A DNA stretch of 64,000 nt from an uncultured Luteolibacter sp. (GTDB lineage Bacteria; Verrucomicrobiota; Verrucomicrobiia; Verrucomicrobiales; Akkermansiaceae): assembly GCA_964458895.1 (NCBI GenBank), contig CAYWLC010000001.1, positions 26,984 to 90,983 on the forward strand, given 5' to 3'. The position numbers were made by a program, and so were the translations under genes. This document shows positions 1 to 64,000 of the stretch, piece by piece. The notes under the pieces are model-generated. The model was not told the origin of the DNA. It ran no database searches and was given only the letters and a program-made list of their open reading frames with translations. The number at the start of each line of letters is the position of its first letter. Position 1 is the stretch's first letter.

Positions 1-1083
1 AATCTAGATGCTGCTAATAATGCAAAAGTTTTTACATATAATGGAAATGCATTATATTCAGGATTTAGTATCCCCAGTATAACTACTATTTCATACTCAT
101 CTAATGGAACTGCATCTGAAAATTTAGATTCAATTAAATTTAATGCGCCTAGAGTTTACTCTGCTCAAGATAGAGCAGTAACTATAGATGATTATAAAGC
201 ATTAATATATTCTGAAATGGCTGATATTGATTCTGTTACTGTTTGGGGTGGAGAAGATGCAACACCACCAATATATGGTAAAATATTTATTTGTATAAAA
301 CCACAAAGTGGTGATTTCTTAACTGAACAACAAAAAGATTATTTATTATACAATATTATTAAACCTAAAAAGGTTACTACAGTTACTCCAGTAATTGTAG
401 ATGCCGAATATATTAATGTACAATTAGAAGTTACCGTTTATTATAATGAGTTAGAAACTACGAGATCTATTTCTGAATTACAAACTATTATAAAAAATGA
501 AATTGAAACTTATAATCAAAATGATTTACAGAAGTTTGATGGAATTTTAAGATATTCTAAATTAAGTAAATTAATTGATAATGCTGAATCGTCAATACTA
601 AACAATATTACTACATTAACTTTACATCGTAAGATATATCCTAAGTATAATATTTCCGCTCAATATACTATTAGTTTAATCACTCCAATATATTATTCAG
701 GTGTACCTGAAGATATGATTTTAAGTACAGGATTTTATATTTCAGGTGATACAACAAAAGTATATTATCTTGTTGATGACGGTATAGGTAATATGATTCT
801 ATTTTATTATAATCAAACTGTTAGAACGGTTGTTAATTCTAAAATAGGAAGTGTAGATTATAAAAAAGGTATTATTAATATATACAATCTAAATATATCA
901 ATGATTGTGGGTTCTACTTTTGAACTTTCTATTAAACCTCAATCTAATGATATAGTTTCAGCATATACTCAAATTGTACAAATTGATCCTGCTCAAGTTA
1001 ATGTAACCGTAATATCCGATAAAACAATTAATGGTAACACTGCTGGTGGTACAAACTACATCTTTGCTTCGAGTAGAACATAA
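1..1083 (+). CDS. gp6: Baseplate wedge subunit gp6, C-terminal part (5' truncated by window)
   Basis: Frame 1 is open from base 1 and contains the RAVTIDDY..VWGGED..PPIYGKIFI motif typical of T4-like gp6; the ORF-track start at 217 is internal. Confidence 0.88.
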   Translation, partial: NLDAANNAKVFTYNGNALYSGFSIPSITTISYSSNGTASENLDSIKFNAPRVYSAQDRAVTIDDYKALIYSEMADIDSVTVWGGEDATPPIYGKIFICIKPQSGDFLTEQQKDYLLYNIIKPKKVTTVTPVIVDAEYINVQLEVTVYYNELETTRSISELQTIIKNEIETYNQNDLQKFDGILRYSKLSKLIDNAESSILNNITTLTLHRKIYPKYNISAQYTISLITPIYYSGVPEDMILSTGFYISGDTTKVYYLVDDGIGNMILFYYNQTVRTVVNSKIGSVDYKKGIINIYNLNISMIVGSTFELSIKPQSNDIVSAYTQIVQIDPAQVNVTVISDKTINGNTAGGTNYIFASSRT

Positions 1084-3332
1084 TGTCTTACATTAAACCA
1101 AAACTATCATCATTAGTAGCTGGGCAACTTCCTGAATTTATTCGGGGAGATTACCAGACATTTGTTGCATTTTTGGAAGCATATTATGAATTTCTAGAGG
1201 CAAATGTAAATACAGATTACAAAAGTTTAAAAGATATTGATAACACTTTAGATTCATTTATTCAATATTTCAAGCATGAAATTGCGATTAATCTACCTAA
1301 TCTACCTATAGATGAAAGATTTCTTTTACAACATATACGTGAACTATATCGTGCTAAAGGTACAGAAGCAGCTTTCAAATTATTATTCAGAATTTTATTT
1401 CAAAAAGATGTTGTTGTAGATTATCCATATAATAGTGTTTTAATTCCTTCAGATGGTAAATGGATTCAAGACAAATCTATATTTGTACGTGTATCAAAGG
1501 GTACACCTGATCTTATTGTAGGTAATAAGGTTAGTGTTATAACATCTACTAGTACATTTTTAATAACAATAAAAAGCTTCAAAGCGATTGATCCTAATAT
1601 TAGTGGTGACACTCAAATAGTAGAATTATTTTATGATAAAGATTATTTTAATAATATATCTGAAAATAATAAAATATTTTATCAAAATGAATTTGTTGCG
1701 GATGTATTATACACAACTACTAAAATAAATGTATTTTCAGGTGGAAAGGGCTTTAAATCAGGACAAGTATATCCTATAAGTTCTGGCCAAGGTATAGGAT
1801 CTATTGTAAAAATTAAGTCAGTAGATAGTGTTGGTGCAGTTAAAACCGCCGAATTTATATCCTTTGGTATTGGTTATGAAACTAATTTTTATGCGTATAT
1901 AACTTCAGATCAAGCACGTAAGATTACTTTTTCACAATTACCATTTACACTATCATTCTCTGGTTCAGGTCCAATTGATTGGAATGGTACAATTAGAGAT
2001 AATACCAAGGAGTTTATAGATTATGGTGTTATTACAAGACCAAACTATAATATAGATATAGCTACTCCTGCTATTGGTGCATTATATGTAGGTGATGTTG
2101 TACAGACATTTAATAATTCTACAACATATTCAAGTACTATAATTGATGAAGAAGATATTTCTATTCTTTATATTACAATAGGAGCAGAAGCAAAATACAC
2201 AGGATATTTTAAAACTAATGAAGGATTTATTAGTGATAATATTTATATTCAAGATAGTAAATATTTTCAAAAGTTTGCATATGTTCTTAAAATAGATGAG
2301 CAACTTAGTAAATATGAATCATTTGTTAAAACTTTAGTTCATCCAACAGGTAATGCTTTATTTGGTGAATATTCTATTACTAATGAATTTAATTTAAATG
2401 AATTTGTTCAATTAGTAATTAAATCTTCAAATTTAAAGTTTGATGACAAAGTTACAATGAGTGATAGTCATTGGTTACATTTTAGTAAATTATTGAATTA
2501 TGAAAATGGTAATGCTACTTATGTAACATCTTCTATAAATAATGACTGGGTTACTAGACCTAATGGAACTAATGGTGTTAAATTTAATGTTGCGTTAGTT
2601 GGCAGACAAGCTACTACATCTAAAGGATCAGTTGGTGTTTGGTTCCAAATAGCTCAAGTTGGTAAGCAATTAACATCAAATTTTGGTTTATTGGAAAAAT
2701 ATTTTAAAATTGCAAATACAGGAAATTCTGTAACAGGTTCTGTTGGTCAACTTAATAAAAACTTTGAAATTAATAATACCGGTAATTCTATAACATTAAG
2801 TAAAAATACAGTTGCACCACGACAAGCAATTAATGTTGGTGTAACTGGTATTTCATCAACTTCATCTAATAATACTTTATCAAGAAGTATGATAAAGGGA
2901 TTAACAGGTTATGCTGTTACATCATCTGTAGGTCCATTATATGGTGGAAACGCTGCAATGATAAGTGGTTTTTCTTTAATTACTGCACTTGGTAATGAAA
3001 GTGTTTCCATGACGGAAACTAAATCTCTTATAGGATTTAGTGCATCAACTAGTATAGGTTCTTTTGTACCTAGTATGGTAATGGTAAAATCATTACCGGC
3101 AAATTCAGCATCAACTAGTATAGGATCTGTATCAAAATATGTTACTGTTTCTATAAGTGGATTTGGTTTAACATCTGGATTTGGTGCTTATACTCAGATA
3201 ATAAATAATACATTAACAGATACTACAACACCAAGTGATAATGGTTATGTGGCATACAACGCTTATATATTCGGTCCTGATGTATATTTCAGTGATTCTA
3301 CAGAATATTTCGAAGGCAAAACGAGTTTTTAA
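1083..3332 (+). CDS. Baseplate wedge protein (gp7-like) with C-terminal Ser/Thr/Gly repeat extension
   Basis: QLPEFIR..FLEAYYEF, YRAKGTE..F.LLFRILF and IQDSKYFQKFAYV..VHPTG motifs; lies between gp6 and gp8. Confidence 0.7.
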   Translation: MSYIKPKLSSLVAGQLPEFIRGDYQTFVAFLEAYYEFLEANVNTDYKSLKDIDNTLDSFIQYFKHEIAINLPNLPIDERFLLQHIRELYRAKGTEAAFKLLFRILFQKDVVVDYPYNSVLIPSDGKWIQDKSIFVRVSKGTPDLIVGNKVSVITSTSTFLITIKSFKAIDPNISGDTQIVELFYDKDYFNNISENNKIFYQNEFVADVLYTTTKINVFSGGKGFKSGQVYPISSGQGIGSIVKIKSVDSVGAVKTAEFISFGIGYETNFYAYITSDQARKITFSQLPFTLSFSGSGPIDWNGTIRDNTKEFIDYGVITRPNYNIDIATPAIGALYVGDVVQTFNNSTTYSSTIIDEEDISILYITIGAEAKYTGYFKTNEGFISDNIYIQDSKYFQKFAYVLKIDEQLSKYESFVKTLVHPTGNALFGEYSITNEFNLNEFVQLVIKSSNLKFDDKVTMSDSHWLHFSKLLNYENGNATYVTSSINNDWVTRPNGTNGVKFNVALVGRQATTSKGSVGVWFQIAQVGKQLTSNFGLLEKYFKIANTGNSVTGSVGQLNKNFEINNTGNSITLSKNTVAPRQAINVGVTGISSTSSNNTLSRSMIKGLTGYAVTSSVGPLYGGNAAMISGFSLITALGNESVSMTETKSLIGFSASTSIGSFVPSMVMVKSLPANSASTSIGSVSKYVTVSISGFGLTSGFGAYTQIINNTLTDTTTPSDNGYVAYNAYIFGPDVYFSDSTEYFEGKTSF

Positions 3333-3353
3333 TAAATTTTAGGAGTTTTATAA

Positions 3354-3794
3354 ATGATTAGTGATATACTGTCAGTTAAGGGTGATCTTGAAATCACTCT
3401 ATTAGATGATAAAGGAAATATCAAACAACATATGGCAATACCTAATTTAATTGTTACAGTTGGTAAAAATCATATTGCAGCAAGGTTACAAGGTACATCT
3501 CAAGGTGTAATGTCATATATGGCAGTTGGTTCTGTTTCTACAACACCAACTGTCGGTGATTTAGCACTAAATACAGAAATTGCAAGAGTAGCATTAGCAA
3601 CGTATACAAATACCAATAATACTGTTCAAGCAACTGCAACGTTTGCAGGCGGTACTGGTACTGGAACTTTAAGAGAAGCAGGATTATTTAATGCGAGTTC
3701 AAGTGGTACAATGTTGGCTCATACAACTTTTCCTGCGATAACAAAAGCAAGTAGTGATACACTTTCCATTAATTGGACTATTACAATTGCTTAA
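3354..3794 (+). CDS. Virion structural protein (baseplate/fibre-associated)
   Basis: AGGAG RBS; NLIVTVG..MAVG..EAGLFNA..G.MLA pattern common in phage tail-associated proteins. Confidence 0.6.
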   Translation: MISDILSVKGDLEITLLDDKGNIKQHMAIPNLIVTVGKNHIAARLQGTSQGVMSYMAVGSVSTTPTVGDLALNTEIARVALATYTNTNNTVQATATFAGGTGTGTLREAGLFNASSSGTMLAHTTFPAITKASSDTLSINWTITIA

Positions 3795-3824
3795 TAATAA
3801 AAATTACTCAAAAAGAGAAAAATA

Positions 3825-6386
3825 ATGGCAGAAACAGCATTAATAAAGTCAAGTTTACACAATTCAGTAGCTGATAGTGTATATAATGATGTTATAACAA
3901 AAGGGTCAAATTATTATTACTTTTTGGGTAAAACTTTATCTTGGGGCGATGAAAATAATCCTCCCCTGCCTATAGATTCTGCATCATATGAACATGATAC
4001 ACGAAATGAAATTATTTCATTAAAAGCAATTAGTCCAAATGATGTTGCATATGTAATACCAAAAATAGATTGGATATCCGGCACAATTTATGATCAATAT
4101 GATGATTCATATTCTACTGAAGTTCAAGGAATTGATTTAATTTCAGGTGGAGCAGGTTATGTTGTAGCACCTACAATAATTATAACTGGAGTAGGTCAAG
4201 GTGCTTCTGCAACTGCAACGGTATTGGATGGTATAATTACTAGTATCACACTAACAAACAAAGGATACGGATATACTGAAACACCGGTAGTAACTTTTGA
4301 CGGAGTAGGCAGTGGCGCCACAGCAGCTGCAGTTGTTATTATAAGTCAAGAAGGTATACAAAGATTAGAAGATACTAGTTATTATGTTTTAGGAGATAAT
4401 TATAATGTATATATGTGCATTGATAATAATAATGAAGCACAATCTACGCAGCAACCCTATGGTGCTAGTGCAGAAACAATAACTACAAATGATGGTTATA
4501 TTTGGAAATTTATATACAATATTCCTATTTCTCTTAGAAGCAAATTTCTTACAAATTCTCATATGCCTATTCTTACGGCATTACAGCAACAATTTTATTC
4601 AAAAGGTAATATACAAATAATTAAAATTGATGCTAGAGGTTCAGGATATACAGGTGCAATTTTAAATGTTATAGGTGATGGTTATCTAGAAGCAGATCCA
4701 TTGTATGTTTTAGGTGCAACTATAACAGAAGTAGGATCTGGATATGTTGCTCCAACTATATCTATTGAACCTCCATTTAGTAATTCAACTGCGTGGGTAT
4801 CTGGTGCAACTGTAGTTTTAGAACAATTAATAAAATATAATAATAACTATTATAAATCAGTTATACCAGGAACATTTACTACATCAGGACCCATACATGT
4901 TAGTGGTATAGTATCAAATGGAACTGCTGCTTTACAATTTATTGGCGCACTAGCTACCGGAACTGTTACAAAAAATGGCGGAGGTCAATTAAGTTCTGTT
5001 ACTTTAAATAAAAATATTGCAACTATTGATGTTGCAAATACAGGATCTGGATATACTAATACACCGTCTGTTACTATTTCAGGTTCGGGTGGAGGAACTG
5101 CAAGTGCGGTAATACAAAATGGTTCATTAAATATGGTAGTTGTTACAGGAATTGGATCATATACAATAACACCTACTGTAACTATTGGTACTTTATGGAC
5201 AGCAACTACATTATATACAACTAACCAGCAAATATTTTATGCAAATAGATTGTATACAGTTACTGTAGGTGGAACTACAAGTTCTTCTGCACCAACTCAT
5301 GTAAGTGGAAGTGCAGCAAATGGAACTGCAACTCTAACGTACGCAGGTATAGCTGCAACTGCATCTATAACTATGAAATGTGGAGCAGGATATTCTAAAC
5401 AACCTGTTATTACTATTAGTGATGTCGCAGGTGTAAATGGTTTAATAACCGCAACAACTACAATATCAAAAGCACGATTAGTACCAATAATAACAAATGG
5501 TCAAATTATTGGTGCACAAATTATTGAAGGAGGAATAGGTTATTCTGTTGCTGCTATAGATATAAATGGTGATGGAACAGGAGCACAATTAACTGCTTCA
5601 TTATCAATTGGTGATATTAATTCACTACAAGCAAATGTAGAGTTATTGACGGTTTTTGGTAAGTTGATGAATATTCCGGTAGTTTCAGGAGGATATGGAT
5701 ATACATCTGCTACAATTGATATAATAGGAGATGGTTCGGGAGCTACTGCTACAGTAACAGTAACTGCAGGTAGAGTTACAAAAATAAATATAGTAACTCA
5801 AGGTTATGGATATACTTGGGCAAAGGCTACTATATCTGGAACTGGTACAGGTGCTACTGCTCGAGCAATTATACCTCCTTATGGTGGTCATGGTAAAAAC
5901 GCGTTAAATGAATTAAAAGCAAGTGGTTTGATGTTTTTTAGTGACATATCAAACTATAAAAACCAAGGGTTTACAGTTAATAATGACTATAGACAAATTG
6001 GTATTATTCGTAATATGTATAGATATGCCACTACTTATATTGCTACAACTGTATTTGAAACTGCATGTTGGGTAGTTTATGCTAATACTAGTACTACTGT
6101 GTTTGCCGCAGATTCTTTAATTGCAGAATTTACAACTAATTCAAGATTTAGAATTGTAACAAATACAGGTAGTGCAATGTTATTACAATCGCTGGATAAT
6201 TATACATTGGATGTTGGCAAAGTTATGTACCTTGTATCAAATAATACGCAAACATTTACTATGCTTGATGTTGCTCCACCAACTATTGATAAATATTCAG
6301 GTGATTTAATGTATATAGATAATAGACAGGCATTTACACCTACTGAACAACAAACAGTTACTCTTAGAACAATAATTGGATTCTAA
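3825..6386 (+). CDS. gp8: Baseplate wedge subunit gp8 with large repeat insertion
   Basis: YYYFLGK..W, W.SGTIYDQY, YNVYMCIDNN, DGYIWKFIY, NDYRQIGII and SGDLMYIDNR motifs. Confidence 0.8.
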   Translation: MAETALIKSSLHNSVADSVYNDVITKGSNYYYFLGKTLSWGDENNPPLPIDSASYEHDTRNEIISLKAISPNDVAYVIPKIDWISGTIYDQYDDSYSTEVQGIDLISGGAGYVVAPTIIITGVGQGASATATVLDGIITSITLTNKGYGYTETPVVTFDGVGSGATAAAVVIISQEGIQRLEDTSYYVLGDNYNVYMCIDNNNEAQSTQQPYGASAETITTNDGYIWKFIYNIPISLRSKFLTNSHMPILTALQQQFYSKGNIQIIKIDARGSGYTGAILNVIGDGYLEADPLYVLGATITEVGSGYVAPTISIEPPFSNSTAWVSGATVVLEQLIKYNNNYYKSVIPGTFTTSGPIHVSGIVSNGTAALQFIGALATGTVTKNGGGQLSSVTLNKNIATIDVANTGSGYTNTPSVTISGSGGGTASAVIQNGSLNMVVVTGIGSYTITPTVTIGTLWTATTLYTTNQQIFYANRLYTVTVGGTTSSSAPTHVSGSAANGTATLTYAGIAATASITMKCGAGYSKQPVITISDVAGVNGLITATTTISKARLVPIITNGQIIGAQIIEGGIGYSVAAIDINGDGTGAQLTASLSIGDINSLQANVELLTVFGKLMNIPVVSGGYGYTSATIDIIGDGSGATATVTVTAGRVTKINIVTQGYGYTWAKATISGTGTGATARAIIPPYGGHGKNALNELKASGLMFFSDISNYKNQGFTVNNDYRQIGIIRNMYRYATTYIATTVFETACWVVYANTSTTVFAADSLIAEFTTNSRFRIVTNTGSAMLLQSLDNYTLDVGKVMYLVSNNTQTFTMLDVAPPTIDKYSGDLMYIDNRQAFTPTEQQTVTLRTIIGF

Positions 6387-6426
6387 TAAATAATGATAAC
6401 AATACCTTTAGGACAAAGAGAGAATC

Positions 6427-9400
6427 ATGTTAGATTTTAATACAGAACCGTACTACGACGATTATAACGAAGATAAAAAATTCTATAAAATATTGTTTCG
6501 TCCAGGATATCCTGTTCAAGCAAGAGAATTAACACAACTTCAAACAATTCTCCAAACTCAAGTTAAAAGACATGGCGACCATATGTTTAAGCAGGGCTCT
6601 ATGGTTATTCCTGGAGAATTTGCCGTTGACACAAAATATAGTTATATAAAAATAGATCCTACTTATGGCGGAGTTAATGTAAATGATTTTATAGAATCTT
6701 TTATAGGTAAACAAGTTGTAGGTGTCACAAGTGGTATTACTGCAGAAGTTGTATATGCTACTGCATATAATAATACTGATCCAGCAACTTTATTTGTCCG
6801 GTATATAACTGCTGATACTGCTGCAGCTTCTCTTCCATTTGGTAATGCTGAAGTAATATCACTTGCAGATGAAACACATTCTGTACAATCTATCTCTTCA
6901 AATGCTACTGGTACGGGTTCTGCCGCTATTATATTAAGAGGTGTATATTACATTAATGGATCTTTTGTTTTAGTAGATAGTCAAACAGTTATATTAGACA
7001 AATATTCAAATATACCTTCTTATAGAATTGGATTAACTATTAATGAAACTATCACTAGTGAATATGAAGATGAGTCATTATTAGATAATGCGCAAAATAG
7101 TTATAATTATTCTGCTCCTGGCGCACATAGACACAGTATAGATTTAGTTTTAACAAAACTATCTATTGGTTCATCCACTGATTCTAATTTTGTTGAGTTA
7201 TGTCGCGTTATTAACGGTAAAATAATAAGCATAAAAAGCGGTACAGATTATGCACAATTAGAAAAAACACTAGCAGAAAGAACTTATGATGAATCTGGAG
7301 ACTACACAGTTGTTCCCTTTGGAATAGATGTACGTGAACATAGAAATAATGACAGAAGTAGTTGGGTATCTGGTAGATTGTATTTATTAGGAGATATTGT
7401 TTTAAATAGTAATAAATTGTATACTGCTAGAAATACAGGTACATCAGCAGGAGCAACAGGACCAACTCATATTGTAGGTAAAGTATATGATGGTACAACT
7501 ACTGGAGTTCAATGGGTATATACACCAAAGCCAGATTATAATAGAGGCATATATGATTCCTTTGGTTCTGTAATTTCTATAGAAGTAACAAAACAAGGTT
7601 CAGGATTTTTATCTGCGCCTGCTATTAGTTTTTCAGGTGGTAATGGTACAGGTGCTTCTGCAGTAGCTAAAATTAATAGTGAAGGCAAATTAATTGGTAT
7701 TGATATTATTAATCAAGGTTCAGGATATACGTCTAATCCCACAGTTATTATAACAAGTGATAGTGGTATAAATGCTGAGGCACTTTCATATGCTAATTTT
7801 GGTGATGAATCAAAACTTGCTATTGGTATGGAAGCAGGCAAGGCATATGTTCACGGACACAAAATTCAAAAACCATCTACAGAATTTGTAGATGTAGATA
7901 AAGCAAGAACATATAATTCTGTAAATAATGCTAAAACACCTACAACTGTTGGCAATTATATTCTTGTTACAAGATTATTAGGTATACCAGATTATAAAGT
8001 TAATACAACCATTAACATTTATGATCAACTTAATGGGGCAGGTACTATAATTGGTACTTGCAAAGTAAGAGGTGTAGAATGGGATAATGGTTTAGTATAT
8101 CAAACATCGACAATATATAAATTATTTGTATTTGATATTGTTATGAATGTTGGTAAAACTTTAACTGGATATGCAAAATCATTTGGTATATCTGGATTTG
8201 TAGCTAATATTAGTCCTATTTTAAAGAGATTACCTGGAACAATATCAGGTACAACAACAGCAATTACTGGTTCTGGAACTAACTTTCTTGCATCATTAAG
8301 AATTGGTGATTATATTTCTAGTGCTGGACAAGTTAGACGTGTTACTGCAATTGCAAGTAATTCTGCGTTAACTATTGATTCAAATCTCTCGACTGCTCTT
8401 AGTGGAACGCCTTTTTCAATATTGTCTACAGATATTGTTGAACCTAATAATTCAGGATTGATTTTCCCATTACGAAATTCATTTATTAAAGCTTCATCTG
8501 ATATTAGTTATACTGTATTTGAAAGATTTGCTGCTAAAACTATAACTGCCGGTCAAGTAACGTTTGATACTACAGATACTGGCGAATTTGCTTCTTCTGC
8601 ATCGTATGAAAATTACCTATTATCTACAGCATCAGCAGTTGTTCCAATTACAAGTATAACTGTTGCAGGAACGCAAGTAACAATATACGTAGATAGTGCA
8701 TATAATGGGCAAATCGCAGTTTTATCTGCTGCAGTTAATAAAACCGGTGCTACATCAACCAGAAAAACTAAAACTTCAACTATTACTCAAACAGCATATA
8801 CTACTGCCGCTGCTGGACAAGCCTCGATTTTAAATCTAGGGTATGCTGATGTTTTTAAAGTTTTATCAATTAACATGAAATCAGGTACATTTGCTGCTCC
8901 TAGTGGTGCTTATGATATAGATATTTCAGATAGATATGATTTTGATAATGGTCAAAGGGAAACACATTATGATTATAGTCGTTTAACATTAAAATCATCT
9001 TTCTCTCCACCTACAGCTCCTGTTCAAGTATTTTTTGAATATTTTGCACATGGTACTGGAGATTATTTTACTGTTGAATCATATACAGGAGTAGCATATA
9101 ATGAAATTTCATCATTTGATGGATTCCCATTAAGAGATGCTATTGATTTTCGTCCAGCATATAATGGTTCTTCATGGACATCTACTACATTTTTACCAAA
9201 AAGAGCTGTTGATGTAAACATAGATTATGATTATTATTTGCCCCGACTAGATAAAATCTATCTTAATTATACAGGTAATTTTGTTAATATTAAAGGTACT
9301 CCAAATATACCTCTTTTACAACCAGTGTCTCTGTCAACTGGTATGGAGTTGTATTCATTAACTATTGCTCCATATACGTTAGATACTACTACTAACAATG

Positions 9401-12400
9401 TTATTTTCACAAAAACTGAAAATAAACGCTATACTATGCGTGATATAGGTAAACTAGAAAAACGTGTTGAAAATTTAGAATATTATACAGCTTTGTCATT
9501 GTTAGAACAAGAAACAACTACACTAAAAGTAACAGATAGTTCAGGTTTGGATAGATACCAAAATGGATTTATTGTAGATAGTTTCAATGGTCATGGTGTA
9601 GGTAATACGTTCTCACCTGATTACTTATGCGCGATTGATCAAGAAAATAATCAATTGCGACCATTTTATACAATGCAAAATATTAATATAATTGAGAAAA
9701 ATAAAACTGAAGGTGCTAGAACATCAAGCAGTTATAAAATGTACGGTGATATTATAACTTTGCCAGTAGTAGATCATGTTAAAATTGCAGAACAAACTAT
9801 AGGTTCAAGAACTGAACTAATTAATCCATTTGCAATTTTTACTTTCTTAGGCAAAATGGAATTAACTCCGTCATCTGATGATTGGTTTGAAATAAACCGT
9901 AAACCGGATATTATTAATAATGTTGAAGGTAATTATAATACTATTAAAGTATTAGCAGAATCTTCAGGTGTTCTTGGTACTATTTGGAATGCTTGGCAAA
10001 CCCAATGGTCTGGAACACCTGTAATTACTAATACATATGGTGGACAACTAGCTAAACAAGCTCAAGCCCGAGGATTAACAGGAGAAAACTTTTCAACAGG
10101 TGGTAATTGGAGTATTTATGCAGGTTCTTATACTCTTACAACTTCAACTGCAACTACAAAAGGACAATCTAGAACAGGCGTTAATACAACCCTAGTTGCT
10201 AGAGTAGATACTCAATTGACAGAAGACAGAATTGTTTCTTCGGCAGTTATTCCATATATTAGATCTAGAAATGTATTAATTCAAGCAAAAGCTTTAAAAC
10301 CAGGAACACGATTTTATCCATTTTTTGAAAATATAGATATATCTAAATATTGTACTCCTTCCACAAAATTAAATCTTGGAACTTCTGTTAGTGGAATATT
10401 TGATCATAATTCTAATGTTGGTGGAGATTCTTCAGGGACTAAACGTAGAATAAATGGTGATACACAAGTTTGTTTAACAAAAGGTGATATTATATTTGTA
10501 TCACAAAGAAGTGCTACTTCATATCAAACACCTGATTCTTCTGGATGTCCTGCTACAGCAGTTATTGTAGATGTAGAATATAATCCAACTACTGGACATA
10601 AATCAATATTTGTAGTTAATATTAAAGGTACATTCGTATCTGGTGATACTGTAAAAGGAAATATAAGTCTTGCTACTGGTACATTAACAGCCACTCCTAC
10701 AGCAAAAGTATTAGGTAACTCATTAACAACTAGTTTTAATGGTAGTGTTAGTTTGTTGTTTGATATTCCTAATACTGATAGTGTTAGATTTAGAACAGGT
10801 AAACGTGAATTTAAACTTCAAGATACTACTACACCTCTAGGATCTTTTGATTCTAGAGGCAGTAACATGTATGAAGCAAATGGAATTTTACAAACTAAGG
10901 AAGCAACATACACTGCAACAAGAAATGGTATATTAGTACAAGAACGTTTAACAGATAATCAGATTATTACAGAAACATCTGAACGGGTTGTTACAGGCAC
11001 AGGTTGGTATGATCCTCTTGCTCAAACCTTTACAATTAAAGATCAACCTGGAGGTTGTTTCTTAACAAAAGTAGATATATTCTTTGCTAAGAAAGATCCT
11101 AGCCTTTCTGTGACTCTGCAAATACGTGATACAGTTAATGGATATCCAGGTGCAACTATTTTACCTTTTAGTGAAGTTACACTAGAGACTGATAAAATTA
11201 ATTTATCTTCAACAATTGTTAGTGTTACAGGCGAAGGTATTGCACCCATACCATATCCAAAATATGATACACCCACAACATTTACTTTTAAAAGTCCGGT
11301 GTATGTAAAAAATTTAACGGATTATGCAATTGTATTAGTAAGCGATTCTATTCTTTATAGAGTTTGGATTTCTGAAATGGGCAATGATATTCCAGATTCT
11401 TCTCAAACAGTAGACAAACAACCATATGCAGGTGTATTGTATAAATCACAAAATGGTCAATCATGGACTCCATGTGATACGCAAGATATGAAATTTACAG
11501 TATACAGAGCTAAATTTGATGTAACTGCATTAGGTACTGTTGAATTTATTAATGATGTAATTCCAACTACTAAAATTACAACAGATTCAGTTGATGCATA
11601 TCCATTCCAAACAACTAGTGGTTCTCCAGTTGTTAGAATCTGGAACCAAGATCATGGTATGCCTTCAGGAAGCACAGTTAGAATTAGCGGCATAGTTAAT
11701 ACCGTAAAAGGTATTACCGCAGCTAATTTAAACGGTGATAGAATCATAGCAAATGTTGATTCAGATTCATATACAATTACTGCCGGAAGCAATGCTACAT
11801 CTTCTGGATATGCTGGACCTTCAGGTACAACTGAAGAATGGTTATTATCTAAAAATATCCAATATGATGTTATTCAACCTTCATTTGCTAATTTAAATTT
11901 CCCTGAAACTAGTATTAATTATAAAATTAGAACTGCATCTGGAAAATCTGTTGATGGTTCTCAAACACCTTATGTTTTAGATGCTGCGTCAGTTCCATGT
12001 GTTTCAAATGATTTAAATTATTTTTATACTCCAAGGATGATAGTATCTGAAGTTAATGAAGCAAATGCTGGTTTAGGTGGAATAAAACCATTAACTATTA
12101 CAGCAGAAATGAAAACTACAAAAGATAGTTTATCTCCTATTATTGATACTCATAGGGTTAGTGCAATATTGGTATCTAATAAGATTAATAAACCTTCAGA
12201 AAGTATTACCAATATTGCTGTAATTGATGAAGTATCTGTATTTACTGGAACTGGATTAACTTTTAATACTAAAACTTCAGATCTAGTATATGGACATGCT
12301 TCTATTAGTAGTACAAATGCAACATTCCGAGATAATTTAAAAGCAGTTGCTATTGGATCATATGTTACTATTGCAGGAACAACTTCATCATTAAATAATG

Positions 12401-13122
12401 GTACATTGCTAGTAACTCATATTACGGATAATGGTACCACAGGAAAAATGTTTGTAATTGGTAAAGATTTTGTAAGTCAAACTTCAGTAGCTGGAACTAC
12501 CGTAGTTAATAGAGTAATGTTCAAAGATGAAATTACTCCTGCAGGAAGTTCAACTATTAGTAAATATGTTTCTAATAATATTATACTTAATCAAGTTTGT
12601 GGATATTTAAAAATAAATTTTGCGGCAAATGTACCTGTAGGTTCTGATGTATTTGTATATTATAAAGCTGTAAAATCAAGTGATATTGAAGGTTTAAATT
12701 GGATTAAAATAGAACCTCCTACACCGGTAATAAAAAATGATTTAGGTGATTTCACATATACAGATTATCATTATAATATAGAAACTGATAAAATTATTAC
12801 TGTAGATTCTATTAGTGGTGTTTCTGGAGCAAGTACTATTGTAATACCCACAACTTTAGGTGTTTCAGTTGGTGCTCTAGTAACAGGTATTGGTGTAGGT
12901 ACTACTGCAGTAATTACTAAGATTGATGCAGGTTCAGGTGCAACTGCAGGACAATCTACATTAACCATGTCTGTTGTAAATGAAAGTACTGTTCAGGGTA
13001 GTGTTAATATTCATTCAATTAATGGTCAATTTGATACTGTTACTGTTAAGTTAGTGATGCAATCTACAAATACATGTGCTGTACCAACTATTAAAGATTT
13101 GAGAATTATTGCTTGCGCATAA
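6427..13122 (+). CDS. Large virion structural protein (VrlC/DUF4815-like)
   Basis: FNTEPYYDDY..KILFRPG.PVQARELTQLQ, RTYDESGDY, YTMRDIGKLEKR, DPLAQTF and C-terminal DLRIIA. Confidence 0.85.
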   Translation: MLDFNTEPYYDDYNEDKKFYKILFRPGYPVQARELTQLQTILQTQVKRHGDHMFKQGSMVIPGEFAVDTKYSYIKIDPTYGGVNVNDFIESFIGKQVVGVTSGITAEVVYATAYNNTDPATLFVRYITADTAAASLPFGNAEVISLADETHSVQSISSNATGTGSAAIILRGVYYINGSFVLVDSQTVILDKYSNIPSYRIGLTINETITSEYEDESLLDNAQNSYNYSAPGAHRHSIDLVLTKLSIGSSTDSNFVELCRVINGKIISIKSGTDYAQLEKTLAERTYDESGDYTVVPFGIDVREHRNNDRSSWVSGRLYLLGDIVLNSNKLYTARNTGTSAGATGPTHIVGKVYDGTTTGVQWVYTPKPDYNRGIYDSFGSVISIEVTKQGSGFLSAPAISFSGGNGTGASAVAKINSEGKLIGIDIINQGSGYTSNPTVIITSDSGINAEALSYANFGDESKLAIGMEAGKAYVHGHKIQKPSTEFVDVDKARTYNSVNNAKTPTTVGNYILVTRLLGIPDYKVNTTINIYDQLNGAGTIIGTCKVRGVEWDNGLVYQTSTIYKLFVFDIVMNVGKTLTGYAKSFGISGFVANISPILKRLPGTISGTTTAITGSGTNFLASLRIGDYISSAGQVRRVTAIASNSALTIDSNLSTALSGTPFSILSTDIVEPNNSGLIFPLRNSFIKASSDISYTVFERFAAKTITAGQVTFDTTDTGEFASSASYENYLLSTASAVVPITSITVAGTQVTIYVDSAYNGQIAVLSAAVNKTGATSTRKTKTSTITQTAYTTAAAGQASILNLGYADVFKVLSINMKSGTFAAPSGAYDIDISDRYDFDNGQRETHYDYSRLTLKSSFSPPTAPVQVFFEYFAHGTGDYFTVESYTGVAYNEISSFDGFPLRDAIDFRPAYNGSSWTSTTFLPKRAVDVNIDYDYYLPRLDKIYLNYTGNFVNIKGTPNIPLLQPVSLSTGMELYSLTIAPYTLDTTTNNVIFTKTENKRYTMRDIGKLEKRVENLEYYTALSLLEQETTTLKVTDSSGLDRYQNGFIVDSFNGHGVGNTFSPDYLCAIDQENNQLRPFYTMQNINIIEKNKTEGARTSSSYKMYGDIITLPVVDHVKIAEQTIGSRTELINPFAIFTFLGKMELTPSSDDWFEINRKPDIINNVEGNYNTIKVLAESSGVLGTIWNAWQTQWSGTPVITNTYGGQLAKQAQARGLTGENFSTGGNWSIYAGSYTLTTSTATTKGQSRTGVNTTLVARVDTQLTEDRIVSSAVIPYIRSRNVLIQAKALKPGTRFYPFFENIDISKYCTPSTKLNLGTSVSGIFDHNSNVGGDSSGTKRRINGDTQVCLTKGDIIFVSQRSATSYQTPDSSGCPATAVIVDVEYNPTTGHKSIFVVNIKGTFVSGDTVKGNISLATGTLTATPTAKVLGNSLTTSFNGSVSLLFDIPNTDSVRFRTGKREFKLQDTTTPLGSFDSRGSNMYEANGILQTKEATYTATRNGILVQERLTDNQIITETSERVVTGTGWYDPLAQTFTIKDQPGGCFLTKVDIFFAKKDPSLSVTLQIRDTVNGYPGATILPFSEVTLETDKINLSSTIVSVTGEGIAPIPYPKYDTPTTFTFKSPVYVKNLTDYAIVLVSDSILYRVWISEMGNDIPDSSQTVDKQPYAGVLYKSQNGQSWTPCDTQDMKFTVYRAKFDVTALGTVEFINDVIPTTKITTDSVDAYPFQTTSGSPVVRIWNQDHGMPSGSTVRISGIVNTVKGITAANLNGDRIIANVDSDSYTITAGSNATSSGYAGPSGTTEEWLLSKNIQYDVIQPSFANLNFPETSINYKIRTASGKSVDGSQTPYVLDAASVPCVSNDLNYFYTPRMIVSEVNEANAGLGGIKPLTITAEMKTTKDSLSPIIDTHRVSAILVSNKINKPSESITNIAVIDEVSVFTGTGLTFNTKTSDLVYGHASISSTNATFRDNLKAVAIGSYVTIAGTTSSLNNGTLLVTHITDNGTTGKMFVIGKDFVSQTSVAGTTVVNRVMFKDEITPAGSSTISKYVSNNIILNQVCGYLKINFAANVPVGSDVFVYYKAVKSSDIEGLNWIKIEPPTPVIKNDLGDFTYTDYHYNIETDKIITVDSISGVSGASTIVIPTTLGVSVGALVTGIGVGTTAVITKIDAGSGATAGQSTLTMSVVNESTVQGSVNIHSINGQFDTVTVKLVMQSTNTCAVPTIKDLRIIACA

Positions 13123-13123
13123 T

Positions 13124-13348
13124 ATGAAATATTTAAAAGTAACAGGAAATAGTGATTTAGTACGGGATGTAGAGTCCCGTGCTATAATTAACACTTCGGA
13201 TAATGGTTATAATGAATTTATGATTAAAAGAAATTTGCAATTATATCAAAGGGATTTGATTGCACGTCAAAATAATGAAATACAGGTATTGAAAAATGAT
13301 ATTAGTGATATAAAACAAATGTTACTAACATTAATAAGTAATAAATAA
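13124..13348 (+). CDS. Small coiled-coil protein conserved downstream of VrlC-like genes
   Basis: LVRD..S.AIIN..LK.DI.DIK.ML; ATG at 13124 preferred over the TTG start at 13109. Confidence 0.65.
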   Translation: MKYLKVTGNSDLVRDVESRAIINTSDNGYNEFMIKRNLQLYQRDLIARQNNEIQVLKNDISDIKQMLLTLISNK

Positions 13349-13384
13349 GTAAATAAGTAAATATACTGTTAACAGGATAAATTA

Positions 13385-15373
13385 ATGGCTGCTATAACTA
13401 CTCGATCAACCTCTGGAACTGGAGCTACAGTTAAAAACTCAACATTAACTAATACTGAGGTTGATAACAACTTTATTAATTTAAATGTTGATATACAAAC
13501 AAGATTATTAAAAACAGGCGGAACAACTTTATATATTGGTAGCCAGGCAAATTCTACAAGATTTCCAAATTCAGTTGCCGTATTTTCAGATGTTGCATCC
13601 GGTATTCAAAAAAATGAAGCACACAATATTGGATTAGTATCAGAGAAAACCGGATCCTTTTTAGCTAAAACTATTATTACAGGTTCATCCGGTGGAACTA
13701 CTATTACACTTAGTGACGTAACAGGAATATACATTGGACAAGTTGTTTCTGCAACTGGGGTAGCTAGTGAAGCTATTATAACAAATATTAATACTGGAAC
13801 AAATGTAGTCACACTATCTATTGCTAATGTTGGAACTCCTTCTGGTACTGCTAATATAATAGCATACGGTGTAGGAGCATATGGTGTAGGATATACTTCT
13901 GGTGGGTGTACAGGTATTGGTATAGTAGGTGAAGCTCATGTAAATATAAGTAGTGCTTCAGGAAAAGCAATTGGAGTTAAAGGATATTCTAATGATACTC
14001 ATGCAAGCGGTTCTAATATAGGTTTATATGGTTCTGCCGAGAATGGTCTTACAAATTATAGTTTATATTTAAATAAAGGTAATATTTATAGTGAAAGTAC
14101 TGTAAATAAAATTTGGTATTTGAATTCAAATTTAACTTTTTCAAATGTTGGCGGATCTTACAGTGTAACTATACCTCAATTAGTATTAGGAACTGAACTA
14201 GGTATTGGCCAAGGAGGAACAGGAGCTACTAATTCTCCAGATGCTAGGATAAATTTAGGATTGGTTATAGGTACACATGTACAAGCCTATAATGCTAAGT
14301 TATCTACTTTGGCCGCATTAACATTTACCGATTCAAGTTTTATTGTAGGTACAGGTACTACTTGGCAAATAGAATCAGGAGCAACTGCTAGAACTTCTCT
14401 TGGATTAGGTTCAATTGCTACACAGAATTCAAATGCTATTTCAATTACCGGCGGATCATTATCCGGTATTACTAGTATTGGTGTAAGTACTATAACAGCA
14501 ACAAGTATTTCATTAGTAACTGCATTAACTATAGGTGATGGTGGAACTGGAAGAACTACTATAGGTTCAAATGGACAAGTATTAACATCAAATGGAACAT
14601 CATTAAATTATGTAACTCCATCATATGTTCCAGCACAAAGTGTTACAGGTAAATATTTAAAAACTAATGGTACAACTGCTTCTTGGGATAGTCTTGATAT
14701 AAGTTCAACAGATATGATAGGTACTTTGCCAGTTACTAAAGGAGGAACTGGACTAACAACTATTTTAGATAATGGATTAATAGTTGGTAATGGTGCAAAT
14801 AGTATAGGTACTATTGCTCCTGGTGTTGCTAAAAGAATATTAAGATCTAATGGAACTGATTGGTATTCTGCGCCAGCAACTGGAATGGTTGTACAAACAA
14901 TATCTAATAAAGTAGATACTAAAGCAACTTTTGCATTTGCAACATATAATAATATAGGAACAATTATTTCGAATCTTAATACTGCTATAACAACTTCTTA
15001 TGCATCAAGTAAAATATTAGTTCAATTTAATATTTCTTTTGAAGTCCATCATGATACAGTTTTTAGATTATTTAGACAAATTGCAGGCGGTGCAGATGTA
15101 GAAATTGGAAGAAATACAACAGATACAAACTATTGGTCAGGTATTTGGTTACCTGGATATGATGCTGACAATGATTCGACGGCAAGAACTAATCATTATA
15201 TGTTTATGGATAGTCCTAATTGTGCCTCCGGCTTAGCACTTATATATAAATTAATGATACAATCAGGTGGAGTAGGTGCAGGTACATTCTATTTAAATAG
15301 ACCAATAAGTAGTGTAGGTCAACGTAATTATGAAGTAGCAACTAGTACAGTTCTTTTACAGGAAATTTATTAA
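13385..15373 (+). CDS. Tail fibre / receptor-binding protein
   Basis: N-terminal LT..EVDNNF anchor, GGTG repeats, ARTSLGLGSIATQ and a C-terminal head domain. Confidence 0.75.
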   Translation: MAAITTRSTSGTGATVKNSTLTNTEVDNNFINLNVDIQTRLLKTGGTTLYIGSQANSTRFPNSVAVFSDVASGIQKNEAHNIGLVSEKTGSFLAKTIITGSSGGTTITLSDVTGIYIGQVVSATGVASEAIITNINTGTNVVTLSIANVGTPSGTANIIAYGVGAYGVGYTSGGCTGIGIVGEAHVNISSASGKAIGVKGYSNDTHASGSNIGLYGSAENGLTNYSLYLNKGNIYSESTVNKIWYLNSNLTFSNVGGSYSVTIPQLVLGTELGIGQGGTGATNSPDARINLGLVIGTHVQAYNAKLSTLAALTFTDSSFIVGTGTTWQIESGATARTSLGLGSIATQNSNAISITGGSLSGITSIGVSTITATSISLVTALTIGDGGTGRTTIGSNGQVLTSNGTSLNYVTPSYVPAQSVTGKYLKTNGTTASWDSLDISSTDMIGTLPVTKGGTGLTTILDNGLIVGNGANSIGTIAPGVAKRILRSNGTDWYSAPATGMVVQTISNKVDTKATFAFATYNNIGTIISNLNTAITTSYASSKILVQFNISFEVHHDTVFRLFRQIAGGADVEIGRNTTDTNYWSGIWLPGYDADNDSTARTNHYMFMDSPNCASGLALIYKLMIQSGGVGAGTFYLNRPISSVGQRNYEVATSTVLLQEIY

Positions 15374-15705
15374 TGTTATACAAACACGATTTAATTGAAG
15401 TATTTGATGTTACTCATGTACTTCAAATACTAAGACCAGGTGCAATTTGGTCTATTATTGGAGACCAAACATATGAAAATATAGAATGGTCGGATACTAC
15501 CCAAAAGAAGCCAACTAAAAAGCAAGTCGATGATGAAATTCAACGACTACAAGATGAATATGAATTTAATAAATATAAAAAGTTAAGAAAAGAAAATTAT
15601 CCTTCAATTGCAGAACAATTGGATGTTCTTTATAATCAAGGTTTTGATGTTTGGAAAGAAAATATTAAAGCAATAAAAGATTTGTATCCAAAACCACATA
15701 TTTAA
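15373..15705 (+). CDS. Tail fibre assembly/chaperone-like protein
   Basis: LRPGA.W..KPT..R..YPSI.EQLD.LY..IK..YPK; overlaps the fibre stop codon. Confidence 0.65.
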   Translation: MLYKHDLIEVFDVTHVLQILRPGAIWSIIGDQTYENIEWSDTTQKKPTKKQVDDEIQRLQDEYEFNKYKKLRKENYPSIAEQLDVLYNQGFDVWKENIKAIKDLYPKPHI

Positions 15706-15709
15706 AACT

Positions 15710-15717
15710 TATAAATA
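15710..15717 (+). promoter_or_regulatory. T4-type late promoter
   Basis: Intergenic TATAAATA; gp55 is encoded in this window. Confidence 0.75.
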
Positions 15718-15744
15718 CTATATGATAATTACTGAGAACATACG

Positions 15745-15990
15745 ATGAATGAAATAGACTATTCTGATGCAATTGCAAATGCAAATCCAACTGATGCACC
15801 ATTAATATACACTGCAAAGGGTAATATACCAGAAGCAGCATTAACATATAAAACTGAATGGATTGTAGAATCTGCATATATTTTATTTAGTGAAAAATGG
15901 TTTTTAGATGAAGAATTAGTAAAATCAAATGCTCACACTTACACAAATAATCCATTTGGACAACTTGGCGTATCACAATCAACTTTTTAA
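15745..15990 (+). CDS. Hypothetical protein
   Basis: 81-aa ORF downstream of a late promoter. Confidence 0.6.
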   Translation: MNEIDYSDAIANANPTDAPLIYTAKGNIPEAALTYKTEWIVESAYILFSEKWFLDEELVKSNAHTYTNNPFGQLGVSQSTF

Positions 15991-16008
15991 ATTTAAGGAA
16001 ATACAAAA

Positions 16009-16464
16009 ATGGCAAATACTGCAGGTTTATGCAATACTTTCAAAACTGACTTAATGAACGGAGTTCATGCATTTTCTATTGCTACAGGTGGTAAAGCTGC
16101 AGCAGATACATTTTATGGTGCATTATACTTAGCAACAGCTACATTATCTTCAGTATCCAGCGCTTATACAACTTCAGGTGAAGTTTCTGCTACTGGTACT
16201 TATGCTGCAGGAGGCTCATCAATTGCAAATGCTTCTGCTCCAGCAAATACTTCAGGCACAACTTATTGGACTCCTTCTGGTTCAATGACTTGGACAGGCG
16301 TAACTATTACTGGTTTTGATACATTGTTGATATATAACTCAACTGTAGCAGGTAAAAATGCTATTGGTGTGTTTACATTCTCAGCACAAAGTATCACATC
16401 AGGTACATTTACTTTAACAATGCCTACAAATAACAGTACTACTGGTTTAATTCGTATTGCTTAA
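16009..16464 (+). CDS. Putative virion structural protein
   Basis: AAGGA RBS; C..FK..L..G.H.F..ALY..Y.AGG..LIYN..IRIA pattern. Confidence 0.6.
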   Translation: MANTAGLCNTFKTDLMNGVHAFSIATGGKAAADTFYGALYLATATLSSVSSAYTTSGEVSATGTYAAGGSSIANASAPANTSGTTYWTPSGSMTWTGVTITGFDTLLIYNSTVAGKNAIGVFTFSAQSITSGTFTLTMPTNNSTTGLIRIA

Positions 16465-16486
16465 TAAATAAAAAAAGAGGATTTAA

Positions 16487-16825
16487 ATGGCAACGGTTGC
16501 TAATCTATTTGTAGATGCAGGTGCTGATTACATTAACACAATTACTGTAGCAGCATCAAATACTATACCGCTAAATTTGACTGGTTATACAGTCAGATCA
16601 CAGATGCGTAAATCGTATAGTACATCTGTTGCCTTTAACTTTAATACTACAATTTATGATGCTGTTGCAGGTAAAGTTCGTATCCAATTAACTTCATCTG
16701 AATCCGGAGCAATACCTCCTGGAAGATACCTTTATGATATTGAGATAACACAAACAAGTAGTGGAATAAAAACAAGAGTAGTTGAAGGCATAGCTACAAT
16801 AACACCACAAATAACCCAAATATAA
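16487..16825 (+). CDS. Fibre adaptor / beta-sandwich virion protein
   Basis: ANL.VD.GAD, LTGYT..SQMRKSY, GRYLYDIEI, RVVEG..TITP. Confidence 0.7.
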   Translation: MATVANLFVDAGADYINTITVAASNTIPLNLTGYTVRSQMRKSYSTSVAFNFNTTIYDAVAGKVRIQLTSSESGAIPPGRYLYDIEITQTSSGIKTRVVEGIATITPQITQI

Positions 16826-16826
16826 T

Positions 16827-17069
16827 ATGGCAGATATTATAGCAATAGTAGACCAAAACTATTTAACTGCATCGGTTGGATATGATACGGGACCATACGT
16901 TTCGACTAATTTATCAAATCCTGCAATACTTGGTTCTATATCTGATATAGGTAATGTAGATACCTCGATTATACAAAACGGTTCAGTGCTTGTGTTTAAT
17001 TCTATTACAAATAAATGGACATCCACCATACATCTTGATTTACAAGATATGGAAGCTGGCGAATTTTAA
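16827..17069 (+). CDS. Small fibre-associated protein
   Basis: VD....GSVLVFN....KW...GEF end. Confidence 0.55.
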   Translation: MADIIAIVDQNYLTASVGYDTGPYVSTNLSNPAILGSISDIGNVDTSIIQNGSVLVFNSITNKWTSTIHLDLQDMEAGEF

Positions 17070-17085
17070 CGGAGATAACTAAAAA

Positions 17086-19665
17086 ATGGCATCAACCATA
17101 AGAATTAAAAGAAGTACAGTCAGCGGGAATCCAAGTGCTCTTGCCGCAGGCGAAATGGCTTATTCAGCATTAACCGATAATGGTAGTAATGGCGGCGATA
17201 GACTTTATATTGGTATAGGTACAGAAACAGCAGGAAATGCTACAAACCATTATGTCATAGGTGGTAAATATTTTACCGACATGCTGGATCAATCTCCTGG
17301 AACTCTTACTGCATCATCTGCTATAGTTATTGATTCTAATAGTAAAATCAATAATATTAATGTAGGTAATATTACCCTTACAGGTTCTACTAATACTATT
17401 AGTTCGACAGATACTAATGGTAATATTGTTATCACACCTAATGGTACTGGTAAAACTATTATCACTAATCCATATATTGGTGATAATGCAACTCCATTAT
17501 CTGAGTATATTTACGATACTGTTGGAGGAGCAATTACTGCTGGGACTGGGGTTACTATTACTAATAGTGACATTGGTAATACATCCACAATTTCTATTAC
17601 AAATACTACTGTAAGTGCTAATACATATGGTTCTGCTACTGCAGTTCCTATAATTACTGTTAATGCTCAAGGACAACTTACAGCTGTAACTACTGCTGCT
17701 GTAGCATCTAATTTAAATATTTCCGGTGATACTGGAACAGATGCTGTTTCTTTATCAACAGATACACTAATATTTATTGGAGGCAATGGACTTACTTCTG
17801 CGATAACAAATAATACTGTTACATTAAATATTGATACTACTGTAGTTACCTTAGCAGACACTCAAACACTACAAAATAAAACACTAACACTACCAACTAT
17901 TGGTAGTACCGGTGCTAAGTTTAATGGTTCATCTTCAGGTACTATTACTGTTTTAGCTACAGCAACTGCCGGTGTTAATTCATTAACATTACCTGCAGCT
18001 ACTGATACCTTAGTAGGTAAGGCGACAACAGATACATTTACAAATAAAACCTTTAATACTGCCGGTACAGGTAATAGTTTTAGTATTAATAGTAATGCAA
18101 TTACTGCATATACTGGTACTGGTGCGACAGTTGTATTAGCAACTACACCTAGTATTTCAGGTGGTATTAATTTTACCGGCAGTATTAGTGGACAAACTAC
18201 TTTAACAACAAATGGTGCTACTTCAGGTATATTAACATTACCTGCTGCTACAGATACATTAGTTGGTAAAGCAACAACAGATATATTTACAAATAAATCA
18301 ATTAGTGGTTCTACAAATACATTTACTAATATTGGTAATAGTGCACTTGTTAATACCTCAGTTACCTTTGGTTCTACAACTGTTGCCTTAGGTGCGGTCT
18401 CTACAACACTTATTGGATTAACAGAATTAGCTATTGATAATATTAATATTAATGGTAATACTATATCATCTACTAATACTAATGGTAATATTTCATTAGA
18501 TCCAAATGGTACAGGTACAGTTGATGTTAATGGAGCAAGAATTACAAATCTTGCAACTCCAACTACTGGAAACGACGCAGTAACAAGAGATTATGTTGAT
18601 AATAAAATAACCGGTTTAACCTGGAAACAAGCAGCACACTTATTAGCAATTGGAAATGTGCCTTTGACTGGCACAATTGCTAATATGACAGCATTGAATA
18701 TTGATGGTCATGGAGCAATAGGAGGTAATTATAGATTACTATTGCTAGGACAAATTACACCATCCGATAATGGTATTTACGATTATGTTGAAAGTGGCGC
18801 TAATTATACATTAACAAGATCTGCCGATGCTAGTGTATATAGTGAATTGCTTGGTGCATCTATATTCATTCAAGAAGGTACAGTATATGCAAAAACAGGT
18901 TGGGTACAATCAAATTCTTATTTAACAAGTTTTAGTGGCCAATCTTGGGTACAATTCTCTGGCGCAGGAGCATATACTGCAGGTGATGGTTTAGGTCAAA
19001 CTGGTACAACATTCTTTGTACAAGCTTCTGCTACTGGCGGCATAGAAGTTGCTGCTGATTATCTACAATTAAAATCAACTGTTGCTGGAGCTGGTTTAAC
19101 ATTAACTTCCGGTGTTCTTGATGTAGTTGGTACTGCAAGTAGAATCACAAGTAATGCTAATAGTATAGATATTGCTTCTACTTATGTAGGTCAATCTTCT
19201 ATTACTACATTAGGTACTATTACAACAGGTGTTTGGTCAGGAACAGTAATAGCTTCTGCTAAAGGTGGAACGGGAGTATCTAATTCAAGTACAATTACAC
19301 TAGGTGGAAATATTTCCACCGCTGGAGCATTTAGTACTAGTGGTGCCTTTGCTATTACTCTTACAGCAACTGCTATAACTTCTGTTACATTACCTATAAC
19401 TGGAACTTTATCAACTCTTGCGGGTTCTGAGGCATTAAGTAATAAAACAATTACTGCTTCATCTTTTAGTGGTACTACAGTTGCTGCTTCAGGTAATATA
19501 ACATTTACTTCTGTTACCGATGCTTCTGCCCTTGGAACTGCTCCAGTTGTATTAAGTGGTGGTTTATCTGTTGCTAAAGCAATATATGTTGGTACTAATA
19601 TTACCGGAGCAGGTAATGGTACATCTACTTTAGATGGATTTAATATCGACGGCGGTACATACTAA
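17086..19665 (+). CDS. Long tail fibre protein
   Basis: IRIKRS..L..GE.AYS N-terminus, GNI.L.PNGTG repeats, DAVTRDYVD, C-terminal IDGGTY. Confidence 0.8.
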   Translation: MASTIRIKRSTVSGNPSALAAGEMAYSALTDNGSNGGDRLYIGIGTETAGNATNHYVIGGKYFTDMLDQSPGTLTASSAIVIDSNSKINNINVGNITLTGSTNTISSTDTNGNIVITPNGTGKTIITNPYIGDNATPLSEYIYDTVGGAITAGTGVTITNSDIGNTSTISITNTTVSANTYGSATAVPIITVNAQGQLTAVTTAAVASNLNISGDTGTDAVSLSTDTLIFIGGNGLTSAITNNTVTLNIDTTVVTLADTQTLQNKTLTLPTIGSTGAKFNGSSSGTITVLATATAGVNSLTLPAATDTLVGKATTDTFTNKTFNTAGTGNSFSINSNAITAYTGTGATVVLATTPSISGGINFTGSISGQTTLTTNGATSGILTLPAATDTLVGKATTDIFTNKSISGSTNTFTNIGNSALVNTSVTFGSTTVALGAVSTTLIGLTELAIDNININGNTISSTNTNGNISLDPNGTGTVDVNGARITNLATPTTGNDAVTRDYVDNKITGLTWKQAAHLLAIGNVPLTGTIANMTALNIDGHGAIGGNYRLLLLGQITPSDNGIYDYVESGANYTLTRSADASVYSELLGASIFIQEGTVYAKTGWVQSNSYLTSFSGQSWVQFSGAGAYTAGDGLGQTGTTFFVQASATGGIEVAADYLQLKSTVAGAGLTLTSGVLDVVGTASRITSNANSIDIASTYVGQSSITTLGTITTGVWSGTVIASAKGGTGVSNSSTITLGGNISTAGAFSTSGAFAITLTATAITSVTLPITGTLSTLAGSEALSNKTITASSFSGTTVAASGNITFTSVTDASALGTAPVVLSGGLSVAKAIYVGTNITGAGNGTSTLDGFNIDGGTY

Positions 19666-19674
19666 TAGTATTCA

Positions 19675-19700
19675 GGGGAGTTATTACTCCCCCTTTTATT
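19675..19700 (+). terminator. Intrinsic terminator
   Basis: GGGGAGT-tatt-ACTCCCC followed by a T-rich tail. Confidence 0.7.
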
Positions 19701-19720
19701 AATCCTTTTTAGGAATCACA

Positions 19721-21313
19721 ATGGCAAACACAGTTCTATTAAAGAAGTCTTCTGTTGCTTCTAAAGTCCCATTAACTACTGATTTAGCTTACGGTGAATT
19801 AGCATTAAATTATACAGATGAAAAACTGTATTTTAAAAATGCATCTAATGTAATTAAATCTTTAAATGTAACTTCATCCGCGTTAACTATTGGTACAGGT
19901 CTTTCAGGTACTTCATATAATGGATCTTCTGCAGTTACTATTGCTATAGATTCTACAGTTACTACATTAACTGGTTCTCAAACTCTTACAAATAAAACTC
20001 TTACTTCTCCTACAATTAATACAAGTACTATTTCAGGTGGTACATTAAACAATTGTATTATTGGTGGAACTACAACCGCAGCAGGTTCATTTACAACAGT
20101 AACTGCATCAGGAATTGTAAGTGGTTCAGAATTAACTTCATCTAATTCTGTTGCTGATGAAGGCGGACAAATCAATTTAGCAAAACCACTAACTAATACT
20201 ACATTAGGTGGCGGTGTTACAATTGATGTTTTTCAAAATAAATTACGAATTTTTGAACAAGGTGGAACTGCTAGAGGAGTTTATATTGATTTAACTGCTG
20301 CTGGTGCTGGAGTAGCTACAAGTTTACTTGGTGGTACTGGTTCAGTAACTTCTGTTTCTATTGTATCTGCTAATGGATTTGCCGGTACTGTAGCGACAAG
20401 TACATCAACTCCGGCTATTACCTTATCAACTTCTATTACTGGAATATTAAAGGGAAATGGAACAGCAATAAGTGCTGCTACTGTAGGTACTGATTATGCA
20501 TCTCCTTCTCAAACAATGTATATTGGTACTACATCAGTTGCTATTAATAGAGCAACAGGAAATCTTGCGTTAACTGGAATTAGTTCTATTACTTTACCTG
20601 GAAGCACTTCAGGGACAGTCCAATTAATTCCTACTGCAGCAGTAGGAACCGGAACTATATTAACAATACCTGCTACTACTGGTACTATAGTTACTACTGG
20701 AGATACTGGTACTGTTACTAGTACAATGATTGCCGATGGTACAATTGTTAATGCAGACATTAGTGCTTCTGCATCCATATCAGTTTCTAAACTATCTGCA
20801 TCTACTATTTCTGGTGTTTCACTTGGTTCTAATCTTAATACATTAACTATTGGTACTGGATTATCTGGTACTTCCTATAATGGTTCTAGTGCAGTTACTA
20901 TTGCCATTGATTCAACCGTTGCAACTCTTACTGGTTCTCAAACATTATCAAATAAAGCATTGAATGCTTTTGATAAGAAAACAAGTTCTACAACTATTGC
21001 TAATGAAAATGTAATTCAAACAACTGTTGCTACAGTATCTCAAACTGCTGTAGATACATTTGCTGTTGCTACTTATAGATCATCAAAATACATTGTACAA
21101 ATTACTCAAGGAACAAATTATCAAGTTTCAGAAATCCTGGTTATTCATAATGGCACAACTACTACTATGACTGAATATGGCATGATGAACACTAATGGTT
21201 CACTTGGAACATTTGCTACAGATATTAATACTGGCAATGTTAGATTACTTGTAACAATGGGATCAGCAACTTCAGCAACTATAAATATATCAAGAACAAC
21301 AATGGTTGTATAA
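19721..21313 (+). CDS. Tail fibre protein
   Basis: LKKSSV..KVP..L.YGELALN N-terminus, internal repeats, C-terminal DTF...YRSSKY..EYG domain. Confidence 0.75.
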   Translation: MANTVLLKKSSVASKVPLTTDLAYGELALNYTDEKLYFKNASNVIKSLNVTSSALTIGTGLSGTSYNGSSAVTIAIDSTVTTLTGSQTLTNKTLTSPTINTSTISGGTLNNCIIGGTTTAAGSFTTVTASGIVSGSELTSSNSVADEGGQINLAKPLTNTTLGGGVTIDVFQNKLRIFEQGGTARGVYIDLTAAGAGVATSLLGGTGSVTSVSIVSANGFAGTVATSTSTPAITLSTSITGILKGNGTAISAATVGTDYASPSQTMYIGTTSVAINRATGNLALTGISSITLPGSTSGTVQLIPTAAVGTGTILTIPATTGTIVTTGDTGTVTSTMIADGTIVNADISASASISVSKLSASTISGVSLGSNLNTLTIGTGLSGTSYNGSSAVTIAIDSTVATLTGSQTLSNKALNAFDKKTSSTTIANENVIQTTVATVSQTAVDTFAVATYRSSKYIVQITQGTNYQVSEILVIHNGTTTTMTEYGMMNTNGSLGTFATDINTGNVRLLVTMGSATSATINISRTTMVV

Positions 21314-21340
21314 TTTTAATCTCGTGGATAGGGAAATGAG

Positions 21341-22555
21341 ATGGCAAACGAGTTTGTAGTAAAGAATGGGGCAATCACACCTAATCTTAAATTAACTGGA
21401 TCAACTTCTGGTACAATCACTGTTTTAGCTACTGCTACAGCAGGAACAAATACCTTGACATTACCTGCAGTAACTGGAACTGCAATAACAACTGGAGATA
21501 CTGGATCTGTTACTAATACCATGCTTGCCGGTTCTATTGCACTAGCAAAACTTGCATCAAGTACCATATCTGGAGTTTCACTTGGTTCTAACCTAAACAC
21601 ATTAACTATTAGTTCACCATTAACTGGAACTAGTTATAATGGTTCTGCGGCAGTTTCTATAGGTATGCCTGCTGCAACAACTTCTGTTGCTGGTTATTTG
21701 ACTGCCGCTGATTGGACAACATTTAATGGCAAACAAAATGCTTTAGGATTTACTCCTATTCAACAAGGTGGAGGAACAAGTCAAAGTACTAATAAACTAT
21801 ATATAGGGTGGGCATCAAATAAATTAAGGCTTCAAGTAGATAGTACAGATTTTGGATCAAATTGGCCTATTGATGTATCAGGCTTCGCTGCTTATGCTAC
21901 AAATCAATCAGGTGGTACTGTAAGTGCAACTACTGGAGTATATTCAGGTTTAATTGTTGGCGCTACTGCAACGGTTGCTGATATTAATGTCGCTAATGAT
22001 GCAGGATCAATGTCTATAAGAGGTAATCCTTCATTCCCTGCATCTGTATCTTTCCATAGAACAGGTGCCTATGCAATTAACGTAGGGTTAAGTACAGCTA
22101 ATAACTTTGTAATTGGTGGTTGGTCAGCATCGGCAAATGCCTTCTCTATGACTGGTGGTGGAGCATTGACAATGCTCAACAATATCACAGCATATTCAGA
22201 TGAAAGATTAAAGAAAAATTGGAGAGATTTACCAGTTAATTTTGTCGAACGTCTTGCCGGTGTTAAACATGGAATATATGATCGAACTGACCAAGAATGC
22301 ACCCAAGTAGGTGTATCGGCGCAGTCATTACAACCACTTATGCCAGATGCTATAATGACTCAAGTGGATGGAATGTTATCTGTTTCTTATGGTAATGCTG
22401 CATTAGTTTCAGCGGTTCAATTAGCTAAAGAAGTTGTATTATTAAAAGAACAATCAAGTATGCAAAGTAACACAATTGAGTTGTTAATAGAAGCAATCAA
22501 AGAACAACAAGTACAAATTGATGAACTGAAAGAACTTATAAACAAAGGAAAATAA
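21341..22555 (+). CDS. Tail fibre protein with C-terminal intramolecular chaperone (peptidase S74-like)
   Basis: AYSDERLKKN..GVSAQ..V.Y..LIEAIKEQQ.QI.EL. Confidence 0.82.
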   Translation: MANEFVVKNGAITPNLKLTGSTSGTITVLATATAGTNTLTLPAVTGTAITTGDTGSVTNTMLAGSIALAKLASSTISGVSLGSNLNTLTISSPLTGTSYNGSAAVSIGMPAATTSVAGYLTAADWTTFNGKQNALGFTPIQQGGGTSQSTNKLYIGWASNKLRLQVDSTDFGSNWPIDVSGFAAYATNQSGGTVSATTGVYSGLIVGATATVADINVANDAGSMSIRGNPSFPASVSFHRTGAYAINVGLSTANNFVIGGWSASANAFSMTGGGALTMLNNITAYSDERLKKNWRDLPVNFVERLAGVKHGIYDRTDQECTQVGVSAQSLQPLMPDAIMTQVDGMLSVSYGNAALVSAVQLAKEVVLLKEQSSMQSNTIELLIEAIKEQQVQIDELKELINKGK

Positions 22556-22557
22556 AA

Positions 22558-22782
22558 ATGGCAATTACAAAAACACAAAAATTAACAAGTATTACTTATC
22601 GTGAAGATATGATGACTATACCTAAACAATTATACGTTGAATACCTAATTACTCTTGATGACCCTGAAGATTCTTCATTACCTATATATACAAATAAAGG
22701 TTATTCATTGGTAGCAGATTCAGATATTAGTAATGAAGAAGAAATAGTTCAAAATATGTTCAATGCGGTGTTTAATAAATAG
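22558..22782 (+). CDS. Hypothetical (fibre-associated) protein
   Basis: 74-aa ORF with AAGGA RBS. Confidence 0.55.
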   Translation: MAITKTQKLTSITYREDMMTIPKQLYVEYLITLDDPEDSSLPIYTNKGYSLVADSDISNEEEIVQNMFNAVFNK

Positions 22783-22811
22783 AATATAGAACTAATTATT
22801 GGATCATTAAG

Positions 22812-23792
22812 ATGGCAACAGTAAATACAAGGGAAGGTTTAAAACAATATGCATTAAGAGCATTAGGTGCACCAGTGCTTGAAATAAATGTTGATGATGA
22901 TCAACTAGAAGATCGTATTGATGAAGCAGTAGAATATTGGAGATTATATCATCCAGAAGGTATTGAACAAGTATATGCCAAATATATGATTACTGCTTCT
23001 GTGTTAAATCTTACAACTAATAATGCTGCATCTTTTGGTGATGCAACTGAAGTTACTGGAGCAACATCTGGTGCTACAGCATTTGTAGTTTTAGATGAAG
23101 GTACTAGAACAGAATCAAGAACATCTACAGGAAATGTTCTTCTTGTAGTTAATATAACCGGTAATTTCCTTGCTGGAGAAACTATTTCAAATGATATAAT
23201 TTCTGCTACATTAAGTTTAACTTCTCCAGTAGTTAAAGGTGTATTTGATAATAGATATATTACGCTTCCTGATTTATTGTATGGTGTGACTAGAGTTATT
23301 CCTATGTCTCAAGCATCTTCTTCAAAGAATATGTTTGACTTGCAATACCAATTACGGTTGCATGATTTGTATGATGTTACATCTACATCAATGATCTATT
23401 ATAAGACAGTTATGCAACATCTTGATATGTTGGATTTCGAACTTAATGCAAAACCTGATATTCGGTTTAATAGATTCACAAATAAACTATATCTTGATAT
23501 TAAATGGCACGCAGATGCTCTTATTGGTCAATATCTAATGGTTGATGGTTATGGTGCTTTAGATCCTGTCACTGCTCCTAGAATGTGGGGAGAGTTATGG
23601 TTAAAACATTATACAACTGCATTGTTTAAAAAGATGTGGGCAACTAATATCAAAAAGTTTTCCGGTATACAACTTCCAGGTGGTGTAACATTAGATGGTG
23701 ATTCTCTATATAGAGAGGCAGTTGATGAGATTAAAGATTTAGAAGATGAATTGATGACAAAGTCTGCTCCATTAAGTTGGTTCATGGGATAA
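22812..23792 (+). CDS. gp13: Neck protein gp13
   Basis: LRALGAPVLEINVDDDQLEDRIDEA; KFSGIQLPGGVTLDG. Confidence 0.93.
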   Translation: MATVNTREGLKQYALRALGAPVLEINVDDDQLEDRIDEAVEYWRLYHPEGIEQVYAKYMITASVLNLTTNNAASFGDATEVTGATSGATAFVVLDEGTRTESRTSTGNVLLVVNITGNFLAGETISNDIISATLSLTSPVVKGVFDNRYITLPDLLYGVTRVIPMSQASSSKNMFDLQYQLRLHDLYDVTSTSMIYYKTVMQHLDMLDFELNAKPDIRFNRFTNKLYLDIKWHADALIGQYLMVDGYGALDPVTAPRMWGELWLKHYTTALFKKMWATNIKKFSGIQLPGGVTLDGDSLYREAVDEIKDLEDELMTKSAPLSWFMG

Positions 23793-23795
23793 ATC

Positions 23796-24701
23796 ATGAC
23801 AACAACTAATGTATATTTTACGCATGGTACTAAAAACGAACAATATCTTGTAGAAGATCTAATAATTGAATCACTTCGTATGTATGGAAATGAAGTGATG
23901 TATATTCCTAGAACATTAGTTGCAAAAGATAATATTCTAGGAGAAGATAGATTATCTCAATTCAAGACTGCATTTCCTATTGAAATGTATTTTGAAAACA
24001 TTGATTCATTTGGTGGTCAGGGATTCATGATCCAAAAGTTTGGATTGATGGTAGAACAATCGGCAACTCTTGTAGTTGCCCGTAGAAGATGGGAACAATT
24101 TGTCGGCAGATACGGTATAACAACTGTACCTACTAGACCTAATGAAGGTGACTTAATTTATTTCCCATTGTCAAAAGGTTTATTTGAAATTAAATTTGTA
24201 CAACATCAAGATCCATTCTATCAATTAGGCAAATTATATGTCTATAAACTTCAAGTAGAATTATTCCAATATGCATCTGAAAGAATTGATACAGGTCATA
24301 CTGATATTGATGTATTTGAATCATTAAAAACATTCTCTACTGATATCACAGATAGTAATTTCGGTGAGGTAACTGCTATTAATATTACAAATACTGGATC
24401 TGCATATTCAACTGCCACAGTACAATTTACATCTTCTACTGGATATGGAGCAACTGCAACCACGGTTATTGGAACTGGAAGTAATGCCGGTAAAATTGTT
24501 GATATTATTATCACTAATCCAGGTACAGGTTATAAATCAATACCTTATGTTGAAATAATTGGAAATGGTACTGGAGCAGTTATTCAAGCCGTTGTTAAAG
24601 TTAATATAGATAAACCAGATTCATACGGTGATAACAACTCATTTTTAGATGAAGCATCTACTGTTGTATGGAATACTAATAATCCGTTCGGAGATATTTA
24701 A
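23796..24701 (+). CDS. gp14: Neck protein gp14
   Basis: DLIIES..G..V.YIPR, RPNEGDLIYFP, FYQLGK, NPFG. Confidence 0.93.
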   Translation: MTTTNVYFTHGTKNEQYLVEDLIIESLRMYGNEVMYIPRTLVAKDNILGEDRLSQFKTAFPIEMYFENIDSFGGQGFMIQKFGLMVEQSATLVVARRRWEQFVGRYGITTVPTRPNEGDLIYFPLSKGLFEIKFVQHQDPFYQLGKLYVYKLQVELFQYASERIDTGHTDIDVFESLKTFSTDITDSNFGEVTAINITNTGSAYSTATVQFTSSTGYGATATTVIGTGSNAGKIVDIIITNPGTGYKSIPYVEIIGNGTGAVIQAVVKVNIDKPDSYGDNNSFLDEASTVVWNTNNPFGDI

Positions 24702-25441
24702 TGTACGAAACTCCATTTTATCACGGAATTATAAGAAAAACTATTATTGGTTTTGGCAGTCTTTTTTCTAATATTAAAATAGAAAGAAAGGAAGGTGGTT
24801 CTGTTACTGGAACTACAATTCAAACCTTAAAAGTTCCAGTAGGATATGCACCAAAGGAAAAGTGGCTAGTAAGAATAGATTCTGATCCTACTTTAGAAGG
24901 ACATACATATACATCATTGCCTAGAATATCCTTTGAAATTACCGGTTATTCTTATGATTCTGTAAGAAAAACAAACAGAATGCAACAAATAAAATGTGGT
25001 GATGGTTTAAGTTCTCTAAGTACATTAAGTTCTGTTGTTCCGTATAATCTTGACATTTCATTGTATATTTTGACAAAAACTCAAGAAGATGCATTACAAA
25101 TAATAGAACAAATTTTACCTACATTTACTCCTGAATACACATTATCAATTAATGCAGTTCCTGAAATGAATGTTATTCAAGACATTCCTATTATTTTAAA
25201 TAGCATTTCGGTTCAAGATGATTATGATGGAGATTTTACTACTAGAAGATTTGTAACTCATACATTAAATTTCACTTTGAAATTAAATTTATTTAGCGGA
25301 AATAGCACAAGTGGTATCATTACTACTGTTAAAGCTAATATTAATGATAGTGTTACTAATGAACCTACTGCTAATTATACTTCTGTAGGTGATCCTACAG
25401 ATGGAAGTATTACATCAGAATCATGGTTAGAACATTTTTAA
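24701..25441 (+). CDS. gp15: Tail sheath stabiliser / terminator gp15
   Basis: FYH..IRK..FG.LF, LPRISFEI, QIIEQILP.F.P. Confidence 0.93.
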   Translation: MYETPFYHGIIRKTIIGFGSLFSNIKIERKEGGSVTGTTIQTLKVPVGYAPKEKWLVRIDSDPTLEGHTYTSLPRISFEITGYSYDSVRKTNRMQQIKCGDGLSSLSTLSSVVPYNLDISLYILTKTQEDALQIIEQILPTFTPEYTLSINAVPEMNVIQDIPIILNSISVQDDYDGDFTTRRFVTHTLNFTLKLNLFSGNSTSGIITTVKANINDSVTNEPTANYTSVGDPTDGSITSESWLEHF

Positions 25442-25456
25442 ATTTAAATTTTTATT

Positions 25457-27058
25457 ATGGCTGCATTAACATATAATAGTAATCCTCAATTAAAAGCAGC
25501 GAATGTGCCTGTTCAGTATACTCAGGAGCAAATACAAGAGTATATTAAATGTAAAAATGATCCCATTTATTTTATTGATACTTATTGTCATATTATCCAT
25601 GTTGATTATGGCATTATACCATTCAAACTATATGATTGTCAAAAGAATAAAATAAAGATTATCCATGAGAATAGAAAAGTTATTCTTATGGAAGGCAGAC
25701 AACAGGGAAAGACACAAACCTCTGCTGCATATATTCTTTGGTATACTAATTTCCACGATGCAAAGAATGTTGCTATTCTTGCTAACAAAGCATCCGCTGC
25801 TAGGGAAGTAATGTCTAGATACCAAATGATGTTTGAATTATTACCTCCTTGGTTACAACAAGGTGTTAAAACCTGGAATAAAGGTGATATTGAATTAGAA
25901 AATATGTCTAAGGTTTTTACTGCAGCTACTACCGGCGCAGGTATTCGTGGTAAAACAGTGAATATGTTATACATCGATGAAACAGCATTTATTCCAAACA
26001 CAGTTGCAGAAGCTTTCTTCACTTCAACATTTCCGACAATATCTTCTGGTAAAACAACTAAAATTTTACTAAGTTCTACTCCACTTGGTTATAATCATTT
26101 TTGGAAGTTTTGGACAGATGCAGAAAAAGGACATAATGATTTTGTAACATTATTCATTCCATATACAGATATTCCTGGAAGAGATGAAACTTGGGCTTCA
26201 GAGCAACGTAGACAATTAGGTGAACTGAAATTCTGCCAGGAAGTACTTTGTTCCTTTCTTGGTTCTAGTTTAACTTTGATACCTCCTGATACTTTATCTA
26301 AACTAACTCCGGATCAAATAGATTATTCTAATGAAGGTCTTGATATATTTAAACGGCCTGAAAAGGGAAAGAATTATGTAATGACAGTTGATCCTTCTAA
26401 AGGCGTTGGAGGTGACAATTCTATAATTCAAGTCATAGATATTACAGAAATACCTTATAAGCAAGTTGCTAAGTATAAAGATAATCATATAAGTCCTTTA
26501 TTATTTCCAAATATAATATATAAAGTAGCAAAAGATTATAATAATGCTTATGTTTTAATTGAGATAAATATATCTGAACAGGTGGCACATATTTTACATC
26601 ATGAGTTAGAATATGAAAACATGATTATTATAAATAAAAAACCAAAGGGATTAGATAGAGGACAATCTGCCGGAGGTGGATTTGGTGGTAGATCGTTTTT
26701 AGGTGTAAACACTGATAAAAAAACAAAAAGAATTGGATGTGCCAATTTAAAATCATTATTAGTAGAAAATAAACTGCTTATTAATGATATGGATACTATT
26801 TCTGAACTATCTACTTTTATTGAAGTTAAGGATTCATACGCAGCAGATGATAGTTATAAAGATGATTTAGTAATGGGACTTGTTATTTTCTCATGGTTAA
26901 CTACACAACCATATTTTAAAGAATTAAATAACGTAGAACTTAGAAAAATGATGTATCAAAACCAAATGAGATTAATAGAAGAAGAGTTAACACCATTTGG
27001 TTTTTATGATGATGGACAAATAGAATCAGAAGCACCTATTATGCTTTTGAATTTCTGA
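25457..27058 (+). CDS. gp17: Terminase large subunit gp17
   Basis: RQQGKT Walker A, LYIDE Walker B, STPLGYNHF, DDLVM nuclease motif. Confidence 0.97.
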   Translation: MAALTYNSNPQLKAANVPVQYTQEQIQEYIKCKNDPIYFIDTYCHIIHVDYGIIPFKLYDCQKNKIKIIHENRKVILMEGRQQGKTQTSAAYILWYTNFHDAKNVAILANKASAAREVMSRYQMMFELLPPWLQQGVKTWNKGDIELENMSKVFTAATTGAGIRGKTVNMLYIDETAFIPNTVAEAFFTSTFPTISSGKTTKILLSSTPLGYNHFWKFWTDAEKGHNDFVTLFIPYTDIPGRDETWASEQRRQLGELKFCQEVLCSFLGSSLTLIPPDTLSKLTPDQIDYSNEGLDIFKRPEKGKNYVMTVDPSKGVGGDNSIIQVIDITEIPYKQVAKYKDNHISPLLFPNIIYKVAKDYNNAYVLIEINISEQVAHILHHELEYENMIIINKKPKGLDRGQSAGGGFGGRSFLGVNTDKKTKRIGCANLKSLLVENKLLINDMDTISELSTFIEVKDSYAADDSYKDDLVMGLVIFSWLTTQPYFKELNNVELRKMMYQNQMRLIEEELTPFGFYDDGQIESEAPIMLLNF

Positions 27059-27070
27059 AATACAATTTTT

Positions 27071-27078
27071 TATAAATA
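27071..27078 (+). promoter_or_regulatory. T4-type late promoter for gp18
   Basis: TATAAATA upstream of the sheath gene. Confidence 0.8.
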
Positions 27079-27141
27079 ATACAATGAATCTTAAGTATGA
27101 TTCATCGTATACCCAGAATATTATTTCTTAGGAGAATTTAA

Positions 27142-29064
27142 ATGGCATATGCGCTAAGTCCTGGAGTTACAATAGTAGAAAAAGATTTTACTAATATTGT
27201 GCCCGCAGTTTCATCATCTACTGGAGCATTTGCAGGTAAGTTCCAGTGGGGTCCAATCGAATACCCAGTACAATTATCATCAGAAGTTGAATTAGTAAAA
27301 CAATTTGGCAAACCTAATGATAGTACCTTTGAATCATTTTTTACTGCAGCAAACTTTTTATCATATACAAACAGTCTATACATATCTAGAATTGATTCTC
27401 TTACTTCAGTTAATGCCGTCAGTACCAGTGGTACTGCTGTTAAAATTAAAAATGTAGATGCTTATGATGATTTAGTTACCTCAACGTATGACTGCTTATG
27501 GGCAGCAAAATACGCAGGTATTTTAGGTAATTCATTGAAAGTTTCAATGGCGGATAGACTAACATTTAAAAATTTAGTTTTGTCTAGTGTTACATCTTCT
27601 AGTATTGTTCCTATTGGTGGAACTACGGTTGTTGGTGTAAGTACACTTTTTGTTTCAGAACTTCATGTTGGAGCTATCCTTAAAACAGATGCTGGTGTAC
27701 TTATTGGTACTGTTAAGTCTATTGAATCTAATACTTCATTAACTTTAGAAGCTCCTGGATCCGTAATTTCTGTTCCTGCAGGTACTGCATTGAAAGCTGA
27801 CTGGGCATATAATGCTCAATTTGATTCTGCGCCTGGAACTTCAGATTATGTTTCTAACTCTAATGCTCTTTATGATGAATTACATATTATTGTTATTGAT
27901 GAAGATGGAGTATTCTCAGGAATAAAAGGTACAATTCTAGAAAAATTTGCTTATGTTTCAAAAGTATCAGATGCTAAAAAATATGATGGTACAATTAACT
28001 ATTATAAAGAAGTAATTAATACACGTTCACAATATATTTGGTGGATGGATCATACTGCAAATATTTCCGGTACAGGTAATGCGTGGGGTATTGCGGTTGT
28101 TGCAGGTGCTTCATATGCTCCTTTAAAAGGTGCTTTGAATGATTCATTTTCCGGTGCAGTCAATGACTTTACTGATTCTGATGGTGCATATGCAGTAACA
28201 TCTTGGGAATTATATTTAAACGACAGTCAATATGATATTAGCTTAATACCAGTAGGTAAAGCAAATTTTGCTACTGCTAATTATGTAATTCAAAATATTG
28301 CAGAAGTTCGTAAAGATTGTGTTGTATTTGTATCTCCACAAGATATATCTACCGGTGATGCTATTATTGGTTCAGGTTCTACTGTGACTGATAAAATTAA
28401 TGCTTATAGAAATGGATTAACATCATCTTCTTATGGTATTATGGATTCTGGTTATAAGTATCAATATGATCGTTATAATGATAAATATCGTTGGGTACCA
28501 CTAAATGGTGATATCGCCGGTATGACTGCACGTACTGATTATACTAATGATGCTTGGTGGTCTCCTGCAGGTTATAATAGAGGTCAAGTTAAAAATGTTG
28601 TTAAACTTGCCGCTAATTTATCTAAAATAGATAGAGATTCAGTATATAAAAATGGTGTTAATCCTGTAGTTACATTTCCTGGACAAGGCACTGTATTATT
28701 TGGTGATAAAACATTATTGGCAAAACCATCTGCATTTGATCGTATCAACGTTCGTAGATTGTTTATTGTCCTTGAAAAAGCAATTGCTACTGCATCTAAA
28801 TATCAATTATTTGAATTTAATGATGCGTTTACAAGAGCTCAATTCAAAAATATTGTTGAACCATTTTTGAGAGATGTTAAAGGTCGTAGAGGTATTATTG
28901 ACTTTAGAGTAATTTGTGATGATACTAATAATACTGGAGAAGTAATTGATCGTAATGAATTTGTAGGCGATATTTATGTTAAACCTGCACGATCAATTAA
29001 CTATATTACTTTGAACTTTATAGCAGTAAGAAGTGGTATTAGTTTCTCTGAAATTGGCGGTTAA
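27142..29064 (+). CDS. gp18: Tail sheath protein gp18
   Basis: SPGV...EKD, WWSPAG.NRG, FDRINVRRLF, KPARSINYITLNF. Confidence 0.97.
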   Translation: MAYALSPGVTIVEKDFTNIVPAVSSSTGAFAGKFQWGPIEYPVQLSSEVELVKQFGKPNDSTFESFFTAANFLSYTNSLYISRIDSLTSVNAVSTSGTAVKIKNVDAYDDLVTSTYDCLWAAKYAGILGNSLKVSMADRLTFKNLVLSSVTSSSIVPIGGTTVVGVSTLFVSELHVGAILKTDAGVLIGTVKSIESNTSLTLEAPGSVISVPAGTALKADWAYNAQFDSAPGTSDYVSNSNALYDELHIIVIDEDGVFSGIKGTILEKFAYVSKVSDAKKYDGTINYYKEVINTRSQYIWWMDHTANISGTGNAWGIAVVAGASYAPLKGALNDSFSGAVNDFTDSDGAYAVTSWELYLNDSQYDISLIPVGKANFATANYVIQNIAEVRKDCVVFVSPQDISTGDAIIGSGSTVTDKINAYRNGLTSSSYGIMDSGYKYQYDRYNDKYRWVPLNGDIAGMTARTDYTNDAWWSPAGYNRGQVKNVVKLAANLSKIDRDSVYKNGVNPVVTFPGQGTVLFGDKTLLAKPSAFDRINVRRLFIVLEKAIATASKYQLFEFNDAFTRAQFKNIVEPFLRDVKGRRGIIDFRVICDDTNNTGEVIDRNEFVGDIYVKPARSINYITLNFIAVRSGISFSEIGG

Positions 29065-29071
29065 TTAGTAT

Positions 29072-29099
29072 TTGGGAGTTGAAATACACTCCCAACTTT
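29072..29099 (+). terminator. Hairpin/terminator after gp18
   Basis: TTGGGAGT-8nt-ACTCCCAA. Confidence 0.55.
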
Positions 29100-29102
29100 A
29101 AC

Positions 29103-29110
29103 TATAAATA
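29103..29110 (+). promoter_or_regulatory. T4-type late promoter for gp19
   Basis: TATAAATA. Confidence 0.8.
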
Positions 29111-29139
29111 ATATAAAGTCATACACCTAAGGAATAAAA

Positions 29140-29742
29140 ATGGCAAATATATCCGATTTTAAATCTCAATTAATTGGTGGCGGTGCCCGAGCCAATCAAT
29201 TTAGAGCATATTTAAATTTTCCTTCTTATGTATCAGCCGGTGCATTTGAAGGAGCAAGAGCACAGTTTTTATGTAAAGGAGCTCAACTTCCTGGATCTAC
29301 TATAGCAAATGTAGAAGTTCCATATAGAGGTCGAGTTGTTAATATTGCAGGAGAACGTACTTTCCAACCATGGACTGTAACACTTATTAATGATACAACT
29401 TTTGGTTTACGTAATGCATTTGAATCTTGGCAAGCAGGCATTCAAAGATATGCAGCCACTGAAGGTAAAACAAATCCTGCCGATTATCAAGTAGATTTAG
29501 AAGTTCATCAATTAGATCGTAATGGTGCTACTTTAAAAGTATATAAATTTGCAGATGCATATCCAACAACTATTGGGGCTATTCAATTAGACTTTGATGT
29601 AATAAACCAACTTGAAACTTTTGATGTAGAATTTACTTATAACTACTTTACATCAAATACTGGTACAGATACTGATGGTGCTTCTTTTGGTACTAACATA
29701 TCAATTGATACTCCAGTTGGAACAATTCCATTTAGTTTCTAA
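29140..29742 (+). CDS. gp19: Tail tube protein gp19
   Basis: GGGARANQF, AGERTF.PWTVT, VHQLDRNG. Confidence 0.95.
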   Translation: MANISDFKSQLIGGGARANQFRAYLNFPSYVSAGAFEGARAQFLCKGAQLPGSTIANVEVPYRGRVVNIAGERTFQPWTVTLINDTTFGLRNAFESWQAGIQRYAATEGKTNPADYQVDLEVHQLDRNGATLKVYKFADAYPTTIGAIQLDFDVINQLETFDVEFTYNYFTSNTGTDTDGASFGTNISIDTPVGTIPFSF

Positions 29743-29772
29743 TCATTTTTCATTATAATTTTGAGATAAAAT

Positions 29773-31260
29773 ATGCAAATTTTTGGTATCGAGTTGGGTA
29801 AGAAGAAATCCGTCAAGGAAAATCCGCTTAGTGTAGTTCCACCAAGTTCGGAAGACGGTAGTACTGTAATAACAACAGCATCAGGTGCTGCGAATTATTA
29901 TGGTCTTGTTCTTGATATGGATTCTATTGTCAAGAATGAAAATGATCTTATCCGTCGATACCGAGAAGTTGCACAATATTCTGATTGTGATTCAGCTATA
30001 ACAGATATTGTTAATGAATCAATTATAACTGAAGATGATAAATCTATTGAACTTAATTTGGATAATTTAAAAGTTTCAGATGGCATTAAGAAAAAAATCA
30101 CCGATGAATTCGAAGAAGTATTAAAACTATTTGATTTCGAAGAATTCGGTCCAGACATTTTCCGTCAATGGTACATAGATGGTAGAGTATATTATCAAGT
30201 ATTGATTGATCCTGCTAATATCAAAAAAGGTATTACAGAATTACGTAAGATTGATCCAAGAAAAATAAGAAAGATCAAGAACGTAATGAAACAACGTAAT
30301 GAAAAAGGCATTGATGTTGTTAAATCTATAGATGAATTTTACATCTATAATGATAAAGGAATTAGTGAGCAAACATCACAAGGTGTTAAACTATCTCTTG
30401 ATTCAGTTATCTATTGCCCTTCTGGTTTAATTGATCCTAATTCAGGAATGACATTAGGCCATTTACATAAGGCAGTAAAACCAACCAACCAGTTAAAAAT
30501 GATTGAAGATGCGGTAGTAATTTATCGTATATCAAGAGCACCTGAAAGACGTATATTCTATATTGATGTTGGTAACTTACCTAAGTTAAAAGCAGAACAA
30601 TATGTAAATGATATTATGAATAAGTTTCGTAATAAAATTGTTTATGATGCTACTACTGGTGAAACAAGAGATGATCGTAAACATTTGTCTATGATGGAAG
30701 ATTTCTGGATGCCAAGGAGAGAAGGCGGTAAGGGTACAGAAATAACTACTCTGCCGGGCGGACAAACTCTAGGTCAAATAGAAGATGTACAATATTTTCA
30801 AAGTAAATTATATCAAGCTTTAAATGTTCCATTAGGAAGATTGCAACCTTCAACAGGATTTAGTATTGGCCGTTCTACAGAAATTACTAGAGAAGAAGTA
30901 AAGTTCAATAAATTTGTAACAAGATTGCGTAAAAAGTTTGCTAATTTACTTGTAGATGCATTGAGAATACAATTAATTTCTAAAGGTATCATTCGAGACG
31001 ATGAATGGTATGATATTAAACAAAGTATTCAGTTTGATTTCCAAAAAGATAATTACTTTTCAGAATTAAAAGAAAGTGAAGTTCTTAATCAACGCATTGT
31101 AACCTTACAACAAATTGATTTATATGTAGGTAAATATTATAGTATTGAATGGATTCAAAAGAATGTATTAATGCAATCTGAAGAAGATATAAAAGAAATA
31201 GCTGCTCAAAATAAAGAAAATCCTCCACCTGTTCCAGAAGATGCACAAAGTGCACAATAA
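29773..31260 (+). CDS. gp20: Portal protein gp20
   Basis: YRISRAPERRIFYIDVGNLPK, EDFWMPRREGGKGTEITTLPGG. Confidence 0.97.
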   Translation: MQIFGIELGKKKSVKENPLSVVPPSSEDGSTVITTASGAANYYGLVLDMDSIVKNENDLIRRYREVAQYSDCDSAITDIVNESIITEDDKSIELNLDNLKVSDGIKKKITDEFEEVLKLFDFEEFGPDIFRQWYIDGRVYYQVLIDPANIKKGITELRKIDPRKIRKIKNVMKQRNEKGIDVVKSIDEFYIYNDKGISEQTSQGVKLSLDSVIYCPSGLIDPNSGMTLGHLHKAVKPTNQLKMIEDAVVIYRISRAPERRIFYIDVGNLPKLKAEQYVNDIMNKFRNKIVYDATTGETRDDRKHLSMMEDFWMPRREGGKGTEITTLPGGQTLGQIEDVQYFQSKLYQALNVPLGRLQPSTGFSIGRSTEITREEVKFNKFVTRLRKKFANLLVDALRIQLISKGIIRDDEWYDIKQSIQFDFQKDNYFSELKESEVLNQRIVTLQQIDLYVGKYYSIEWIQKNVLMQSEEDIKEIAAQNKENPPPVPEDAQSAQ

Positions 31261-31275
31261 TTAAGGATACCAAAA

Positions 31276-32571
31276 ATGATTAAAGAATCTATTAAAGATT
31301 TAATTAACGCAATTGCTGAAGGCGATTCAATTGCTATTGAAGATAGTTTTAACTATGTGATGGCTAGTAAAATATCTGACCATTTAGATAATATGAGGGT
31401 ATCTGTTGCACAAGGTATGTTTGGTTCAGTTGTAGAAGAAGGTTATGATTCGCGTGATGCATATGACTTGCATGATCCAAAGCATCCTGATTTTGTTAAA
31501 AACCATACAAAATGGAAAAAAGCTAATCCAGAAGGAAAGCTTGGTGACTTCATAGCTCATATGAAAACTAAAAGATTCAATGTTACAGAAAGTGCTGGTG
31601 CATATGAAACTTGGGATCCTAAGCATCCTAAATTCAAAGAAAAATTAATAAAGCATCATGCTCAAGGTGGAACTACTAAAAGTTTTATCGAAAAAGAAAA
31701 AGCAAAAGCATGGAAACAATTAACTAGAGAATCAGTTGAAGAATTCACTCTTGAAGATTATTCAGTTGAAGAACTTGAAGACTTTATGATGTCTGAAGAC
31801 TTTGAACAACTGGACGAAGTATCTAAGAAAACTCTTGGTTCTTATGTAACTAAAGCCCATGACCAATTGATGAAACATACTGCAGCCGTTAATTTCAAAT
31901 CAGGTCGTGGGGATAAAGATGTATTATCATATACACACGAACCAACAACAGCAAGAAAAACTGCAAACCGAACTAAAGGTGTTGCTACAGCAATTGGCAA
32001 ATTAACCAAAGAAGAACTTGAAGAGTTAGAAGAATCATTTTTATCAAATACTTCTTCTACACACCCAACATTAGCAGGTAAATTAAATAAACTTAGATCA
32101 ATACATAAAACATTGACTACTGCTGGATACAGTACTAATAATAAAGATCATTTATCGCAAGATAGCAATCATATGGGTAATCCAAATTCAAATACCGTAA
32201 CCTATAAAAAATCTGGAACAGCTGATGTTACAATTAATCATGGCGGTTCAGCAAATCCAAAAACTTTATATTCTGTTAAATCCTCTAAGGGTGCAGGAAA
32301 AAAAGTAAATTTGCCAGAAGAATTTACTCTTGAAGATTACTCTTTAGAAGAACTTGAAGATTTTATGGTGTCTGAAGACTTTGAGCAACTAGATGAATTG
32401 TCAAAAGCAACTCTAGGTTCTTATGTTAAGAAAGCAGCAGTTGATGCTGCAGTTCATACTGATAAATTTGGTCGTGGTGGAGCTGGTGTGACATATTCAA
32501 ACACTGCTGGAGTTGCAGACAGAAGATTGAAAGGTGTTTCAAAAGCAGTCGACAAAATGACTAAAGACTAA
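31276..32571 (+). CDS. Prohead core protein (gp67-like N-terminus) extended with repeated modules
   Basis: Follows the portal gene; LI.AI..GD...F N-terminus; duplicated acidic blocks. Confidence 0.6.
   Translation: MIKESIKDLINAIAEGDSIAIEDSFNYVMASKISDHLDNMRVSVAQGMFGSVVEEGYDSRDAYDLHDPKHPDFVKNHTKWKKANPEGKLGDFIAHMKTKRFNVTESAGAYETWDPKHPKFKEKLIKHHAQGGTTKSFIEKEKAKAWKQLTRESVEEFTLEDYSVEELEDFMMSEDFEQLDEVSKKTLGSYVTKAHDQLMKHTAAVNFKSGRGDKDVLSYTHEPTTARKTANRTKGVATAIGKLTKEELEELEESFLSNTSSTHPTLAGKLNKLRSIHKTLTTAGYSTNNKDHLSQDSNHMGNPNSNTVTYKKSGTADVTINHGGSANPKTLYSVKSSKGAGKKVNLPEEFTLEDYSLEELEDFMVSEDFEQLDELSKATLGSYVKKAAVDAAVHTDKFGRGGAGVTYSNTAGVADRRLKGVSKAVDKMTKD
31738..32435 (+). repeat. Two about 120-bp imperfect direct repeats (31738-31856 and 32317-32435)
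   Basis: Both encode EEFTLEDYSxEELEDFMxSEDFEQLDExSKxTLGSYVxKA. Confidence 0.9.
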
Positions 32572-33128
32572 TGTATTATTCACAGTTTTCTAAAAAGTTA
32601 AAAGAAACGGTATCAGGTATGGGTATACAGGAGTGCACCCATTACTTTGGTAATACTATTCAGATAACTAATGATAATACTATACTAATTAATAATGAAG
32701 TAACTCAGTTTAGAAATTTGTCGGAAGCAAAAAATCATATTAAATATTCAGAACAAGCAAAAGATATTATCAATAATTTATATGAAGAATTCTTTTCTGA
32801 AAATATATTAAAAATTGCAGACGTAATTAAAGAAGAACACAATATTAAAGTCACAAATAAAATAGTCGAACAATATATTAAAATAGCTTCCGACAAATCC
32901 TTTTCAATTGATCCAGTTGTTTCTAATATTCGTGAAATGAATGAATTTGATTCTATTATTAATGGTAAAATACATTACATTCTAGAAGATGAATCAGTTA
33001 TTGCAATAGATATTCAAACCCAACAAGATATAAATAACTTACTAGAAAATAAAGTAGAGGTTGTCGAGTTCATGAAAGAAAGTTCGGATAACTTCCTAAA
33101 AATACTCGATGTAATCATTAAGGAATAA
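32571..33128 (+). CDS. Putative prohead core protein (gp68-like position)
   Basis: Synteny between portal and protease; C-terminal ES..NFLKI. Confidence 0.45.
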   Translation: MYYSQFSKKLKETVSGMGIQECTHYFGNTIQITNDNTILINNEVTQFRNLSEAKNHIKYSEQAKDIINNLYEEFFSENILKIADVIKEEHNIKVTNKIVEQYIKIASDKSFSIDPVVSNIREMNEFDSIINGKIHYILEDESVIAIDIQTQQDINNLLENKVEVVEFMKESSDNFLKILDVIIKE

Positions 33129-33130
33129 AG

Positions 33131-33805
33131 ATGGCAGCATTAACAAAAACCATTATTAAAGCATCAGAAACTGAGGCAATTATTAAAATTGCAGGTTCAG
33201 ATACTGCTGCATCTATAATAAATTTAACTACAGATTTGTTACCTTATGCCAATATTATTGTTGGCGCAGGAACTGTAACAATAGGCACAGGTGCTACATC
33301 AATTGTTGGTGTAGGAACAAGTTTTGATACTAATGTTCATGTCAATGCTAAAGTATATACTAGTGCAGGTGTTTATGTAGGTCTTATCACCTCAGTTACT
33401 AATGCAACTAATGCTGTATTATCTGCAAATGGTGCTGCAGTTATAGCAGGTACTACTTATAAAATTCAATATGCTACACAAGTTATAATAGGTACTCCAT
33501 CTGTTTCTATTACTGCGCTTCAATGGGCAGGTGAACCAGGAGCTATATATAAAGTAGATAGAAATGGTGTTCGCATTGTTACTCCTCTTGCAGATAATGG
33601 TAACCTTATTGATATGATGGGTACATATTTCCCACCTGATAATGTTAATGCAACATATTCTATCAGTGTTACTATTGTAGATAAACTTGCTGCTGCAGTC
33701 CAAGGCGAAATTTGGATTAAAGTTAGAAAGAATTCAGGTTATTATGGTAAAATAGAGACCACTCAGTTTGGTGCTCTTGATAACGAATTAGTATACGGAA
33801 GTTAA
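33131..33805 (+). CDS. Hypothetical head-region protein
   Basis: AAGGA RBS; directly upstream of gp21. Confidence 0.55.
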   Translation: MAALTKTIIKASETEAIIKIAGSDTAASIINLTTDLLPYANIIVGAGTVTIGTGATSIVGVGTSFDTNVHVNAKVYTSAGVYVGLITSVTNATNAVLSANGAAVIAGTTYKIQYATQVIIGTPSVSITALQWAGEPGAIYKVDRNGVRIVTPLADNGNLIDMMGTYFPPDNVNATYSISVTIVDKLAAAVQGEIWIKVRKNSGYYGKIETTQFGALDNELVYGS

Positions 33806-33806
33806 T

Positions 33807-34457
33807 ATGAAACTAATTAGGGAAGTTAACGAAACATTAAATATGGTTGTAGAGGAAAAACTCGGTAAAGGTAAACAACTTTATGTAGAGGGTGTATTTC
33901 TTCAATCAAATATTAAGAATCGTAATGGAAGAATGTATCCAGAATCAATTATGGATAATGAAGTTCAACGATATATTAAAGAAAAAGTAGAAAAGAATTC
34001 TGCCTTTGGTGAATTAGGACATCCTGAATCACCTTCAATTAATCTTGATAGAATTTCACATCTAATTACTAACTTAAGAAAAGAAGGTAATAATTGGATA
34101 GGAAAGGCTAAAATTCTTGATACTCCTATGGGTAGAATTGCTGAAGGTATTCTTAAAGGTGGCGGAAGAATTGGTACGTCAAGTCGTGCTTTAGGTTCAT
34201 TAAAAATGAACAATGAAGGTATTAATGTAGTACAAAATGATTTTATGTTAAGTACTGCCGGCGATTTAGTAAGTGATCCATCTGCACCTGATGCCTGGGT
34301 TCAAGGAATCATGGAAGGTGCATCTTGGGTTTATGTTGATGGAAAGTTTGAGAAACATGTTGATGAAGCTAGAAAAACAATAACAAAAGCAACGTCAATG
34401 AATTTAGAAGAGCAAAAAATACTTGCCTTTCAACACTTTTTACGTAGCATTAAGTAA
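33807..34457 (+). CDS. gp21: Prohead protease gp21
   Basis: NRNGRMY, GELGHP, SSRALGS, DLVSDPSAPDA. Confidence 0.96.
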   Translation: MKLIREVNETLNMVVEEKLGKGKQLYVEGVFLQSNIKNRNGRMYPESIMDNEVQRYIKEKVEKNSAFGELGHPESPSINLDRISHLITNLRKEGNNWIGKAKILDTPMGRIAEGILKGGGRIGTSSRALGSLKMNNEGINVVQNDFMLSTAGDLVSDPSAPDAWVQGIMEGASWVYVDGKFEKHVDEARKTITKATSMNLEEQKILAFQHFLRSIK

Positions 34458-34469
34458 AAGTTTAATTTT

Positions 34470-34477
34470 TATAAATA
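34470..34477 (+). promoter_or_regulatory. T4-type late promoter for gp22/gp23
   Basis: TATAAATA. Confidence 0.8.
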
Positions 34478-34507
34478 ATAAGATATATCAAAATTAGGAG
34501 ATATAAA

Positions 34508-35605
34508 ATGTCTATTGATAGTAAAATCGCTGAGATTATGGAAGAATCCAAATTGGCAGGATTAGTTTTAGAAAACGAAGAAATTGTTGAAGAAGAATTA
34601 GATGAAGATTTCATCACTGAAGAAGAATATGATTCTTTAGATGAAGAAGAACAAGCATTGTTTGAATTATCTGCTGACATAAAACAAAGAGCTTATGTTA
34701 AACGATATAATAAAAGTGATGATGAATCAGATAATGACAAAGCACAAAAAACTTTATCACATATTAAAAAAAGAGAAGGACAGAAAGCAGCATTTAAAGC
34801 AGCTATGGATGCTGATGCACCGCCAGATCAACATAGAAAACAAATGAAAAGAGATTTTCTTTCAAAAGAATCAATTGACGTTTCTACCGATGTAGATGCA
34901 TTAATGTTTGGTGAATCTTTATCTGAAGAATTTAGAGAAAAAGCAGCTACTATTTTCGAGTCTGCTGTAGTTGTACGTGTTAAAGAAGAAGTTGCACGTT
35001 TAGAAGAAGAATTTGAAGAAAAACTTGCTGAGCAAGTAGATTCAATTACTGAGGGTCTGGTTGAAAAAATTGATGGTTACCTCGACTATGTTGTTGAGCA
35101 GTGGATAGAACAGAATGAAATAGCCCTTGAAAATGGACTTAAGTCTGATATCATGGAATCCTTTATTACTGGTATGAAAGGTCTTTTTGAAGAACATTAT
35201 ATTGATGTTCCTGAAGAAAAGTACGACGTTATCGGTGAAATGGAAACTAGGATTGATGTACTAGAGTCTAAGTTAAACGAACAAGTTGAAAGAAATATTG
35301 ATTTGAAAAAATCACTTTCTGAATCAACTCGTAAAGAAATCGTAAATATGGTTAGCGAAGGTTTGACTGATACAGAAACTGAAAAATTTGTAGCATTAGT
35401 AGAAGAATTATCTTATGATGCTGAAGATACATTTAAAGTAAAAGTACAAACAATTCGTGAAAACTATTTCACAGGCAAACAAAGCGCTTTGGTAGAATCT
35501 TTTGTTACTGATTCTCCAGTAGAAGAAATCAAAGAAAACAAATATGTAAACGTTGATCCTACTGTTGCTGCGTATGCTAAAGCATTACAACAATATAACC
35601 AATAA
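34508..35605 (+). CDS. gp22: Prohead scaffold protein gp22
   Basis: LSEEFREKAATIFESAV, YLDYVVEQW..N. Confidence 0.92.
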   Translation: MSIDSKIAEIMEESKLAGLVLENEEIVEEELDEDFITEEEYDSLDEEEQALFELSADIKQRAYVKRYNKSDDESDNDKAQKTLSHIKKREGQKAAFKAAMDADAPPDQHRKQMKRDFLSKESIDVSTDVDALMFGESLSEEFREKAATIFESAVVVRVKEEVARLEEEFEEKLAEQVDSITEGLVEKIDGYLDYVVEQWIEQNEIALENGLKSDIMESFITGMKGLFEEHYIDVPEEKYDVIGEMETRIDVLESKLNEQVERNIDLKKSLSESTRKEIVNMVSEGLTDTETEKFVALVEELSYDAEDTFKVKVQTIRENYFTGKQSALVESFVTDSPVEEIKENKYVNVDPTVAAYAKALQQYNQ

Positions 35606-35631
35606 TTTTAATAAAAATAAGGAAACTTAAG

Positions 35632-37035
35632 ATGGAATTAAATCGTTCTGCCCTTTTAGAAAAATGGGCTCCTGTAATTGACGCTGATGGCGCTCCTGCT
35701 ATTAAAGACTTTACTCGTCGTGGTGACTTAGCTGTTATCCTAGAAAACCAACAACGTGAAATGAATGCTGCTAGCCAAGCTAACGGTATGCTTTTCGAAG
35801 CTGGTACAGGCGGTGTTTCTACTAACATTGGTGGTGGTGGCAACTATGGTGTCAATACTACTGGTACTGGTACATACAATGCTGGCGCTGCTGGTACTGG
35901 TGGTGTAGCTGGTTTTGATCCTGTGTTGATTAACTTAGTACGTCGTGCTATGCCTCAGTTGATTGCATATGATGTTGCTGGTGTTCAACCAATGACTCAA
36001 CCAACTGGTTTGATTTTTGCAATGAAATCTCGTTACACTAGTCCAAGTGGAACAGAAGCATTGTTTAACGAAGCAAACACTAGCTTTACTGGTACTTCAG
36101 GCGCTACTGGTACTGATCCTACCGGCGCTACTGGTTTATCAACTGGTTCATACCAAACTGGTTTAGGTTTGTCTACTGCTAATGCTGAAATTTTAGGTTC
36201 TACTTCAGGTGAAGCATTTCCTGAAATGGCATTCTCAATTGAAAAAACTTCAGTTGTTGCTAAAACTCGTGCATTGAAAGCTGAATACTCTATCGAATTA
36301 GCACAAGACTTGAAATCAGTTCATGGTCTTGACGCTGAAGGCGAATTAAGCAAAATTCTTTCTACTGAAATTCTTGCTGAAATTAACCGTGAAGTTATTC
36401 GTACTATCTACACTGTTGCTAAACAAGGTGCTGCTGTTGGTACTGCTACTGCTGGTATTTTTGATCTTGACGTTGACTCTAATGGTCGTTGGTCAGTTGA
36501 AAAATTCAAAGGTTTGTTGTTCCAAATCGAAAGAGAAGCTAACGCTATCGCTCAACAAACACGTCGTGGACGTGGTAACTTCATCATCTGTTCTTCAGAT
36601 GTTGCTTCTGCTTTAGCAATGGCTGGTGTATTAGATTATGCTCCTGCTCTTTCTACTGGTTTGAATGTTGATGAAGCATCTACTACTTTTGCTGGTATCT
36701 TAAACGGCAAATATAAAGTTTATGTTGATCCTTACACTGGTGGTAACAACCCATCTGCTGCAGGTCTACAATTCTTTACTGTAGGTTATAAAGGTACTTC
36801 TGCGTTTGACGCTGGTTTGTTCTATTGCCCATATGTTCCATTGCAAATGGTTCGTGCGGTTGATCCACAAACTTTCCAACCTAAAATTGGCTTCAAAACT
36901 CGTTACGGTATGGTTGCTAACCCAATGGTTGATATTGATGACGCTTCAATGTCTGCTACTTCAAATGCTGACAACTCAATGACAGCGCGTAAAAATTACT
37001 ATTATAGAATTTGTAAAGTTACAAATCTTATGTAA
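35632..37035 (+). CDS. gp23: Major capsid protein gp23
   Basis: GVQPMTQPTGLIFA, RALKAEYSIELAQDLK, FQPKIGFKTRYG. Confidence 0.98.
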   Translation: MELNRSALLEKWAPVIDADGAPAIKDFTRRGDLAVILENQQREMNAASQANGMLFEAGTGGVSTNIGGGGNYGVNTTGTGTYNAGAAGTGGVAGFDPVLINLVRRAMPQLIAYDVAGVQPMTQPTGLIFAMKSRYTSPSGTEALFNEANTSFTGTSGATGTDPTGATGLSTGSYQTGLGLSTANAEILGSTSGEAFPEMAFSIEKTSVVAKTRALKAEYSIELAQDLKSVHGLDAEGELSKILSTEILAEINREVIRTIYTVAKQGAAVGTATAGIFDLDVDSNGRWSVEKFKGLLFQIEREANAIAQQTRRGRGNFIICSSDVASALAMAGVLDYAPALSTGLNVDEASTTFAGILNGKYKVYVDPYTGGNNPSAAGLQFFTVGYKGTSAFDAGLFYCPYVPLQMVRAVDPQTFQPKIGFKTRYGMVANPMVDIDDASMSATSNADNSMTARKNYYYRICKVTNLM

Positions 37036-37074
37036 TTGATTTTAAAGGACTTTTTAAGTTCTTGTGAAATAATT

Positions 37075-37102
37075 AGAAGGGTCTTTTGACCCTTCTTTTT
37101 TA
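37075..37102 (+). terminator. Intrinsic terminator after gp23
   Basis: AGAAGGGTC-tttt-GACCCTTCT followed by a T-run. Confidence 0.85.
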
Positions 37103-37135
37103 TTTTGATAGATTAATGGCTTTAATAAATCATTA

Positions 37136-37218
37136 ATAAATAAGTTGTAGATCACGGATCCCTCAATCCTATCTACTCTAAACATTCTAACAACTATTAA
37201 GGAACAGTTATGTCCAGC
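37136..37218 (+). promoter_or_regulatory. Conserved structured leader of homing endonuclease, copy 1
   Basis: Near-identical to 39013-39096; stems GTAGAT/ATCTAC and GGAT/ATCC. Confidence 0.75.
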
Positions 37219-37998
37219 ACAAATATATATTCAATATATCTTATAACAAATTTAATCAATAATAAGAAATATATTGGTTATACATCAAATAAATTAGGTC
37301 ATAGATTTAATGACCATTGTAAAATTACCAAACCAAAATATCAAGAAAGATCTCCTATATCTTTTGCTATTGAAAAATATGGCAAACACAATTTTTATTG
37401 TAATGTTATTTTGCAATCTAATGATTATGAATATTGCAGATTAATAGAAACTGATTTTATTATTCAATATGATTCATTGACTTCTACTCAAGGAGGTCAA
37501 GGTTATAATATAGATAAGGGCGGAAGAGGCCATAAAAGATCCCCTGAAACTATTGAAAAACATAGACAAAAAATGAAAGGTAGACCTCAATCAGAAGAAC
37601 ATAGAGCAAAAATATCTGTTGCTAATAAAGGTAATACTAACGGTAGTAATAACAAAGGTAAAATTAGAACTAAAGAACAGAATAATGCCAATAGCGTACA
37701 ACGAAAAAAAGAATATCAGAATGGGAGAATTTCTCCACTTAAAGGTAAAAAATTTAAAGATGATTATCCTCATGCTTTAGAAAAGATGAAACAAACTAAA
37801 TTACAAAATAGAATATTTACTAATAAGTATAAAAATTTGGTTGTTCAGTTTAAAAATAATAATCCAATTAATTTAGACATAAATTATACAGATTGGTTCC
37901 AAACCCATTCTTTAAATAACTTTATGAGCAAACAAACAAAAAATAATTCTATACCAATAAAAGGTTGGAAATTAATAAGTTTTGAATTGAATAAATAG
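37210..37998 (+). CDS. GIY-YIG homing endonuclease with NUMOD3-like repeats
   Basis: SIYLITN..KKYIGYT...RF..H, GYN, H.RS.ET..K and SEEHRAKIS. Confidence 0.88.
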   Translation: MSSTNIYSIYLITNLINNKKYIGYTSNKLGHRFNDHCKITKPKYQERSPISFAIEKYGKHNFYCNVILQSNDYEYCRLIETDFIIQYDSLTSTQGGQGYNIDKGGRGHKRSPETIEKHRQKMKGRPQSEEHRAKISVANKGNTNGSNNKGKIRTKEQNNANSVQRKKEYQNGRISPLKGKKFKDDYPHALEKMKQTKLQNRIFTNKYKNLVVQFKNNNPINLDINYTDWFQTHSLNNFMSKQTKNNSIPIKGWKLISFELNK

Positions 37999-38020
37999 TA
38001 AAACACTATCAGGTACTATA

Positions 38021-38551
38021 ATGGCAATAACAACTACATGTCCGTTTCCAACAAATATAAATCCACTATCTAGTAATGGGTTTAATTTTTCTATTTCAAA
38101 ATTACCGGAAGTATCATTCTTTTGTCAAGAAATTAATCTTCCAGGTATGTCTTTACCTACATTTGAAGTGAACACTCCTTTATCGGCTTTGCCATTTAGT
38201 GGGGAAATACTTTCATTTGAAGATCTAAATATACAGTTTATTATAGATCAAAATATGAGTAATTATATTGCTGTATATAATTGGATGATAGGACTTGGTT
38301 TTCCAGAAGATAATAATCAATTTACTGATTTTATTAATTTACAAGATACAGGGTATAGTAGAACAAGTAAAGAATATTCTGATGCTACTTTGCAAATATT
38401 AGGAAGTAATAATCTACCGGTAAAAACTGTAAAGTTTATAGATATTCTACCATTGAATTTAAGTTCAATGAATTTTCTATCTACAAATACAGATGTATCA
38501 TATTTAGTTGGGAATGTAACATTTAAAATAAGTAGATACGAATTTATATAA
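38021..38551 (+). CDS. gp3: Tail tube terminator / head-proximal tip gp3
   Basis: N.LS..GF.F...KLP.V.FF.Q..NLPG, NY..VYNWM, SDATL.IL. Confidence 0.85.
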   Translation: MAITTTCPFPTNINPLSSNGFNFSISKLPEVSFFCQEINLPGMSLPTFEVNTPLSALPFSGEILSFEDLNIQFIIDQNMSNYIAVYNWMIGLGFPEDNNQFTDFINLQDTGYSRTSKEYSDATLQILGSNNLPVKTVKFIDILPLNLSSMNFLSTNTDVSYLVGNVTFKISRYEFI

Positions 38552-38565
38552 TTTTTGAGGATATT

Positions 38566-39006
38566 ATGGCTACAATTGATGAACTTTTATCAGAATGGGA
38601 TGAAGACTCTACTATGGATGATAATCATATCTCGAATGAATCCATTCGAGTTCCAAAGTTGCATGCTAAGTATATAAGATATTTAATGCAGGCAAAACTT
38701 AAAGTTACAAAATATAATAATGATTATAATGTTCTAAAAAAGACTAAGTTTAGATACTATAGAGGCGAACTTTCAAGAGAAGAATTGTCTACCTTGCAAT
38801 GGGAACAATGGTTAGGTGTCAAACCTATGAAGAATGAGATGGATCAATTTCTTGATGGTGACACTGATCTTAACAATATGAAAGTTAAAATAGAATATTT
38901 ACAAACTATGAGTTACCTACTTGAATCTATCCTAGGTCAAATAAAAGCTAGAGATTGGCAATTAAAAACAGTTCTAGAACATAAAAAGTTTTTAGCTGGA
39001 AATTAA
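38566..39006 (+). CDS. uvsY: Recombination mediator UvsY
   Basis: W.EDS..D, P.LHAKY, YY.G, R.WQ.K..KF.AG. Confidence 0.9.
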   Translation: MATIDELLSEWDEDSTMDDNHISNESIRVPKLHAKYIRYLMQAKLKVTKYNNDYNVLKKTKFRYYRGELSREELSTLQWEQWLGVKPMKNEMDQFLDGDTDLNNMKVKIEYLQTMSYLLESILGQIKARDWQLKTVLEHKKFLAGN

Positions 39007-39011
39007 AAATA

Positions 39012-39096
39012 TATAAATAAGTATAGGTCACGGAACTGCAATTCCTACCTATTCTAAACATTCTAACAACTATTACAAGGAACAGTTATGTCCAGC
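39012..39096 (+). promoter_or_regulatory. Late promoter plus conserved structured leader of homing endonuclease, copy 2
   Basis: TATAAATA at 39012; stems ATAGGT/ACCTAT and GGAA/TTCC. Confidence 0.75.
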
Positions 39097-39780
39097 GAAA
39101 CTATATATCAAGAAATAATTCCAACATATCTCTATATAAAACAACATTCAATTACTGGTCTAAAATACTTTGGTAAAACAACCAATGATCCTTATACCTA
39201 TAATGGATCTGGAGTTTATTGGAATGATCATATTAAAAAGCATGGTAAAGAACATATAGTTACATTATGGGTGTCTAATCTATTTCATGATAAATCTATT
39301 GTTGATTATGCTTTACATTTCTCAGAAGAGAACAATATTGTAGAATCCAAAGAATGGGCAAACCAAAAACCAGAAAATGGTTTAGAAGGCGGGGCAACTA
39401 CTAATGGAAAAATATGGATTAATAATGGTGTAACTAATTTGTATATACATAAATATGATCTTATACCACTAGGTTATAAAAAAGGAAGATTGTGCAAATT
39501 TAATGACCCTAATTTTCAAAGGGAAATGTCTTCTAAGGTAGATAGGATTAAACAATCAAATGCTATGAAACAAAAATGGAATGAAGGAACGTTTATTAGA
39601 GATCATTCTAAATGTGGTAAAAAAGGTGCAGATAATGTCTCAAAAAGACCTGAAGTTAGAAATAAACTGTCTATAGTCGCTAAAAATAGACCCCTGATAA
39701 CGTGCCCGCATTGTACTAAAATAGGAATAACCTCTCCTGGAATGTTTAAACACCATTTTGATAATTGTAAAAATAAATGA
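39088..39780 (+). CDS. Putative Seg-like (divergent GIY-YIG) homing endonuclease
   Basis: YLYIKQH..TGLKYFGKT..Y.GSG..W..H.KKHG, WINNG, C-terminal CPHC..HFDNC. Confidence 0.75.
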   Translation: MSSETIYQEIIPTYLYIKQHSITGLKYFGKTTNDPYTYNGSGVYWNDHIKKHGKEHIVTLWVSNLFHDKSIVDYALHFSEENNIVESKEWANQKPENGLEGGATTNGKIWINNGVTNLYIHKYDLIPLGYKKGRLCKFNDPNFQREMSSKVDRIKQSNAMKQKWNEGTFIRDHSKCGKKGADNVSKRPEVRNKLSIVAKNRPLITCPHCTKIGITSPGMFKHHFDNCKNK

Positions 39781-41264
39781 TTAAAGTTGAAAAATTTAAT
39801 GAATCTTATATTAGAATATTTTCTGATAAATCCATTGAACAAGAACTATCTGATTTCTTTAAATTTAGAGTTAAAGGATATCAATATATGCCAGCATATA
39901 AAGCTGGCATGTTTGATGGGTATGTTAGATTATACAATCTTCAAACTAAAAATCTCTATGCTGGTTTATTACAGTATGTTAAAGAATTTGCAAATAGAAA
40001 TGATTATGAATTAACTATTGGCAAAGGTATAGAGAATTCAAATACATATTCTGAAAAAGATATTCAATTATTTGCAGATAGTCTTAATTTATCTGCTAGA
40101 GGTCAACCTATATCACTTAGAGATTATCAAGTAGATGCTCTTCTAAAAGCCCTTAATAGAAATAGAGTAACTCTTTTAAGTCCTACTGCTTCAGGTAAAT
40201 CCGGTATTTTGTATGCTATAATGAGATGGCATCTAAATGCAAATAGAAAATTACTTCTGATAGTACCTAATACCATGCTTGTTGAACAAATGTATTCAGA
40301 TTTTGCCGATTATTCAAGCGCAAATGGATTTGATGTTGAACATAATGTACAAAAACTATATTCAGGATTTACAAAGGATTTTACTAAAAATGTTCTTATC
40401 TCTACATGGCAATCATTAATTACTATAAAACAAAAATCCTTTTATCAGCAATTTGATGTGGCTATGGTTGATGAATGTCATCTTGCTAAAGCTGCTTCTA
40501 TATCTGGTATTATGGAAAAATGTGTTAATACCAAATACAGGATTGGGGCTACAGGTACTATTGACGAAAGTTCTAAAACTAATAAACTAACACTTGAAGG
40601 ATTATTTGGACCAGTATATCAGGTAACTACAACCAAAAAATTAATGGATGAAGGTTCAGTAGTTAATCTAAAAATCAAGCAATTAATTCTTAAATATGAT
40701 GAAGAAACATGTAAGATGTTTAAAGGTACTGAGTATATTAAAGAACTTGATTGGTTAGTTACAAATCCTGTCAGAAATAAATTTATACGGAATTTAGCAA
40801 TATCTACTACAGGCAATACTCTAGTACTTTTCAACTATGTACAAAAACATGGCAAAGTAATATATGAAGATATAAAAAATAAAGTACATCAAGATAGACC
40901 TGTATTTTATATTCATGGAGGAGTTGATACAAAAGATCGTGAAGAAATTAGAAATGTATGCAGTAAATATAATAATGCAATAATAGTAGCCTCGTACGCG
41001 ACTATGAGTACAGGTACTAATATGCCTTCAATAGAAAATATTATATTTGCTCATCCTTCAAAATCTAAAATAAGAAATCTTCAATCTATTGGTAGAGGTC
41101 TACGTTTAAATGATGGTAAAAATGAATGCCGGCTTTTTGATTTAGTTGATGATCTACATTGGAAGTCTTGGAAGAATACCACGTTAACCCATGGCATAGA
41201 GAGATATAAGATATATATTACGGAGCAGTTTTTAGTTAACATAGTTGAAGTGGAGTTGAAATGA
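39777..41264 (+). CDS. uvsW: DNA helicase UvsW
   Basis: LRDYQ, SPTASGKS, DECH, QSIGRGLR. Confidence 0.95.
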   Translation: MIKVEKFNESYIRIFSDKSIEQELSDFFKFRVKGYQYMPAYKAGMFDGYVRLYNLQTKNLYAGLLQYVKEFANRNDYELTIGKGIENSNTYSEKDIQLFADSLNLSARGQPISLRDYQVDALLKALNRNRVTLLSPTASGKSGILYAIMRWHLNANRKLLLIVPNTMLVEQMYSDFADYSSANGFDVEHNVQKLYSGFTKDFTKNVLISTWQSLITIKQKSFYQQFDVAMVDECHLAKAASISGIMEKCVNTKYRIGATGTIDESSKTNKLTLEGLFGPVYQVTTTKKLMDEGSVVNLKIKQLILKYDEETCKMFKGTEYIKELDWLVTNPVRNKFIRNLAISTTGNTLVLFNYVQKHGKVIYEDIKNKVHQDRPVFYIHGGVDTKDREEIRNVCSKYNNAIIVASYATMSTGTNMPSIENIIFAHPSKSKIRNLQSIGRGLRLNDGKNECRLFDLVDDLHWKSWKNTTLTHGIERYKIYITEQFLVNIVEVELK

Positions 41265-41623
41265 TTGAGCATGAATATATTACCTTAAAACTTGTAAATG
41301 GAGATAACGTCATATGTGTAAAAATAGGTGAGGATGATCATAAATTTATAATTATGTACCCTATCCAAATGAAAACCGTCAACTTTGATTTTGAAGGTAA
41401 AAATAAAGAAGTATTAGCCGGTTCTCCTTGGTGTTCTTTTACAGATGAACAAATCTTTACAATATGGAAAGATGATGTCATAATCATTAAACCTTTAAAT
41501 GAATCTACTATTGAATACTATAAACGTCTTATAGATGTTCAAATAGGTCAATTAGTATTACCTGAAGAGGAATATGATTTAGAAACAATTAGTTTTAATC
41601 TATCTAATGAAACAATACATTAA
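41261..41623 (+). CDS. Conserved hypothetical protein (Sm-like) between uvsW and gp55
   Basis: LKLVNGD.VI..PW..F; conserved position in T4-like phages. Confidence 0.6.
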   Translation: MIEHEYITLKLVNGDNVICVKIGEDDHKFIIMYPIQMKTVNFDFEGKNKEVLAGSPWCSFTDEQIFTIWKDDVIIIKPLNESTIEYYKRLIDVQIGQLVLPEEEYDLETISFNLSNETIH

Positions 41624-41757
41624 CCTAGAAAAACCTGGTATAACCAGTATATCACAAAAGTAAACAGTTGTAAACAGTAAAATAAAAATATATTTTAATG
41701 TACTTTTTATCAATCATAGGATATAATAGTTCTATATTATAAATTGAGGGAGTAGAA

Positions 41758-42297
41758 ATGAGCAAGAAACTAAATTATATTAATAATGAAGAATTCTTTG
41801 TAGCTATGCAAGAACGTATTGCTTTAGTTAAGGATTGTGAATCAAAGGGAATTCCCAAACCTAGAATCTCTGAATATATTGGTGGATGTATATTTAAGAT
41901 TGCTACTAATTTCTCCAATCTTAGAAGCTTTAATGGATATTCATTTAAAGAGGATATGATTCTTGATGGAGTAGAGAATTGTTTAAAGGTTATTGATAAT
42001 TTTGATGAGAATAAAACACATAATCCTTTTTCCTATTTTACTCAAATTGTTTATTTTGCGTTTCTACGTAGAATAGCAAAAGAGAAACGACAAGTCTATA
42101 TTAGAAGCAAACTACTTACCTCAAATGCTTTAGATCTTACTGAACTACAAGCTCATGATGAACAGGGAGATTTCACTAATAATTATATTGAATACATGAA
42201 AGCATATAATAATTTTGATGGTTCTTCATTTGAAAAACCTAAAAAGGAAAAGATTAAAAAAGAAGTGTACTCACCTTTAGAAGATTTTTATAATTAA
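41758..42297 (+). CDS. gp55: Late-transcription sigma factor gp55
   Basis: YINN.EF, YIG.C..KIA, DMI.DG.ENC, NPFSYFTQI.YFAFLRRI.KEK. Confidence 0.95.
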   Translation: MSKKLNYINNEEFFVAMQERIALVKDCESKGIPKPRISEYIGGCIFKIATNFSNLRSFNGYSFKEDMILDGVENCLKVIDNFDENKTHNPFSYFTQIVYFAFLRRIAKEKRQVYIRSKLLTSNALDLTELQAHDEQGDFTNNYIEYMKAYNNFDGSSFEKPKKEKIKKEVYSPLEDFYN

Positions 42298-42315
42298 TTA
42301 TTGAGAGAATATATT

Positions 42316-42498
42316 ATGAATGAAGTTATAAAGCAATATCGTTTATTTGATGAAGAATCTAAAAGATGGGAAGATTGGAAAACTTTAGAAAATTATGAAA
42401 AAGAACATACAATCAAGTATGCAATAGCTCAAGGATGTAAGTGTCAACTTAAAACATTTGAACAAACAAGTATTGAAGGTTGGGGGTTGAATGAATAA
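42316..42498 (+). CDS. Hypothetical protein
   Basis: Small ORF between gp55 and gp47; ATG at 42316 preferred over the TTG start. Confidence 0.5.
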   Translation: MNEVIKQYRLFDEESKRWEDWKTLENYEKEHTIKYAIAQGCKCQLKTFEQTSIEGWGLNE

Positions 42499-43549
42499 GG
42501 TTTGTTTAATAACTGACCAGCATTTCGGAGCTAGAACAGGTTCTACAATTATAATTGACCATCAACGTAAATTTTATAATGAGGTATTCTTTCCATACCT
42601 TGATAAAAATAATATTAATACTGTTATTATTCTAGGTGATACTTTTGATACCCGTAAATTTACTAACAATTATGTAATAGAACAAAGTAAATTATTTTTC
42701 TTTAATCAATTAAAAGACAGAAATATAACTGTCTATATGATAGTTGGTAATCATGACATTTATTTTAAACAAACCATTTATCCAAACACTCCTAGTTTGT
42801 TATTGGCAGAATATGATAATATTAGTCTTATAGAATATGCTCAAACTGTTTCTATCAAAGGTATTGATGTTGCAATGATACCTTGGATCTGTAATGATAA
42901 TTATGAAGAATGTTATGAAGAGATTAGAAGTTCACTATCTGATATCTGTATGGGTCATTTCGAGATAGGTGGATTTCAAATGTATCGTGGCGTAGAATCC
43001 CATGGAGGCATGTCAAGTTTAATGTTTGATCGATATGACAAAACCTTCTCAGGTCATTATCATCATAGGTCTACCAAGAACAATATTACCTATCTTGGAA
43101 CTCCATATGAGATTACTTGGCAAGATTACGCTGATCCAAAAGGATTTCATATGTTTGATCTTGCAACACGAGAACTTGAATTTATTGAGAATCCAAATAA
43201 ATTATTTGTCAAACTAGAATATAATGATTTAAACCAAGAACCAGTTGATCTAAGTAATATAGATATTAAAGACACTTATGTTAAACTTATAGTGGTTAAC
43301 AAAACTGATTATTACAAATATGACACATTCTTGACTAAATTATATAATAAAGGTGCTCATGAAATTAAGATTATTGAAGACATTGGAGACTTCTCTTCAG
43401 GTGAACTATCTGATGATATTAAATTAGAAGATACACAATCTGTTTTAAACCATTATATTGAATCTATAGAGACTGATATAGAAACATCAAAGATAAAATC
43501 TTATGTGCAGTCTTTATATACAGAAGCATTAAATAGTGAAATTGCATAA
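42491..43549 (+). CDS. gp47: Recombination endonuclease subunit gp47 (Mre11/SbcD-like)
   Basis: TDQHFG, LGDTFD, GNHD, SGHYH phosphoesterase motifs. Confidence 0.95.
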   Translation: MNKVCLITDQHFGARTGSTIIIDHQRKFYNEVFFPYLDKNNINTVIILGDTFDTRKFTNNYVIEQSKLFFFNQLKDRNITVYMIVGNHDIYFKQTIYPNTPSLLLAEYDNISLIEYAQTVSIKGIDVAMIPWICNDNYEECYEEIRSSLSDICMGHFEIGGFQMYRGVESHGGMSSLMFDRYDKTFSGHYHHRSTKNNITYLGTPYEITWQDYADPKGFHMFDLATRELEFIENPNKLFVKLEYNDLNQEPVDLSNIDIKDTYVKLIVVNKTDYYKYDTFLTKLYNKGAHEIKIIEDIGDFSSGELSDDIKLEDTQSVLNHYIESIETDIETSKIKSYVQSLYTEALNSEIA

Positions 43550-45267
43550 TGTCTACATTACATTTTAAGTACATTAGTTACAAAAACTTTCTATCGACAG
43601 GTAATGTTGAAAATAAAATCCTATTAGATAAGTCAAGAACTACCTTGATTATGGGTAAAAATGGTGATGGCAAATCTACCATACTTGATGCCATAACATT
43701 TTGTTTATTTGGTAAACCTTTCCGTGATATTAAATTAGGCCAGTTAGTTAACTCTATTAATGGCAAACAACTATTAGTAACATGTGAATTCCTTATTGGT
43801 ATTAAATCTTACAAGATTATCCGTGGAATAAAGCCCGGTATATTTGAGATATATTGTAATGATGTCTTATTGAATCAAGAAGCGGCAAATAAAGATTACC
43901 AAAAGATTTTAGAACAACAGATACTTAGACTTAACTATAAAACCTTTACTCAGGTAGTTATTCTAGGTTCAGCATCTTTTGTTCCATTCATGCAACTTAA
44001 ATCCAGTCAACGTAGAGAAGTTGTTGAGGATATTCTGGATATCCGTATTTTCTCTGTAATGAATCAAATATTGAAAGATAGAGTATCTTCAACTAAAGAT
44101 GCTATATCAAAAATTGAAACAGATATCAAAATAGCACGTTCAAAGGTTGAGTCTCAAACATCTATTATTGAAGCTATGAATATAGCAAAGTCTGATACTG
44201 TTAAATTATTATTGGATAAAATTACTAAAAATGATCATCAAATTGAGCAATCTCAAGTAACTTCCGATCTACTAGCAGCAGAACTAGTTCATTTAAGAGA
44301 AAAGATTAGTGACAAAGATAAACTTGATGAAGATATTCAAGGTGTTAATAGGTTACTTAGCAAAGTTACTGCAATCCATAATCATCATGTAACACACAAA
44401 CATTTCTTTTGCGAAAATGATGTATGTTCAACGTGTTCACAGGAAATTACCGATGAATATAAACAAATAGTAGTTGCAGATATTCAATCTAAAATAGATG
44501 AGGAAGATTCTAAACTCCAAGCTTTGGAAAAAGCCTATGCTAATCTAAAAGAATCTTTGAAAAATATTCAACTAATACAAAATAATATTACCGATAAAAA
44601 TATTGAGTTATCGACAACAAATAGTACTATCACTCTATTGAATAGACAAAACTCTCAGTTCCTTACAGAGATTGAAGGTGTAGAACAAAATACTACAAAC
44701 GTAGATGAAGAGAAACGTAAATTAAAAGAACTTGCAAATAGTACTATAGAACAAATAACTGAGAAAACCTCCTTGATGGAACTTAGAGGGTTACAAGATA
44801 TTTCAAATCAGTTATTGAAAGATACTGGAATTAAGACTGCTATTATCCGTGAGTATCTACCTGTAATGAATACTTTGATTAATAAGTATCTTGCAATTAT
44901 GGACACGTATATTAAGTTTGAATTAGATGAGTCATTCAATGAAACTATTAAGTCAAGATTTCGAGATGAGTTTACATATGCATCATTTTCTGAAGGAGAA
45001 AAACGTAAACTTGATGTGGCAATCCTATTTGCTTGGAGACAAATAGCTAGACTTAAGAATTCAGTCAATACTAATCTTTTGATCATGGATGAGATTGCCG
45101 ATTCTAGTCTTGATGATGCCTCTACAGAATCATTATTAACCATGATTAATTCATTAGAATCAGATACTAATGTATTTGTGATTTCACATCGAGGTGATAT
45201 ACTGAATGACAAATTTCATTCAGTATTACGAGTTGAAAAGAGAAATGATTTTTCTGTGCTAGTTTAA
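43549..45267 (+). CDS. gp46: Recombination ATPase subunit gp46 (Rad50/SbcC-like)
   Basis: GKNGDGKS, CSTC zinc hook, FSEGEK, LLIMDE, VISH. Confidence 0.95.
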   Translation: MSTLHFKYISYKNFLSTGNVENKILLDKSRTTLIMGKNGDGKSTILDAITFCLFGKPFRDIKLGQLVNSINGKQLLVTCEFLIGIKSYKIIRGIKPGIFEIYCNDVLLNQEAANKDYQKILEQQILRLNYKTFTQVVILGSASFVPFMQLKSSQRREVVEDILDIRIFSVMNQILKDRVSSTKDAISKIETDIKIARSKVESQTSIIEAMNIAKSDTVKLLLDKITKNDHQIEQSQVTSDLLAAELVHLREKISDKDKLDEDIQGVNRLLSKVTAIHNHHVTHKHFFCENDVCSTCSQEITDEYKQIVVADIQSKIDEEDSKLQALEKAYANLKESLKNIQLIQNNITDKNIELSTTNSTITLLNRQNSQFLTEIEGVEQNTTNVDEEKRKLKELANSTIEQITEKTSLMELRGLQDISNQLLKDTGIKTAIIREYLPVMNTLINKYLAIMDTYIKFELDESFNETIKSRFRDEFTYASFSEGEKRKLDVAILFAWRQIARLKNSVNTNLLIMDEIADSSLDDASTESLLTMINSLESDTNVFVISHRGDILNDKFHSVLRVEKRNDFSVLV

Positions 45268-45458
45268 TAATAACATATTGATTTTATTAATTAAATAAAA
45301 AAATAATGCGTTCTGTGCACACTTTTTTATTTTAAGGGTGATATACTTAACATAAAGTGAAAAAAGCCCACTTTTTAATAAAAAAAGTATAATATAATCA
45401 ATTACTTAAAAGTGCACTTTTTTTACACTTGGCAATTTTTCAAATTGTGAAAATAAAT

Positions 45459-45487
45459 GTTTACATTCTCTGAAAAGGTGATATAAT
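45459..45487 (+). promoter_or_regulatory. Early (host sigma70) promoter
   Basis: GTTTAC-17nt-TATAAT with extended TG and an A-rich UP element. Confidence 0.8.
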
Positions 45488-45517
45488 AGACTCATAAATT
45501 GATAAAGAGATTATATT

Positions 45518-47542
45518 ATGAATACAGCAATAGACCTTACCGCAAAACTCCTCGCAACAGAAAACCTAACTGTGGTTAAAGCCGCAGTTAAAACAGCCTC
45601 TTTTAATGTTAAATCAAGGCAACTAACTTTACCTATCTTTAAAGATATGACTCCTGAAATAGAGAGTATGCTTGTAGGTCATGAAGTAGGTCATGCATTG
45701 TATACAACTATGGATATGATGGAAGCTTCAAAAGAAGATTACAAAATCCATGACTATATCAATGTAGTTGAAGATGTTCGTATTGAAAAATTAATGAAAC
45801 GTAAATATCCCGGTCTTAAAAAGACTATGATTGAGGGTTATAGACAACTTAATGAAAAGGATTTCTTCGGTATAAGCAAGATTAAAAATGTAAGAACTCT
45901 TAACTTAATTGATAGAATTAACCTTTGGTTCAAAGTAGGTATTTCTTCTGGAGTTTCATTCTCTGAACAAGAAAAATTATTTGTTACTCGCGCAGAAAAA
46001 ACTGAAACTTCCATTGAAGTTGTTCAATTAGCAAAAGATATTTATGAATTTTGTAAAAATGAATTAGAAAACCCAGAAAGTAAAGATTCATCATTTAATA
46101 ATGAAAATACTGAAGAATCTGAAGAATCTGAAGAGAATGAAAGTTATGAAGAATCTGAAGAATCTGAAGAGAATGAAACAAAATCTCCTGAAGAAATAGA
46201 AGAAGAATTAGAATCTAAAACTAATAAATCTTTAATGGAAAATTTAGATAATTCTGTAGATATGAATGCAGAATATAATTATTTAAGATTAGATACTGAT
46301 TATGATCCTGATACAATAGTAGGTTATAAAACCATTTTATCTGAAACTGAAACTGAACAAGAATTTATATTAAATCGTTGGGGTTATAAAGAAGATATTC
46401 CAAGAAGTGTTGATGCAGAATATATTAAATTCAAGTCAAATACATTGAAAACAGTTAATTATCTCATAAAAGAATTTGAGATGAAAAAAGCAGCAACTCA
46501 ATATAAACGTAACCAAGTATCAAAATCAGGTTCATTGGATATGAAAAAGGTTTGGGGTTATCAATTGAATGATGATTTATTTAAAAGAATTACTACTACT
46601 CAAGATGGTAAAAAGCATGGAATGATCTTTTTGATAGATTGGTCAGGTTCTATGAACGAAGTTATTGGAGATGTAATTCAACAAGTTACTACATTATCAA
46701 TGTTTTGTCATAGATTGCAAATTCCATTTCAAGTATTAGCATTTTCTGATTATTATTATAACTGTTATGATAATAAACCTTATTCTAATAGAAGAAAAGA
46801 TAGATTTCAAAAAACTAGATTAGCTACAAATTTATTAAATAATGCAACTAAAGAATGTGCTTTATTGGAATTCTTTAGTCATAAAATGTCAAATAAAGAT
46901 TTTAATGATATGGCTAAAAGACTGTTTAATACTTATAAGTTTACTAGAAAAAGTGAATACTCGTTAGGTGGAACTCCATTAAATGAAGCATTAGCTTATA
47001 TGACTGATCATATAGGCAAATTTATGAATCAAAATAATGTGGAAAAGATGTCTTTTATTACATTAACTGATGGAGCAGGAAGTACTTTACGTGCTTATAA
47101 TGCTCCACATTATGGTAAGAATTTCTTAGTCGATCCAATAACTAAAATAAATTATGATTTTAGATATGATGCTACTGGACAAACTAATACTTTATTAAAA
47201 ATGATAAAAGATAGATATAATGTTGCTAATATTGGTTTTTATGTTGCAGGTTCTTTAGGTCGTTCAGAAATTAATTCAGCTTCATTTAATAATGGTATAG
47301 ATGATATAGATATCGACGAAGTAAGAAAAGAAGTTCGCCAAAATGGTTTTGCTTCTTTCAAAACTAAAGGTCGTGATAATTTATTATTAGTTCCTGCAAA
47401 GTCTTTGAGAATTAAAGATATAGAATTGGAAGTTTCAGGTAAACAATCAACTTCTTCTATTGCAAATAAGTTCACCAAAATGATGGAAGGACGTCAAGTG
47501 AACCGTTTATTATTGAATAAATTTATCAGTTACGTTGCCTAA
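45518..47542 (+). CDS. Metallopeptidase-like plus vWA domain protein (phage CobT-like partner of the AAA ATPase)
   Basis: HEVGH and NVVEDVRIE; acidic linker; DWSGS MIDAS, GGTPL, LTDG. Confidence 0.8.
   Translation: MNTAIDLTAKLLATENLTVVKAAVKTASFNVKSRQLTLPIFKDMTPEIESMLVGHEVGHALYTTMDMMEASKEDYKIHDYINVVEDVRIEKLMKRKYPGLKKTMIEGYRQLNEKDFFGISKIKNVRTLNLIDRINLWFKVGISSGVSFSEQEKLFVTRAEKTETSIEVVQLAKDIYEFCKNELENPESKDSSFNNENTEESEESEENESYEESEESEENETKSPEEIEEELESKTNKSLMENLDNSVDMNAEYNYLRLDTDYDPDTIVGYKTILSETETEQEFILNRWGYKEDIPRSVDAEYIKFKSNTLKTVNYLIKEFEMKKAATQYKRNQVSKSGSLDMKKVWGYQLNDDLFKRITTTQDGKKHGMIFLIDWSGSMNEVIGDVIQQVTTLSMFCHRLQIPFQVLAFSDYYYNCYDNKPYSNRRKDRFQKTRLATNLLNNATKECALLEFFSHKMSNKDFNDMAKRLFNTYKFTRKSEYSLGGTPLNEALAYMTDHIGKFMNQNNVEKMSFITLTDGAGSTLRAYNAPHYGKNFLVDPITKINYDFRYDATGQTNTLLKMIKDRYNVANIGFYVAGSLGRSEINSASFNNGIDDIDIDEVRKEVRQNGFASFKTKGRDNLLLVPAKSLRIKDIELEVSGKQSTSSIANKFTKMMEGRQVNRLLLNKFISYVA
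46111..46178 (+). repeat. 36-bp-period tandem duplication in the acidic linker
   Basis: TGAAGAATCTGAAGAATCTGAAGAGAATGAAA occurs twice (EESEESEENE x2). Confidence 0.85.
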
Positions 47543-47550
47543 AGTGAAAT

Positions 47551-47629
47551 TAAACGTTTACATTTGATGAAAACGTGTTATAATAGATCCATAAACTAAT
47601 TAATTGAGATAAACTATATTATGAAAACA
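47551..47629 (+). repeat. 79-bp exact direct repeat, copy 1 (early promoter + RBS + ATGAAAACA)
   Basis: Identical to 47795-47873; GTTTAC-17nt-TATAAT at 47556-47584. Confidence 0.92.
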
Positions 47630-47779
47630 TTAGTACCAAGTGAAATTATTGTTCAACAAGGAACCTATACTGTTAAAGTGTATCTTAATGGTGATAGATT
47701 ATGTTTTACCTCATATACTCAAGCAGCAGCAAAACAAAAATGCGTAGCTTATCTTTCTCCTAGAGGATATAAGATTTAA
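47621..47779 (+). CDS. Small early protein, 52 aa (not in ORF track)
   Basis: MKTLVPSEIIVQQGTYTVKVYLNGDRLCFTSYTQAAAKQKCVAYLSPRGYKI; has its own promoter and RBS. Confidence 0.7.
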   Translation: MKTLVPSEIIVQQGTYTVKVYLNGDRLCFTSYTQAAAKQKCVAYLSPRGYKI

Positions 47780-47794
47780 CTTTTCATATGAAAA

Positions 47795-47873
47795 TAAACG
47801 TTTACATTTGATGAAAACGTGTTATAATAGATCCATAAACTAATTAATTGAGATAAACTATATTATGAAAACA
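47795..47873 (+). repeat. 79-bp exact direct repeat, copy 2 (early promoter of the AAA ATPase)
   Basis: Identical to 47551-47629. Confidence 0.92.
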
Positions 47874-48980
47874 ATTCCAAACTTTATTCCTACTATGTAC
47901 CAAATGTTTCCTGATGCTGAAACAACCGGTACTATCACTCGTAAACAACTCAAAGAAGTAAAAGATCAAATGAATTGTGATTGGCCAGATTGGTTAATGC
48001 AAAACAAAGTTGCTAGAGGTGTTTATAGATTACCAACTGCAGAAATGCCTATGAAAGAATTGAAAATAGTTTCCATTCCTAAAGGTGGAACTTCTCTCGT
48101 GCCAGAAAAAGATCCTAACTTTGTACCCTTCGGTAACTTCAAAGATTTAGAGTCTATCATTAAATCCGGCATTTTTTATCCCTCGTATATTTACGGACCT
48201 ACGGGTAATGGTAAATCTACAATGGTTGAGCAAATATGCGCTAAGCATAAAAAACCTTTGATTCGTGTTAACTTGAACATGATGACTGACGAAGAGCAGT
48301 TGATTGGTTCTAAAACTCTTCAAGAAGGCAATGTTGAGATTGTTGAAGGACCAGTATTGGTTGCTATGCGTACAGGTACTACTTTGTTACTTGATGAGAT
48401 AGATGCAGGTTCAGCAAATACTTTATTATGCTTACAACCTATTCTTGAAGGTAAACCATACTACTTCAAGTTGAAGAATGAAATGATTATTCCTGCAGAA
48501 GGATTCAATATACTTGCTACAGCCAATACTAAAGGTAAAGGTTCTGATGATGGTCGTTATATTGGTACTAATGTATTGAATGAAGCATTTCTTGAACGAT
48601 TTGCGGTTACATTTGAACAAGAATATCCAAGTGCAAACATCGAATTAAAAATTGTTAAGAATCTAATGGAACAATTTAACTGTGTTGATGAACCTTTTGC
48701 TGAACTGTTAGTTAAATGGGCAGACGCAATTCGTAAAACTTATGATGATGGAGGTGTTGATGAACTAATTACAACTCGTCGAATGGTTCATATCATTCGT
48801 GCTTTTGCAATCTTTGGTAATAAAGTAAAAGCAGTTCAATTGTGTTGCAATCGTTTTGACTCTCAAACTAAGGCAGCATTTATTGATTTACTTGATAAAA
48901 TGTCTGAACCAGAACTTTCTGAAATAGATCCTGCAGAAGTAATTATATCTATTGATGAATTTGATGAAATCCCTTACTAA
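47865..48980 (+). CDS. cobS: MoxR/CobS-like AAA+ ATPase
   Basis: GPTGNGKS, LLLDEID, ATANTKGKG, LNEAFLERF, TRR. Confidence 0.85.
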   Translation: MKTIPNFIPTMYQMFPDAETTGTITRKQLKEVKDQMNCDWPDWLMQNKVARGVYRLPTAEMPMKELKIVSIPKGGTSLVPEKDPNFVPFGNFKDLESIIKSGIFYPSYIYGPTGNGKSTMVEQICAKHKKPLIRVNLNMMTDEEQLIGSKTLQEGNVEIVEGPVLVAMRTGTTLLLDEIDAGSANTLLCLQPILEGKPYYFKLKNEMIIPAEGFNILATANTKGKGSDDGRYIGTNVLNEAFLERFAVTFEQEYPSANIELKIVKNLMEQFNCVDEPFAELLVKWADAIRKTYDDGGVDELITTRRMVHIIRAFAIFGNKVKAVQLCCNRFDSQTKAAFIDLLDKMSEPELSEIDPAEVIISIDEFDEIPY

Positions 48981-49047
48981 TAAAAATGAATTATTCAGTT
49001 TACTTTTATGGGATTATGTAATATAATTATTATTTTATGGAGTTATT

Positions 49048-49248
49048 ATGAGTAAATACGAAGATGCAGTATGTGAAAAAATCCAACAAAGAGCTAAATT
49101 TGGATTAGATAAGTACGGAGTTTCATTAGAGAGAACTGACTTGAATGAATTAGATTGGTTAATCCATGCACAAGAAGAAGCCATGGATTTAGCAAATTAT
49201 CTTGAAGTGATTATACAACGAAAAATTAAAACTATGGAGACATTATGA
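49048..49248 (+). CDS. Hypothetical phage protein
   Basis: G..KYG..L.R.DL...WL.HAQEEAMD.A.YL pattern; GGAG RBS. Confidence 0.65.
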   Translation: MSKYEDAVCEKIQQRAKFGLDKYGVSLERTDLNELDWLIHAQEEAMDLANYLEVIIQRKIKTMETL

Positions 49249-49898
49249 AAATCAGTAAAGACACAATTAATATCCTTAAGAACTATGCATCAATCAATAG
49301 CAACTTGTTGTTAACACCTGGAAATAGATTGAAGACTACTTCGGTAAATAAAACTGTAGCATCAAGTATAACTGTAGTTGAGCAATTCCCTATTGAATTT
49401 GGCATATATGACCTTAATTCATTTTTAGGAGCAATTTCTTTATTCACTGATCCTGAATTAGAATTTGAAGAAAAGTATGTTAATATTCAAGAGAAAAATA
49501 ACAGAATTAAATTTTTTGCTGCCGATGCATCTTTATTGAAAACTCCAAGTAAAGATATAGTATTTCCTGCTGCAGATATTAATTTTGACTTATCTGAATC
49601 ATTATTTGCTGCTATTCAAAAAACTGCCGGTGTTTTAAAAGCTTCTGATCTTTCTATTGTGGGCGATGGAACTAGTTTAACTTTAACAATTGGTGATAAA
49701 AAGAATGCTACTAGCAATTTATATGAATCAATTGTAGGTACTACTGATAAAACTTTTAAAGCTAATATTAAAATTGAAAACCTGAAAATGTTACAAGGTA
49801 ATTATACAGTAACTATTCATTCTAGAATCGCTAGATTTGAATCTACAATTGGTGATTTAGTTTATTATTGTGCAATTGAGGCTGATAGTACGTTCTAA
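49245..49898 (+). CDS. gp45: Sliding clamp gp45
   Basis: MKIS..T..ILKN.ASIN, FGIYDLN.FL, ENLKM. Confidence 0.93.
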   Translation: MKISKDTINILKNYASINSNLLLTPGNRLKTTSVNKTVASSITVVEQFPIEFGIYDLNSFLGAISLFTDPELEFEEKYVNIQEKNNRIKFFAADASLLKTPSKDIVFPAADINFDLSESLFAAIQKTAGVLKASDLSIVGDGTSLTLTIGDKKNATSNLYESIVGTTDKTFKANIKIENLKMLQGNYTVTIHSRIARFESTIGDLVYYCAIEADSTF

Positions 49899-49963
49899 AA
49901 TACATTTACTTTTTGATAAAGTCATGATACATTATATCATGACTATTTTACTATGGAGACATT

Positions 49964-50917
49964 ATGACTATCGAATCTAAAGACAATCAATTTTTGTGGG
50001 TAGAAAAATACCGCCCGCAATCCATCAGTGAATGTATTCTTCCTGAATCCATTAAAACTACATTCAATAATTATATTAAGCAAGGTGAATTACCCACACT
50101 TTTATTAACTGGTTCTGCCGGTGTAGGTAAAACTACTATAGCAAAAGCCCTTTGTAATGAAGTGGGTGCAGACTATATAATGATCAATGGTTCTGATGAA
50201 GGTCGTAAAATTGATACCCTTAGAACTACTGTAAAAGAATTTGCCTCATCTGTATCACTAACTGATGCAAAGAAGGTTATCATTATTGATGAAGCAGATT
50301 ATATGAATGCAGATTCAGTTCAACCTGCCTTAAGATCTTTCATTGAGGAGTTTAGCAATAACTGCCGGTTTATATTTACTTGTAATTTTAAAAATCGTAT
50401 TATAGATCCATTGCATTCACGATGTGCTATTATAGATTTTAAAATAGATCCTAAAGATAAACAAGAAATGGCTGCATTGTTTTTCAAACGTGCTACCCGT
50501 ATATTGAAGCAAGAAAATATAGAGTTTGATCCAAAAGTGGTTGCTGAATTAGTAACAAAACATTTTCCAGATTATAGAAGGATATTAAATGAATTGCAAA
50601 GATATTCTGTTGCGGGTAAAATTGACTCTGGAATTTTTGTCAATGTATCTGCAGACTCTTATAAAGAATTAATTAAAGATCTTAAAGAAAAAGATTTTAC
50701 GTCTGTACGTAAATGGGTTGCTAGTGCAGATGCGGATGCTTCATCATTATTCAGACATTTATATGATAATGCATTAAATGTTTTAGATCCATCAAGTATT
50801 CCGCAATTAATTATTATTATCGGTGACTATCAATATAAGAGTGCCTTTGTAGCAGATCAAGAGATAAATACAATGTCAGCAATGGTTGAAATAATGTCTT
50901 CTTGTAAATTTAAATAG
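49964..50917 (+). CDS. gp44: Clamp loader large subunit gp44
   Basis: LWVEKYRP, GSAGVGKTT, IIDEAD, PLHSRC. Confidence 0.96.
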   Translation: MTIESKDNQFLWVEKYRPQSISECILPESIKTTFNNYIKQGELPTLLLTGSAGVGKTTIAKALCNEVGADYIMINGSDEGRKIDTLRTTVKEFASSVSLTDAKKVIIIDEADYMNADSVQPALRSFIEEFSNNCRFIFTCNFKNRIIDPLHSRCAIIDFKIDPKDKQEMAALFFKRATRILKQENIEFDPKVVAELVTKHFPDYRRILNELQRYSVAGKIDSGIFVNVSADSYKELIKDLKEKDFTSVRKWVASADADASSLFRHLYDNALNVLDPSSIPQLIIIIGDYQYKSAFVADQEINTMSAMVEIMSSCKFK

Positions 50918-50925
50918 GTATTAAT

Positions 50926-51261
50926 ATGGAAATGGATTATCTAACTTTAATATTAGTACTATTGAATGGAGGAATAGGATATTGGTATGGAGTTCGTAGA
51001 ACTATAAGTAAATTCCAAAATGGAGAGTTATATATAGAATATGATGAAGATGAATATATAGATGAAGATAATCAAATAATAGTAAATGATATATTGGCAT
51101 ACTTAGAAGTACATGACAATATTATTTATATGTATAAATTAAAAGATAATACATATCTTTCACATGGAACTTCTATAGAATCTTTACAAGATAAATTGTT
51201 AGATAGATTTCCAAATAAAACTTTTGCTATTGCATTAGATGATGAAGAAGGAATTTTATAA
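50926..51261 (+). CDS. Hypothetical protein with N-terminal hydrophobic segment
   Basis: 111-aa ORF inserted between gp44 and gp62. Confidence 0.55.
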   Translation: MEMDYLTLILVLLNGGIGYWYGVRRTISKFQNGELYIEYDEDEYIDEDNQIIVNDILAYLEVHDNIIYMYKLKDNTYLSHGTSIESLQDKLLDRFPNKTFAIALDDEEGIL

Positions 51262-51638
51262 TGAATCCATTTGATTTTATTACTGCCATTACACAAACTA
51301 AAGAAAATCTGTTTGTTGATCCGCAGGCATATAAAGATTATAATTCATTTATGGTGAATAGAGGATTATCCCAGCATTCAGATACTATTTTATATGCTAA
51401 TGAGATGAATAAATTTTATAATTTAGATAATGATATGCAATTTAAATATTTAATAAATACAATAGCTAAGAAGAAACGATTTGGTAAATGGGCAAAGAAA
51501 GATAAAGACTCTAAATCATTTTTATTAGTTAAAGAATATTTTAAATATTCTGATGAGAAGGCAAGACAAGTATTGGATATCCTAACCAATGATCAACTTG
51601 CTATTATTGAAAAGAAATTGTATAAAGGCGGGTATTAA
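51261..51638 (+). CDS. gp62: Clamp loader small subunit gp62
   Basis: Y..FMVNRGLS...D..L.ANEMN, KKRFGKWAK, KGG end. Confidence 0.92.
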   Translation: MNPFDFITAITQTKENLFVDPQAYKDYNSFMVNRGLSQHSDTILYANEMNKFYNLDNDMQFKYLINTIAKKKRFGKWAKKDKDSKSFLLVKEYFKYSDEKARQVLDILTNDQLAIIEKKLYKGGY

Positions 51639-51639
51639 A

Positions 51640-52050
51640 ATGGATATTTTTTATGACTGGGACTATAACAGTATGCTTGAGGTGACGTTACCTGACCCTG
51701 ATGCATTTTTGAAAGTATGTGAAACTTTAACTAGGATTGGTATTGCTTCTAAAAAAGACAATACGCTATATCAATCTTGCCATATATTGCATAAGCAAGG
51801 CAAATATTTTATCGTCCATTTCAAAGAGTTGTTTGCATTGGATGGTAAAGAATCCAATATCACTAATAATGATATTGAGAGAAGAAATGCTATAGCTAGT
51901 TTGCTGGGTGACTGGGGATTATTAACTATAGTAACTGCTGCGCAAGCAGAAAATAAAGCGTCATTATCCCAGATTAAGATTGTCTCTTATAAAGACAAAA
52001 AGAACTGGACTTTAACATCAAAATATACTATTGGAAACAAGAGAAAATAA
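51640..52050 (+). CDS. regA: Translational repressor RegA
   Basis: FLKV.ETLTRIGIAS, LYQSCHILHKQG.Y.IVHFKELF; start at ATG 51640. Confidence 0.96.
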   Translation: MDIFYDWDYNSMLEVTLPDPDAFLKVCETLTRIGIASKKDNTLYQSCHILHKQGKYFIVHFKELFALDGKESNITNNDIERRNAIASLLGDWGLLTIVTAAQAENKASLSQIKIVSYKDKKNWTLTSKYTIGNKRK

Positions 52051-52052
52051 AT

Positions 52053-52268
52053 ATGAACGAAGAACAAAAATTGAAAATTGAAGAAAGTTTTATTGATTTA
52101 AAACTAAATGTACGTGGTGTTAATACAATTTTAGCATCATTAGCAAAACAATCTTATGAAGTTGTTGCAGAATTGATCAATGAAATTAGATCTCAAGGAA
52201 CTTCTCAAGTTGGAGAAATTGAAAAAGCCATATTGGCTGAAATTCCTGAAGTTAGCAACGAAGAATAA
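52053..52268 (+). CDS. Hypothetical protein
   Basis: 71-aa ORF; VN.IL..L....Y..V..LI..I..QG. Confidence 0.6.
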   Translation: MNEEQKLKIEESFIDLKLNVRGVNTILASLAKQSYEVVAELINEIRSQGTSQVGEIEKAILAEIPEVSNEE

Positions 52269-52289
52269 AAGAACACTCCTTCTCCCGAG

Positions 52290-52402
52290 GTAGGTAGTCT
52301 TTATCACTATAGACTTTAAATAATAGTGCGTGAAGGACCAGGATGTCCGCCGATCGATACCCACGTAAGAGGTATTCCAGATTCGTAACTGGAACCCCAC
52401 CA
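52290..52402 (+). ncRNA. Candidate structured RNA upstream of hsp20 (pseudoknot plus three hairpins)
   Basis: GC-enriched intergenic region; pairings AGTCT/AGACT, CACTAT/ATAGTG, GGAC/GTCC, GATACC/GGTATT, CCAG/CTGG. Confidence 0.45.
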
Positions 52403-52457
52403 TTCTATGCCGTAAGGATAGAAATATTAATTAATCTCGCAGAAATGGAGACGCAAC
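52403..52457 (+). promoter_or_regulatory. ROSE-like RNA thermometer in the hsp20 5' UTR
   Basis: TCTC(G)CA-GAAA-TGGAGA sequesters the SD with a bulged G; a preceding GTAA-tetraloop hairpin. Confidence 0.6.
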
Positions 52458-52922
52458 ATGAATACAACCGCACATATGGCTTTTGGCTCACATCTAAATC
52501 AATTCGTAGGTCTTGAGAGACTATTGAAAGATATGGAAATGTCAACAAGCGATTATCAATTATCAACTAAGTATCCTCCCCATAATATCATTAAATACAA
52601 TGACAATGAATATGTTGTTGAATTAGCAGTAGCTGGTTTTTCTAGGGAAGAATTGGAAATTACTGTTGAGGACTGCGTTCTTATTATGACTGGTACTAAA
52701 GGCGAATTTGATAATGAAATTGAATATCTTCATAAAGGTATTAGTGCAAAATCATTTAGGAAAACAATAAAACTAGCCGAAACTGTAATTGTAAAAGATG
52801 CAGAATTCATTGATGGTATTTTATCTGTTTACCTTGAAAATATTATTCCCGAACATAGGAAGCCCAAAAAGATTCTTATTGGTGACGGAAAGCAAGATGT
52901 TGAGATGTTTTTGACTGAATAA
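52458..52922 (+). CDS. hsp20: Small heat-shock protein (IbpA/Hsp20)
   Basis: YPPHNI, ELAVAGF, YLHKGIS..F, DGIL...L....PE. Confidence 0.93.
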   Translation: MNTTAHMAFGSHLNQFVGLERLLKDMEMSTSDYQLSTKYPPHNIIKYNDNEYVVELAVAGFSREELEITVEDCVLIMTGTKGEFDNEIEYLHKGISAKSFRKTIKLAETVIVKDAEFIDGILSVYLENIIPEHRKPKKILIGDGKQDVEMFLTE

Positions 52923-52933
52923 ATTATAACAAC

Positions 52934-53015
52934 GCCTCCCACGCCTCTCTACGCCCATAATAGAAGCATCTTAGGATGACAAGGGACGTGAAGCGCACCA
53001 TGGGAGGTTTTTTTT
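52934..53015. ncRNA. Long structured hairpin with U-tract (terminator and/or abiF-like RNA)
   Basis: GCCTCCCA/TGGGAGGT closing stem; inner CGC/GCG, ACG/CGT, CCC/GGG, CATC/GATG; T8 tail. Confidence 0.5.
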
Positions 53016-53033
53016 AATATAGCGAGAAATATA

Positions 53034-53327
53034 ATGAGTGATATAAGAGTTTTTAAATCCCAAATCGGGGAAGATATGATTGGTGAAGTAGTTGATGTTA
53101 CTAATATATGGTATGATATCAAAAATCCCGCAAATATTGTCCTTCAAGAAACAGAATCAGGTGTAAGAGTTGCTATCGCCCCTGTAATGCCGTTTGCAAA
53201 AGGCAATATCAAAGTATATTTTCATTCAATAGCTATTGAAGCAGATCCTGCAGAAGCACTTGTAACTGAATATAAACGAGTATTTAGTCCAATTGTAGTT
53301 CCAACTTCAAAAATAATTTTAAAGTAA
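53034..53327 (+). CDS. Conserved hypothetical protein (Sm-like) following hsp20
   Basis: GED.I..V, NP..I, P.MPF, Y...FS.IVVP. Confidence 0.65.
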   Translation: MSDIRVFKSQIGEDMIGEVVDVTNIWYDIKNPANIVLQETESGVRVAIAPVMPFAKGNIKVYFHSIAIEADPAEALVTEYKRVFSPIVVPTSKIILK

Positions 53328-53333
53328 TTAACA

Positions 53334-53606
53334 ATGAATACTAATAATTTAAGCAATCAAAAGTTACTTGAAGATTCTGTTAAATTTGTAAACATACGAC
53401 TTCAAGGTTGGGTCGCAAGCAAAGTATATGCTGAAGGTAAAATTATATACTCAAGACTTAATAAAGATTCTGTTGCTATTATAGGTGTTACAGTATTGGA
53501 AAAAATTGAATTTGATGTTTATGAGAAACACTTAGAATTTAGTGTGATGAATGATAAATTAATTCCAATGATACCTTTAAGAGCATTATGCGACGTAATA
53601 GGGTAA
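53334..53606 (+). CDS. Hypothetical protein
   Basis: 90-aa ORF in operon orientation. Confidence 0.5.
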   Translation: MNTNNLSNQKLLEDSVKFVNIRLQGWVASKVYAEGKIIYSRLNKDSVAIIGVTVLEKIEFDVYEKHLEFSVMNDKLIPMIPLRALCDVIG

Positions 53607-53776
53607 AAATATCTCTCACAGATTTTAATGAAATAGTTCGGGATTCTGAAAAACCGATTTATATTCAATGTGGATTTAATAGATTTGCTATAGGTATAAT
53701 TAGTGAAGAAGAAGATTGTATATTATTAGTAATAGAAGAAGACGCAAATAACCCGTGTAAAGGAGAAAATAAATGA
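53588..53776 (+). CDS. Hypothetical protein
   Basis: 62-aa ORF overlapping both neighbours; start uncertain. Confidence 0.4.
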   Translation: MRRNRVKISLTDFNEIVRDSEKPIYIQCGFNRFAIGIISEEEDCILLVIEEDANNPCKGENK

Positions 53777-54549
53777 TAAAATTAGATCAACTGAAGAAGA
53801 TTTGCCCGAACAATAAACAACCTGAAGCATTACTCGAGGTTCTTAATAAAGTTCTACCGTTATATGAAATTAATACCAGAAAACGAGTTGCTGCTTTCTT
53901 GGCACAATGTGGACACGAATCTGCTCAGTTTACTGCCTTGAAAGAAAACTTGAATTATTCTGCCGATGGTCTTTGTAAAGTTTGGCCAAAGAGATTTATC
54001 TCTGTTGCAATGGCTGCTCCTTATAATCGTAATCCAGAAAAGATTGCTAATAAAGTTTATGCTGATAGAATGGGTAATGGTTCAGAAGCATCAGGCGAAG
54101 GATTCAAATTCCGAGGTCGTGGATGTATTCAATTAACTGGTAAAGATAATTATTCAAAGTTTGCAAAGTCTATTGGTAAAACATTAGATGAAACAGTTGC
54201 GTATTGTGAAACATTAGAAGGTGCTATTTGTTCAGGTGCGTTCTTCTGGCAAACTAATAAACTAAATCAATATTGTGATTCTAGTGAGTTTACTACATTA
54301 ACCAAAAGAATTAATGGTGGTACTATTGGTTTGAAAGACAGACAACATCATTATGATATCGCATTGAGTGCTATTGATGAAGATGTATTTTCTAAACCAG
54401 TTCCTGTTGCTATTGTAGCACCTGCTGTAGCTGCTGCTATCATTGCTCCTATTGTATTAGTAGAAGTTGCAATTCCTGATGAACAAGCAGTAGAGAAAGA
54501 CGATGACTTTCTGGATTCTGTTTCTAAATTCTTCACGGATTTGTTTTAG
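53773..54549 (+). CDS. GH19 (chitinase-like) endolysin with hydrophobic C-terminal tail
   Basis: AAFLAQCGHES, ENLNYS, FRGRGCIQLTG..NY, TKRINGG..GL.DR. Confidence 0.9.
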   Translation: MIKLDQLKKICPNNKQPEALLEVLNKVLPLYEINTRKRVAAFLAQCGHESAQFTALKENLNYSADGLCKVWPKRFISVAMAAPYNRNPEKIANKVYADRMGNGSEASGEGFKFRGRGCIQLTGKDNYSKFAKSIGKTLDETVAYCETLEGAICSGAFFWQTNKLNQYCDSSEFTTLTKRINGGTIGLKDRQHHYDIALSAIDEDVFSKPVPVAIVAPAVAAAIIAPIVLVEVAIPDEQAVEKDDDFLDSVSKFFTDLF

Positions 54550-54557
54550 GATATAAT

Positions 54558-55316
54558 ATGAATAAATTTTTATTATTACTATTGTTATCTAGTAATGTAT
54601 TTGCCAATGGCATTGATGATAAATGCCCTAAAATAGTTATTTGGGGTGCTCCTCAGATAACTAAAGAAGGCAATAATCAATACATATGTAAATCTGATTA
54701 TGCTATAAATTATGATTATAAGACTAAAGTAGCTTATTTTGTAGTTGAACATATTACTAAAGATGAAATTGCAGTTAAATCTGCTTCTAGAAAAGATGAT
54801 TTTCGGGAAGATACGGAAGTTCCTGTTGAATATCGAGTAACTTTAAAAGATTATACAGGTTCCGGTTTGGATAGAGGACATATGGCTCCGGCAGCAGACT
54901 TTGTATCTAACTCTAAGTTAATGTCCGAATCTTTTTTCTTATCTAATATGATGCCTCAAGCACCAGGAAATAATCGAGGTATTTGGAAGTCAACAGAAGA
55001 ACGTGTTAGAGCTTGGGCAACTAAATCAGATGTATATGCAATAACAGGTACTCACTTTGATAAAGGTTATAAAACAATGGGTAATAAGGTAGGTATTCCT
55101 ACTCATGTTTATAAGATTGTTATTCAACCAGCAAATAAACGTATGATTGCTTTTTGGTATCCAAATGAAAAATTAGATCCAAAGCAAATTGCAAAATATG
55201 TGGTATCAGTTAAGGACATAGAGGCTAAAACTGGTATTGATTTTTCACCTAGAATTCCTAAAGATTTAAAACCTTTGGAAACTATTGTCGCAAATTACGA
55301 AGATTGGAATAAATGA
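54558..55316 (+). CDS. Secreted DNA/RNA non-specific endonuclease (NucA/EndA-like)
   Basis: Signal peptide MNKFLLLLLLSSNVFA; DRGHMAPAAD, SNMMPQ..NNRGIW..EE. Confidence 0.9.
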   Translation: MNKFLLLLLLSSNVFANGIDDKCPKIVIWGAPQITKEGNNQYICKSDYAINYDYKTKVAYFVVEHITKDEIAVKSASRKDDFREDTEVPVEYRVTLKDYTGSGLDRGHMAPAADFVSNSKLMSESFFLSNMMPQAPGNNRGIWKSTEERVRAWATKSDVYAITGTHFDKGYKTMGNKVGIPTHVYKIVIQPANKRMIAFWYPNEKLDPKQIAKYVVSVKDIEAKTGIDFSPRIPKDLKPLETIVANYEDWNK

Positions 55317-55714
55317 AAAGATTAATATTGATTGTTTTATTTGCAACCTTATCTGGTTGTGCTATGCTTGATGCTTATAATATGGCTGGATTTGATGCTA
55401 ATGAATATCAACTAGCAACAAAAGTTAGGTCTAAGGCAGAAATATCTAAAACAGATTGTCCTGATGTAGCATTAACTAGACGCAATGTTAGTAGTATCTT
55501 AAGTGTTGCAACTGAGTTCAAGAATTATACTGCTAGTATTCCCCATAATGAAGAAGCAACTGATATGTCTAAGAATCTTTTACTTGAAGTTCAAGGATTA
55601 TCAGATAGATATAAAACTACCACACCATCCGTGCCATATTGTTTTACTAAGATGAATATCATTGAACGATCTGCTAAAACTATTCAAACTGTATTAGGAA
55701 CTAAGCCACGATGA
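55313..55714 (+). CDS. Lipoprotein
   Basis: Lipobox LSGC after a hydrophobic stretch. Confidence 0.7.
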   Translation: MKRLILIVLFATLSGCAMLDAYNMAGFDANEYQLATKVRSKAEISKTDCPDVALTRRNVSSILSVATEFKNYTASIPHNEEATDMSKNLLLEVQGLSDRYKTTTPSVPYCFTKMNIIERSAKTIQTVLGTKPR

Positions 55715-55980
55715 AAATTAATGAAGTCTTAAACCAGTTAAATGGTTATGATGCTAAAGAAAATGAAGAACTGGAAAATATTGCTGCAACGGTACTTGAC
55801 TTAACTAAGATGTATGAAGAAAAAAGTATATCTGATTCTGAATACAAAGAACTGTTATCTGATTTACAATTGGAAAAGTCTATTACAATGGATGCATCTG
55901 ATTTAAACGCTAAAGCACAATTGAAGTTCATTATTGATACCGCAATTACTATTGCAGCTACGGCTGCCAAGGCAATCTGA
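55711..55980 (+). CDS. Hypothetical protein
   Basis: 89-aa ORF with ATGA overlap. Confidence 0.6.
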   Translation: MKINEVLNQLNGYDAKENEELENIAATVLDLTKMYEEKSISDSEYKELLSDLQLEKSITMDASDLNAKAQLKFIIDTAITIAATAAKAI

Positions 55981-56312
55981 TGAAGAAACTACTATTATTA
56001 TCTATACTATTTTTTTCAACGCCTATAATTGCTACTGGGGATACATATGTAAACCCTGCAATATGTCCTGAATGTGATATTCAACTTAAATATGAAGTTA
56101 AAATATTCAATAAACATATTGGAGAAACATCATTATTAAATTCTAAAATAATTATTGATGGGTTTGCTCCAATGCCGTGTAATTTTATACAGAAATGTAA
56201 AAAACCAATATACAAACAACAACTTGCCACATCTTTGAAAGTATTAAAAAAAGATATTGCTGTGCTTGAAGCGATAATGTCGGATGACCCTTTAATACCA
56301 TTGCGTAACTAA
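55980..56312 (+). CDS. Secreted Cys-containing hypothetical protein
   Basis: Signal peptide MKKLLLLSILFFSTPIIA; CPEC and CNFIQKC. Confidence 0.55.
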   Translation: MKKLLLLSILFFSTPIIATGDTYVNPAICPECDIQLKYEVKIFNKHIGETSLLNSKIIIDGFAPMPCNFIQKCKKPIYKQQLATSLKVLKKDIAVLEAIMSDDPLIPLRN

Positions 56313-56313
56313 T

Positions 56314-58362
56314 ATGAAGAAACTACTTTTATCCCCTTGGCTTTCCTTAGTAACATTAGGTTTAATTATAGGGTTAAGAGTAGTTGACCCAACATTTGTA
56401 GAGAGTATTCGCCTTCGGTATTTTGATACTCTCCTTACACAAGATATTCAACAATCAGATATAAAAATAGTAAATATAGATGATGCATCCCTAAAAGAAA
56501 AAGGTCAATTCCCATTCCCTCGGAACGAATATGCTAATCTTATTAAGGATTTGTATATCCGTAATGCTGGTCTGGTGGTTTTTAATCTCTTTATGCCTGA
56601 AACTGATAGATTTGGTCAAGATGATGCCTTAACACAAGTTCTTCAGGAATATCCAGTTGTTCTACCTCAAACTGGTACTAATGAATCATTTACTGAAACT
56701 TATAAACCATTTAGACCAGGAGTTTCTGTTATAGGTACTGGTGATGTAGGAGTAAAATATGAAAACATACTTCCAAATATACAAGTCTTCAATGATAATT
56801 CTGCTGGTATTGGTGTTGTTAATACACTCCCAGAAATTGATGGCGTTACCAGACGAATCCCAATGGTGGTCAGTTCCAAAGGATTATTGTATCCGAGTAT
56901 CAGTCTCGAAACCTTGCGTGTTGCATCAGGAGATCCATCATTCCAAGTTAAAGTCAACAATGGATCAATCGAAGCAGTCAGAATACCAAAGTTCGGAAGA
57001 ATCAATACAGACTCCCTCGGTCGCATTTGGATTAAACCAAATACCATTAGTGAATATTCATCAAGCAAACTCCCAGAGTCCTTTGGTTCCGCAATCGTCA
57101 TTGTTGGACTCACTGGAAGAGGGCTCAACAACCCCGTTGCAACTTCTGCTGGATCAGTCTTTCCACATCACGTTCAAGCAGCAATTTTAGATACACTTAC
57201 AAAAGGTATAAATATCTCAAGACCCGATTGGGCAACTGGTGCAGAGTTACTTACTGTATTGGTATTAAGTATCATATCAATTTTAATAGCAAGGTGGAAA
57301 TATGGAATTCTTATATTTTGCGGCATCATTATCTCTCTTTATCCTATTTCTAATTATCTATATACCAACCTATATTATCTTTTCGATATTACATTACCTG
57401 TATTTGCAATTGTCACAGTTTATGGTCACACTTATACGGTCAAATTCTTAACAGAATTAGGTCAGAAACTCCAAATCAAAAAACAATTCGGTTCTTATGT
57501 TTCACCTATTATGGTAGAGAAACTTCAGAAGAATCCAGAATTGATTAAACTTGGTGGTGAACGTAAAGAACTTTCTATTGTTATGACTGACCTTCGGGGA
57601 TTTACTACTCTAGGTGAATCTTATGGTGATGATGTAGAAGGTCTGACTGCCATTATGAACGATTATATGACTGCTATATCAGAACCAGTATTAAAGAATG
57701 ATGGGTGTCTTATCAAGTTTATTGGTGATGCTAGTCTTCACGTTCACGGTGCTCCTTTAGATGATATCAATCACGCAAAGAATGCTGTTAAAACTGCATT
57801 AGAAATGATTGCTTCTGTTGATGGATTCAATGAAACTTTAGTAGCTCAATGTAAACCAATTATAGGTATGGGAGCAGGCGTTAATACTGGTCAAACTCTT
57901 ATAGGTAACATTGGTTCAAAGACTAGATTTGGATATGATGTATTGGGTGACTCAGTATCAACTGCTGCTAGATTGGAAGGTCAAACTAAATCGTATGGTG
58001 TATTATTAATCATTGGACCTGAAACTGCTAAACTTGTCAAAGATGATTACTTTGTTATTAAGTTGGATAACATTGCTGTAAAAGGAAAGACAGTTGGATT
58101 AGACATCTATACAGTATTACAACCAGATAGATACAATAGATTAGAGTTTGCTAACTCTAGAACACTACATAATAAGATGTTAAAGCATTATAAGAAACAA
58201 GAATGGGCATATGCCAGTACACATTGTATGGATTTGAAAGGTTCATTTGATGGTGAATTAGATTACTACTATAATATGATGAGAAAACGAATAGATGAAT
58301 ATATGAATGATGAGTCTTTCCCCAAGAACTGGAAGGGAACTTTTGTTGCAACAAGCAAGTAG
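56314..58362 (+). CDS. CHASE2-domain membrane class III adenylyl cyclase
   Basis: IVNIDD.SL...GQFPFPR and DGVTRR (CHASE2); TM helices; TDLRGFT, KFIGDA, GVNTG, YDVLGDSVSTAARLEG. Confidence 0.92.
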   Translation: MKKLLLSPWLSLVTLGLIIGLRVVDPTFVESIRLRYFDTLLTQDIQQSDIKIVNIDDASLKEKGQFPFPRNEYANLIKDLYIRNAGLVVFNLFMPETDRFGQDDALTQVLQEYPVVLPQTGTNESFTETYKPFRPGVSVIGTGDVGVKYENILPNIQVFNDNSAGIGVVNTLPEIDGVTRRIPMVVSSKGLLYPSISLETLRVASGDPSFQVKVNNGSIEAVRIPKFGRINTDSLGRIWIKPNTISEYSSSKLPESFGSAIVIVGLTGRGLNNPVATSAGSVFPHHVQAAILDTLTKGINISRPDWATGAELLTVLVLSIISILIARWKYGILIFCGIIISLYPISNYLYTNLYYLFDITLPVFAIVTVYGHTYTVKFLTELGQKLQIKKQFGSYVSPIMVEKLQKNPELIKLGGERKELSIVMTDLRGFTTLGESYGDDVEGLTAIMNDYMTAISEPVLKNDGCLIKFIGDASLHVHGAPLDDINHAKNAVKTALEMIASVDGFNETLVAQCKPIIGMGAGVNTGQTLIGNIGSKTRFGYDVLGDSVSTAARLEGQTKSYGVLLIIGPETAKLVKDDYFVIKLDNIAVKGKTVGLDIYTVLQPDRYNRLEFANSRTLHNKMLKHYKKQEWAYASTHCMDLKGSFDGELDYYYNMMRKRIDEYMNDESFPKNWKGTFVATSK

Positions 58363-58368
58363 GATATT

Positions 58369-58554
58369 ATGAAAAAAGTGTTTGGAAGAATTGTGAGTGA
58401 GATATTATATCTACTTGGTGATTGGGTTAGTTATCCAATGGCTTATCTTGATTGGGGTTGGTTATATCCAACTTATAGCAAATTGATGGGTTGGAGTGGT
58501 GATGTTCAAGATTGGGCAGGTAACGATAAACCTTGGACTAAATTAAGAGAATAA
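58369..58554 (+). CDS. Hypothetical Trp-rich protein
   Basis: 61-aa ORF with AGGA RBS. Confidence 0.6.
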   Translation: MKKVFGRIVSEILYLLGDWVSYPMAYLDWGWLYPTYSKLMGWSGDVQDWAGNDKPWTKLRE

Positions 58555-58700
58555 TGGAAGCTCAGTTCGATTTAGAAAGAATGAAAGAATCTATAGAATG
58601 CACATTCTATACCATGCCAGGAGGTCTGACATTTGAAGAATTCTTAGACTTTATGTATAAATTAGGAGAAGAAGATGAAGTGGAAAACCCCGACTTATAA
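58554..58700 (+). CDS. Small acidic hypothetical protein, 48 aa (not in ORF track)
   Basis: TAATG coupling; MEAQFDLERMKESIECTFYTMPGGLTFEEFLDFMYKLGEEDEVENPDL. Confidence 0.55.
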   Translation: MEAQFDLERMKESIECTFYTMPGGLTFEEFLDFMYKLGEEDEVENPDL

Positions 58701-58749
58701 AGATATCAGAATAGGATTTGAAGTTACTTGTTATATTTTGAATAGGTAA
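58675..58749 (+). CDS. pqqA: Pyrroloquinoline quinone precursor peptide PqqA, 24 aa (not in ORF track)
   Basis: MKWKTPTYKDIRIGFEVTCYILNR matches the PqqA pattern W..P...D.R.GFEVT.Y..NR including ExxxY; AGGAG RBS 6 nt upstream. Confidence 0.9.
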   Translation: MKWKTPTYKDIRIGFEVTCYILNR

Positions 58750-58756
58750 ATGTATC

Positions 58757-58793
58757 ACATAGTGTACATAAAGACTTATTATGCACACTATGT
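58757..58793. terminator. Inverted repeat between convergent operons (probable bidirectional terminator)
   Basis: ACATAGTGTACATAA-7nt-TTATGCACACTATGT, 15-bp arms with 1 mismatch. Confidence 0.6.
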
Positions 58794-58808
58794 ATCATAT
58801 TTAATACA

Positions 58809-59165
58809 TTATTCTTTAGCTTCAGCCATCTTTTCTTTAGTTCTACCAAAAGCAGTAATACCGATAATAGCACCCATAGATAGATGATATAATCCTCCGC
58901 CTTGTAATGTAACTGCTTGCCACATTTCTAAATGTTGTCCAGGATTCATATATTGAAGTACATTATATAGAATTGGACCAACCATAAAGTCAAATAGACA
59001 AATTGCCATATAACTAATAGCCATCATTGGTCGCCATTTAGAAGTCATAAAATCTTCTTTTACTGCAGGTGAGACTGGTGTAGGTTCTTTTGCTAAATCA
59101 ATCATTGGTTCAATTTCCTTTTTAATTACTGGTTTTCTAGGTTTTCTCACTACTATATCTGCCAT
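58809..59165 (-). CDS. Holin-like membrane protein (GTA 3TM holin-like)
   Basis: WRPMMA..Y...C.FDF...P, GG..H..MGAI.GI.A.GRT.EK; AAGGAG RBS supports a start at 59165. Confidence 0.7.
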   Translation of the reverse strand: MADIVVRKPRKPVIKKEIEPMIDLAKEPTPVSPAVKEDFMTSKWRPMMAISYMAICLFDFMVGPILYNVLQYMNPGQHLEMWQAVTLQGGGLYHLSMGAIIGITAFGRTKEKMAEAKE

Positions 59166-59166
59166 A

Positions 59167-60225
59167 TTAATTTGCTCCTTGTTTAATAAAAATTTTATTA
59201 GTGGTTGTATCTGCACTTTGCAATTTCACCGTTGTTCCATCCTGTACCAGTGTTATATTGTAACCTCGGTCTTTGTTGAGTAATAATGTAGCGCTATGTT
59301 TTACTGATCTTTGTACCATCCAATTAGTCTGTTTATCAAATATGTACACTTGATTCTGTGAATTATATCCAGGAGCAAATGTACCTACTGCAAAAGCATC
59401 TTCTAATGCATTTGCCAAATATTCTATCAATAATGCATCAACATCTAATTCATTAAACTTTGCATACGGGTCAATGAATACTCTTACAGATAAAGCATCT
59501 TTATCTAATCCATTAAAATCTAGTGATGAACCAGATTTATTATCCTCAATTAATTTTTGTGTAATCTCTTTTGGTGGTTTTACTATCATCATATTAGTAA
59601 TAGCAGATTCATTGATTAACAACACTACCGGCTTCAATGGTTTAATTTCATTTGAAGTTGTTACTGTAGCCTGAAAAGCTTGATTCAATACAACAGAACC
59701 TACCGCAGTTCTAACTTCAATTTCACCTACTGAACCATCTAAGTTAGGTAACAATATAACCATTGACTGACCAATTTCATCAACTGTCATAGTGAAAGCT
59801 GTACCTCGAACCGCTATAGTTGCTGTAGGTGTATTAATAGCCACATTCTTATTATTAGCATGCGCTATATTACCAGAGGCATATCGTACAGTACCAATAG
59901 CGCATTTCAATGCCAACTTACCGACAGACTTGTTATTAGGATCATAGACGAAATCATCTATCACCAACTTACTATTATCTGTTACTTTTACTTGTGTATC
60001 ATCATCAAAAGATATACCTACTTCACCTTTACCTGTTTCAACTATATCTAATGATTCTATACTAACATCTTTCTTTGATTCTATTACTGTTTTATCACGT
60101 GTGATAGAAGCATTGCCTTTATGATTTATTACTGTACCAATACCAGCATTAATGTTGTGTGATATTAACAGTAGCGCCAGAACCAGTAAGATTAACAATG
60201 GCCGAATTTGGATTTGTTGTTCCAT
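59167..60225 (-). CDS. Exported FecR-domain protein
   Basis: Signal peptide; D.V.T..G...I.F.D.T.V....NS.L.ID.FVYDP, TPTATIAVRGT.F. Confidence 0.85.
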   Translation of the reverse strand: MEQQIQIRPLLILLVLALLLISHNINAGIGTVINHKGNASITRDKTVIESKKDVSIESLDIVETGKGEVGISFDDDTQVKVTDNSKLVIDDFVYDPNNKSVGKLALKCAIGTVRYASGNIAHANNKNVAINTPTATIAVRGTAFTMTVDEIGQSMVILLPNLDGSVGEIEVRTAVGSVVLNQAFQATVTTSNEIKPLKPVVLLINESAITNMMIVKPPKEITQKLIEDNKSGSSLDFNGLDKDALSVRVFIDPYAKFNELDVDALLIEYLANALEDAFAVGTFAPGYNSQNQVYIFDKQTNWMVQRSVKHSATLLLNKDRGYNITLVQDGTTVKLQSADTTTNKIFIKQGAN

Positions 60226-60859
60226 CTTGACTAATTCCTATGGTATTATTGCTTCCAATATTGGATATGGCGATATTATTACCAGCAATAAGATTAGTAC
60301 CATTAGCACCAGTTTGAGTAGTTGTGATTGCATTACCAGACCCCGTTACTATAAAAGTATTCTCAGTGTATTTACTATTAATAGTGCTCGTTAAAGTGTT
60401 ATTACTACCTGTAATGTTTGAAAGATATGAATAGTTTCCAGAATCATGTAATACTCCAATATTCAATACTGATGTGTTATTACTACCCGTGAAATTTAAA
60501 CTTAAAGTACCTGAACCAGTACCCATATTACCCATATTTAAATCAGTAGAGTTGCTATTACCAGTTTGTGTAATATCAGCAGTTGCTCCGCCACCAATTA
60601 GATTACCTGTTATAGCATTATTCATACCATCTTGTATAATATCAAACAACATAGAGTTGCCTTCTATTTGAAAAGAAGGTGACCCAATAGAATCTGGGTC
60701 ACCTACAGTATTATTTGCGCCGGTTTGTGTAATATTTACAGTAGAGTTATCAGCATTAGTTTGATCAATATAAACAGAATTGCCTCCACTGTCTCCTATT
60801 GATGATTGATTTATTACTGTAAGCATAACAAACAGTAATAGATTTCTTATGATGTTCAT
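60149..60859 (-). CDS. Curlin-like (CsgA/CsgB-type) repeat protein
   Basis: Signal peptide; about 23-aa N/Q/G repeats (I.Q.G..N, TGSNN). Confidence 0.7.
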   Translation of the reverse strand: MNIIRNLLLFVMLTVINQSSIGDSGGNSVYIDQTNADNSTVNITQTGANNTVGDPDSIGSPSFQIEGNSMLFDIIQDGMNNAITGNLIGGGATADITQTGNSNSTDLNMGNMGTGSGTLSLNFTGSNNTSVLNIGVLHDSGNYSYLSNITGSNNTLTSTINSKYTENTFIVTGSGNAITTTQTGANGTNLIAGNNIAISNIGSNNTIGISQDGTTNPNSAIVNLTGSGATVNITQH

Positions 60860-61648
60860 TTAATTATTCCTAAAAGTTGTTGAAAATTTCCATAATCTTT
60901 TTCTTTCGCCTTTAATGATTAATTCTTCCACTGCTAAATCTAATGCCGATTTAAGAGCATATATTCCTGCCTCAGTCTTAGTAGCACCAACTTCATTTTC
61001 AAATGATTGTGTTCCCATATCAAAAAACTTAAATACAGCAACACCAACCGTATAACTTAATATCGTCTTTTGTACATTAATAGTGAGTAAAACCTCACCA
61101 GTTTGTGTACTGATTGCTCGTAATGAAACAGTTACCATATCTTCCTGATATTGTGTATCTGGTCCAATTCCCATATAACGAAGTCCAATACCACCAGTTC
61201 TAATATTAGTATCATACGATACTATTGATCCTTCAATTATCATACCGGCATAAAGAATCGAACCTATTTGTTTATCATCTTGTGCTTCATCCCGAGCAGA
61301 CCTAATCAATTGTCTTTCTTTTAATAAATTATCAAGTCCAACTCGTTCTACAACTCTAAACCAATTACCTTCACCGGCATCCTCCAATGACTTTAATAAT
61401 ATAGATTCACCTCCTTGTGTTACAGCAGATGATAATTTTGCTATAGTGGCAGAATCTTTCCTTTGACCTGTCTTATCTAAAAATGAATATACAGCAACAA
61501 CTACCTTACCATCTTTAGGAGGAGGTAAGATTATTTCTCTTTTTTCCTTAACTGCTAATACTTCAGGTTCATTAGTAAATACATTAAACGGAGTTAATAT
61601 ACCACCTGAACATCCAGTTAATAATATGCACAATAATATAATACGCAT
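60860..61648 (-). CDS. csgG: Curli secretion channel CsgG-like lipoprotein
   Basis: Lipobox LTGC; AVYSF.DKTGQRK, SSAVTQG, WFRVVER.GL.NL.KERQLIRS. Confidence 0.92.
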   Translation of the reverse strand: MRIILLCILLTGCSGGILTPFNVFTNEPEVLAVKEKREIILPPPKDGKVVVAVYSFLDKTGQRKDSATIAKLSSAVTQGGESILLKSLEDAGEGNWFRVVERVGLDNLLKERQLIRSARDEAQDDKQIGSILYAGMIIEGSIVSYDTNIRTGGIGLRYMGIGPDTQYQEDMVTVSLRAISTQTGEVLLTINVQKTILSYTVGVAVFKFFDMGTQSFENEVGATKTEAGIYALKSALDLAVEELIIKGERKRLWKFSTTFRNN

Positions 61649-62079
61649 TAGAATGTAAAACTACCGACAGGTATTATTACTTGTGTTACATTACCATCCG
61701 CACCTGTAATAGTCATTGATATTTGGTCAGCTGTCTTGGTATACGTTATGGTATTACCTTCAATCTGAACTGTTCCACTATTCTGTGGATTTTCACCAAA
61801 TAAGTTGTTAATCAATTGGGTTGATAATTGAGCATAAACACGACTTTCAAAGTTATTCAGAAATTTCGAAAGATTAGTGTTCTTAGCTAATGCTGCAGCA
61901 TCCTTGGCATCTTGTAATTTCTGTACCTCTAATGCTTGTTTTCTAGTTGTTTCAGTATTTTCTATAGTTTGAACATGTGAAGAATATCCTATACCACTAA
62001 AGGCAGGCGATTTAAATGAAAAGATTTGTTCTGCTAATACATTACTTGATAATAATAAAAATAATATTAGAATTCTCAT
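61648..62079 (-). CDS. csgF: Curli assembly protein CsgF-like
   Basis: Signal peptide then FSFKSPAFSG; F....ESR.YAQLS; adjacent to csgG. Confidence 0.85.
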   Translation of the reverse strand: MRILILFLLLSSNVLAEQIFSFKSPAFSGIGYSSHVQTIENTETTRKQALEVQKLQDAKDAAALAKNTNLSKFLNNFESRVYAQLSTQLINNLFGENPQNSGTVQIEGNTITYTKTADQISMTITGADGNVTQVIIPVGSFTF

Positions 62080-62339
62080 TCGTTATCCTTTTGCTTATGT
62101 GCATTCTCCCGCATTTGTAACACAGTGTTTAGTTTTGCTGTGAGTCTAAGTAAATCATTATCAAGTAATCGTATTCTATCAATCAAAGTGATTAATTCTT
62201 TTGATGCTTCACCTAATACAGGATTAATTTCTTCAATGGTAAATGACCATACATACTTTACCATTCGTAACATATAACCTGCTGCTATGATTGGAAAACC
62301 ATATTTGTTTATAAGTTCGGCAATTTGTGTTATGTCCAT
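62076..62339 (-). CDS. Small single-TM coiled-coil protein
   Basis: INKYGFPIIAA..LIDRIRLLDNDL.RL. Confidence 0.7.
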   Translation of the reverse strand: MDITQIAELINKYGFPIIAAGYMLRMVKYVWSFTIEEINPVLGEASKELITLIDRIRLLDNDLLRLTAKLNTVLQMRENAHKQKDNE

Positions 62340-62623
62340 TAGTCTCTCCTAGCATCATTTTTGCCATCCATTCTGGATATTCTGTCTAAATCCGGCCTAA
62401 GTCCTAATACCGAAGATATAGTAACATCAATCTTAATCAATTCATGCGAGCAAGTTTTAACCCTATTCTCTAAAGCCATTACAATACTTGCTAATGTTTT
62501 AACTGAAGTAATAACATCACTTAAAACAAATTTTAATGCTGTAAATATGAATGCTCCGAGTACACAACTACCAAGTATTGGAGTTAGTGTGTCAGAAAAA
62601 AACTTAATATATTCTGGATTCAT
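62339..62623 (-). CDS. Small single-TM coiled-coil protein
   Basis: TM segment then L.NRVKT..H..IKID..LG..PD..RI.R.DGK.DARRD. Confidence 0.7.
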   Translation of the reverse strand: MNPEYIKFFSDTLTPILGSCVLGAFIFTALKFVLSDVITSVKTLASIVMALENRVKTCSHELIKIDVTISSVLGLRPDLDRISRMDGKNDARRD

Positions 62624-63051
62624 TTCTTAAGTTTTCCTACTTTCTCAACTATTTTAGTAGCATCATCAACTACCTCTTGTGCTTTTTCAACACCATCAGA
62701 AATCTTTTTCATTATAGTTGATTGTTTCTTTGGTGTAGACGTAACAGGAGTAGCACCATTATTATTCATTATTGCTGCAACTTCATGATGAACTTTTAAC
62801 GGAAGTGAATCAACATCAAGTGAATTAGATACTAATTTATCTAATTCTAATATATCAACGTTCATTTGACGAACTCTACCGTCCATGGACTTAATGAGTC
62901 CTATAATTTTTTTGATTGATTTTATTACAGATCCAAGCACTAATGAAATTGCTTGCATTATGAACCATCCACATACCACTGCTAGTGCTATAGGGAATCC
63001 ACATTGTTGGACAAGACTGAAAAAGTCAAAGTTAGGAATTCCGATATCCAT
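62620..63051 (-). CDS. Small single-TM coiled-coil protein
   Basis: GFPIA TM segment then MDGRVRQMNVDILELD; similar to the two downstream ORFs. Confidence 0.7.
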   Translation of the reverse strand: MDIGIPNFDFFSLVQQCGFPIALAVVCGWFIMQAISLVLGSVIKSIKKIIGLIKSMDGRVRQMNVDILELDKLVSNSLDVDSLPLKVHHEVAAIMNNNGATPVTSTPKKQSTIMKKISDGVEKAQEVVDDATKIVEKVGKLKK

Positions 63052-63079
63052 ATAATTAATCCATTAAATATATATATCC

Positions 63080-63087
63080 TATTTATA
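63080..63087 (-). promoter_or_regulatory. T4-type late promoter driving the csgF/csgG/fecR/holin operon
   Basis: TATTTATA on the + strand equals TATAAATA on the - strand, 28 nt upstream of the first ATG. Confidence 0.72.
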
Positions 63088-63118
63088 ATTTATTTACTTT
63101 TACTTGAGGCATTTAATA

Positions 63119-63310
63119 ATGATTGAAAACTTTATAAATGAAATTAGTGTTGTTAATACCACATCTGATGGTGAACCTATTTACTTTTACCATGGAGATG
63201 GACAGGGCGACTTTGAAAAGATGTATAGTAAAATTAAATCAATTAAATTATTAGATGATTATGAAGAGTATTTGAACACTCAACTAGAATACATAAAGGC
63301 TTCGCGTTGA
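63119..63310 (+). CDS. Hypothetical protein
   Basis: GAGG RBS before ATG 63119. Confidence 0.55.
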   Translation: MIENFINEISVVNTTSDGEPIYFYHGDGQGDFEKMYSKIKSIKLLDDYEEYLNTQLEYIKASR

Positions 63311-63350
63311 TTGTTTCTTTAAAAGAAATAGTCTATTTCCAAAATAAAAC

Positions 63351-63379
63351 GTTTACATTTCCTAAAACTATGATATAAT
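63351..63379 (+). promoter_or_regulatory. Early (host sigma70) promoter
   Basis: GTTTAC-17nt-TATAAT followed by AGACTCATAAA, as at 45459. Confidence 0.8.
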
Positions 63380-63410
63380 AGACTCATAAACTAAATAAAT
63401 GAGAACTAAA

Positions 63411-63581
63411 ATGAAAACAATACCTTATACCGAAATGCCTTTAAACGAATACGAAGAGTATGATCTTGATACGTTCACTGATGAACAACTTGAAGATTAT
63501 TACTATGATAATCCTGATGATAACGATGAAAAGATGGCAATCTATAATAACTATGGATACGAACTATGGGCACGAACCTAA
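63411..63581 (+). CDS. Small acidic early protein
   Basis: ATGAAAACA start like the other early cassettes (alternative start 63399). Confidence 0.6.
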   Translation: MKTIPYTEMPLNEYEEYDLDTFTDEQLEDYYYDNPDDNDEKMAIYNNYGYELWART

Positions 63582-63757
63582 TGAATGAGTTGAAAACATA
63601 TAATGTGAAAGTAGTAAATAAAATGGCTGTTGGTGTTTGGCCAAGAGCAGATGTTATTAGTGAATATGATAACCTTAGTTATGACCAAGTAACTAAAATA
63701 AAAGAAATATGGTCGACTGCAAAAGATTATAATGTAGTTATAAAAGAAAGTGAGTAA
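63581..63757 (+). CDS. Hypothetical early protein
   Basis: TAATG coupling with the upstream ORF. Confidence 0.55.
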   Translation: MNELKTYNVKVVNKMAVGVWPRADVISEYDNLSYDQVTKIKEIWSTAKDYNVVIKESE

Positions 63758-63761
63758 TAAA

Positions 63762-64000
63762 ATGAACAAACAAGATATTATAAATCTATTAAACAATAAT
63801 GATACTGCTATTTGCCGAGCTTTAGTAGTTATTAATGAAAGACAAACTGAAACTGAAAAGACCGCTTTAGGAACCATTAATGCAAATGGTCGTGGATTTA
63901 CTCCTGCCGATGCTTATATGGGTACTTCAATGGCTACTTATTATGATAAGTTTAAAAAACTATCTGAAAAGCAATTAGCGTATTGGAAAAAACCAAATGC
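63762..64000 (+). CDS. Hypothetical phage protein (3' truncated)
   Basis: MNKQDIINLL..RALVVINERQT..E...NGRGFT..DA; open to the window end. Confidence 0.65.
   Translation, partial: MNKQDIINLLNNNDTAICRALVVINERQTETEKTALGTINANGRGFTPADAYMGTSMATYYDKFKKLSEKQLAYWKKPN

What the first reader, a model, noticed from the sequence alone, without database searches (positions are those of the whole stretch)
58675..58749. Unannotated phage-encoded PqqA (PQQ cofactor precursor peptide)
Seen: a 24-codon ORF, MKWKTPTYKDIRIGFEVTCYILNR, with a well-spaced AGGAG RBS and a downstream hairpin, too short for the ORF track. Established: PqqA is a peptide of about 24 aa whose Glu and Tyr (ExxxY) are cross-linked by PqqE/PqqD to make PQQ, the cofactor of periplasmic methanol, alcohol and glucose dehydrogenases. 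PqqA is consumed stoichiometrically, and methylotrophs often carry extra copies. No pqqB-E genes are in this window. Inference: the phage supplies the consumable substrate to the host pathway to sustain methanol/alcohol oxidation, or acts as a decoy for it. This points to a PQQ-dependent, possibly methano- or methylotrophic, proteobacterial host. Standard gene callers would miss an auxiliary gene this short.
Basis: partly seen in the sequence, partly recalled or inferred. Interest (0 to 1): 0.93.

Follow-up and report, generated by a model that had tools for sequence, protein, structure and literature searches.

The report
Phage PQQ precursor with unusual cysteine
A lake phage carries a real 24-codon gene for PqqA, the peptide bacteria use up to make the cofactor PQQ, and likely feeds it to the enzymes of a probably methane-eating host; phage pqqA is already reported, but this copy has a cysteine that we found in phage DNA and not in bacterial genomes.

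Summary
Confirmed. Window 58675-58749 (+) encodes PqqA (Pfam 34.7 bits, TIGR02107 38.7, both over cut-off), with an AGGAG site and a downstream hairpin. It lies on a T4-like lake-phage contig (32% GC) binned with a ~59% GC bacterium that lacks pqqB-D. The gene stands alone, keeps Glu16/Tyr20 and is syntenic in relatives. The idea is not new: a Lake Baikal T4-like phage with PqqA was published in 2020, this scan holds 211 earlier phage-pqqA findings on other DNA, and IMG/VR holds about 2,500 such stretches. New here are two things. The peptide is of the Methylococcales type (18/24 identical to Methyloglobulus and Methylomarinum peptides, 10-11/24 to Methylophilaceae), and similar peptides sit beside phage pmoC. 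It also has Cys for Met in E-V-T-x-Y: 27 viral and 41 metagenomic pqqA genes have this, and no pqqA among 185,579 prokaryote species genomes matched the pattern. Bacterial operons carry Leu, Ala or Thr there, so a working substrate is likelier (0.65) than a decoy (0.12). Host, expression and activity are inferred, not shown.

The parts
58675..58749 (+). pqqA, 24 codons; Glu16 and Tyr20 are the PQQ-forming pair; Ile13 and Cys19 differ from the nearest named bacterial peptides (Phe13, Met19)
58664..58668 (+). Shine-Dalgarno AGGAG, 6 nt before the ATG, inside the upstream 48-codon ORF
   Evidence: purine-rich variants in relatives
58747..58803 (.). AT-rich hairpin between the convergent pqqA and holin-like genes; likely a 3'-end or termination element
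   Evidence: not a canonical terminator
58554..58700 (+). 48-codon ORF (phrog_17259, unknown function) whose end overlaps the pqqA start; likely co-transcribed
58809..59168 (-). holin-like gene, the conserved downstream neighbour that marks the syntenic site
   Evidence: (below Pfam cut-off)

Best explanation
The phage encodes a stand-alone PqqA peptide that is likely made during infection and likely used by the host's PqqD/PqqE pathway as raw material for PQQ, which would keep methanol dehydrogenase supplied in a probably methane-oxidising (Methylococcales) host. Shown: an intact PqqA gene with Glu16-x-x-x-Tyr20 and a ribosome-binding site, last in a run of abutting + strand genes, no pqqB-E nearby, conserved in relatives. 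From the literature: PqqD binds the leader, PqqE cross-links Glu and Tyr, the pair is cut out, so one peptide gives one PQQ while the enzymes turn over. Inferred: host translation falls during infection, the short consumed peptide runs out first, and a 75-nt gene is the cheapest way to restore it. Cys19 lies in the linker that is discarded and is likely tolerated.
For: HMM scores over cut-off. T4-like contig: gp23, gp20, gp17, gp18, family B polymerase. No PqqB-E hit in 152 loci searched, 88 of 147 viral ones having at least 1 kb downstream; the same queries found PqqB in 4 of 4 bacterial loci. 120 of 120 sampled viral motif hits are intact pqqA ORFs, and the two commonest are identical to Methylophilaceae host peptides. 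In the holin-adjacent clade pN/pS is 0.18 over 14 distinct sequences, with Cys as TGT (10) and TGC (4). A search by the holin, independent of the motif, found Cys-pqqA beside the 3 closest holins. Nearest named bacterial peptides: Methylomarinum, Crenotrichaceae and Methyloglobulus morosus at 18/24; Methylophilaceae 10-11/24. pmoC lies on 3 of 18 Cys-type contigs and within 3 kb of 5 of 26 Leu/Ile13-type loci against 0 of 83 Phe13 loci. Bacterial pqqA genes carry Leu, Ala, Thr or Met at position 19. Methylophilaceae keep 3-12 pqqA copies for one enzyme set (PMC4109929); PqqA is expressed 20-fold above PqqC/E (PMC2294125).
Against: No expression or activity data. This phage's own contigs have no pmoC and no PQQ dehydrogenase over cut-off, though the genome is in pieces. 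Core genes do not place the host: gp23 is 63-67% and polymerase 40-46% identical to T4-like pmoC-phages and to Melnitz alike. Unnamed Gammaproteobacteria also reach 18/24. The low pN/pS is partly built in, because the search pattern fixed residues 12-20. Of 27 Cys-type viral genes, 2 lack the ATG and 1 has lost its stop. Only 4 of 80 pmoC loci have pqqA within 10 kb and 5 of 25 pmoC contigs have one anywhere, so it is dispensable for many methanotroph phages. Extra pqqAB raised PQQ only 29% in Acetobacter, against eightfold for the whole operon (PMC7936290).
Confidence: 0.65

Rival explanations
1. Working substrate, different purpose or host: the PQQ serves a sugar or alcohol dehydrogenase, or redox protection, in a non-methanotrophic proteobacterium.
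For: Marine and unnamed Gammaproteobacteria have equally close peptides; Ralstonia and Paraburkholderia reach 62.5%; no pmoC on this phage's contigs; core genes are uninformative.
Against: The named best matches are Methylococcales; this peptide subtype is the one found next to phage pmoC; the DNA occurs in lake metagenomes.
Confidence: 0.17
2. Decoy or diverter: the Cys19 peptide binds PqqD/PqqE, but the thiol would quench the Glu radical or form a Glu-Cys thioether, stalling PQQ synthesis or making another product.
For: Cys19 occurs in 27 IMG/VR and 41 metagenome pqqA genes and in no pqqA of 185,579 species genomes by the same pattern. It occurs in at least three leader types, and ATG to TGY needs three base changes. 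A related radical SAM enzyme, PapB, makes Cys-Glu thioethers (PMC10739248).
Against: Phage copies also carry Thr, Ala and Leu there, as do bacterial genes, which points to a tolerant position. One Cys-type gene lies next to a methanol dehydrogenase gene (L210) and several next to pmoC, genes that gain from more PQQ. PapB's pattern is Cys first, three residues, then the acid; here Glu comes first with two residues between. 116 of 120 sampled viral copies keep Met.
Confidence: 0.12
3. Passenger: a host gene picked up by chance, drifting without benefit; Cys19 is relaxed constraint.
For: Start or stop lesions in 3 of 27 Cys-type genes; absent from most pmoC loci.
Against: Frame, ribosome-binding site and position are kept while upstream genes and downstream DNA are replaced; synonymous changes exceed replacements; unrelated phage families carry it.
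Confidence: 0.06

Closest known systems
Bacterial PqqA (PF08042, TIGR02107), Methylococcales type
   Same: 24 residues, W3, P6, R12, G14-F-E-V-T, Y20; 18/24 identical to Methylomarinum, Crenotrichaceae and Methyloglobulus morosus peptides.
   Different: In a phage, with no pqqB-E; Ile13 for Phe and Cys19 for Met. 119 of the 120 listed homologs have Met19; the one Cys is an unnamed JGI protein.
Viral PqqA of Lake Baikal population VP_266 (Coutinho et al. 2020, PMC7678222; passages and section 9 read)
   Same: T4-like freshwater phage with pqqA, read as support for methanol oxidation.
   Different: Predicted host Methylophilaceae, and that phage also encodes methanol dehydrogenase. I did not see its peptide sequence (supplements not opened), so I cannot say whether it has Cys19.
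pmoC-phages (Chen et al. 2020, PMC7674155; passages read)
   Same: Freshwater methanotroph phages with a single host gene; several carry this peptide subtype beside pmoC.
   Different: The paper's main text has no occurrence of 'pqq' (supplements not read); this phage's contigs have no pmoC.
Unannotated pqqA of cultured methylophages (Melnitz, P19250A, MEP401, MEP402)
   Same: Stand-alone intact pqqA, over the Pfam cut-off, not annotated as such.
   Different: Methylophilaceae-type leader and Met19 in all four opened.

Membership tests
PqqA (PF08042 / TIGR02107) | Score above the curated cut-offs | tested here: met
   34.7 vs 21.1 bits; 38.7 vs 20
PqqA (PF08042 / TIGR02107) | Glu-x-x-x-Tyr near the C terminus of a 23-29 residue peptide | tested here: met
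   Glu16-Val-Thr-Cys-Tyr20 in 24 residues; motif as described in PMC2294125
PqqA (PF08042 / TIGR02107) | Conserved N-terminal leader for PqqD binding | tested here: met
   W3, P6, R12, G14 invariant in alignments A1 and A2; sequence only, binding not tested
PqqA (PF08042 / TIGR02107) | Cross-linked by PqqE/PqqD and converted to PQQ | not testable with these tools
   Needs enzymology or complementation
pqq operon (pqqABCDE) | pqqB-E next to pqqA | tested here: not met
   No PqqB/C/D hit in the assembly, only weak radical SAM hits on another contig; it is an orphan copy
Phage auxiliary metabolic gene | Lies among phage genes on a viral contig, not host contamination | tested here: met
   T4-like core genes on the contig; same site in IMG/VR relatives; one contig spans the stretch in an independent lake run
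Phage auxiliary metabolic gene | Expressed during infection and alters host metabolism | tested here: inconclusive
   Only contigs from an RNA library, which cannot show transcription
pmoC-phages | Encodes pmoC | tested here: inconclusive
   None in the assembly, but the phage genome is in unjoined pieces

The most novel reading that the evidence does not exclude
Phages have repeatedly evolved a PqqA with a cysteine between the reactive Glu and Tyr that their hosts do not use. It redirects host PqqE: it is a decoy that throttles PQQ synthesis, a faster substrate, or the precursor of a thioether-linked product. That would be a phage-specific tuning of a host cofactor pathway by one residue, in lake methanotrophs and methylotrophs alike.
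Probability: 0.15. Interest if true: 0.8.

Novelty: new variant of a known kind. Interest (0 to 1): 0.42.

Why it matters
Phage pqqA would let viruses act on the second step of methane oxidation and on methanol oxidation in lakes with 75 bases that gene callers skip. That much is published once and has been seen many times by this scan. The added value here is a phage-restricted Cys19 form: a 24-residue peptide that can be synthesised and assayed with purified PqqD/PqqE, giving a cheap direct test of substrate versus decoy and of how much the linker residues matter to PqqE.

Tried and rejected
Host from the bin: rejected. C1 is 31.7% GC in a ~59% GC assembly without pqqB-D, pmoC or a PQQ dehydrogenase over cut-off (80.6% complete), and 0 of 15 same-family genomes have pqqA. 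Two 'Acinetobacter phage' hits: dropped, they are bacterial pqqABCDE operons. The single GTDB Cys match: dropped, it lacks the W..P leader and start. Three metagenome hits inside long ORFs: dropped. Expression: contigs of two sediment RNA runs from one study cover pqqA at about 92-96% identity, but one contig spans both convergent gene blocks, so DNA carry-over is not excluded. Own T4 late promoter: the near-match at 58656 is too close to leave the ribosome-binding site in the transcript. Upstream palindrome 58592-58611 as an operator: it lies in coding sequence and only a 6-bp arm persists in close kin. Counting Cys origins on a tree: 18 changes against a shuffled mean of 46, but 60 nt cannot resolve a tree. 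Host from gp23 or polymerase: uninformative. PDB search: only short ribosomal S12 matches, E at least 0.6, and two other weak hits. No structure or complex job was run.

Full report
Observation. AGGAG begins at 58664, 6 nt before the ATG. The gene ends a run of + strand ORFs from 53034 whose gaps are all 8 nt or less and faces a holin-like gene. A hairpin between them folds better than 200 of 200 shuffles but is not a canonical terminator. By eye, some relatives have different hairpins at the same place and others none.

Setting. The window lies in contig C1 (103.6 kb, 31.7% GC) of an assembly that is otherwise about 59% GC. C1 encodes T4-like capsid, portal, terminase, sheath and polymerase. 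Three more low-GC contigs hold ribonucleotide reductase, RNase H and similar genes and may be the same phage; I found no end overlap. The binned bacterium is unlikely to be the host. Near-identical DNA is in 22 lake or freshwater DNA runs, 3 of them possible sources of this assembly.

How common. tblastn of GenBank phages gave 9 records: 7 methylophage genomes and 2 mislabelled bacterial operons. I opened 4 of the 7 (Melnitz EXVC044M, P19250A, MEP401, MEP402); each has an intact pqqA that is not annotated as such. A second query added MEP301, Venkman and one uncultured phage, which I did not open. A motif scan of IMG/VR estimated about 2,500 stretches from 4 of 64 parts. All 120 returned were pqqA ORFs, 116 with Met, 3 Leu and 1 Cys before the Tyr. 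No PqqB-E hit was found in 152 loci, with a working positive control.

The cysteine. The pattern R-x-G-F-E-V-T-C-Y found 27 IMG/VR stretches, all PqqA-like; 24 are regular, 2 lack the ATG and 1 runs on to 42 residues. In 185,579 prokaryote species genomes it found 1 stretch, which is not a pqqA. In metagenomes it found 44 stretches: 41 pqqA (some duplicating IMG/VR contigs, one cut by a contig end) and 3 chance hits, none with pqqB-E, all 41 at 30-43% GC. I annotated neighbours for 27 of the 41: most carry phage-family genes, a few short ones are uninformative, and a gene beside L184 and L210 is 100% identical in an IMG/VR contig. A profile holding both Cys and Met peptides returned 2,278 proteins; of the 120 listed, 119 have Met. 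Limits: one exact pattern was used, other PqqA subfamilies were not covered, and I have no count of Met-type genes in GTDB. Cys appears with at least three leader types. In a scan that did not fix positions 13 or 19, all 26 Leu/Ile13 loci were non-Met19, while 80 of 83 Phe13 loci were Met19; related phages are not independent counts.

Selection. Among 14 distinct sequences at the holin-adjacent site pN/pS is 0.18 and Cys is written both TGT and TGC, with the caveat that the pattern fixed part of the peptide. The holin search, free of that bias, found the Cys gene beside the 3 closest holins (89-100%) and no pqqA near the other 77.

Host. Named best matches are Methylomarinum, Crenotrichaceae and Methyloglobulus morosus (18/24), against 10-11/24 for Methylophilaceae. 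pmoC lies on 3 of 18 Cys-type contigs and beside 5 of the 41 metagenome loci, one a duplicate. The named relatives of that PmoC are gammaproteobacterial methanotrophs. Against this, unnamed Gammaproteobacteria tie at 18/24, this phage shows no pmoC, and core genes do not discriminate. I put Methylococcales at about 0.65.

Mechanism. PqqD binds the leader and delivers Glu16 and Tyr20 to PqqE (PMC10906245, passages). Changing Glu or Tyr abolishes PQQ, and PqqA is made at 20 times the level of PqqC/E (PMC2294125, passages). Methylotrophs keep several orphan copies (PMC4109929 and PMC9851590, passages). I infer that the phage copy acts as one more orphan copy during infection. Bacterial genes with Leu, Ala or Thr at position 19 make a tolerated Cys likely. 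The decoy reading rests on its absence from bacteria, its recurrence and known Cys-Glu thioether chemistry in another enzyme (PMC10739248, passages). Extra pqqAB gave only a modest PQQ gain in Acetobacter (PMC7936290, passages). Seven of 27 Cys-type aromatic-leader upstream regions have a T4 late-promoter-like ATAAATA (1.2 expected; consensus recalled), hinting at late expression in relatives, but this copy has none at a usable distance.

What is known. Coutinho et al. 2020 reported PqqA in a T4-like Baikal phage (PMC7678222, passages and section 9); they state that P19250A has none of their auxiliary genes, yet it has pqqA. A 2026 reservoir study lists viral pqqA (PMC13188868, passages). The pmoC-phage paper has no 'pqq' in its main text, and the Melnitz paper names PQQ only as a medium additive (passages). 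PMC11118758 and PMC9564219 (passages) added nothing on phage pqqA. This scan holds 211 findings with these words, including pmoC-pqqA pairs. Nine paper searches and two scan look-ups showed no account of a Cys form; the paper searches did not target it directly, subscription papers are missing and no supplements were read.

Verdict. A real gene of a known kind, in a variant that appears phage-restricted and is cheap to test. Interest 0.42.

Noticed in passing
window 56314-58362 (+) and 59167-62079 (-): A CHASE2 adenylate/guanylate cyclase, a FecR protein, a curlin-repeat protein, CsgG and CsgF surround pqqA. The Melnitz paper reports phage csgFG without curlin subunits; here a curlin-repeat protein over the Pfam cut-off is present. 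The module also lies near pqqA in L133, L149, L153 and L154.
   Followed up: partly
G000 contigs C1, C41, C129, C223: About 138 kb of 31-32% GC phage DNA is binned into a ~59% GC bacterial genome; C41 encodes a ferritin-like protein.
   Followed up: partly
L210:441-2306 and L184:6237-6803: Likely phage islands with a Cys-type pqqA: one has a full PQQ-dependent methanol/ethanol dehydrogenase upstream, the other an RnfB/RsxB gene over cut-off.
   Followed up: partly
L150:7968-8096: A pqqA next to pmoC has lost its stop and runs to 42 residues; its close relative L132 is regular.
   Followed up: no
L005:5967-6075 (Melnitz EXVC044M): GenBank annotates a hypothetical protein on the opposite strand over the real pqqA, just before tRNA-Leu.
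   Followed up: yes
L009, L010 (CAKLQF020000010.1, CAKLQH020000055.1): Records labelled 'Acinetobacter phage MD-2021a' hold a bacterial pqqABCDE operon and look like chromosome contigs.
   Followed up: yes
L209:119-1102: A phage locus with Cys-type pqqA also encodes a reverse transcriptase about 3 kb away.
   Followed up: no
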